A DNA stretch of 61,036 bases, counting the filler, from Sphacelaria rigidula (Eukaryota): assembly GCA_964200075.2 (NCBI GenBank). It is 7 parts of 7 records of this genome, joined end to end, with 100 filler letters (N's around TTAATTAATTAA, not from the genome) between each part and the next. Parts side by side here need not be neighbours in the genome. Positions count along the whole stretch, not along the records: positions 34,937 to 43,570 come from CAXNAA020010536.1; 6 more parts are not named here. The stretch is one strand, 5' to 3'. Below are positions 1-61,036 of the stretch, piece after piece; position 1 is the first letter of the stretch, and the number at the start of each line of letters is the position of its first letter. The notes beneath the pieces are model-generated. The model made no database searches, was not told the origin of the DNA, and worked only from the letters and a program-made list of their open reading frames with translations. The translations under genes were made by a program, and so were the position numbers.

Positions 1-11136: not shown

Positions 11137-14100
11137 ATGGCTCAAGCGGCGGCAGCGCCGCTGGTGTTGAGTGAGCCGCTAAACCCGCCAAAGTATGTCG
11201 AGGTGTGGACCGCGGAAGCATCGAGAGTGTTCTACGCCAAATATCTCGACTACATAGAGCGTTTGTACCTCGCGAATGCTCAAGGAGTTACAACGCATGC
11301 TAGGGTAAGCATAGGTCAACTCATCCCGACATACATTCATTGGCACTTTGAAGGCATGTACAAGAACCGTCGGGCTATGACCCCCGAGGCATTGCTTTTT
11401 GTATTTGATTGATTGGTTGTCGCACTTTAATTGACACCCCAGGGGTCCAGCCGTGGTCTCATAATAGACATACCCAAGAAAAACCAAACTGGAACACGCC
11501 CTGAGGGGAAAAAAAAAAGAAAAGAAGAAGAAAACGGGACAGAAAAAAACAAAACAGGATTGCTAGATGCTGTGAAGCAGCATGCCGGGTACACCACGAC
11601 TGGTAGCAAACAAAATGCTGCACAGGCTGTAGCAGACCTGCGTAGAGTTTTTACTATACCGCAAAGCGATAGGACATCCGTCAAGGATAGGACGATGATG
11701 GTCAACTCATCCATGGAGAAGGTTTTCGCTGAAAACCTGACGGTGCGGGCCATGTACCGTGCGGAGGACAGGAGCTGGTTGCCAGGCCCGGTCGAGTCGG
11801 TTTCTACAGCTTCGGTGGACGGGATTTCGCCTCCGGAATTCAAGGCGTTCGTTAGAAGCGTACTAACGTATTTAAACGGTTGGAAAAAGAATCCGACGGT
11901 AGTGTTCAACAAAATGTTTGATGCCGCCCACCACTGGGAGTTCATTGAGGCGCATGGCCTGCGCGATTCTGCGGCAAGGGTGCGCGCCGCAAACAACAGT
12001 AGCAACAGAAACAGCAGCCGTGTTCACGAGCGTCGTCCACTCGCGCATGTTACAACTGCGGCGACAACGGACACCTCATGAAGGATTGCCCCAAGCCTCG
12101 CGTTCAAGGCGCTGCTCAAGGAAATGCGCGAGATTCATCAGGATCTCGAGGCGGTCGCAACGGTGGACGGGGCCGTGCCAACTATGGACGCGTGCGCGGC
12201 AGCCGCGGTAGCAAGCAATCGACGGCGGATGGTGGTTCCTTCGCTGGTGTTTCTTTCACTAAGTTATCAGGTGGTGACTCTGGATCTTCCGGTTCGCTCG
12301 TCTCGGGGCGGACAGTGTACGTGGGAAATGCTGATACTTCGGTGGGGAGTGCTAGAGCGAATAGTTCGCAACCCCTCGGTCAGGCAGGATCCGTGTCTGG
12401 TGCATCTACTGCTGCGACGGCTCTAACAGCGCCGTCTGCATATTCGACGACGTGGTCTGGGTGGACCGCCGGTTCACAATTATCGATGTCAAGTACTGGA
12501 GCGCAGCCCTGGCGTCAGGTGACTCTTGGTATCGACCAGGGCTCATCGGCAGGTGTGGTGCCTGCCGATCACAATGCAGAGCGTTTACGCGCAGATCTTT
12601 CCTTGCCTGGTTCCGTAGGTTCGTTCATGGCCCGCGATATTCTGGATTCTGGGTCCGCGCTCACGTCGATCGGTGTAGGGTTGCTAGAACAAATATCTTC
12701 GCAGTTTGGCGGCGCTCAGCTGCAGATTCCGCTCGAGAATGGACCACAAACGGCACATACCGCCAGGGGTGCTCCCGTGGCGGTGACATATAAAACGATG
12801 CCGATTACTGTCACCGTGTGTACGCTGTGGGGGGCTGTGGAGTTGTAGCCTATTACTTTCAATGTCATGCCCGGTAGGGACAACGTGGTTCTATTTGGGA
12901 TGGCGACGATGAAGGAGCTCGGGACTGATTTGTACCCGGTGGCGTTGGATAAGTTACGCTCGCGTGCTGTGCCGGTGCAAACCGGCGTGCAAAACCACAG
13001 CTATCTTGCTGCGAGGCGTGTGACCGTATCCATACGGTCGTTCCAGAGGACCAATGAGAAAAAGGCTCGTGCGGATGAAGCGGTGGAGCGTTTAGTCGAT
13101 CGGGGGCCCGACATGTTCATGAACCCTGCGGGGGAGAGAGGTGCAAGAGAACGCGCGCTAGAGGATAGCGTGCAGCAGGCCGAGCAGAAGGGCCTGAGCA
13201 CCGATGGCGCATATCGTCTGCGTGATAATTGGCTCGTCACGTGGATACATTTCGCCGTGCGCTGCGTGGTGATTCGCCAGCGTGGGTGGAGCCAATGAGG
13301 GTGCAGCTCAAGTCACAGGCGAAGGCTGTGAAGGCCAAGCCTCGCCGTTACGATCCGGTGAAGACCGGGTGGCTTGTTTCATGCATCGCAGCTTTGGTGG
13401 CGTTTGGTTCGTTGGTTGGGAACATCCAGGCTGTGTGGGCGAGTCCGGCGATGGCGGTGCCGAAAAGGGACACATTCCGTTTGGTCAGCGACTACCAGGC
13501 GGTGAACGCGCAAGTGGAACAGTTTCCGGGGGTGATGCCAAGCCAAGAAGACATGCGGGAGTTGCTGGAAGCCCAATGCTTTGGTAAGCTGAACCTGCTC
13601 TGGGGGTATTAGCAGATGTCTCTGGCGCCGGAGGTTCGGGAGATCTTTACGATCGTCATCCCTGACGATTTGTTTACGCCTTCTCGTGTCCCGCAGGGCG
13701 TGTTGAACGCCACGGCATATTTCCAAGGTGTGCTGACGGACATTCTGCGAGGTCTGAACCGTGAAGATTGGGTGGATGGCGTTTTCTACTTTGCTGAAAC
13801 CGAAGGAACACGGTTAGCTTTGCTTGACGAAATTCTTGGCCGCTTGGAGAGTGTTGGTCTGTTCGTCGCTGGGCATAAGTGTACCGTTTTTGCCCGCGAG
13901 GTGGTTTGGTGTGGTAAGGTGTACTCCAAGGGTACTGTTTCGCATGATCCCGTCTGCACCCAAGGTTTGAGCAATATGCGACGTTCTCAAACCGCTATTG
14001 AGCTGATGCAGTTTCTGCAGGCGGTGAATTGGTTGAGGACTTCGCTCCCGCGCATGGCGGAAGTAGTTGCGCCGCTTCGTGTGTTTTTGGAGCAACTTAT

Positions 14101-15843
14101 GGTCGGGGCTTCGCGTCGGATCAAGCGGGTGAGGCGTAATCGTATCATCCCGAGGGACGCTTGGGCGGAGGATCGTGTGCCAGCAGGGCGTGCTGCGCAA
14201 GATTTGGTGGGGCAAGCGGTGCCGCTGTATCATCCTCGTCCAAGGTGCGTTGTTCTGATGTTTCCAGATGCTTCGGATCTCCACTGCGGAAGTGTTAAAC
14301 ACAAGTGCCTGTCGCAGAGTTTAGTGGTGGCATTGCGCTCGAAAACATGTCACACGAACCGTTGGCTTTTCTGAATGGGAGCTTCAAGGGTTCACAGCTA
14401 CGGTGGGTGACAGTGGACAAAGAAGGTTTCGCGATAGCCAATACATTTCGAAGGCTAGAGTACTTGCTTCGGGGTGGTGTTCGCATTTTCACCGATCATC
14501 GCAATCTGAAATACATTTTTCATCCCGAAGAGTGTGTCGCATCGGTGACGAAGGCCATGACGCAACGGCTTGAAAATCGGAAAGGAATGCTCGGCCAATA
14601 TCGGTATCCCATTGAACACATTCCTGGAGAGCGCAATTGTTGGGGAGAGTTGTTGTCTCGCTCGGTGAAGGTTCCTACTGCGCCTGCTCGTTCTGTTGCC
14701 GTGTACAGCCCGTGTGATGCCAATGATTCGCTGCCCTCGTCAGCCATAGTAGGTTTTCGGTACATTTTGGTCATCATGGATGATTTGTCCAATTTCGTTT
14801 GCTTGGAGCCGACCGAGACTTGCACCGCCGAGGTTACGGCTAAGCACTTGCTCCATTGGTGCAAGACTTTGGGGGTGCCGCGTGTTTGGGTTAGTGATAC
14901 CGCCACGCACTTCAAGAATCGAGTGATCGCGCAGCTGAGCAACGCGCTCAAGTTGCGACACCAATTTGCTGTTGCGTATACCCCTTGATCGAATGGTGCC
15001 TGTAAACGCATAGTGAAAGAGGTTGTTCGTGCGTTGCGGTTCATTTTGTCGGAACAGCGACGGCCGGTGTCTGAATGGGTTGATGTTCTGCCAGCCGCTC
15101 AGTGGGCATTGAATGCTTATTTTCGTGAATACTACCGTGCCACTCCGTATTGTGTGATGTTTAGGCGTACGCCGCGTACAGCGTTTTCCGCGCTGTATTC
15201 TGTCACTGGCGGCAAGTGGAACGTCGATGTCATGGATGCTGATACGTTGCGTGACAAGGTTCGAGGCGTGGTGGACGAGCAAGTGCGGTTTTGTAATGAA
15301 GTGCCAGCTGCTGTCGCGGTGTCTCGCGAAACCAAACGCAAGCCTGCTCAGGGTCAGGCTGTGTTGCCCAAGTTTGCAGTTGGAGACTTCGTATTGCATG
15401 CCCGTGTTCGTAGGCAAGGTGTGACGCCCAAGTTGATGTCCACGTGGACAGGTCCGTGGCGAGTGGTCGGAGCCGATCACACTCACGTGCATTCGGTGCA
15501 GAACATTGTTTCTGGCGTCGTGCACTCGGCCCGTGTCGCTCGTTTACGTTTCTATGCTGACTCGCAGTTGCACATCACTACGGAACTAAAACATGTATTT
15601 CAGCATTCGTATGCTCGAGGTGAATGTCGGATGAGTGCTTTGGTGCACGTCGCTGAGGATGACAATGGTGATGTCATTGTTTTGGTCGATTGGTATGGGT
15701 TCGGTGCTGAAGAACGTACGTGGGGGTCTCTTCGCAAGGTTCATTCTTCTGCACCTGAATTCGGTTTGAAGGAACTGCGTGAGCTGCGGTTGACTCGGGC
15801 GCTGACAAGTAAATTAGCGTCGGAGTATGGTATTTCTTTGTGA
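11137..15843 (+). pseudogene. gag-pol of element 1 (disrupted)
   Basis: Chain of ORF fragments 11137, 11431, 12078, 12867, 13229, 13616, 14305, 15013; integrase HHCC region deleted at ~14740 relative to element 2. Confidence 0.9.
11397..11558 (-). mobile_element. (AATC)n-tailed retroposon inserted in gag of element 1
   Basis: Flanked by ATTGCT duplication (11391-11396 and 11559-11564); removal restores in-frame MTPEALLDAVKQHAG. Confidence 0.8.
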
Positions 15844-15921
15844 TCTGGCGCATGGGATTTCGCCTCGGTTTTTGTTGGTTGTCAAGCTCGTTCGTTTGTC
15901 TTGATCTCGCTTTGAGAGTGC

Positions 15922-16181
15922 TGTAGCCAAATGATACCAAGCCGTAGGTTTCAGTATAATCGCATGCATGATTGGAGCATTGGCAGGGGACAGGGGATCC
16001 TGGATTGACGGCCCGTATCTGTGTGATCCCCTTGCTGTCTGACTCGTGGTCTGTTTCTGGATCCCTCCGTGATAATAACAAGTGAGAAGAAAGGACTTGT
16101 CGAGCACGAGGCCAGTGATGCTGGAGGAGTTCCTCGTTGATGGTCCTCTTGTCCAGATCGTCTGGAAGAGGCTAATATACA
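15922..16181 (+). repeat. 3' LTR of element 1
   Basis: TGTAGCCAAA...ATACA, preceded by TTTGAGAGTGC. Confidence 0.8.
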
Positions 16182-16449
16182 CACATACACACACACACAT
16201 ACGCATTTTTTCTTCTGACGATACTCCCAATCCCTGTCCTTCCGCGGGACGAATCCGTGGTCCCCAGGGATCAACCCACCTTTTCCTCGCTAATCGTACA
16301 TGCCCTACATCTTGGAATCGCGGGTTGGAGCAGCTCTCCCACACCGTGTCGAGTTTTTCATTTTTTCCTCTGCTACTCACTTCCTCCCGTTTTCAATGAC
16401 GAGGATTCAGACGCTCGCTCTTCGAGAGGAAAAAACGTGTACAATAGCC

Positions 16450-16540
16450 ATATGACCATGGCTGGATCCCTGGGGGACCAGTTGAAGTGCGACAAATGAA
16501 TGAATGAATGAATGAATCAATCAATCAATCAATCAATCAA
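16450..16540 (+). mobile_element. (AATC)n-tailed retroposon 3' fragment with (AATG)n(AATC)n tail
   Basis: GGCTGGATCCCTGGGGGACCAGTTGAAGTGCGACAAATGAATG...AATCAATC. Confidence 0.7.
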
Positions 16541-16707
16541 TAGTTGGGATGTGCTCCGAATCGAACGTCCGGCCTTAGCTGTTGTTGAGATATACCGCAC
16601 ATGGACCGTACTGGGACGCGACATACAAAACACATACACACAATACAGCTGTACTCAGTAGCGGTCCGCCCCCTAAATAAGGGAGCCGCGAACGCACACA
16701 CGCGCAC

Positions 16708-16947
16708 CTTAAATGATCCCTCCATGCCGGCCATGAACGTCGCGCACATGACCACGTACGCCCCAGAGCCGAGCGTCACGTAGATCGACCTCTCCCTCTC
16801 TCGCACGGGAGAACCGGTGCCCGCAACAACATTCTCTCTCGTCAACTCTGTCACCCTAGCCGGCAAAGACCCGAGTCTCCTGGCCGAGCCTACCGCCAGA
16901 TCTTCCCGTATAACGAAACAAGCGGCGGGTTGTAGCTCGTCGCCCGT
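16708..16947 (-). CDS. Internal exon of a calpain domain III (C2-like)-containing protein
   Basis: ttttacag|...|gtgcgc, 240 nt, open; RERSIYVTLGSGAYVVMCATFMAGMEGSFK resembles the calpain_III pattern REV...L.PG.YVIVPSTF..G.EG.F. Confidence 0.65.
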
Positions 16948-17368
16948 CTGTAAAACGAAACATGAGACGCACAATTTCATCCCGATTTTCTGTTGAAAGT
17001 CTCCTTCGATTTATTTTTGAACTAGCTCTCTTGCCCTCTCTGATTTGTAACAACGAGATCTATTGTGTGTTATAAGTACTTGTGTGTGTATATACATCAT
17101 ACAGTAAATGTATTGGCTGCAGGAGGAACTCGCGGCGCAACATACATTCGCATCATTGACAAACACTCACATGGACAACGTACACGCAGTGGCACGATTG
17201 AGTTTATTGCAGTGAAAAATAAGGCTTGAACCAAAACTGTTTATCGTTCAGCATCATTGATTATACGATATCGTTTGGGTTAACCACACACACACAGTAC
17301 ATACTTCCTCTGTCCCATAAGTAAAGTCCGTGATGGGCTTCTAATCGTTTGTGCATTCAAACTCTTCC

Positions 17369-17468
17369 NNNNNNNNNNNNNNNNNNNNNNNNNNNNNNNN
17401 NNNNNNNNNNNNTTAATTAATTAANNNNNNNNNNNNNNNNNNNNNNNNNNNNNNNNNNNNNNNNNNNN
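17369..17468. other. Artificial contig linker
   Basis: N44-TTAATTAATTAA-N44. Confidence 0.98.
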
Positions 17469-17586
17469 AGGTCAATGGTCTTATGACTATGGCATGCATG
17501 ATCATGAGTACACCCCCTACACCAAATAGGGATGCGAGGTCAATGGTCTGATGACTACGGCATGCATGATCCTAAGTACACCCCCT
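17469..17586. repeat. Two tandem ~68-bp units of a dispersed repeat at a contig start
   Basis: AGGTCAATGGTCT.ATGACTA.GGCATGCATGATC.T.AGTACACCCCC x2; reverse-complement copy at ~43501-43560, next to another contig end. Confidence 0.7.
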
Positions 17587-17650
17587 CCTTATCGTAGGAT
17601 TACTCATTGTGGTTCATGGTTTGTGCGTGTGTGCTCTTTGGTGTTCTCAC

Positions 17651-20600
17651 CTCCAGGGCGTTAGCTTTGTCTCGGGCGAACGACACTTGTGATCTCAACC
17701 TGCTGAGCTCGGCGTTGGCTTTTCCAACTTCGTCTGCTCGTGAAGACGCCTCCGCTCGTAGCCTGTATCATAAATTGGTGGGCTGATTGGCGATGATTCA
17801 TTGATCTATTATTGACAGATCGGCTGCGAGTTCAGCAGCGGTCGCGAGATGCATGGGTGTACCCAACTCGAGTAGACGGGAGCACTCGCTGAAGCAGGAA
17901 TATTGGGTTATCACATACGAAAAATGAGGATGAAAAACTAAGCAGAGTAAGGAAGGAAAAGAAGCGACACAGATGACGGTAAACTGACGAGATGAGCGGA
18001 AACAGCACCGACCTCGAGAGATTCGCGGACAAGTCCCCGCCGGAGATGCAGATAGGAGGCCGAACAGAAACGCAAGGCCGGTCGAGTAGATGGCGATATA
18101 TTGTTAATCAGGCTACATGCGTGTAACCGCGTACTGAATCGTGCTGTATTCACCCTTGATTTAAATATCGACGGAAATAGTAATGATTGTGAAGGTCGCC
18201 CGCGCTGCACGAGCACAGCGGTTATTATCGTCTAACAAAACCCACGTAATTTACCAATTCCGGCTAATGTTTAGAAAGATTAGGGGATCAGGCACCTCCG
18301 CAGTAACGATATACACACGTAGAGAACAAAAATCGTTCTCAGCAGCAAAAACCATGTCGAACAAATGCGAAGAGCATGGTATTCTAGATAGACCTAACAT
18401 GAATTTCTTCTGCATTGTGTGGCTACCCGAAGTACACGCGCATAACACACACAACAATTAGATATTCGACAGGGATTCCTGAAAAACAAGAAAGGTTTCT
18501 TATGATGGGAGCGAAAAAAAAAGAGGTGCTCGGAATTATGCAAAATGGAATGAGCCTCACGCTGACATAGAGCGGGGAAATACGCCCAACATGCAACAGC
18601 CTGACAGGTTGCAACCAACTAATTCTGGTTCTGGCTCTCGCGATTTGCCGACAAGATCGTTCGAAAACCATTTTTGAATTTTCATCCTCGCCAACACCTT
18701 CCGAACGACCACAGCGGAAAAAATGTAAATAGAACGTATCTCAGTGGTCGAAATCCGGTTGTAGGATGTGTTCCGATATTTCGGTAACAGTGTATTTTTA
18801 TTTTTTTTGGGCTAAAGAGAAATACAGTTAGTTTCATGTCCAAACATGACGCGTTTTGATCCGGAGACAAACGACCCGCATTTCGTATTTAAAATAAGGG
18901 CACCACAACCTCTGGGCTCGTTTCTTACAACCTTCTGGGGGACCTCCAGTCTCCTCGGCGCCTTAGAGGAATACCATTTTGCACAATTTTGAGACGATTT
19001 TTTCCGTCGTTGTTCCCACAAAAAGAGTTCGTTCCCGTTTTCAGGATCCCCTGTTATTTGGTGAAGGGCAACTGTCATGCCGCAGAGAGAGGAAGAGAGC
19101 AAGGGTAAGCGAGAGAGCCATACAGGTAGAGAGGAAATCTATCGACGGCGTAGTTTTTTTCGGGCGGGGGCGATAAAGGTTGGTCGTAAACGTTCGGGGG
19201 TGGGGACAAAAAATCCTTTGGCGCCTGCTGACGTCATCAACAGTCTTTCGGGGCGGGGCGCGTGACGGAATGTAACCGAGAATTCATCCAGCTGATGATA
19301 TATTTTTATTTCGTCTTTCTCTTGAAATAATACGATCCGCGCTGTCAAAGACCCTGTCTGCTGGAGGATAACCTAGGGATCTCGTGGAAATGTTTCCAAC
19401 GATGATACGACTTCCGGTGGCGAACCTGCCCTAATCACGAGTAAACTCGAGGTTCAAAACCCTGTCCGTGAGGGCGTGGCCGGTGATGGGGAAGGGGTAA
19501 CATTCTCCGTCACGTACAGCGCCGACAACGTCTTGTCCCGAGTCTCATATGAAGTCTATACACAGATGTAATTGTGCAAGGGTGAGACGAATTGATGATT
19601 CGTCTGGAAATGACTTGATTTTAGTGTGATTGATTCGTACGGTACGAATCAATCCATAGGTTTCGTTTTCAGCGTTGCAACCCAGGTACGCGCAGCCCAG
19701 ACACGTGGAATGGTGCAGAAATTGCGGGGAGACCATTTTGACCAGCGGTCAACTTCTTTTCTCTATTTCGAGCAACCAGGCCTGAAAAGTCGTGGATTCG
19801 GTGATTCCAACGGGCGGTGATTCGTCCGAACCGTGTAGTTATGCGACAATTAATCGTATCTATCGGTTCACGTCTTTAGTCTCCTGGATATAACCTGTCT
19901 CCCGATGAGTTTCAGAGGCAGGCCCCGGTGTGTGGGAAAACATTGAAAATATCGAAGATTAACTGTACACCATGAGAGACTACTACAACTTACCCGCATC
20001 AAAACCAACTCCATACTGCAAGCTGAGAGGCAGGATCTCGGTGAAATCGGGCATGTATCATACTTACGGGTGATTTCGGCAAATTCTGTGCGTATGAGAG
20101 TAAAAAAAGGGGGGAAACAGCTACCACTAAGTGATAATTGAACAAATATGACGAATAGCATTCAGTACCCAGAAACAACAAACACGTCGCCAAACACCCA
20201 TGGTTGATGCCAACCCTGGTACTACACCTGACCCGAACCATAACTCGAGTCATATCGAGAATCTTCGGGCATGCGGGGTGCAGAGGACGCCTTGGTAAGG
20301 CGTGCGTTGGCAGAGCTCGAATCGGCGCCTCATGCACCGAGTTGAGCAAAACGGTGTATCAGCCTACCTAGCACACTCGCGATGCGCTTGTATTTGGGAT
20401 AAAAAGCCGGTGCCAAGCAACATACGCGAGCGTTATTCATCTGTAAAAAGTGCGTTCGAACAAGAGTTGCTGCTTTCAAGGACGATGTCGAGTGGATATC
20501 TCTGGGTGGGATGGCCCAAAATACCCCCCTCCTATCATAGCATGACTCGTGCGTGTACTCTGGTGGACACTCAACACTGTCAAACTCTCTAAAGATCCGA

Positions 20601-21065
20601 ATGTCAAGTATCTGCAGCACACGAGAACCAAGTGCGTTATAAGCTTTATGCTTGGAGAAACAAGGTTGCGTATACTCCACACCCTGGACAATAGATTGCA
20701 CAGTGAAAAAATGTGATCTAGCCGAGCCGAGAATTCGATGGTCTAGCCGAGCCCTGGGGTAATTGGCGCACGAACTCGCTTGCAAAATCTCGCTTGCGGG
20801 GTAAGTGTTGGGTTCGGTTTCCTCCTTCCGTCAAGGAAAAAATAAGAAGGAAAAAATATACTGCGTACAGTATCGGCAATTGCGCCTATTGCAACAAACA
20901 ATAGATTCCATACTGTACGCAGTACACTTTTTGACATTAGAATCTATTGTCCAGGGTGTGGTATACTCTGCTGGAATGAGCACAAACCTTGCAATGGCGC
21001 CGTTGAGAGCAGCAGCGTCGCGAGTCGCCTGGGCCAGCGCAGCCTCTGATGTGCCCAATCGTGAC
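17651..21065 (-). CDS. Two exons (20988-21065, 17651-17762) of a coiled-coil protein of unknown identity
   Basis: Canonical cag/gt boundaries; the phase-2 junction joins SRLGTSEAALAQATRDAAALNGAIAR|LRAEASSRADEVGKANAELSRLRSQVSFARDKANALE without stops. Confidence 0.6.
18470..19052. mobile_element. Old MITE-like element with CAGGG..CCTGAAAA termini
   Basis: Imperfect TIRs; related inverted copy at ~23740-24322. Confidence 0.5.
19577..19835. mobile_element. hAT-like MITE family A, older copy
   Basis: Homologous to 21119-21380; flanks TAATTGTG / TAGTTATG (6/8 match). Confidence 0.7.
20678..20960. mobile_element. hAT-like MITE family B
   Basis: Perfect 20-bp TIR CACACCCTGGACAATAGATT and perfect 8-bp target duplication GTATACTC. 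Confidence 0.88.
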
Positions 21066-21118
21066 CTGAGTAGCAATCCAGAACCGAAGTACAATGCGAT
21101 CAAAATGTTCAAAGGTTG

Positions 21119-21380
21119 CACGGGTCGGACGAATGTGTGAATCGTGTGAAAATTGGTTGATTTTGGTGTGATCGATTCGTACCGTACGAATCAATCCTTG
21201 GGCTTTGTTTTCAGCGTTGCAACCCAGGTACGCGCAGCCCAGGCACGCGGAATGGCGCAATGGTTGCGTGGGAAACTATTTTCACCATCATCGGTCGACT
21301 TTTTTCTCTCCTTCGAGCAATCAGGCATGAAAAAACGTGGATGTGGTGATTCGAACCGGCGATGATTCGTCCGAACCGTG
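21119..21380. mobile_element. hAT-like MITE family A
   Basis: TIR CACGG(G/T)TCGGACGAAT and perfect 8-bp target duplication AAAGGTTG; further copies at ~39923-40173, 52404-52473 (partial) and a short relative at ~59282-59407. Confidence 0.88.
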
Positions 21381-21715
21381 AAAGGTTGCCCGAAGAAACG
21401 AATCCTACATCAAATATGATGCAGCGGCACCGGATTTGTTGAACATTTTAGAGAGTACTGGTGTGCAAGAAGACTGCGGCTGAAGTATATATAGCACATG
21501 CACGGGATTTTACATTACTCTAGGGAATAACGTCGTTTCTGAGGATATTCCTTGCGAACATTATCTACCGAAACATTCTCCAGAAAGACATGCAAATACG
21601 CTCTCCGACTGTGATGTGTGGCCCCACTCATCCTCCGCAACTCCACCCTTAATTTGCAGAGGTGTGTTTACCAGTTGGTCGATGAAGAAATTTCTCTGGA
21701 ACATCTTTTTCTTAA

Positions 21716-21746
21716 ATAACCCTAGCCCTAGCCCTAACCCTAACCC
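21716..21746. repeat. Short interstitial telomere-like (CCCTAA/CCCTAG)n tract
   Basis: TAACCCTAGCCCTAGCCCTAACCCTAACCC. Confidence 0.6.
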
Positions 21747-22342
21747 AAGGCATACCGATAACCCTCGGGCCAGAGGGGTGTGAAGCGTTCCCTCCGCAAA
21801 GTATGGCGTTGGTAGATCTCAAGACGGCGCCACAGGCGCCGATTTTAACGAAAACGAGTTCGGCGAACGCAAGGGGCAGTTGGAGCTGTCAGCCCCGCTA
21901 AAGATCGGAATATCGGTGTTTACACTCAAATCGAGTAATAAAACTCCGGGAAGGTTCTGATAGACCAAGTGGTGAACACTACTGAATTTTCAAGCTCCCG
22001 TGTTTATACCGAACAAAACGACCTCCGTTCATTCCCGTACAAAAATCATTTATTTATTTATTATCGGCATCTCCTGTTAACACGGGATTTGCAAAGTTTG
22101 CGGAGGGATTTTGTTTCGAAGATGAGCGAGGCCACACATCATGGCCAGAGAGTGGTGCCTTGTGCATCTTTTTCGAAAATAGCTCGATGCTTCGGAAGCT
22201 TCCCAAGGCTCATCCTTGAAGCATCATCCATCCACAAGTTTGTAAAATCCACACGTTGGACAATGACAATACTTTATATTACACTAAACAAGTCTACTGC
22301 GTACAGTATCGACTATTACGCCTATTTTCTCGTTTCATTGAT

Positions 22343-22657
22343 ATTTTGTTTTGTCGCACTTTGAACCCCTCTCCTCCCTCGGGACGAGTCCGTGGTCTTA
22401 AGGGATCAACCCATCTCTCCCCTGGTACACGCCTTGCATCTTGGTCTCGCGGATTGGATCATGACCATCAGCACTCCCGCACCGCGTCAACTCACGTCAA
22501 ACAAACGCAGCCAACTACTTTATTTACTCACGTTCTAACGGATTCCACTGTGGAAATCAGATAATCCGAATAAAACCCCAACGCATCGGGAATCGAATCC
22601 TCCTTCTCTCCACCCTAATGGCGACAGTCGGACCATTACACCACCGGGGCGCCGCGG
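22343..22657 (-). mobile_element. tRNA-derived SINE
   Basis: Minus strand has A-box-like TGGTGTAATGG, B-box-like GATTCGATTCC, a ~300-bp body and a 3' AAAGTGCGAC plus A-rich tail. Confidence 0.8.
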
Positions 22658-22736
22658 CTCAAAAGACCAGAGGGGCTGAACCGGTTGTGCGTACGGAGTC
22701 TGGAACCAATGCCACCAATCACATAGCCTGACACTT

Positions 22737-23110
22737 CACACGCGGCCATTTGGCTACCCCCCAAAACACTCTGTTCCGATTTCGAGCCTCCAGAGGAATG
22801 AAATACCTCCAGAGGGTGCGCGGCCCTCCAGAGCGGTGGGATCAAGCGCCTCCGGAGGCTTGTTTCGCCTCTGGAGGGCCGCGCATCCTCCGGAGGAATT
22901 TGGAGGATGCGCGACCCTCCAGAGCGCCATATTTTTTGTTACCCTCGAGGGATTTAGACCTCAAACGTTATTGGAGCATCAGATGCCCTCCAGAGAATTC
23001 GTTTATGACCAAACTTGAGGAGGAAATGTCCTTTAGAGGGTACTTCACCGTCGAGAGGATGAAAATCACGATAGAGGATATTTATGGGGGTAGCCGAATG
23101 GCCGCGTGTG
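22737..23110. mobile_element. CACTA/CMC-like MITE
   Basis: 25-bp TIR CACACGCGGCCATT(T/C)GGCTACCCCC, TT on both flanks (2-bp TSD), many internal CCTCCAGAG-type repeats. Confidence 0.75.
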
Positions 23111-23363
23111 TTCGATCAGCGTGACCACTGAGTAGCAGCGCTCAGCCTCTTCACTATTGCAACAGCCAATAGATCCCATACTATACGCAGCACATTTTTT
23201 GACAATAGAATCTATTGTCATCATCCAGGGTGTGGTAAAATCCCGATAAACATACTGATAATGGAACATAAGTCTCGCGTTGACGACGCTATACCTCAGA
23301 AACTCCGACCGTGTTGCTCGCCCAGAGTTTACGTTAGACAACTGGGTAACATTGTACAACTTC

Positions 23364-23686
23364 CCGCTGCGCACCGGTGGTGTATTGGTCCGACTGTCGC
23401 CAATAGAGTGGAGAGAACGAGAATTCGATTCCCGATGCGTTGCGTTTTTCCTTCGGATTATCTGATTCCCACCGTGGAACGCGTTAGAACGTGAGTAAAC
23501 AAAGTGGTCGACTGAGTTTGTTTGGCGTGAGTTGACGCGGTGCGGGAGTGCTGATGGTCATGATCCAATCCGCGAGACCAAAATGCAAGGCGTGTACCGC
23601 GGGAGAGACGGGTTGATTGATCTCTTGAGACCACGGACTCGTCCCGAGAAAAGAAAGGGGTTCAAAATGCGCGACGAATAAATAAA
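23364..23686 (+). mobile_element. tRNA-derived SINE
   Basis: Same family as 22343-22657 and 59434-59748; partial copies at ~16228-16350(-) and ~37590-37710(-). Confidence 0.8.
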
Positions 23687-24580
23687 CCTAAAGAACACCT
23701 CCACGATAACCCAGAAAAAAACACACGTGATAACTGACAACAGGAAATCCTGAAAGTGAGAACAAACCTTTTTGTGGGATCGACAAGAAAATGAGGCTCG
23801 AAATTGTGCAAAATGGCTTCCCCGTAAGGCACCGGGGAGACTGGAGGATCCCCAAAAAATGAAGAGCCGAGCCCGGAAGTTATGATACCGTTTTGATCAT
23901 CAAATGCGAGTCATTTGCTACTTCCGGATTATCTCACTCCATCTTCGGGCCAGGAATTGTTCTTCCCTCTGGCCCAAAGGGGACGAAAAATACTGTCCTG
24001 AAATGTACAGAACACTCGAGAGCTCACCTTGAGACAGTTCAGTAGTCTTCCATGTACACTATTTTCCCGTCATTGTGGTTGTTGGGAAACCGTTCGGTCT
24101 GATTTTAATTTTGAGAGTGATCTCCGAAATAGTTTGTCAGCAAGTTACGAGAACCACGAACAGTTGTTTGGAACCTTTCGGGCTGTTGACTCGATGAATG
24201 TTGGGGCATATTTTCCTCGTTTTGCGTCAGCGTAGGGCATACATACAGTTCTGATCACCATTTTGTTTTCGTTTTTTGTTCCCATGAAAAGAATATGTTC
24301 CCATTTTGGAGGATCCTCTGCTAAATCTGCTGCCTAACTCCCCGCTAGGATAACTCCATCGGTCGACGACAGAAGAGAGATTCATAGGACGTCGCCATTC
24401 AACCCGAGTACCAAAACACGAGAGATTTTATGATCCGATCACTTCAAAGTTACACCGACATTTCTTGCTTTTTCAGTATATATTATCAATAATATTCGGG
24501 CTATTACTACTGGGCAAACAGGCTGATGCGCCCTAATATGCCATAAGGTATAGACTGGCGTCCAGAATAGATAGGGTGGC

Positions 24581-24645
24581 AACACAACACACAACACACA
24601 ACACACAAAACACAACACACAAAACACAACACACAAAACACAAAC
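24581..24645. repeat. (ACACAAC/ACACAAA)n microsatellite
   Basis: Directly visible. Confidence 0.85.
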
Positions 24646-25230
24646 CGCACAGCCGAGTATACCTGAGCACCTTCGGACCACAACAGGTATGCTAGCCCGA
24701 GCTCAGTACAAACCTCCACGCAATATTTCACCATCTCTATTATTTTGCCAAAGCAGTTAAGTACCTGGTCTTGACCACGACAAGCTCAGGTGTACCTGTT
24801 TCAGATTTCTTCGTCTGTCAGACCTGTACCTGAACGTGAGCTTTTCGCCGTTCTTGTCGGCATTTGTGCCCGGTCTGTGACGGAAACCGTACCTGATCCT
24901 GGCGATTCGCTCGAACAAAAGCTACTGCTTGTGTCGAGGCCTTCTTCACCCGATAGGACCGTTCGAATCCGATATGTGTATACATACATCATGGGCGTTT
25001 TTTGGTCTTGCTCCTCCGGGGGGGATCCAACGAGAAACATAAGTACGGTTTTGAGAAGCTCTTCCCCGACAGGAAGCTGTGGCGCTGATTTTGTTTTTCG
25101 TGGTCGATGTGTTTTACAAAGAAAAAAGGCTGACACAATTGTTCCATGCACACGACAACCTGTGGTGGTTGTCGTAGCGGATGGAGGCCTAAACTCTATC
25201 ACCCTCATTAATGCGAGTCAACGCGATTCG

Positions 25231-25345
25231 TTGATTAATTGATTGATTGATTGATTGTCACACTTTATCTGACCCCTCCAGGGGTCCAGGCGTGGTCTCA
25301 TGATAGACGTTCCCAAGGAAAACAAAACCTAAACACTTGCTGAAG
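25231..25345 (-). mobile_element. (AATC)n-tailed retroposon copy
   Basis: GATTGATT tail followed by the reverse complement of the family body. Confidence 0.7.
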
Positions 25346-26102
25346 ACAAGAAGGAGCAGAAGAAAAAACAAGTCGAACAGAACGACATAGTAGACGAAGA
25401 CGTCAAAAACGCGAACTCGCACAAAAGCCTGCACGCTGACCCCGTCTTTGTTGCTTCCGCCTGGTGAATGTTGACAGAGCGCAAACTAGTATGTCCGCGT
25501 TAGCAGGACATCTAACCTGACTGTAATCGCCACGCTCGCGTGGTTATGGTCGACAGTGCACGCACCAGCGCTATGGGTGTCAGTAGGGCGTCGGGCTCCA
25601 GTTCAGGTCGCTAGACATTGTACCCGTTTCTGAGCTGAAAATGTTCAGGTGTACCTGATCGCTTGATTTGTCTTTATCTCTACTATCATAGCTTCACAAA
25701 AGTTTGATTTCTCGGGCTCGTGCTCGCAGGGTACATGGAGATGCTGTACGCTCGGTGACACTTCTTAGCACTTTGACGGCGAGAGTGGGTCATCTATCTG
25801 TTGAATCAGCATCGATTTCACTTGACAAAATATACATGATCCAGACGGACTATCTTCGTGGTCAAAGGGTTCATACCATGTGGGAAATAACGAAATGATC
25901 CAGAGAGAACACACACACGCACGCAAACACACACACGCACGCGCGCGCAGACTTACTCAAACACTCACTCACTTGAAAACACAAGAACCATGCCAACCAT
26001 AGCAGTACAAAATCGAATGAATGACGCAAAAATTTCAATCCGCTGCGTGTGAACACGATCCAAGAGGCGCAGCAATAACACGGGAGGGGGGAACCAAATA
26101 AA

Positions 26103-26202
26103 NNNNNNNNNNNNNNNNNNNNNNNNNNNNNNNNNNNNNNNNNNNNTTAATTAATTAANNNNNNNNNNNNNNNNNNNNNNNNNNNNNNNNNNNNNNNNNN
26201 NN
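26103..26202. other. Artificial contig linker
   Basis: N44-TTAATTAATTAA-N44. Confidence 0.98.
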
Positions 26203-26215
26203 ACGCACAATAGGT

Positions 26216-26441
26216 TGATAACTACTTGACTCAAGGCTCTTGTTCAAGATATGCTCTTTGTCTTGCTCACTTTCTTCTTGCTCAATGCTTTTCCACGCTT
26301 ATGTCTCACCAATCGGGCAACAGTCAGATGCTCTTTCCTGGGGAGCTCAGCAGTGAGTCTCATGTGCTACCTCAGGCTCTAAATACACCTATTTATAGGT
26401 GTACACACTATATCTGACCCTCCGATCAGACCCGTTATCCA
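26216..26441 (-). repeat. Possible LTR
   Basis: TGATAAC...GTTATCCA near-inverted ends and a TATAAATAG box on the minus strand; no second copy in the window. Confidence 0.3.
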
Positions 26442-27921
26442 AAAATCCAAGCATCGAAAGATCGATGCTGCTTGTCTTCATGACACATAGTGTTTGCTGT
26501 GAGGAATGTGGCATTGCATGTGCTGAGTGAAATATTGGCATGCATGTGCGGATTTTCATATGCGGAGAGGAATTTTGGCAGGCATGTGCAAATTTTTCTC
26601 GAATGGTACTGATATGAATGGTATCGGGTGACGACGTGGGGTCGGGCAGTTTTCAATATACAACTGTATGCTGAATGAAGAGAAGCTCGTATAATCTTGT
26701 TCACGCAGGAACACAGTCGAATCATATTTGTGCGGTTTCCTGACTGCAGGATATATGGATTGCTGCTATTAGCGTGAAAATGAGCAAAACAACTAGGAAA
26801 TGTGTAGGCTCGTGCTGAATGTAGGAGACGGTGACACCTTCTGTTAGCGTGAAAATGAGCTGAAAGATACGAAACGTGTAGGCTCGTCGTATGTGAGCAG
26901 GTATGACGCGAGTGCTGACGGTGGTTGAAGATAAAGACATTATGCGCGCATGCATCAATGATCTTTGATCGTGGCACGTTTGTATGGGTTGTCACGTGTT
27001 TGAACGAGCACGTGGTTGGTTTTCGTTCATGTCAGAACAAGCATGTGGATGATGCGTCAATTTTTTCGAAGAACTGGTGCAGGTGGACTACAAGAGTGTC
27101 GAGGAATTAATTATTTCTACATTTTGGCTGATGCACGGATGGGATATGATGGTCCAAGATCCAAACGAGATATAGATATATCTGGGATTTGCTCGAAAAC
27201 AAGAGTTCGAGAACGAGATCACGAGGAGTGATCAATGATGGCGGAGGTCGAGGTCTGTTCGCCGTCGTTGGATTAGTATGCATGACGTGAAAAGCGGTTT
27301 GAGTCCTGGCTTTCCTTTGGTTGTCCTGATGAAATGATGGCAAGTTGAAGCGTTGAAGCTTTGATGGCGGGGAGGCATGCGATGCATACTTTTTTTACGG
27401 TGTTGCAGAAGCAAGAGGCCAGGTGCGTTTTAGACGTGTTGGGTGCTTATTTCCTTCTAGCGTGAGGATGAAGTATCATTTGGCTGTTGCCTTCATTGCG
27501 CAGGTGTTGAACGTACAAAGAGTGCATTTAGTATTTTTGAGAAGTACCTTGTCTCGGATGAAAGGGACGATGAGTCACGAATGCTCTGGAATTTGACGTT
27601 AGCTGACATTCCCGGTTTCGTGCCGATGAATAGTCAAGAGACTTGTCTTGGGCGAACATTTGAGAATTTGGCGCTAGCTATCGCTTTGTAACTCGAAGTG
27701 GGGCAAGTAGCGTGATTGCATGTTCATGATGGACGATATTTTCTTGGGATCTCTTGCGAGTTGTTCGGAAGTAGGGCAAGCTTGTATGGAGCTGCTGTCG
27801 AAAGCAGCGGAAGACCTTGCTAATCTTTGCGGAAACGACGATCCTATCAGGCACCAATGATGTCTGAGTTTGTCAAGCTCTCATGTAAGTACTTGTTGGT
27901 AGTAGAGAGCTTTGGGGGTGC

Positions 27922-28158
27922 TGTAGACTCTATCCACATTGTGTAGGTGGAGTTGCGGGTCTGATAGCCGGACTCTGTGGTAGGTGACCTCCATGACGTG
28001 AGGCTTGGTTTTGCTACTCTGGTGGGGAGAGGTTATGGTCCTGTTCTCCTGTACTATGCTGAGGGTTAATATATGAATAACTAAAGCTGCTGAAGTCCAT
28101 GTGCCCGTGATGAGAGGAGTCCACATGGCGATCTGATCTTGAGTGACAGAAGTCTACA
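27922..28158 (+). repeat. 3' LTR of a third LTR element (element 3) inserted into gag of element 2
   Basis: Perfect 8-bp inverted ends TGTAGACT...AGTCTACA, preceded by TTTGGGGGTGC as for the element 2 LTR; gag sequence resumes mid-frame right after it. Confidence 0.7.
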
Positions 28159-31100
28159 GCACGCTCACCTCGCCGCAATAGGTTGCGGCGATCAAAAAGC
28201 ATGCTGGGCATGCGGCGGGCGCCGAGGTATATCTGACCCAAGCATCCGCGGCCGCAGCTAAAGCTATCGCAATGGATTCTCGGGGGAAAACGATGCTGGA
28301 GCGTGTGGAGCCCATCTTGGCCATTTTCGAGAAGTACTTAACGGAAAATCCGAACGTAGAGCTAGTATAGCGTTCCCCCGATGGTGGTTTCATTCCCGGC
28401 CCGGCAGCAGTAATCACTAAGGCTTTGGTGGAGGGGTTGGCACCGGAGAATATCAAGAAAGCCGTGCTTGTCAAGCTGCAGCACCATACAGATTGGAAGG
28501 ACGACCCGTACCTGGTGATGAGCACCGTCATGGCCGAGATCAAGGAGTGGCGAAAAATAGAGGTGTTAGGCCAGTTGTCCACCTCTTCGCCGAAATCTTT
28601 GCGTAACCATTGCTCGAAATCGACCGGTCGCGCCGCGAGTATTTCTTGCCACAGCTGTGGCTAGGTCGGCCATGACGTGCGCGATTGCTCAACGTCTTCC
28701 GGTGGAGAGTCTGGGCAGTCTAGTGCCGCGTGCCATTAGCATCGTCAGCACAAGGGCAAAAAACGAGGTAATCATGGTGGCGGCGGTGGGTACTCCGGTG
28801 GTGGAGGGTCGCAGGCGAGCCCTCAGCAGCAGCCGCGACAGCAGCAGAATCAGCAACAGCAGGAGCAGCGGCGTCAGCATGGGCCTGGCTCTGGGTCCGG
28901 CGCGTAGGTACTGTTGCTCCTCAGCGGGCGGTGCAGGTGGGCTCGACTTCTACAGAGTCGAATACTGCGCCAGCGCCGGTGGCGGCGCCAGCGGCGACAC
29001 CGGCAGCAGCGCCAGGCGTGACGCCTGTTGACCCGCTGGTCGAAGGGTTGCCAAATTCTTGGTTTGCTGGCTGGGGGGCGTACCCGCCGACGGTGCCGTT
29101 TGAACCTGCCGGGGCGTCTTCGCCTGCGCAGCTTGCGCGGCCGTGGCGTCAAGTGGGATTAGTGGCGCATGGGTCAGCGGAAGAAGTTCCCGTGGAGCTT
29201 GCCGATAAATACATTCCGGCGGGGTTATGTCTTCCGAATCAACGGCAGCGTGGAGCCATTGTGGCTCGGTCTTCGTTGGATTCTGGCGCCCATTTTACTC
29301 GTCTGCCGGTCCAGATGGTTGAGATGCTGGAACGACAACTCCCGGGTGTGCAGCTGAGCAGCCCGTTTCCGCTCGGGGCGCGGCAGGCAGTCACCGCGTC
29401 AGGTCAGCATGTTAAAGTCACGGAGCGTACTGTTCCGTTGCAGCTAGCCTTCAAGACTGCTTGGGGGCTGGCGCCGTTGCCTCCGATCTCGTTTGCGATT
29501 ATGCCAGGGTCGGATGGCGTTGTTTTTCTGGGGCTGCCGACGCTACAGGATCTAGAAGTCGACCCGTATGAGCGGTTGAAGGACTCCATCAAGACGCGGA
29601 TGTTTCCGCCTGGTACGCACGTGAGGACGCCCGCCTTTTTTGGCAGTCATCGCGTGAGCTTGTCGGTGGATGCGTTTCAGGAGTGTGAGGGGCAGGTGAC
29701 CGAGGAGCGGGATGCGGCGGTGGAACGCTTCGTAGAGCGCGGCCCGGATATGTTCATGGACCCGGCGGAAGAGGAGTCCGCTCGGAAGGTCGCGCTGGAG
29801 GAGAGCGTGACGGATACTGTGGCAAAAGGCCTCAGCGTCCCCAAAGCAGAACGCCTGCGCGGCATCTTGCATCGCTGCATCAACGCGTTTCGTCGCCTGC
29901 CGCGGGGTGATCCTCCTGCGCGCGTGGAGCCCATGCATGTTCAGCTGAAACCTGGGGCATCCGCGGTGAAGGCGAAACCGCGGCGGTACGATCCGGTGAA
30001 GTCGAGCTGGTTGGCGTCGTGCATGGAGGCTCTTTTGGCGCTTGAGTTGGTAGTCCGGAACCTGCAGGCGGTATGGTCCAGTCTAGCGATGGCGGTTCCC
30101 AAGAAAGACTCGTTTCGCCTGGTGAGCGACTACAACGCTGTAAATGATCAGGTTGAAACGTTGCCGGGTGTGATGCCCAATCAAGAGTCGGACATGCGTG
30201 ATCTCTTGAGTGCTCGTTTTTCCGGCAAGTTGGACCTCCTACAAGTTTATTGGCAGATGCCGTTAGCGGAGGAGGCGCAGGAGAGTTTCACAATCACGAC
30301 CCCGTTAGGCGTGTTTACCCCGAAGCGAGTACCGCAAGGCGTGTTGAATGCCACGGCATATAATCAAGTTATCATGACAGAACTGCTTGTCGGCTTAAAA
30401 TTCAATATATGGGTAGATGATTTGTTTTTTCGCGGATACGGAAGATGAACTTTTAGACACGCTTGACGCTATCTTGGCCCGTTTAGAGAAGGTTGGTTTG
30501 TTTGCGGCGGCTTACAACTGCACTTTCTTCGCTAGTAAACTCGTATGGTGTGGGAAAGTGTACTAACGCGGACGCGTATCTCATGACCCTGTCAGATTGC
30601 AACGCTTGTCTGACATGCGGCGCCCGGAGACGGCCGCAGAACTCATGCGATTCCTGCAGGCCGTGAATGGGCTGCGTACCTCGTTGCCGCGTATGGCGTG
30701 AACCGTAGCTCCCTTGCGTTTTGCCTTCGAAGAACTCATGGCGTGTGCTGCGAGGTGGACAAAGCGTGTCTAAAAAAACCGCACTATTCCGCCTGCATCG
30801 TGGACGGAGGGTAGGTTGCAGGCGTGGGCGGCAGCGAAGGATCTGGTGGCTCACGACATGATGCTGTTCCATCCTCGTCCTGATCGTCAGGTGCTAATAT
30901 TTCCGGATGCATCTGAGTGTCATTGGGATAGTTTTGTTACGCAGGTGCCTTAAGTGGAAATGCAAAGACGCCTGCCAGTTGAGGACATGACGCATGAACC
31001 ACTGACTTTCCTCAGTGGTAATTTTAAGGGTTCGCAGTTGCGTTGGACCACACTTGATAAGGAAGGTTTTGCTATCGTGAGCACTTTTCGTCGTTTGGAG

Positions 31101-33123
31101 CATCTTTTGTGGGATGGCGTGCACATTTTCACGGATCACCGAAATCTCATGTATATTTTCAACCCGGTCGCGTGCATTACGTCTGTGTCGAAAGCACTGG
31201 CACAACGTTTGGAGGGTTGGGAAGCTGTTCTTGGCTAGTGCCGTTACTCGATTTACCATATTTCGGGTGACCGTAACGCGTGGGGGGACTTGCTTTCGCG
31301 TTAGGTCAATATTCCGGCTTCGCCTGCGCATGCTGTGGCTGTGTATGGTCCGTGTGAACCTGATGACTCAATGCCGTCCAAATCTGTTGTCCGCCAAGCG
31401 CAACGAAAAGACCTTGGGGCTGAAGATACGGATGTGCAATCTTTCGAGTCGGACGTTGGTACTGCTATCTTGAACAATGAAGGTCTGTTTCGTGTGCATG
31501 TACGTGACCGAAACGTTTTGTGGATTCCGAGTTCTGACAGGCAGTTGCAGGTACGTCTGATGATTTGCGCGCAAATGCGCGACGCCGGGCATCGTGGTGT
31601 GGCTCGTGCGCTTGCAAGAGTTTTGTGTCTGGCAGGGGATAGAAACTCATGTGCGCGAATTTGCCCGCCAGTTTCTTCACTGTGCTGACTCGAGGGCGGG
31701 CGATGTTGTTCCCCGCCCGCTCGGCGAAACGGTCCATGGGACCACGCCGAATGAAGTCGTTCATTTTGACTTCTTGTACGTGGGCGAGAGTGGTCCGCTA
31801 GCTTCCCAAGGTTTGTCGGAGGATGCTGGGTTTCGGTACATTTTGGTAATCATGGATGATTTGAGCAATTTTGTGGCTCTGGAACCAGTAGCCGTGTGTA
31901 CTGCTGAATCGACTGCTGCATCTTTGCTGAATTGGTGCAAAGCTTTGGGGGTGCTGCGTGTGTGGCTGAGTTATACCGCCACGCATTTCAAGCATGCGCT
32001 CTTGGCCCGATTGCGAGAAGCTTTGCGCGGTGATCACCAGTTTGCGGTAGCGTATTCTCCGCGGTCTAATGATACGTGCGAACGCATGGTCAAGGAAGTA
32101 CTTCGTGCTCTTCGCTCTATTTTCCTCGAGCAGCGTAGAGCGGTTTCCGAGTGGGTGGACGTGTTGCCGGCGGTGCAATGGGCGCTAAATACAGCGTATC
32201 GTCGTCGTTACGATAGTACGCCGTACCACGTGATGTTTGGTCGTGCCCCTCGGACGTCTTTCTCGGTGCTGGCATCTTCGTCGGAATGGAAATGTGATGT
32301 TAGGGTTAGGATACGTCTCTCTCGGGGGAATGGAAACGTGATGTTTTGGACGATGTTCAAATTAAGAGTGCATTGCAAGGAGTCTTGGACGTGCAAGAAC
32401 CTTTTCACGTTCAAGTGAAGGAACGTGTTGCCGCTGAAGGTGCGCGTAGACGTGAGGGGCCCTCTATGTAGCTCGTTTGCGTTTTTATGCAGACTCGAAG
32501 CTTAATGTTACGGCTGACGTTAAGGACGTGTTCCAGCATGCTTTCAATCAGGGACAACTTCAGATGGCTGGTATTGTCCAAGTGGCAGAAGCAGATGATC
32601 GTTCGTTGATCGTGTTGGTCGACTGGGTTGGTTCCGAAGTTGAGGAGCGTACGTGGGAGCCTTTCAAGGATATTTTTGGGGCCGTTCCGGAATTTCTCAC
32701 GAAGGAGTTGTGTAATTTTTGCGTGACTCGTGCCGTTGCTGCTCGCATTTCGAGCGAGTTTGGTATTCAATTGTGACTTACTCGTCGTTTTGGCGTTTTA
32801 TATGTGTCAAGCCTTTTGATCGATTTTCGTCCAACACGTTTTGGGGGTGCTGTGACGAAAATAAGCCGTTACGTTGAGTTGGGAGTGGTGATATATATAT
32901 ATATATATATATGGATAATGACTGAGGCCACGGAGATTCTGGAGGGTTCTGGATAATGACGGGGGATACGGATATGGTGTCTCCAGATCTAGCTGGTGCC
33001 CTCGAAGGTCTCTCCTGAATAATGAGAATGTTGTAAAGGCTAACAACTGAAACTGAAGCCAGTAAGACTGGAGATACCCTCAACAGTAGTGATCCAGCAG
33101 GGCTTCCACTGGCTGGCGTCACA
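28159..33123 (+). mobile_element. Degenerate Ty3/Gypsy chromodomain retrotransposon (element 2), 5' part displaced or missing
   Basis: Gag with CHSCG*VGHDVRDC knuckle, protease LDSG, RT with WVDD, RNase H, integrase (GHRG...HFDF...VIMDDLS), chromo-like VLVDWVGSEVEERTWEP, then an LTR; clearly homologous to element 1. Confidence 0.92.
32851..33123 (+). repeat. 3' LTR of element 2
   Basis: TGTGACG...CGTCACA inverted ends, preceded by TTGGGGGTGC. Confidence 0.8.
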
Positions 33124-33309
33124 GCCCTAACAAAGTTACCCAATTGCCGGTACCGGTTTCCTGTAAGCCTCCCATACCGTACCCGACAAGTTATGTAAAC
33201 TCTGTAAGAAGTTCATACCGGTACCCGATATTTCTGTAAGTTCTGCAAGGAATCCCATACCCTATAGAACGTATTCGTACCTTACATAACACAACCTTGT
33301 AATATTGTA

Positions 33310-34836
33310 GAAGGATGGGAGCAGCTGGTCAAGAACACAGCACTCATGGGGAGGAAACTGACCGTTTGCAACAGAGCAGTAGAATGGTGGGACGAGGAAG
33401 TAAAACAGGCTGTCAGAGTAAGGAGAGATGCCCACGGGAGATAGATATCGAGAAAAACTACGGCAGGATAGGAGGAGTAGAGTAAAGCTCGAAAGGTAGT
33501 AAATAGGATGGTACGGCAGAAAAAGAAGGAAATATGGGAAGGTGTAGTAAATGAAACAGATGAAGATTTCGATGGCGGGATGAAGCAAATGTGGGTGGGG
33601 ATAAAAGGGATTATGGGAAACCAGACAGGAAAGATGGACAAGGGGATAGCTACGCTCCGGGCACAGAACGGTAAAATGATCAGCAGTTCGAAGGGGAAGA
33701 GAGAAGTGCTAGTCGAGCACTACCGTGAACTAGGAACACCAATAACAAACGCGGAGCTCGACGTAAAATTCGAAAAAGAAAACAGCACGTGGGCAGAGGC
33801 AAATGTAGAGGAGTCGAAACGGGAGGATAGTGGCTCGAAAGAATTGCACAGAGAGCTTGACGGAGATAAAATACGGGAGTGCGTACCTAAACTCAGGAAC
33901 AGAAAAGCAGCAGGGGCAGACGAAATAGTCACCGCGGTTTTGAAGCGTGAGGGGGAAGGAATGGTTACCATGATGGTTATCATGTACGATTGGATTTGGG
34001 AAAACGGCTACACACCCAAGAGGTGGAACGAAGGAGTAGTCGCCAACCTCTTCAAGAAAGGAGACAGTGCGGATCCAGGAAATCAAAGAGGAATCACGCT
34101 ACTGAGCACGGTAGGGAAAACATTATGTACGATTCTGAACGATAGAGTAGGAACGGTGCTTCAAAAGGAAGAGAAAATCAACGACGGACAAGCAGTATTT
34201 AGACCAAACCGTTGTTACGTAGACAATGTGTACACACTAAGTAAGATTATTCAGAGTAGGAAAGATGCCGGGCGGACAACGTTCTGTTTCTTTCTGTACG
34301 TGCAAAAGGCTTATGACACGGTATGCAGAAATGGGTTGTTGAAAAAGTTCTAGGAAGCTGGGATCTGAGAAAAGATGTGGAGAATGGTGAAAAAGATGAC
34401 AGAGAGTGCCAAAAGTGCCATGATGTTAGACGGGGCAATATCGAAATATTCCGATATCTTACGAGGAGCTGCACAAGGATGTACGTTATTACCCACTTTG
34501 TTCAAGGTGTTCATTAATGACTTGATAATAGCAGCAGAAACAGCAAAGCAAGGAGTCAAGGTGGGTGGACATGTGGTATCAGGATTGATGTTCGCAGATG
34601 ATTTTGTGGGGATTTCAGGGACACCAGAACGATTGTAGACATAGATAGACAAGGCGCTAGAATACATGAGGAGATGGAAAGTGACAGCGAACGTCAACAA
34701 ATGCGCGGTACTCGGCTGCAACGAAGGTAAGAAAAATCCGGTAGAGTTCAAGTGGAAGTGGGGAGAAGGGGAACTGCCGATCGTAGACCAGTATAAATAC
34801 GTTGGTGTAGAGATCTCAAGAAACTGTTCTTGGGAT
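33310..34836 (+). mobile_element. LINE (non-LTR) reverse transcriptase fragment, disrupted and cut by the contig end
   Basis: WWDEEVK, KAAGAD, LFKKGD..PGN.RGITLLS, Q..FRPNR, KAYDTV, GAAQGCTL.PTLF..FINDL, LMFADD; contains stops and a frameshift. Confidence 0.92.
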
Positions 34837-34936
34837 NNNNNNNNNNNNNNNNNNNNNNNNNNNNNNNNNNNNNNNNNNNNTTAATTAATTAANNNNNNNN
34901 NNNNNNNNNNNNNNNNNNNNNNNNNNNNNNNNNNNN
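34837..34936. other. Artificial contig linker
   Basis: N44-TTAATTAATTAA-N44. Confidence 0.98.
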
Positions 34937-35658
34937 GGTCCTGCGAAAACACGACCCCAGGCTCTAGCTTTTCGGTATTTTCAGTGGACCGACTCGATCC
35001 GGATCATATAAATGAAGCCTCAAAAATGATTGTTTTTTTTTAATTCCACCTAGTCACTGCGCTAAAGCAGGAAAACCATGTTTCTTGGACCATTCACGGT
35101 CAATAACACCGTCCTGATAAACGGGGTATTTACCCGGTATCGCCCCCACAACAACTTGGGCGATTGTGATTTGGGCACGGTTTGCTTATTTCGCCAAAAC
35201 TATCGACGCTAGCAATTTCGAGTGCTCAAGGAAAATGTTATGCGAGAAATCCCCGAAAATAGGCCATCGGCCGAAAATGCTAGACTGAGGTCTGTGCAGT
35301 TTAAGAGGTAAACACGATCTCGATCGTTATTGTGAAGAATTATACTTATTCATTCATCTGAATATTCACCGTTTCGTCGCTGAAGAGCGAGGAAACTGCT
35401 TACGTTGAACCAAAAACGGTCGATAACACCCTCCTGATAAACGGGGTACCAAGTCCGTATCGCCCTCAAAACACCAACTTGAGCACTGCATTTTGAGCAC
35501 GGTCTACGTTTTCTCCCTAAATTTACCGGCGCTAGACTTTCAAGTAGTAGTAAAAAATAGTACTCCGGAAAAACTCAAGGAATAGAACAACGACGAATTC
35601 TGAATACTTCTGATGCTGACTACTATACAACACCGTCGCGCTGTGTACTACAACGCAG

Positions 35659-35784
35659 GGCAAGTATGCACAGGCGGAGGCACTGTATGAGCGCTCACAG
35701 GCGATCAAGGAGAAGGTGCTAGGCCCCGAGCACCCGGAGTTGGCCACGACGCTCCACAACCGTGCGGGACTGTACCAGGCTCAG
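35659..35784 (+). CDS. TPR exon 1 (126 nt, phase 0-0, 42-aa kinesin-light-chain-type TPR) of a probable NB-ARC-TPR-like gene
   Basis: cgcag|GKYAQAEALYERSQAIKEKVLGPEHPELATTLHNRAGLYQAQ|gtgggg. Confidence 0.92.
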
Positions 35785-36076
35785 GTGGGGGCCGATATCG
35801 ATGTGTCGTGGTGGTGTGTTGGCGTGTCAGCGACCCTGTATGGTGCATGTTGCTGGCCGATGCTGTGGGTCGACGTGTAGTGTCGAGGTGGGTGCGGCGT
35901 CATGAAGTCGTTGTATGTCACGATTGTCAAGACCGGGCGTATTCCCGTTGGTTCGATGGCGAGCAGCGCTGAGCGGTTGCACACTCGAGCGAGGCGGTCA
36001 AGCGAACGCCTCGCCGCAGTTGTAGGTCCAGGTGCGACTGAGATACGACCCCGTCGCGCTGTGTACTACAACGCAG

Positions 36077-36202
36077 GGCAAGTACGCACAGGCTGAGGCA
36101 CTGTATGAGCGCTCACAGGCGATCCAAGAGAAGGTGCTAGGCCCCGAGCACCCGGAGTTGGCCACGACGCTCCACAACCTTGCGGTGCTGTGCAGGGCTC
36201 AG
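36077..36202 (+). CDS. TPR exon 2 (126 nt, phase 0-0)
   Basis: cgcag|GKYAQAEALYERSQAIQEKVLGPEHPELATTLHNLAVLCRAQ|gtggga. Confidence 0.92.
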
Positions 36203-39200
36203 GTGGGAGCCGATATCGATGTGTCGTGGTGGTGTGTTGGCGTGTCAGCGACCCTGTATGGTGCATGTTGCTGGCCGATGATGTGGGTCGACGTGTAGTG
36301 TCGAGGTGGGTGCGGCGTCATGAAGTCGCTGTACGTCGGAATCGTCAAGACCGGGCGTATTTCCCATCTATTCTCGAGACAGCGCTAATGAATAGTGCAC
36401 AAGAGGTGGGATGTACTATTGTACTGTGTATCCGATCTCGCCCCTTGAACGCTGCCGCACAATTCGATCAAGCGCGTTCGCCACGAACCTTCACGCCCCT
36501 GCACCAACTTGGCCGCGCTCGTCTTCGCACACTCGGCTGTAGTCCTTTGTCCATGGTTATCAATATTCGAGGGCTTCTCGCATCCGCCTTGGCGGCGGTA
36601 TTACCGTCGTCGGCCACACTTCACAATTCCGTTAGTTGAGGCCTGTGTCGTCGTTATGCTCTCCCAACACGCACGACGCTATTCCGCAGCGGGGATGTGC
36701 ACCGCCAGTGAGTTCAGGTGACATGCCTCGTCCGTACCCCATGCGTGAAGGACGGCGTCGACATGAAGAAAATCGATCAAACGCAGACCGTTATTCTTCT
36801 GTGAAGCGGGTACTTATCGGAGACGATTAATCGTTGTTCTCCCAATCTTTTTTGTCGAAACGGCCTGTGATTGGTCGCGGCGGCACGACCCCGCGAAGAA
36901 TGTGCCCAAAAATAATGTTTGCCAACACGATTTGGTTTTCGCCCGAGAAATATAGATGTCCCGTTCACAGGGGTAGATGCATGGCTTGGCACACGACGCA
37001 ACACGATCAGAGGTGAGTCTGAGGAAGCCTTGGCCTCCGCGAACCATGAACACGCAGCCGAGCTGAAGGTTCTCATCGACCGACCACGTTGTCCGTAACC
37101 TCGCTCAAACATGTTCGAATTGAAAAAGGAACGATGGTACACGTTTAAACGCGCGCACACCACACGCACCCAAAGGGTCAGCAATGGCACATCTTCGGTT
37201 GCAATTTGACATGCATGCAGTCGCCTTTCCTCCAATGCAAAACGGATTTTTGTCAATTGAAATCTGCCGCATGTGGATAAGCAGGGGTTAGCGCTGGAGC
37301 TCATGCGTGTGAGTAGTGGGTGCCCGTGTGTGTTCGATTGGGGCTCGATGTGTAGATCTTGTGTTGCCTTGTTGCGTCTCTTCTGTGTGACTACACAGCT
37401 GTCGGACTGATGAGTAATTCCAACGGCCGCTTTGCTGAACCTGTGTGCAGATCTGAACGAAACATGTTCCTTGGTAAGACTCAAAGTGATTGTTGTTGAG
37501 ACAATTGTTAGAAAAAACATTGTAAGGAAAATCATCTATCGTCTGACGTTGTCACCACCGCAGAATATTGTTCATCTCCCATATCACTTCTAGCCCCTGC
37601 CTTTTTCGGGACGCGTCCGTGGTGTCCTCACAGCAACCCGTCTCTTCCCCGGTACACCTCTTTCGGTATCGTGGATTGGGTCAGCATTCCCGCACCGCGT
37701 CGATTCTCGTCATGAAAAGGTCTTATTACTACACACGTCCTTCAACGCATCTGTCGGGAACTGAATCCCGATGTTTCCTGCTTGATGGTGTCAGTTGTAC
37801 TATTGGACAACCGGGGCACGGTGCCAACATTGCGAAGTCCGATTGCCACTTTGCCTGATTTTTCCTGGGTCGCCGACTCATTACCCATGATATCCGTGTT
37901 ACCTGGCCAACCTACCGGATCACGAACAGACAACCCTGGGCGGTGGCCGCCTCGCTGCAGATCAGCAACTGGCACTCCTCTTTCTGTTACAGACATGTCG
38001 AAACGTGGTGTGCATATTGGAAGCTTCGATGAATACAGGTGTGATCGCCGAAGCCAAGTGTCTACGCTCGTGCGTCACTCGTGTGGGCTACCAGCTTGCC
38101 CAGACGAATGCATGGTCTGTTGAACTCGGCAAGCAGCTAATGCTGATCGTCCAGTCTCGTCTGTTTTTCGTTCGTAGTTTCCGGCCACACACGTGTTGCT
38201 GCCGTTCATTGTGCGCGACGCAGCAGAATTGTAAGTCGGCGAGCCTGTCTAGCTTCGTCGTGAAGTAGTGATGCAGGACTGTGACGCTATTAATACCACG
38301 AAATCGATTTACTAGGGAGAAACGGAATATCCATGCAGCAATGGCCGACGGCACCCATCGAGTAGCTGGATTGTCACAGTGGACACCATCGGTCTCCAAA
38401 TCCACCCTATATCGCACAGGCAGGCGGTTAATCCTGTAAGTTGTAGGACACAACTCATTAGTACAGTAGTTGTCAGCTGATGTGAGGGGTTTTCGCATTT
38501 TTCTTCGTGGTGGGCGATTTTCAAAAGTGTTTTCGCGTGCCACCGCTCATCCCAGTGAACGTTTGACCCCGAACTTTGAGGATCGGGAGATACTAGGTAT
38601 CCGCTTCATATTCCGAAGCAGAATGGTCTCTGCACTCAAGATTGAGCGACGCACGGGCTGACCGGTATTTGGGCGTCCTACGAATACCCAGCCCCAGGTT
38701 CTGACTCTGTGTATTTTTGCTCGGTTGAAGAAAATCCCGATCGCTCTCGTGATCAAATGCGCAGATTTTTTTTCTTGAATTTCTATCTTGTCATCGCGCT
38801 ACAGCCGAAAAAATTGTTTATTGTGCCAGTGACGGTCGGTAATACTCCCTGATGAACGAGATCCTTACTCCGTATCACGCCGACAAAAACCACCTGAGGA
38901 TTGTGTCCTGAGCACGGCCTCCTTATTTTCCCAATATGTTTTGACCCGAGGACTTTCGAGTGCCGAGGAAAAACAATACACGAGAAAATCCAGAAAAGTA
39001 CTCAACTACGAAAATTGCCCAACCGAGTTTCGCATAGCACAAAGGGGGGGGGTGATTCAATGCTGGACGCTCTCGTGAAATATTCATACACTCTTGTTTT
39101 ATTTCTAGCTCTTCGTTGGCCTAGAGCCGAAGAGAAATGTGTGTTGGACCGAAAATGATGAGGGAAAAAGAAACATCCACTGTCAATACAGGCCGTGAGA

Positions 39201-40423
39201 CGTCGAATATTGAGCACAATGGGGATTTTTTGTTTCGAGTTGTGAAGCAGAAGCCTAGTATCTCCCCATCCCCAAACTCCGGGATCTAACATTTACTAGG
39301 ATGAGCGGTGACACGCGAATAAAGTTGAGAATGTCGCCGACTATGAAAAAATCACAAAACTTGTCTATTTCGGCTGAAAACTACCACACGACCCAATCGT
39401 CGCGCAGAAAACGCCACGTGTCGACGCCCTCTGCTGGAGGTCGCTGAGGCACGTCGCGAATCGATTGGCATATCCGGTTGTGTTGCGAAACGTACCGTGG
39501 GTCAGTTTCGCTTTCAAGGTGATACATCAGCCTTATCCCTCGCCCACGGTCGTGTGCTGCTTGATTATTGCGCTGCACGGATCATCATTCACACCCAACA
39601 GCTGAACCGAAGGTTGACTGGCATGTCGGATTATTTCACAGATTCTCAGTGCGCTGGATTTCCTGTACCTCAAGCATTGACTGGTGCTTTCGGCCTTGAT
39701 GGATATCCTCAGTGATTCATCCCCGAGTGCAGCTGGGGGCAACATTGAGTACCCGATCCCAATCGATGCCTGGAACGGTATCCGGCATTTGTCGCAGGTG
39801 CCGCGGCAAACTAGACCAACTTTACGAGTGTTTTTCAGTATGCCGAAATGATTGAGAATCTTTCACGTTCGTCTACAGCTTGAGTTTATTATCATACAAC
39901 GACAAAATTCATACCACCTTTTCAAGGGTCGGACAAAAAAATATTCTTGTCTGGAAATTAATTGGTTTTAGTATGATTGAATCGTACGAATCAATCCCTA
40001 GGCTTTGTTTTCAGGGTTGCAACCCAGGTACCCGCAGCCCAGACACGTGGAATGGCGCAAAAGTTGCGTGGATACCCCTTGGNNNNNNNNNNCTTTTTTC
40101 TCCCTTTTGGGCAATGAGGCCGGAGAAATCGTGGATTTGGTGATTCTTAGTCGTGATGATTCGTCCTAACCGATCGACATGTTCATAAAAATACCCAGAT
40201 ACGTGAATTCCGATTTGAACAGGGATCCGTCAACGTGTTTACATTTGCTATGTTGCCCGCTCATAGACCCGCATGGATCGATCCCGTGGTACTGGTCAAT
40301 GCGTTTTATGTCGGTATCCATGCTCTACCAAATCAAAAGGGACCTTGTCAATTCGACGCGACGTCAAGCATGGTACATTGTACAATCCGCGCTGGATTGG
40401 CGGGGCGTTGTCAATCATGATGT

Positions 40424-40888
40424 AAGATCCACTTTTATGGCAACGAATCTCGATTTGTACAAATACGAGGATTTCAGCCCATCTGCAGGCGATTTTCTCC
40501 CGTGGATTGATTTTTCAGACTCCAGTCCATTGTGCAATATTTTTCGCCTAGCTCTGAGCAAACCAGACCAATTCTCCGATTCTCTGGACCTTGACTTTTG
40601 GTCCACCACCTGTCTGCCCAAATCGGGACACTCCCGCATCCCCCCCGACTAAAATTAAATAAGTCGGGGGAGATGCGGGAGTGTCCCGATTTCAGCAGAA
40701 CGGTGATGTATCGAAAGTCAACGCCCAGAAAATCGGCGAATCGATCTGGTTTGCTCACAGCTAGCCAAAAAACATTGCCCAACGGACTGGGGCCGAAAAA
40801 TCAATCCACGGGAGAAAATCGCCTGAAGACGGGCTGAAATCCTCATACTTGTACAAATCGATATTCGTATCCATAAAAGTGGGTCTAA
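40424..40888. mobile_element. Fold-back MITE-like element (long inverted repeat)
   Basis: ~225-bp imperfect arms around an ~10-nt AT loop at 40651-40660; a further arm copy at ~53098-53280. Confidence 0.75.
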
Positions 40889-41875
40889 ATCCTCATTTCC
40901 GTCACAACATCAAACCCACTTGAGAATCAGCGAGACTGCGATGATCCAGATGGTGAGCATGTGTATTCGTGATTCCACAAACTACTGTTGTCGCCCACCC
41001 TTAAAGCCCGTTTCGTCATACCGCTTCCCCGCCCCGCTGAAGCTCTGAAACTGCCAAGCATCGCTGCCATTACCGCTGGTGCTGGCTCAGCTGTTAATGC
41101 TGCCCCTTCATTGACGACACGCGGAGCAAGCCCTAGCTTGGAGCTAGGAGGCGGATCGCGACCCCTGCCACACTGGTTGCCGTGACCATCGCCGGAGTTG
41201 GCCGCGCCTTTACCGCACCCACTGCCCCCCGCTCCGCTCCCTGCCCTTGGTAGGCGGAGGTGAGAGGAGGCCCACCACGCCATCCACCGATAGTCTTCCA
41301 GCCTGCGCCATCGTGGCACGCGAATACGTGATCAATGCCACAGTCGAGCTCGATCTGTGGGCGACTGCTTCTCGCGTTCCTACTCGACGCGCAGGGCATA
41401 CGCACGGCGGCGTTTGCCGTGAGTTGGGCCTCCTGTCCCGTCGACTGACCGCCGACCTGATGCATCGATGATGTGTCGGTGTGTGAGCCGAGACCCAGGC
41501 AGTCACGCCCTGCTGTGCCCCACTGAGCCCTGGCCCACTCCAGGCACGGACGGTACGTCTCGCATCCGCCATGTCTCTCGCCACCCCGCTACACAACGGC
41601 CGCGCTCTTCTCCAGCTCCCAACACCTGTGTCTGGTGCTGGTCCCTAAACCTTGCATTGCCTCCGCCACCTGATGTGGGCCATTTGGTGACACTCGGTCT
41701 TGGTCCGGAAGGGGCAGATACCGATACGCTCCGGTCCTTTGCGTTTTGCTGGAGGCCCGATTAATATTGTGGAATATATTGTAGGGTGAGTTTCACAACA
41801 AAGCATTGGCCAACTCTTGTGCGTGTATACTGCTCGGCTGTTTCATATTTTTGTGTGCCTTCCGAACACGTGCAG

Positions 41876-42010
41876 GGAAAGTACAAGGAGGCTGTGGCAT
41901 TCTACGAGAAGGCCTTGGCAATTTACACAAGGGCGCTCGGGGAAAATCATGAACACATCGTCTCCACGAAGCGTGCCCTGGATGATATGAGAAGAACGCA
42001 GGTTCGGTGA
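41876..42010 (+). CDS. Divergent, probably terminal TPR exon of the same gene
   Basis: gtgcag|GKYKEAVAFYEKALAIYTRALGENHEHIVSTKRALDDMRRTQVR*. Confidence 0.8.
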   Translation, partial: GKYKEAVAFYEKALAIYTRALGENHEHIVSTKRALDDMRRTQVR

Positions 42011-43570
42011 TGAGGCGCACAAAAGAGCGGCGGGTCGTGATTCGTGGCTCAATATACACGATTGATGATTGCCTCGTGATCAAAAAGCAAGCATTCATGA
42101 CCAGTAACAGGATGCGTGAGCATGGATCAAAGATTCGAGCGGCCGCTGCGAACGACGGACGTTGTCAGCAAAGATCGGTTGTCGTTCTCGTCGTTGCAGA
42201 CTGGCTCATGTGTGCGGGGAACTTGAAAGCTCGGGAGTTTCAGCATGAGAAGACAGGAGATGATGTCACGGCATTGTGTGACAAAACTGCATCGAACAGA
42301 GGGCCTTATTGTCTCGAGCATGTTCGTTCTGAGTGCGTTGTCGTGTAAGATCAAGTTACATGCCTTCCAGAAGCATGATGTGTGGGTCGATGTAAAATGC
42401 AGATGTGGAGCCTCCAAAGGTCTGGGTGCGATAATGGGTACGCGCAGTCCAAACGCAAGCGTTGGAGCTGTTTGAACCCCTGACAATATGCTGGGATATA
42501 CTGTGATGAAAAGAGTGGCGTGTGGTGATGGATCGACAGTTCTTGTGCGTGAACCGCCATTCGGATGAAGGAGTAGGAGGCAGGATGGTGCCGGTGTTGT
42601 TTTTTGGTGAAGGTGTCTGATGTGGCGGAGCTTGACGGTATGTGTCGTACCTGCAGGATTTTGTCGATCATCATCTTGCATAGGATCTAAGCGGTGCGTT
42701 CTTTCATTACATGTGAGAGTCCTCGCGTTCAAACATGTGCCAGTCTTGTATCGTTTCCAGTTTGTCAGAAAATCCGAAGATCGTTCTCTAACATTTCGAA
42801 TAAACAGAATACGTTGAGTGAAGCCAAGACATCATGGGGATACTCTGCAACTGTTGAGAGTTACAATTAGCACGCCTTGAGGCCTCTTCACTGTCATCTA
42901 TGCCAAAGCCTTGTCGAATATGCTTAAATTGAGAGCAGTGACCTGTGCTCCGACTGAACACTCCACGGAAAAGCAAGTAGACTTCGAGCTGGATTTACTA
43001 CAAGGCTGAACACTGGTACATGAAAATGCCACTCCTGGACGTCATCACAAGTGCAACACCGGGAATCAAATCCACGTAACCGAATCACGAGGGCTCAACA
43101 AACCTTTGGTAGGAACGTGGCCAAACTCCCCGGTGTGAGAACTCGAAGTGGAGGTTTTGGCAGGAAGGCTGACGGGGTCGGATTATCACGGATTGAGAAG
43201 ACACTAATCTCGAAACTTTGTGTGGGAAAAACGCCCACATTCATTCTGGGTTGGGCACGTTTTGGGCCCGAAGGGCATTGCTGCGGCAGAGATCGAGCAT
43301 GCATGCCCACGTAACAGACAGTACTGCCTGCTCGTCGTCAAAAAATTGTGTCGACGGCAAAGACCTCGGCAGCAACCCATTTACGACCACCCTTTGGTCA
43401 AGGCTAGCGTTGCAAGTCTGCACGCTCCGTACTACATGAAAGCGTGGAAGGTGCATACTGTACTGCATCTCGGCTACGCCGAATGCTGGGTCAGGGTAAC
43501 GGGGGGTGTACTCATGATCATGCTTGCCATAGTCATCAGACCATTGACCTCGCATCCCTACAAAGCCGGG

Positions 43571-43670
43571 NNNNNNNNNNNNNNNNNNNNNNNNNNNNNN
43601 NNNNNNNNNNNNNNTTAATTAATTAANNNNNNNNNNNNNNNNNNNNNNNNNNNNNNNNNNNNNNNNNNNN
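43571..43670. other. Artificial contig linker
   Basis: N44-TTAATTAATTAA-N44. Confidence 0.98.
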
Positions 43671-45774
43671 TTTAACGGCATTTATAATCATCGCCTCCGT
43701 GCACTTTTTTGGCCGGTTCGGGGGGGGCTATCTCGGCAGCAGTCTGAAGCATACTGATTATCCTGCATTTGGATGGCATCCTCCGATCAGTTGCTTCGTT
43801 TTCTACTATTACCGCTTCCCGGCGAGGTGGGGGAGGGGGGACGCGGGGGACGGGGGTAGAATCATACATACGATGAGGTCAATGGCATAAATACCTTCGA
43901 CCTTGTTCTATAGTCCGCAAATGAAAACCTTTCGAGCTACAGCAAGAATAGACAAGACTGACTTTACTAATGGATACGCTGCATCGGCCCGCCATGCGAT
44001 GCTCATGTCTCAGTGTAGCTGCAGGCTTGTGTTCAAGGGCATGTCCTCATTGTGCATAAATTACATTTAGCCGTGACGTAGCCTGATGGCTGGCACACCG
44101 GTATACAAAGTGCTACGTGTGACTGATCGGTGATTCATTATGTGCAGTGTTCATATCAACACTTATCGACACCAGGGACCCTGAAAAAAGCACGAAAGGC
44201 CACCCAAAGCCGTGGCAGCCCGACATCGACGGAGCTACAGCCATTGCCTACAACGCTGCTTTAGTACAGCGGTGTTCAAGGGTACCTGCGCACGGAACGT
44301 CATATACCCATCACTGCAGCCGTGGTAACAGACAAAGAGACACGCACTGGTCGGCACAAAATAACAGGGGATGCTGTTGGCACGGTAACGGCAGTAACAG
44401 CCCGTCAATAAATCCAAAACGGAAACGACCGAGAGAGTGGCGCGCTTTGTCCTAGCTACACGCAGGAGTGAGCGGGAAGATAGGGGAGGCAAGACGGGGG
44501 GTACATGGGAATTGAACTGAAACCCCGTCCTATCAAATGTCGCCACTCGCCTTGGCTTGTAGCTCTATCTCTGCTTTCTAGTCCCGTTTCCTGCTCACAA
44601 TCTTCCACGTCTGTCTGCTCCTCATCCCTTCGTTGTAATATATGGTCAAGTACATACGCGAGCTGGTCCACAAAACCCATGGTTTACCAACTTCTTGCCG
44701 TCAGTGCCGACTGCCACATTCGGATCTTTGGGGGGGCTCACAGTCCCATGTGCTCGCACATCGTCCTCAGGATGCGTTTGACGGCACCAGTTTGAGCTTT
44801 GCTAATACATACACTTTGCCTAGGAGATCATATCCACCCCTCTTGTCCGAGAGGTCTCGGTATACCTTGGATTGGGGTTTGGGTTATATAGGGTCAGCGG
44901 TAGGTTTGACGAATACAAGATCTGTTCAAAACGAAAATTATCGACCAGTTCCCGTAAACGTACTTCGCACTACTATATAGATACATATATATTTTCCCTT
45001 CAAGTCCTATCCTCTTCTCCTACGGTTCTCGTTATTGTTTCGCGCATCTACCGTACTCGTGATGGCGTCTCCTTTCTGCAGCTTTGGTGGCGGTTCAGGG
45101 CTCCTGCTGAAATAGTGGTGCGGCTTTCCTAGATATTGCAGCTGAGTCGCAACCTGCTTTTTACGACCTTGCTTTTTCTGTGTAGCCGCTTTCTTTCCTA
45201 AAGCCCTGGCAAGGATCTGTTCCGTCTTTTTCTTCGGACTGTTCGACGAGTTCTCAAGCCTGACCATCTCGTCAGTTAAGTCGCTTCGTCCCGTTCTCCC
45301 CTCCTTCTTTCCCCCTCTTCTCGAGTGTCCCGTGGCGTAAGTCTTGGCTTCTGTTCATATACCTCGAGCACGTGTATCTTCTGACCGCGGCTGGAATCAC
45401 AGCGGATCCGTTGACATGAGTGCAACAGTCACCCCAACAATCAATCGGAACTCCCCTTCCCCGCCATCCCATACCATACGTACGTTTCTCCCCGACAGTT
45501 CGTGTAGCTACCGCTGTGGTGAAAAAAAAAAAACTCCAATTGCCCTCGCACAGATCGTGCAGCGATCTTTTTCGGCACACTTCTTTCGTTGCATGATTTC
45601 GCACCCTAAACCCTGAGAACTCGAGGGTAGTCCATCGGGATCACCGATATGCTTTTTTCAAGTGGAATTGATGCCGATTCAGCAGGTGACCTACCCTCGC
45701 GGTCAAACGGTTGAGGTTAACAAAGATACAGTAGTGACTCAGCCAACCGCTTCCACAGCACTAAAACGCCCCAC

Positions 45775-46248
45775 CTTGATGGGCGTGAGGTACTTGAGGG
45801 CCTTGGACAGGCCAGCGTTGGCGCCGTGAAGAATTTCCGGCTCGAAACGGATGCTATCGTCGTCGGTGTTGAAGGTGCGGCGCAAAACGAACACAAAAGG
45901 AAGATGGCACGCATGAATACGTCGTACCAGGCCAGGATGTCAGCAAAAACAACGGGTGCCTTGAGCGCCCCGCGGGACGGTGTCAGGTATCCACAGCCAC
46001 TCGTGTGTATCTCATGTGCCGTATCCGCCCCCGCGTGCCCCCCGACGCTAAGCCCGACAAATGAACACAAGCCCAGAAGAAAGAGGCAAAACAGAACAAA
46101 CAAACCGGGAGACAGAAAACGTATCATGCGTGTTCTATACAAGGACCCGACACCCACCTGCCATTTGCGCCTCCGCACTTGGGCCACTCGGAGACTGAGG
46201 AGTCGTAGGTACCCGAGTCATGCCAAGCCAGTCGAATAAGTATCGGTC
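45775..46248 (-). CDS. APX: Two exons (46158-46248, 45775-45853) of an ascorbate peroxidase / cytochrome c peroxidase (class I heme peroxidase)
   Basis: Spliced product [57 protein letters not shown] carries the distal RLAWH motif; canonical splice sites, phases match. Confidence 0.9.
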
Positions 46249-47139
46249 CTTTTTTGTGGGGGGTACGATTCGTGGGCCATGAGGTCCATACGCGTGCGGA
46301 GGGTAGGCAGTGCGCAACACACGGCGTAACGATACTGCTGTCAACACACAGACTGTACTGCGGAGAACACATGAAGCAAACAGTCCATGTGTCTGCGTTG
46401 CAGGGGTAAAACACACATGAGTCCCAGCGCTGTACTGCACAGCAACATGCTCAGGGCGTATAACAAAGAAAAACAGTGCTGTACTCTCCAGGATGACGCC
46501 ACACAGACAGGCGATGTCCCGTATTCTGACTTCCGCACAGGTCAACAACAACAAAACGCACACAAGCGACAAATACCCCGCAGGACAGGCGAGTTGACGC
46601 CACAGAAAAATGGAGCTCTACACTTCCAAACGTTCCAGCGAGTATATGTTTGACAGTGCAGTGAGGCGCGCTCCTTGCGACACAGTACGGTACAATATAG
46701 TAGCTACACGGTGGTCGGACAAGCTCTTGGTTGGTGCAAAATCATACAAGCACATGCGGTGTACTGTACTGTCTGGGCTGTTGTGTTGAGGTTGATACCG
46801 GCCGCCCAGTACCGGCTAGTACCCGGTGCGGTATCCGTTTTTCAAAGGCGTTTTCAGTGCCCGTTACGTCGTCGACGAATACCGATGGGTTACCCCCCCG
46901 TAACCATCCGATACTGCAGTACCAGGTGCTTTGGTTGTCGCTGGTGAATGAAAACGTACCGTTTCCGTGCCCTTCAGGTACAGCTTTCGTACCGTTTTCG
47001 TCTAGATTATGACCCATCAACCACTTTTGTATTTTTTTTTTCTCTCATTGACGATGATCATCATCATTGCCATCATCACGACCATCATCATAATCATTTG
47101 ATCAATACAAAAAAGAGGGTATACCTTCATGTTTTTGAT

Positions 47140-48303
47140 AAAAAAAAGAGTGAGACATCTTTCGGTTTGGGGCGCGGCCTTGCACGCGGGCTGACCACAC
47201 CGAAAACACGTTCCACCGCCTCAGCCCCACGCACAAGGTGTCTGGGCAGCACGCCGGACCATTTTTTAAAATATTTTCACGCGTGGTACTGAGCTCAACT
47301 ACAACTTGCACGACGCAGAAAAGGAGAGCCTGTGAGAGTACACTTTTGTGTATACAAACCGGAAGGGTACACCGCACTCTCCGCTGAAAAAGTATCTCTT
47401 TCCCTCTGTTGTTCCCGTGTGTACTCCTTGATGATCAAGTGCATACCCTCCTTTACTCTTCTTTGTGAAGTGGTGACCGTAACGCTGGCTCCGAAGAAGA
47501 TACGCCGAACAGTCACAACCATAGCCTTATCATTGTGAAATCACATCACGCCGGCAAGGCCTAAACTCAATGACCAACGAATTGTAGCCCCCTGCTGGTT
47601 GGTCCGCAGACCCGGAAGATCCTACGATGCACCTCCTGCGCGAACGCTTGTGCGCTCGAGATCACAAAGAACCAACAGCAAAATGAAGATCCCGCAACGG
47701 CCTGATGCTCCACATGATGGCGCCACATGATGCCGTTCAGGTGGGTGTATGTCGGCAAGATTATTCGCACTCGTCCGTGGGATCTTTGCGATCTCCGGCA
47801 CACAAGCGTTCGCGCCCTGGATGCATCGTCAGATCTTCCGCGTCTGCGGGCCAACCGGCCGGGTTCTACGATCTCTTGGTCGTTGGCTTCCCGCTTTTTT
47901 GACGTGGTGTGATTCCACAAATAAATGGCCATGATTGTGACTGTTCGGCGTATCTTCTGCGGAGCCGGCGGCACGGTCACCACTCCACAAAAAAGGGTCG
48001 AGAAGAGTATGTTTGATCATTCAAGGGTACACACGACAACAAAAAAGGGTGATATAATATTTCAGCAGAGAGTACGGTGTACCCTCCCGGCTTGCACCCA
48101 AAAAAGTGTTGTCTCACAGGCTTTCCTGTTCCGCGTCGTACAGGTTGTAGTCAAGCCTATTTACACGTGTGAAGAAACAGAAAAATGATTGGGCATGGTG
48201 CCGAGACATCTTGTGCGTGGGGCTGAGGCGGTGGAACGTGTTTTCGAGGTGTTCAGCCCGCATGCAACGCCGCGCCTCAACCGAAAAATGCGTCATCCTT
48301 TTT
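47140..48303. repeat. Long inverted repeat (~525-bp arms, ~115-bp loop)
   Basis: e.g. CGAAAACACGTTCCACCGCCTCAGCCCCACGCACAAG at ~47201 and its reverse complement at ~48210-48246; alignable along both arms. Confidence 0.85.
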
Positions 48304-48454
48304 CGTATGTTGCTCTGATTATTTTCACCATCGCTGTTGTTACCATCATCCTATCATCATTGCTAGATTTCTTTGCATAAGCACTATGATCATCACTTTG
48401 ATTATTATTCATCGATGTTGATGTTGATGTTATTTTCAGCATGATGATTCATTA

Positions 48455-49331
48455 CCGTGGGGGGCTCTCAGTAGTGCCGGTATGTGCCCATCACGGACAC
48501 CGGCACTACTCTGAAAAGTGCCAAAACAGGTGCAATTGAGGGCTTTGAAGACATCAGTAGTGCCGGTTCTGGCACTACTGACGGCCGTCCGTTCGTACAG
48601 TGCTACGCTTGCCCTTCATGGGACCAACGGAAGCACAAAGCGGACGAGGACCTTTGTTTCAAGGGGTTTCGATAGGATACGTCACGTGAGGTTTCGGGGT
48701 AGCAGAACTAAACCCGATGTTTTCTTGTTTTTCACATTCAACCTGATTGATCCTGCTCACAGGTTGATCATGTCGTTCCCGAAGAGCACAACAGCAGCAG
48801 TACGGCCACAAACGCGCCTTCACTCTCTGTTTCGCGCGTTTGCTTGTAGACTGCCCCGATCCAGCACCCTCGGATGAAACCTTTGTGCGCTTGCCCTTTT
48901 TTTGAAGGCACTTGCTGCAGATTCGGTGCATTTCGTTGTCGCAAAACATGCTGCCGCAAATACCGTGGAGCCTTCCGCCATATGTCCCCTGGCAACCGTG
49001 GCCATGACGGCCTTCTGGCGTCGTGGCCTGCACCAGGCACAGTTCACCTTCCGCACAAGGCATGTTGTGTCCCTACGTTGCAAGGTCTGCACCAGCGTGT
49101 ACCCTGCTGTACCACTACTGGTGCTTGGTTGGTGGGGGGTAAGGCGTGCGTGAGTGTGTCCGGAACCGGCACTGTTGAGGGTGCAAAATTGTTCAAATCG
49201 GCGCTACTGAGGGTCATCTGTCAGTAGTGCTGGGCAGCACAACTGCGAGCTCTGGCTGTGCCCGGAGATTTTACCGGCATTATATAGGTCGTTGGCACTA
49301 TTGAACAGGCACTACTGAGAGCCCCCCACTG
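48455..49331. mobile_element. Tc1/mariner-type non-autonomous element
   Basis: 24-bp TIR C(A/C)GTGGGGGGCTCTCAGTAGTGCC, TA on both flanks, subterminal CAGTAGTGCC repeats. Confidence 0.85.
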
Positions 49332-50594
49332 TATTACTATGAGAGAAGCCGGCAGGCATGGCATATGTAATCCGAGACAGAGTGTGTGCATAGGTTATAT
49401 ATTCTCACTCGGTGTAAGGGTACGGCGCGTGTCGGAACGCGACGTGGACTTGGTCTGGGCATGCTCTGCAGACCAGAGCTTGGGGCAAGGACAGGACTGA
49501 GACGATGAGGCATCGGGACGGACGCCCTGAGAGGACCATGACCATAGCCCAGACTGAGGATTGGAGGATGACTGTTCCGGGATGACGGTCCGGGTTGACG
49601 TGATGCCCTCATTGAGGAGCATGACCATAGCTCGGACTGAAGATTGGAGTATGACTGTTCCGGGGATGACAGGCCCTGGGCGACGGTCCGGGTTGACGTG
49701 CTCGGGGTTATCCGTAAGCGGCTCGGGTCATACAGAGGTCATAATTACATTAAGCAGACGATCCTCGACAGTTGGGTTGAACACAAAAATGAGGTTCAAG
49801 TGGCATAACTAAAATGCAGGTTTTGCGCCAGTCATGCCAAGGGAAAGCATATCCACAACAAACATTTCTGTAGCAGATAAGCATATGTGGCTAGGTACAC
49901 CACCGAATGAGGGCGGTGTACACGCGCGTCGATGACGATACCACCGGAGGAGCAAAGGCGAAGAGGAAGCTCCTCGCCCGTGTCCTTTGCGTGTTCTCGT
50001 TCGGCGATTCCCAATCGCTGGAGAGATTAGCATCATGTTACCAGCACATTCCCAATTTGCTATATGCCGGCAGGCGGTTTATTGCTGCACAGCTCCCCAG
50101 AGGAAGATCGAGGTGCCGAGGGGTGTCGCATCTTGACTGATACAGTCTTCTCTTGTCCGTGGCGCAGACCAATGCAAAGATCGAATCCTCTCTGCCTCTC
50201 TTCTTGGACAGGACCCGCCTCTGTGCGCTGCAGAACACGTCGTCGAAAAGCAGGGCGATGTTCCCGTCATCGCTACTGTTCTCTCACACACACATGCGAG
50301 CAAGGACGGTGTTGCGACACTAGGAAGATCCAGACGCAACTTGAGGGGTGTTGTGGTCATCGTTGATTCTACCCGACCTCTCTGCACCTGTGTGTTCACA
50401 ACAAGGACAAGTCTGCCATGCACCAGTTTGGGGGATGTATGAGAGATCGAACCCTCGTGGAGACGTTCTGGGTATGTGGAGTGGCAAAAAATACCTCCGG
50501 CGGTGTCCTACCTGTTGCTGGCGTGACCCATATGAGGGCTGCCACCCTGCCATCTGAACTTTCCTGATGTAGAACCGGTCGGGTGCTCAGCAGC

Positions 50595-50595
<1 letters not shown>

Positions 50596-50635
<40 letters not shown>
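50596..50635. repeat. (TG)n microsatellite
   Basis: Directly visible. Confidence 0.95.
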
Positions 50636-50637
<2 letters not shown>

Positions 50638-50887
50638 GCAAGGGCAAAAACTCGCCATGTGAGGACGTCCTGAGCTGAGGCGAGGTAGGGCTATGGTTTT
50701 TCCAGGAACACGGGTGCTTTATGATCAACCACTTGCCGTTGCATTTGTGACCCACGCCGTCAAGCGCCGACCGCAAAGGTCTTGCCTAAGAATAGCTTCC
50801 GAGCAGAGTAGTCAGCATTACGTCAAACAAGCCCGGACATAGCTTTGGTTGCTCTACTTGTGCTGACTGCCTGTACAACAACCGTCC

Positions 50888-52183
50888 ATGGTCAAGACGG
50901 GCCGTATTCTCGCGGAGGATGACGGCCTCACGCACATCGGTTGCGCCTGCCACCGCCTCGAGTCAGTCACATCCAAAGCATTCAACGGACCGGGCGTATT
51001 GAAGGCCTTGGCTCTTGCGCGCGGCTTGGTGGCTCGCTACACGATGTCTAGCCAGGCCTCTGATCGCTTGAAGCAGATGTGCGACCTATGCGAAATCACC
51101 AGCGTGAAGCCTATTCAAGATGTCGTCACGAGGTTTTGGTCTATGCACGCGTTCGTCGTCCGCCTTCTCTACCTTCACCGTGCCATCGCCGAGCACGAGA
51201 GGATCGACCGCATTTCCCCCATGCTGCAGAAAAAGGACTGGGAGGTGCTTGTGTTGATGGAGCCGCTGCTGAAGCCATTCATGGAGGCGCAGAAACACCT
51301 GGAGGCCTCCAAGGCCGTGACGGGAAGCTTGGTGATCGGGTACATCGCCGACCTGCGCGACGATCTCGACGCGGAGATCATCAAGCTGAAGAGCACCTCC
51401 TGTGCTGCTGCCGGCACGGTCAAGGCCAGCGCAAAGGCCGATATCGTGCTTTGCGCTGAGGCGCTCAAGGCCGATTTCGACCATCGTTGGGGCGACGGCA
51501 ATGACGTGCTCACCAAGAGTGAGGGTCCTCGTCGGCAACTCAAGGCATTCAAGAAATTGCAAGTGCTGTCCACCGCGATGGACCCCCGTAGCAAGAGCCT
51601 GTACGGCATCGATGAAGTGGAGCATCCGGAGGTGTGGGATGCGGTGGTCGCCGCGGCTGTCGAGATTGGACTGGCGAACGAAACGGCGGAGAGCGCTCCA
51701 ACTGATGGCGGTGATGGATCCGGCTCTCCGAGTGCCGTTTACTCCGCTCCCTGTCCGCGTCGCCGTGGTTTCGCAGCAGCAGCTGCAGCCCACGCGCAAG
51801 TGAGCGGTGCCGTGGCCGGACCCTGGAATTCAACACGTCAATTGAAGAGCATCGTCCACCGAGAGTTGGAGGCTTTCAAGACAACGCCTGGGGTAGACAT
51901 GTCGAGCTATGACAAGGACGGCAAGCTGGTTCTCGGGGACTCACTGCAGTGATGGCATGTAAACGCGCGGGAATACCCCATGCTGGCCGCACTGGCTCGC
52001 CAGGTGTTGTGCATTCCCGCGTCCCAAGCGCAGTCGGAACGTGTGTTTTCGGCAGCGGGCCAAATCGCAACGCCGACACGTTCTCGGCTCGACCCCGAAA
52101 ACGTAGAGCTCATGGTATTCCTTCGCACTGTCCTGCCCGAGGTAGACAAGTGGAATGGGAAGGGGAAGAAGAGGAAAGCCTAG
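50888..52183 (+). pseudogene. hAT-superfamily transposase, C-terminal part with one in-frame TGA
   Basis: CACHRL (CxxH), QDVVTRFWS, MDPR, and the hAT dimerisation domain YPMLAALARQVLCIPASQAQSERVFSAAG..RSRLDPENVE; ORFs 50888 and 51980 are in the same frame, separated by TGA at 51950-51952. Confidence 0.92.
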
Positions 52184-52303
52184 GAAGCGGCAGCATTGGG
52201 ACTTGCTCGCGTACGATAGGCTTTGATTTAGGCAGTGAACAATTGGTGTAAGGCGCGAAGCGAAGACGTGGACGTGACATTAGTAACAGTAGCATCCTGC
52301 TAT

Positions 52304-52403
52304 NNNNNNNNNNNNNNNNNNNNNNNNNNNNNNNNNNNNNNNNNNNNTTAATTAATTAANNNNNNNNNNNNNNNNNNNNNNNNNNNNNNNNNNNNNNNNN
52401 NNN
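52304..52403. other. Artificial contig linker
   Basis: N44-TTAATTAATTAA-N44. Confidence 0.98.
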
Positions 52404-54743
52404 TTTTGGGTAATCAGGCCGAAGAAATCGTGAATTTGGTGATTTTGAGTCGTGATGATTTGTCCTCACCGTGAAAACTCGAATTTTCGATCTGGGGGGT
52501 TCTACGTATATCCCGAAATATGTTCTTGACAGACCCTTGGAATAACAGTAAATACTGCCGCCACACGTCTTGGACACTTTTTTTTAATCACCACCGTGAG
52601 GAGTCTAGGCCCCTTTTTTCCCGGTTCGCTTGGCTTCGGGGTTTCGAGCATGGCACCTAAGCAAAAATACAGCTGGAACAAAAAATAAGAGAGTACCCTG
52701 AGAAATGGCGTTGGAAAAAAAAGAGTCTCAACCCCTCAGCTTAGTGCTTCCCGTACACTTCTAGGAGTAATTATGCCGAATATTTTTCTTGTCAGCCTTA
52801 TGCCCCTCGATCGCGTAGAAACTGTTTCAGCGCCTTTTCCCGACAATTTATTCAACCCTTAGAGTGCGAGAGTAGGTCACCTGCTGAATCGGCGTCAACA
52901 TTCACTTGAAAAGAGTACGCGTGGTCGAGACGGACTACCCGCACCGCGGTCTAAGGGTTAAGCTCACAGGGCTGAGCGAAAGCGTCATTTTACGTTGATT
53001 TTGAAGTCATGATTTTTTTAGGAATTTAATGCTTTCGCTCACCGCTGTGGGCTTACATATAGTTGATGAAAGGCACTATAATAATTTTTACGCGATCGAG
53101 GGGCATTAGACCATCTTGTATGGGAACTAATCCGTATAAGAACAAATATGAGGATTTCAGCCCGTCTACAGCCGATTTTCTCGAGTGGATGAATTGTTCG
53201 AACCCCAGACCGTTGGGCAACGTTTTTCGCCTAGCTCTGAGGAAACCAGATCATTTCTCCGATTCTGTGGACGTTGGGTTGACTCATTTTCTTGTTCCAC
53301 CTCATCTCTCAGGATCCTCTCTCAAAGGCGATGTCTGCGAATTATTTGACTCAGACAGTAATGGCAGGGGTTGTCCCACCGCCACACGGTACCGTTGGCT
53401 TTGTAGAAACGCTCCTTCAATGATGAGCACCGCGCGACGTCGAAAGTTATGTCTGCCCTGCACTAGTAAGCCACGAAAATCATCATTGTAACTATGTGCT
53501 CGCCGCTGTACATTTGAAACACTAGCAGCGTATCACCGAGGGTAGGGACGATTCAGCAGTTTAAGAACCGCCCGCACGCTAAGCGCTGGGTCCAGCAGTA
53601 AATTCCAACAATATATTGTATGGTGAAATAAAAACGGGAGGTCGACACCTGGTCTGACGAACTACACTGGTTGACTGGTGGGCACACTTACCACCAGTTC
53701 GACTGTCAATAAGTTGAACTGGGGATACTGAAAGTGGGGGCAATGCTGTCCCGTGACTCCACCGGCATTATCTGGAAAGGCATGGCATTCCCCTCCGGCT
53801 TGTGAGGGAAACCATCGGAGGCCCGAAAAAAAGGCCACCTATCTAGCTTACATTCATCTCTTCAACATCATGTTGAACGCTAGTCAAGCAAATGCATGTT
53901 AACCAGCACTTGATAAGTACACAATCGATGCTTCACAAATGCATATCCTTAAACTTCGTCACTTGAGTCGAAGAAGTATCCCGGAGGAACTGCACTGTAG
54001 CGGTCCGCTTGTTCGCTCCATTTGGCTTCATTTTTCAGTGTGACCTGGTTCGCCGCGAAATTGAACAGAGGCGTCATTCTACGAAAAAAAATCGTTCTCT
54101 ATTCGAGGCACACTGTCCAGCGCCCACGTTCCGAGAGACTTATGCATCGCTGTACTCGTACTCGTACTCTTACAGTTTCACTCTCTGCACTCCTCGTGTT
54201 CCTCAAGGTCGGTCCCTGCCTACGACACAACTACCTGCGGCATCGTGAAATTTGGCCACTTTCAAGTGTGGCATGTGTACGTTGCTGCTGCTGACACCTC
54301 CTTGATGTATGCAACCTTGCTGTTTTCTTGGAGATACGTGTGCTGTCTTGTCATCTGTACAGCTGTACACTACATCCCGTGTGTGTTCGAGTACGACAAT
54401 CCATCAGGTATACTCATGGTATATGTGTGGTATGTAGGAAGAATGACTTGAAGTATTGCACATGTTGAACAAATAGTCGGCAAACTGGTAGCGCTGCCAA
54501 GCAGTTATGCAGTCAATTGAAACTGGTCGGTTGTGCCGGCAGCCAGTTCTCAACCTCATAAAAACAAGAGTCAGGACAGCCACAGCCACGGGTCACAACC
54601 AGAGTGTCACAGCATGTGCCCCGAATTCACCGTGCCGTGTGTACAAAACCTTACCGACCCAAGACAACACACCTCAAGAAGAGAAGATGATTCGATAAAT
54701 CGGTCTACATGTGCGTCGACCACTTTCAACACATGGAAACCAA

Positions 54744-57301
54744 TTACTTTTTCTTTGGGTCAACGGGTATGTCGACAACGTCAAGTTCGTCGGGTGGCGC
54801 CTGCGATGCAAACACAAGTGAAAATAAACCATAAGATGCTGCGCCTTGCAGCATGGCTTGCGGTCCCTTGCCCAAGTTCAAGAATGCTCCGGCCCCGCAT
54901 GCTCCAAATACTTGGTCCCATTTGTCATTCCTTTAGATCATGCAAAGAGCGAATGTGGCAGAGTAGGCAACAATGAGATGTTGCCGAAAAAGTACTGGCA
55001 CGGGGGACCAATGGAATAACGGGACTGTTGACCGTCCTTCATTTGCAGAAACTACGCATGGCTTCTGCGGACTACGCATAGTTTCTGCAGACGACAAAAT
55101 ATGACACATATGACGAAAAAATATATCTCCACCAGAGTACATGATTTACGCATGCAAATGTGTACGTGTGTGATGGCGTTTCCTTCATTGTCTCACATGT
55201 CTCACATGTCTCACATGTCTCATATGTCTCACATCACGTATCCGCTACGAGTGCAGTCGTGGTCAGGAAATGAACGCACCCGATGCAAGTAACTGGAAAT
55301 ACCCGCTGAACGACACTTGTATGTGATGGCACGAACCCGTGTGCCCAACTCACCGACCAACCCTGGCAAATGAGTTGTACATTGTAGGGATCAGCAAAGA
55401 GATCATGGTGGCGAAGGGTACACCAGTCACAGCAAATTGTTCATTCGCGTTGACATCTTGGGGTCGGTCGAATCACGTGCAACACCAATAACCAAACACG
55501 ACTCGAGCCCTCACGAACACCCTGATGTGGGCATTCCCTGGGTTACAAAAGAAAAATATAAACCGGGACTATGCCCATGTCTTGCACGACCGCGAACCAC
55601 GTTGGTGTAATGAAGATTATTTCCCACCCTCAACTTTGCACGATAAACTCAGCTCAAGGCACAAACTCCTCGACACATATCTCGAAGCAACGTGGTCTGC
55701 GCGGAATCGTACCTCCCCCTCACGACCGTGGAGAGCTGCGTGAAGCCCGTGAAGGCAGCCGTCAGTTTCCCCCAGTCACCGGCAAACTGACCGCCTTTTG
55801 TTTTGACGCTTGTTAACAAGGACACGTCTGGCACCTTCGAAAAGGTTGCCCCTGCGACCACTCCCACGATACCCCTGACATACGCAGGAACAAGTGGTGC
55901 GCGGCATTCAAGGACACGCGCGAACATATTATGTCAGATTGTGCAAGGAGTGACACAACACGTAGTGCTGGATATCTCCGTGAGTTTCGCTCACTCCAAT
56001 CATTATCGAAGCTGCAAAAACTTTCGAAAAATACGCCGTGCCATGCGTTTGTAGGGTGTTCTTCGCGGGGACTCGATATCCACGTCCCGGTATGAAGTAT
56101 ACAACACGATTCTACATTAGATTCGTGATATACGTCCACAATGCTCAGCTTGCGTTTGTCAGGGTGTGGAATAGTAGCTTGTGTTCCTAGCGCACTAGCC
56201 TGTCATGCACAGCCTACATTTTCAGTTGTTCACTGATATACCGGTATCAACTGAGAGAGGTGAAGGGAGACATGACACCACCAATAGTGTGTACGCGATA
56301 GTAGCCTGCCATCATCATACAGAACTGACCCGCTGCTGAGAAACATGGAGAAATGAAAGATATGCTTATTTGAAAAAAGAAACTGTGCGTAAGTAGAGGG
56401 CCTTAAAATCTATCACAAGATAGGAAATAAGCTTGCGGACTTTTACCTCAAAAACGAAACGGGAAGGTAATAGAAACAGCTAGAAGCGAGTACAGCGTCA
56501 AGACATCAACCCTTGGCCCAATTTCATGGTTCTCGAGAGCGGGCCGGTTTTGCGCGCCTAAATCTTCAGAGGGGTTTCGTGTTTCGGGTCGGGTATTGAT
56601 GCTGGCTACAACACGTGATAAATACAAAGGTTACACGGTCTTCTGGCATATACTTTGTCGATTTTGAACCCTCAAGCGCTCAGCGCTGGGCCGTTCTATG
56701 AAAAAGATTGGATCTATATTTCTCGGACCAGCATTTTGTATGCTCATCGCTGGCTTGGCAAGTACGCCCCGTCATTTCTGTTGCGCCACTGCAAACTAGA
56801 GCTGTCAGCAGTCGTAAAGTGTCATCATCAGCGATTCATGCCCAGCCCAACCAACACTTCCACCAAAGGAACCCGCACTCCGAAAAACAACCTTGGACAA
56901 CAGATGCCTCGTTCTGCTCGCAACGGAACACATGCTATCTACGGTGCGGTGTCGCGTTCGTCACAAAACCACTCGTGCTATAGAAATAGTCGAACGGCGA
57001 CAGGAACCAAGCATGCAAAAAAAATATGCCGGTTCTCGACAACGCTGCCGAGCCTGAACCAAACGCAACGAACGTGGGCTGTCTTATCACGCTATCTCAA
57101 AGTACCGACAGCACATGCCTCGAGTCAGTAAACGTCTTTCCTGTCACGGTGCACGGTGCTTACCCGAGGACGCAGCCACTCAAGAAGCTCGAAGCGGTCG
57201 CCATCACACCCTCGAGAATATTCTCCGCCACGCCGGACACCGTTCGTCCCGTTTGAAGGTGCGACGTCGTGGGGGCCACAGCAGTTGCAGTCACCAGTGG
57301 T
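54744..57301 (-). CDS. Last three exons (57164-57301, 55713-55874, 54744-54930) of a Tim17/Tim22/Tim23-family membrane protein
   Basis: All junctions phase 2 and GT-AG; product ..VMATASSFLSGCVLG|GIVGVVAGATF..GGQFAGDWGKLTAAFTGFTQLSTVVRGR|NDKWDQVFGACGAGAFLNLGKGPQAMLQGAASYGLFSLVF..KKK* has the family's Gly-rich TM segments and RG..D.W motif. Confidence 0.8.
55188..55233. repeat. 9-bp tandem repeat (TGTCTCACA)x5 in an intron
   Basis: Directly visible. Confidence 0.85.
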
Positions 57302-59433
57302 CTGATACAAAACAACGCAGCGGTCTCTTGTTACGAACTGTTGAATACTCAAAGAAGTAAACCGATCTCGACACACCGGACCCTCATGTATTTGGCAACG
57401 CCCCTGTGAGGGAAGTGCAGAGACCAGGGGGGAGTTATTCGCATGGGAACCATGGCGTTCTTGACGGGATCAAATACTCAGCGTACGGCCCTGACCCACG
57501 CGGAGTGGTCGAATCTGTTGATCGGTTCAGTCTACCGCGGCACGATTGAATTATCTCCAAGGGCGGGTCCTCGAAATGACATCTTGTTAAGCTGCCGCTG
57601 TCATCTCCCATCACGGCTTGTAGATATCGCTCACCACAAAAATAACTTGAGCGGGAATATTTCATCTACAGTTGAAGTAATTTTCAGTTAATCCTACCGG
57701 CACAAGACTACGCAATTGTTCGATTATGGGTAGTGGAGCTAGTGAGAGGAGACAGACGGACATTGACGCAAGCACAGCACATGTTGCACAAAACATGTTT
57801 TTCGGCAAAACACAACCCACACGATGGATGGTGACCATGAAGCCGTTGTGGGACACGCACTTCTGTATTATCCATCACGCATACGAACAGTCATGCAGTT
57901 TGACAAAAGGGCATCCTTGACTATCCCTGGAGCACTCAACTCAGCCGGACTTGAGCCCGACGGGATTTGGAGTGTTTCAATCATCTTGTTTACAAACGGA
58001 AACACAAACGCTCACGTAGACACTGGGGTTTGGGCTGAAAGGTCCGGTGCCATGCATTTCCTTCTGTATGGAATCACCCGAGAAGTTCCTTTCGACACAA
58101 AGGGCTTTCCTCTGGAACTAGATATTGGCCGATGTGGTGCCACTCCGTATCCTTTCTGTAAGCTAGTCATCGACGATATTTGCCACACTTTCCGTCCTGG
58201 ATAGCCCAGATGCTCAACGCACAGTACCGGAATTTCGCTGTGTGTGTGATTAGTTTGATTGATTCATCGTCGCAATTTTACTCATGCCCGAGGGGCCTCA
58301 TCTAGCTTTGATCACAACATATCACAAGATGTGAGGAACACGATATGTCACTAGCTCCACGTTCTGTACCGTTAAAACTAGTGAATTTGATGCATAATCT
58401 GGCGTACCAACAGTTGGGATTGGGGAGTCATCAAGCACAAGGCCGCGTAGACCAAGATCGCATTTTGCTGGAAAGCTCTCGCCCCTTGCAACAGAACGTG
58501 CAGGGCAAGCTGTGCTTCATCGCCACTTTGCAACGAGTTCTGGACTCAACATATGGAAGTTGTGTTGCACCTGAGAAATCTTGTCGGCGGATTCGTCGTT
58601 ACCTGAGTCTATATGGACTTCGTTCATAAATTCAGCGGCTAGAGTACGACAATTTGCGTGAGCTGCTGGGGGCAATGCACATTACTTTCTTTTCATCCTT
58701 TGCAGGAAATATGAATTCGACAGACAATTTGTGTCAGAAAACAATTGTCATAAGCAGCATCCCTTCGTGTTGTTTCTGTATTTACAAAAACGGGTTAGCT
58801 GCCTTGAGAGCGAGAGCAACAGCAGCAGCAAGGGAGTCACTCGCTGTTGATGGTGACAAACCCACTAAGTAATTAATCACACTGGTGCGTGCTTGTTATG
58901 TGCGATTACTTGAGAGTATGTTGTGTGCACAGCTAGCTGCTGAATATTTCTGACTTGACCCACAAGAAGCCACGCTGTACCTTTCTCAATTCATGATCCG
59001 AAATGCTCCTCTTTTCACTCGTCACCACCTCGCTGGATGGGTACCCGAAAGAGCTATCGATGTATTTCATCAACCAAGCTAGTTTTTTTTTCAATCAAAC
59101 ACATATAAGCGTCCACGGCAACAACCCTCAACCATCAATCCGAAACCACACTGGGATTCATGCCAAATGAACTAAGCGTTGGGCGATATGTACACATGAT
59201 TCGTCCCGGGTGAAGTAAAGGAGATAATTGTGTGCCCGTGATTTACCCCGTATGAAGGGAAGGTAGAAAACATGTACCTTCCACGGTGTACCGCACGAAT
59301 CACGAACTCAAAACATATACAAATAACAAATGATGTACGAATCGTATGATTTATTCGTTCAAATGATGAACACGAGTTGAATCACGATTTGATTTGTCCG
59401 AACCGTGAAAAAAATCATAACCTCACAAGCGCT

Positions 59434-59748
59434 GCCGCCGCGCCCCGGTGGTGTAATGGTCCGACTGTCGCCATCAGGATGGAGAGAACGAGGGTTTCAT
59501 TCCCGATGCGTTAGGGTTCTTCGTAGTATCTGATTTCCACCGTGGGAAGTGTCAGAATGTGAGTAAACAAAGTAGTTGACTGAGTTTGTTTGACGTGAGT
59601 TGACGCGGTGCGGGAGTGCTGATAGTCATGACCCGATCCGCGAGACCAAAATGCGAGGCGTGCACCGGGGAGACATGGGTTGATCCCTTGAAACCACGGA
59701 CTCGGTCCGAGGAAGGGGAGGGATTCAAAGTGCGACGAAAAAAAAAAA
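59434..59748 (+). mobile_element. tRNA-derived SINE, full-length with poly-A
   Basis: GCCCCGGTGGTGTAATGGTCC head, family body, AAAGTGCGACG-A11 tail. Confidence 0.82.
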
Positions 59749-61036
59749 GGACCGACGGTTGAATCCAACCCGAGTTTTGCGCCTGGGCATTTTTTTTTGT
59801 CTCATGTGTCAGCCTCGGGGGTTGCACGGTTGGATTCGTGGCGGATTAGTTCATGTTCATGTTGATGTGCGATAATCAAACCAATCAATCGTGTCGTGAA
59901 ACACACACACTTGGACGCACTATGCTATGTCTTGCGAGATGTGGAATCTTCGTGTGTCACCGCACGTGCAAAATTACAGCGTGGATATCTTTGGTCGTGT
60001 TTCTGAACGCCAAATGGAAACAAACTGCCGGCTTGCCGGCTTTGAAACCCTGCGCTTTGCCGCGGCATCACATTGTGCGCTGTGGTACTGTGAATAATTG
60101 TCCTTTTGAAGCATAGCTGCAGAGTGTGTTCGTAAGTGGATACCAGCAGCGACGTGGTTTAGCTACTTCCCGCGGGCTAAGACACGACCGCGTTTGGATT
60201 CGGGTGTGGGGGTGGGTATAGAAACATGATGTCAAACAGACGCAACTATGCAGTATGCACCCTAGATCGCGCGACTGACAACGCCTGGAGAGATGACCGG
60301 TTAAAGGGGATAAAAGCTCACTCACCTTCCAGCATGTCTCACTGCTCTCCCGGAACGACCAGTCAGCTGTTTGTGTGAACGAAAGCCCCATACTGGTTGC
60401 TGCCCTGCCGCATGACACCTGTTGCGGCCAGCAGTCACAGATACCACCCTTCATCTCATCATGGATGATGCCAAACATATCGGGGATTTTCATCACGTAT
60501 ACGGTGTACGCAGTCTCCAAGGACTCTCCAACCATGAGGCGGTAACGTCTGTTGTTGTTGTTGTTGTCTTCACATTAAAAACCGTTCCGATATCTGCGCG
60601 GTACATTCGTACTGGCCATCTGATGCGCACGCCTTCCGTTGTCACAGGCTAGCAAAAATACTGAAAACGAAATAGACCCAGATGAAGACTCACAAAACGC
60701 GATACAAGCAAAACAGGAAGAAAGAAGAAAGAAGAAAGGGAGTACATATGGCTGACCTCAGAAGATCCGGTGCCGCAGGTGGCCATTCGGACTTCAGGGG
60801 GTAGCACTCGGTACTCCAACTCAACGCGCGACAAGTAGAAATGAACACAGGGTCCGACTACGGGCGAGACTCAAGGCCCCAAATACCGCCAACCAAAGAA
60901 CTAAAGGAACTAAGAATCGCAACGTTCCATCTTGCGGCCTCTCGAGGGACGGCCATACGTACAAGCATACCAGGTGTATCAAGACAAGAACTGCATGACA
61001 TAACGACACCCCTCATCGGGGGGGTACACCCCCCAC

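What the first reader, a model, noticed from the sequence alone, without database searches (positions are those of the whole stretch)
35632..36365. Tandem one-repeat-per-exon TPR cassettes duplicated with their introns: exon-shuffling candidate immune receptor
Seen: two ~315-bp cassettes at a 418-bp period. Each has a ~27-nt acceptor flank, a 126-nt phase-0/0 exon encoding one 42-aa TPR and ~160 nt of near-identical downstream intron. A divergent terminal TPR exon lies 5.7 kb further on (41876-42010). Known: Ectocarpus NB-ARC-TPR and ROCO-LRR genes encode each repeat in its own exon and were proposed as exon-shuffling pathogen receptors (Zambounis et al. 2012). Inference: this is the 3' end of such a gene. 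Symmetric exons can be gained, lost, converted or skipped in frame, and the conserved intron flanks could be the recombination substrate. The NB-ARC domain is not in this contig.
Basis: partly seen in the sequence, partly recalled or inferred. Interest (0 to 1): 0.8.

Follow-up and report, generated by a model that had tools for sequence, protein, structure and literature searches.

The report
Duplicated TPR exons, brown-alga receptor-type gene
Two neighbouring copies of a small exon-plus-intron block, each encoding one TPR repeat, form the tail of a brown-alga gene of an already described candidate immune-receptor type, so this is a real but ordinary new example.

Summary
35618-35917 and 36036-36335 are 300-nt direct repeats, 94% identical, 418 nt apart. 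With gaps the repeat runs 35625-35970 / 36043-36386. Each copy holds a 126-nt phase-0 exon with AG/GT borders encoding a 42-aa TPR_12 unit. A stop-terminated capping TPR exon lies at 41876-42010.

A contig from a probable RNA run covers the cap exon and at least 733 nt of 3' UTR. It seems to start in exon 2, which hints at splicing.

The nearest protein units, up to 83% identical, come from brown-algal NB-ARC-TPR proteins. The N-terminal domain cannot be seen, because the window is seven unrelated 8.6-kb pieces and this one starts 720 nt upstream. A second brown-algal family without NB-ARC carries the same units and a slightly closer cap.

The window holds no orphan, decayed or inverted TPR copies. 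The intron copies show no special RNA fold.

Differences between the two copies cluster in helix-A codons.

One-repeat-per-exon TPR genes were described in 2012 and 2023. Verdict: a new member of a known kind, of low to moderate interest.

The parts
34937..35617 (+). Start of the 8634-nt piece. This is the upstream intron, filled by a very high-copy repeat with two 69-nt copies 320 nt apart.
   Evidence: The linker ends at 34936. Repeat family D2 is at 35085-35153 / 35405-35473, 80% identical. Summed contig depth is 10^5 or more, against about 68 for single-copy bins in run X1 (table 2).
35625..35658 (+). Shared acceptor flank of cassette 1, ending in AG.
   Evidence: 2 differences in 34 nt against 36043-36076.
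35659..35784 (+). TPR exon 1: 126 nt, phase 0/0, 42 aa.
   Evidence: Translation. Pfam TPR_12 E=1.6e-10, 41.4 bits against a cut-off of 30.1. 89.8 bits, E=7.8e-27, against an HMM of 122 brown-algal units.
35785..35970 (+). Copied part of the intron after exon 1 (GT donor).
   Evidence: 4 differences in the first 133 nt against copy 2, then decaying similarity with indels.
35971..36042 (+). Unique spacer between the two cassettes.
   Evidence: blastn finds no second copy in the window at E<0.03. Run X1 holds a 2094-nt contig that matches only 35888-36080, with 12 differences (tables 3 and 8).
36043..36076 (+). Shared acceptor flank of cassette 2.
36077..36202 (+). TPR exon 2: 126 nt, phase 0/0, 42 aa.
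   Evidence: Pfam TPR_12 E=1.4e-12, 48 bits. 83.3 bits against the brown-algal unit HMM. 10 nt and 5 aa differences from exon 1.
36203..36386 (+). Copied part of the intron after exon 2.
36203..41875 (+). Intron 2: GT..AG, nominally 5673 nt. It contains a 10-N scaffold gap at 40083-40092 and high-copy palindromic repeats at 40425-40886.
   Evidence: Inverted repeats I1 and I3. Depth, table 2. No significant TPR remnant on either strand.
41876..42010 (+). Terminal capping TPR exon: 44 codons plus TGA.
   Evidence: Pfam TPR_10 E=3.9e-8, 33.5 bits against a cut-off of 27.5. It aligns to the last 39-42 residues of brown-algal proteins: 21 of 42 identical to P0019, 17 of 39 to P0008.
42011..42743 (+). 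3' UTR, minimum extent.
   Evidence: Contig record 32 of run X6 (895 nt, depth 18.7) lies on 41873-42743 with 0 other letters (table 8).

Best explanation
This is the 3' end of a transcribed brown-alga gene whose C-terminal sensor arm is a TPR array built from one 42-residue period per 126-nt phase-0 exon, closed by a divergent capping TPR exon.

The two cassettes are related by a recent germline event that copied about 346 nt: 34 nt of acceptor flank, the exon and about 186 nt of intron. The event was either a local duplication or a gene-conversion tract between neighbouring repeat exons. The intron flanks are alike because they were copied, not because they are conserved for a function.

Since then the copies have diverged by 5.5%. 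The changes are bunched in the codons of TPR helix A.

By analogy with its closest relatives, the array is most likely the ligand-sensing, autoinhibitory arm of a STAND NTPase (NB-ARC-TPR). In-frame gain, loss, conversion or skipping of repeat exons would vary that arm.

Shown here: the repeat, the exons, the cap, the similarity to brown-algal units, and the clustering of differences.

Inferred: the splice of exon 2 to the cap (weak contig evidence), the NB-ARC N-terminus (about even odds), the copying mechanism, and any immune role.
For: - Repeat and exon anatomy.
- TPR identity: Pfam TPR_12 and TPR_10 above cut-off for both exons, TPR_10 for the cap.
- Family: of 902 proteins with E<=0.001 among 907 candidates, the three best are brown-algal NB-ARC-TPR proteins (P0007, P0008, P0009). 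NB-ARC was confirmed in P0007 (E=1.9e-26) and P0009 (E=5e-18).
- Among 136 units cut from 13 brown-algal proteins, the 12 nearest to exon 1 and the 12 nearest to exon 2 all come from P0007, P0009 or the fragment P0046, whose NB-ARC label is my own inference (71-83% identity).
- The motif TLH, present in both exons, occurs in 30 of 80 units of NB-ARC-type proteins and in 1 of 56 units of the other family.
- The cap aligns to the extreme C-terminus of these proteins.
- Transcription. Run X6 is labelled RNA only as a guess. In it, a contig of depth 18.7 covers 41873-42743 starting at its letter 25. A contig of the same depth, 18.7, covers 36192-36195 with exon-2-specific letters. Intron contigs have depth 3-5 (tables 3 and 8).
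- Differences between copies: 16 in 293 nt, 6 of them within 16 nt (permutation p=0.005).
- The 5 amino-acid differences sit on family-variable positions: mean entropy 2.29 against 1.32 bits, p=0.009 over 107 distinct units. Four of the five lie in helix A by the Pfam register.
- The 72-nt spacer has no counterpart after copy 2. This fits a copied or converted tract better than a clean 418-nt tandem duplication.
Against: - No N-terminal domain is visible. Nothing NB-ARC-like lies in any of the seven pieces.
- The unit tree is unresolved. Exons 1 and 2 pair with each other (100/95) inside a polytomy that mixes both families.
- At protein level the support is only 3 proteins of 13, and these 13 were picked from the 120 listed hits by their brown-algal or eukprot source names.
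- The cap is slightly closer to the non-NB-ARC family: scores 100 and 94, against 86 and 83.
- The cap searches found no brown-algal orthologue.
- The exon 2 to cap junction rests on 24 letters. That is under the 31 the tool asks for a bridge, and a 10-N scaffold gap lies between the two exons.
- Exon versus intron divergence is not significantly different: 10 of 126 against 4 of 133, Fisher p=0.10. NG86 dN/dS is 0.36, so these two copies alone give no sign of positive selection.
- Only three repeats are seen, fewer than the 8-17 units cut from each of the 11 relatives that are not shorter forms or fragments. More may lie upstream.
Confidence: 0.6

Rival explanations
1. The cassettes and cap are as described, but the gene belongs to the second brown-algal family with this TPR type. 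That family has an N-terminal domain of about 335 residues with no Pfam match, possibly a RelA/SpoT-like nucleotidyltransferase fold. Alternatively it is a TPR-only gene. Either way it would not be an NB-ARC gene.
For: - Five of the 13 brown-algal hits (P0012, P0019, P0041, P0067, P0116) share this N-terminus, 42-residue units and, in four of the five (not P0067), the same kind of cap.
- No NB-ARC was found in the three that were scanned.
- The window's cap scores best against them: P0019 21 of 42 identical with score 100, P0012 and P0041 score 94. The best NB-ARC proteins score 86 and 83.
- Zambounis et al. also note 'other repetitive TPR' loci with successive equal phase-0 exons (PMC3341825, section 17).
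Against: - The internal units are nearer to NB-ARC-type proteins: best identity 83%, 79% and 76%, against 74%.
- The TLH motif is nearly absent from this family, 1 of 56 units.
- The differences in cap score are small.
Confidence: 0.25
2. This is a decaying or truncated remnant: a transcribed pseudogene tail left after rearrangement. The family is known for fast gene birth and death.
For: - Only three repeats are visible.
- The upstream 680 nt and much of intron 2 are high-copy repeats, and there is a scaffold gap.
- 5 of 24 Ectocarpus NB-ARC loci are probable pseudogenes (PMC3341825, section 14).
- Both exons carry minority residues at otherwise conserved positions: Q5, where 99 of 107 units have E, and Y/C39, where 83 of 107 have L.
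Against: - All three exons are open, with intact AG/GT sites and in-phase borders.
- dN/dS between the copies is 0.36, not about 1.
- The cap exon and UTR stand at depth 18.7 in the probable RNA run, against 3-5 for the introns.
- Y at unit position 39 is TPR position 11. By my recollection, tyrosine is the canonical residue there.
Confidence: 0.15
3. The near-identical intron flanks are substrates of a programmed, possibly somatic, recombination that reshuffles TPR cassettes. This is the adaptive-immunity idea of Zambounis et al.
For: - Cassette borders lie in introns, and phase-0 symmetry allows any in-frame rearrangement.
- The one contig of runs X3 and X4 over 36192-36195 reads the letters that exon 1 has at the homologous places. 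X1 and X6 read the window's letters (table 3).
- A variant of the inter-cassette spacer exists in X1 and X3.
Against: - No joint of +/-418 nt is among the 15 joints shown, though 247 were not shown.
- The intron copies have no special fold (z -0.96 to +0.40) and no Rfam match.
- No inverted or orphan copy is in the window.
- The runs are from different samples that differ by 1-3% elsewhere as well, so ordinary alleles explain the differences.
- A later paper states that no somatic recombinants or dedicated recombinase have been reported, and it prefers alternative splicing (PMC11378527, section 15).
Confidence: 0.03
4. The two-copy arrangement is an assembly artefact: a collapsed or falsely expanded tandem repeat.
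For: - In X1, the best holder, the only contig listed over the spacer differs at 12 of 193 places from the window.
- No listed contig spans both cassettes.
Against: - The copies differ at 16 of 293 places, so they are distinct sequences.
- X4 holds a contig with the window's letters at 10 of the 12 spacer positions listed in table 3 between 35922 and 36024 (all of 35922-35985); it reads T at 36009.
- X1 and X6 hold exon-2-specific letters at 36192-36195 (table 3).
Confidence: 0.03

Closest known systems
Ectocarpus NB-ARC-TPR genes with repetitive 42-aa TPR exons (Zambounis et al. 2012, PMC3341825; Teng et al. 2023, Plant J, not held, known only through citing papers)
   Same: 126-nt, 42-aa phase-0 exons, one TPR period each. 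Unit sequence up to 83% identical. A divergent C-terminal capping repeat. Local similarity between neighbouring repeat exons.
   Different: The NB-ARC domain is not visible here. Only three repeats are seen. No inactivated TPR exons lie in the introns of this piece, whereas the paper reports them on the coding strand of such loci.
Brown-algal proteins with a Pfam-less N-terminal domain of about 335 aa plus the same TPR units (P0012, P0019, P0041, P0067, P0116)
   Same: The same 42-aa units and the same kind of cap. The window's cap is marginally closest to this group.
   Different: Their units lack the TLH signature of the window's exons (1 of 56). The nature of their N-terminus is only a lead: RelA_SpoT-like by ESM Atlas structure, TM 0.42/0.69. 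My own AlphaFold model was too poor to test this.
Brown-algal LRR-ROCO genes (72-nt LRR exons)
   Same: One repeat per exon, in-phase borders, and exon duplication and shuffling with alternative splicing (PMC3341825; PMC11378527).
   Different: A different repeat type, phase 2, with the LRRs N-terminal. Reshuffled copies are often on the non-coding strand, and none is seen here.
Highly internally conserved TPR/ANK/WD repeats of fungal and bacterial NLR-like proteins (Podospora; PMC13449251 passages)
   Same: Near-identical sensor repeats whose differences concentrate on a few positions of one helix. Unequal crossing-over or conversion is the presumed engine.
   Different: Those repeats are contiguous coding DNA without introns. 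Here each period is a separate exon, and the copied tract includes intron.
Tandem exon duplication with alternative or mutually exclusive splicing (for example DSCAM; discussed in PMC11378527 section 15)
   Same: Tandemly duplicated symmetric exons that could be chosen or skipped in frame.
   Different: There is no evidence here for exclusive choice. In the relatives, successive repeat exons are all included in the array.

Membership tests
Brown-algal NB-ARC-TPR (clade with repetitive TPR exons, Zambounis 2012) | N-terminal NB-ARC (PF00931) domain | not testable with these tools
   The piece starts at 34937, 720 nt before exon 1, and no whole genome is held. tblastn with 13 brown-algal proteins hits only the three TPR exons in all seven pieces.
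Brown-algal NB-ARC-TPR (clade with repetitive TPR exons, Zambounis 2012) | TPR domain built of 126-nt / 42-aa exons with phase-0 borders | tested here: met
   Two such exons with AG/GT borders. The paper's definition was read in section 16 and in a passage of section 19.
Brown-algal NB-ARC-TPR (clade with repetitive TPR exons, Zambounis 2012) | Unit sequence of the GKYxEAEPLY...G.EHP..A..L.N.A.LL..Q type | tested here: met
   89.8 and 83.3 bits against an HMM of 122 brown-algal units. 83% identical to a unit of NB-ARC protein P0007. Departures: Q5, A8, L28 and Y/C39.
Brown-algal NB-ARC-TPR (clade with repetitive TPR exons, Zambounis 2012) | Divergent C-terminal capping TPR | tested here: met
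   41876-42010 aligns to the last 36-42 residues of P0008, P0009, P0016, P0039 and P0074. It aligns slightly better to the non-NB-ARC proteins P0019, P0012 and P0041, so this feature does not separate the families.
Brown-algal NB-ARC-TPR (clade with repetitive TPR exons, Zambounis 2012) | Inactivated or extra TPR exons in the introns (sign of shuffling) | tested here: not met
   The HMM scan of 2627 six-frame fragments gave 3 hits with E<1e-6 and the next at E=0.9. The hit at 41574-41612 has E=9. Only 8.6 kb of the locus is visible.
Pfam TPR_12 / TPR_10 | Score above the curated cut-off | tested here: met
   Exons 1 and 2: TPR_12 at 41.4 and 48.0 bits (cut-off 30.1), TPR_10 at 33.6 and 34.9 (cut-off 27.5). 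Cap: TPR_10 at 33.5 bits, TPR_12 at 28.8, which is below the cut-off.
   None of the source names shown for the 120 listed hits is a kinesin light chain, though many of the 120 rows carry no name. The nearest units are from NB-ARC-TPR proteins. The N-terminus is not visible.
Brown-algal TPR family with a Pfam-less N-terminus | The shared N-terminal domain of about 335 aa | not testable with these tools
   For the same reason as NB-ARC. The domain gives no Pfam match (0 families at E<=10) and no PDB sequence match. A profile of 3 sequences gives only E=0.067 and E=1.2 hits.

The most novel reading that the evidence does not exclude
The bunched differences in the helix-A codons (6 of 16 differences within 16 nt) may be footprints of short templated conversion patches. 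These would be written into the ligand-facing helix from neighbouring or paralogous cassettes, with the copied intron flanks providing the homology. A second observation fits this: other samples carry exon-1-type letters at three of these places in exon 2. If so, this would be a gene-conversion-based diversification of a receptor arm in a brown alga, possibly occurring somatically.
Probability: 0.06. Interest if true: 0.75.

Novelty: new member of a known kind. Interest (0 to 1): 0.25.

Why it matters
The locus adds one more clean example of a young, intron-inclusive copy of a TPR repeat exon. The gene class involved is proposed, but never shown, to act as a brown-algal pathogen receptor.

Its value is as a small, well-delimited test case. 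The two cassettes differ at 16 known places, so long reads or amplicons could tell directly whether cassette number, order or helix-A patches vary between individuals or tissues.

It does not change what is known. The exon-per-repeat architecture, exon duplication and alternative splicing of this family are already in print.

Tried and rejected
- Whole genome: none is held, so cassette and intron copies could not be counted in the assembly.
- Cap-exon protein searches. The 'longer' search gave 6 generic TPR proteins among 12 candidates, none brown-algal. The 'near' search gave nothing. It therefore found no short RNA-derived peptide that would have shown the splice junction.
- The exon-1 search lists only the best 120 of 902 hits. 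A short, exact fragment from the same organism could be hidden below the list.
- Metagenome scan with the two-exon alignment: 80 loci kept, all 48-65% identical, on contigs with Ga-, WN- and OB-type names. I did not open them and took them for bacterial-type TPR genes. No algal relative was recognised.
- RNA runs: no listed holder is on record as RNA. X6 is RNA only as a guess, and all runs are contigs, so neither depth nor uncovered parts were used as evidence of level.
- The joints to 43501 and similar (table 5) have sides under 30 letters and lie in very high-copy repeats. I disregarded them.
- Unit phylogeny: unresolved.
- Positive selection between the two copies: not supported (dN/dS 0.36; exon versus intron Fisher p=0.10).
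- Intronic RNA element. Rfam gives nothing in the cassettes; its four weak matches, all below gathering score, lie at 40613-40699. Folds are no better than shuffles.
- Possible decayed TPR exon at 41574-41612: E=9, which is noise.
- Five long ORFs in the introns and UTR: 0 Pfam families.
- N-terminal domain of the second family. Pfam and PDB sequence searches were blank. AlphaFold2 with a 3-sequence alignment gave mean pLDDT 60 with the core below 50, so I ran no fold search. The PDB profile search gave only non-significant hits.
- Earlier notes of this scan: none for this genome or this sequence.
- Teng et al. 2023 is not held.
- Supplementary tables of Zambounis et al. (exon lists, other repetitive TPR loci) were not opened and may bear on the family assignment.
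Full report
**The window and the piece.** The window is not one stretch of genome. Runs of 44 N, then TTAATTAATTAA, then 44 N recur every 8734 bases and cut it into seven pieces of 8633-8634 nt. The finding lies in piece five, 34937-43570. That piece also holds a 10-N scaffold gap at 40083-40092. Only 720 nt therefore lie upstream of the first cassette, and the neighbouring pieces give no context. No whole genome is held.

**The observation.** The repeat finder on 34000-43000 returns one long direct-repeat family: 35618-35917 and 36036-36335, 300 nt, 94% identical, spacing 418.
- A gapped alignment extends the repeat to 35625-35970 and 36043-36386.
- A 38-nt word from the intron part occurs exactly twice in the window. 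None of 100 shuffles gave any match.
- blastn of the separate parts finds two copies each of the flank, the exon and the intron part, and nothing else with E below 0.03. The 72-nt spacer 35971-36042 is unique.
- Each copy holds a 126-nt open frame bordered by ...acaacgcag| and |gtggg. It starts and ends on whole codons.
- The two peptides are 88% identical. Both pass Pfam TPR_12 (41.4 and 48.0 bits, cut-off 30.1) and TPR_10.
It passes TPR_10 at 33.5 bits against a cut-off of 27.5.

The shared acceptor flank is 34 nt. The near-identical intron is 133 nt with 4 differences, followed by about 53 nt of decaying similarity.

**Search for further copies.** I cut 136 units from 13 brown-algal proteins and built an HMM from 122 of them. 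I then scanned 2627 six-frame fragments of the whole window with it.
- The three exons score E=7.8e-27, 8.5e-25 and 6.7e-07. The next hit has E=0.9.
- Neither the introns of this piece, nor the opposite strand, nor the other six pieces hold any orphan, decayed or inverted TPR exon.
- tblastn with the 13 full proteins hits only the three exons, so nothing NB-ARC-like is in the window.

**Which family.** Exon 1 was searched against the 5.8-billion-protein collection for longer proteins. It gave 902 hits with E<=0.001 among 907 candidates, of which 120 are listed.
- The three best are P0007 (eukprot, 83% to its best unit), P0008 and P0009. The latter two are named 'NB-ARC and TPR repeat-containing protein' of Ectocarpus siliculosus.
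- I fetched 13 of the 120, chosen because their source names are brown algae or eukprot. I did not examine the other 107, which are mostly CHAT-TPR and similar metagenome proteins.
- Pfam confirms NB-ARC in P0007 (E=1.9e-26) and P0009 (E=5e-18).
- For P0008, P0016, P0074 and P0085 I rely on the precomputed PF00931 entry.
- P0039 shares its N-terminal sequence with P0085. I labelled P0046 an NB-ARC fragment from its linker sequence, which is my own inference.
- Five proteins (P0012, P0019, P0041, P0067, P0116) instead share an N-terminal region of about 335 residues with no Pfam match and no PDB sequence match.

At least two architectures therefore carry this TPR unit in brown algae. Zambounis et al. 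also mention 'other repetitive TPR' loci (PMC3341825, section 17).

**Assigning the window's gene.**
- The 12 nearest units to each exon all come from NB-ARC-type proteins P0007, P0046 and P0009, at 71-83% identity. The best unit of the other family reaches 74%.
- The motif TLH, present in both exons, occurs in 30 of 80 units of NB-ARC-type proteins and in 1 of 56 units of the other family.
- Against this, the maximum-likelihood tree of 134 units is unresolved. The two window exons pair with each other (100/95) inside a mixed polytomy.
- The cap aligns a little better to the other family: P0019 score 100 with 21 of 42 identical, and P0012/P0041 score 94. The NB-ARC proteins P0016 and P0008 score 86 and 83.

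I put NB-ARC at about even odds, the other family or a TPR-only gene at about one in four, and a truncated remnant at about one in seven.

**Transcription.** No holder of the stretch is on record as RNA. Run X6 is labelled RNA only as a guess, and all runs are contigs.
- An 895-nt X6 contig of depth 18.7 lies on 41873-42743 without any difference, starting at its 25th letter.
- At 36192-36195 a contig of the same depth, 18.7, carries the letters that tell exon 2 from exon 1.
- X6 contigs on the introns have depth 3-5 (tables 3 and 8).

This fits a transcript in which exon 2 is spliced to the cap exon, with a 3' UTR of at least 733 nt. The bridge is only 24 letters, under the 31 the tool requires, so it is a hint and not proof. 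Loose ends in X6 at 35698 and 36116 show contigs from related but different TPR exons (table 7). This is in line with a multi-member family.

**How the two copies differ.**
- Flank: 2 differences in 34 nt. Exon: 10 in 126. First 133 nt of intron: 4.
- The exon versus intron contrast is not significant (Fisher p=0.10). NG86 gives dN 0.060, dS 0.164 and a ratio of 0.36, so there is no sign of positive selection.
- The differences are bunched. 6 of the 16 fall within 16 nt, at 35762-35777 (p=0.005).
- The five amino-acid differences, at unit positions 17, 35, 37, 39 and 40, sit on positions that vary across 107 distinct brown-algal units. Mean entropy is 2.29 bits against 1.32, permutation p=0.009.
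- By the Pfam register, unit residue 1 is TPR_1 position 15 and TPR_10 position 16. Positions 35-40 therefore belong to helix A of the next structural repeat. Each exon encodes helix B, the linker and the following helix A.
- The spacer after copy 1 has no counterpart after copy 2. A tract of about 346 nt, copied or converted between neighbouring repeat exons, fits this better than a clean 418-nt tandem duplication.
- The intron copies fold no better than shuffles (z +0.40, -0.31, -0.57, -0.96) and match no Rfam family. Their likeness needs no explanation beyond recent copying.

**Other samples.** X1 matches the unique parts of the piece with 0-1 differences per contig. X3 and X4 differ by about 1-3% (table 8).
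- At 36192, 36194 and 36195 the single X3 contig and the single X4 contig read the letters that exon 1 has at the homologous places. X1 and X6 read the window's letters.
- No differences at the other exon-2-specific places nearby are among the rows shown, but 217 rows were not shown. I cannot tell a mosaic allele from a contig of exon 1 laid on exon 2.
- In X1 the only contig listed over the spacer is 2094 nt long. It matches only 35888-36080, with 12 differences, and then runs on unlike the window.
- X3 holds both this variant and window-type letters. X4 holds window-type letters at the 10 spacer positions listed from 35922 to 35985 and reads T at 36009. A related spacer plus acceptor therefore exists elsewhere, either further up the same array or at a paralogue.
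- No joint of plus or minus 418 nt is among the 15 joints shown (247 not shown).

**What is known.** I read the abstract and sections 11, 14, 16, 17, 22 and 27 of PMC3341825, plus passages.
- 13 of 24 Ectocarpus NB-ARC-TPR genes have TPR domains of 42-aa exons.
- Those genes carry inactivated TPR exons in their introns, almost all on the coding strand.
- The family shows gene birth and death and site-wise positive selection. The authors proposed somatic recombination.

From PMC11378527 (section 15 and passages): Teng et al. 2023 extended this to other brown algae and favoured alternative splicing, and no somatic recombinants or recombinase have been reported. Teng et al. 2023 itself is not held. 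PMC13449251 (passages) compares these genes with highly internally conserved repeats of fungal NLRs. The Phaeoexplorer preprint (one passage) reports expansion of NB-ARC-TPR orthogroups. Two earlier notes of this scan describe helix-A-focused variation in TPR arrays of cyanobacterial NLR-like proteins. These are analogies only.

**Verdict.** It is a new locus of a described kind. The NB-ARC assignment and any recombination role of the intron flanks remain unproven. The bunching of differences in helix-A codons, and the hints of variation between samples, are the only points worth a follow-up.

Noticed in passing
window 8635-8734, 17369-17468, 26103-26202, 34837-34936, 43571-43670, 52304-52403: The window is a composite: seven pieces of 8633-8634 nt joined by N44-TTAATTAATTAA-N44 linkers. 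Neighbouring pieces therefore give no genomic context for one another.
   Followed up: yes
window 40083-40092: A 10-N scaffold gap lies inside a very high-copy repeat, between exon 2 and the cap exon. The stated intron length of 5673 nt is therefore nominal.
   Followed up: partly
window 34937-35617: A very high-copy element fills the intron upstream of exon 1. It has two 69-nt copies 320 nt apart (80% identical). Summed contig depth in X1 is 10^5 or more, against about 68 for single-copy bins.
   Followed up: no
window 40425-40886 (also 39833-40408): A palindromic, MITE-like high-copy element lies in intron 2. Its arms are 139 nt (82% complementary) and 92 nt (91%). The central hairpin at 40613-40699 gives weak miRNA-precursor-like Rfam matches, all below gathering score.
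   Followed up: no
window 43289-43570: The last bin of the piece has an extreme summed depth, 3.2 million in X1, with G-rich loose ends at 43501. It is probably a satellite or very abundant repeat.
   Followed up: no
proteins P0012, P0019, P0041, P0067, P0116 (not in the window): A second brown-algal family joins the same 42-aa TPR units and cap to an N-terminal domain of about 335 aa with no Pfam or PDB sequence match. The ESM Atlas structure search gives a RelA_SpoT-like lead (TM 0.42/0.69 over residues 72-238). A non-significant PDB profile hit (E=1.2) is to the RelA/SpoT-like protein Tas1. My AlphaFold model was too poor to test this.
   Followed up: partly
window 35888-36080 (run X1, contig record 1): A 2094-nt contig matches only this inter-cassette stretch, with 12 differences, and then continues unlike the window. 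The same variant is seen in X3 but not in X4. A related spacer plus acceptor therefore exists elsewhere in the genome.
   Followed up: partly
window 9911-10327 and 8778-8891: A 44-nt tandem repeat array (8.8 copies, 87% matches) in piece 2, with a second short array of the same unit at the start of that piece.
   Followed up: no
window 38500-38623 / 39228-39351: Inverted repeat in intron 2: 124-nt arms, 76% complementary, 604 nt apart. It is possibly the ends of a small transposon.
   Followed up: no
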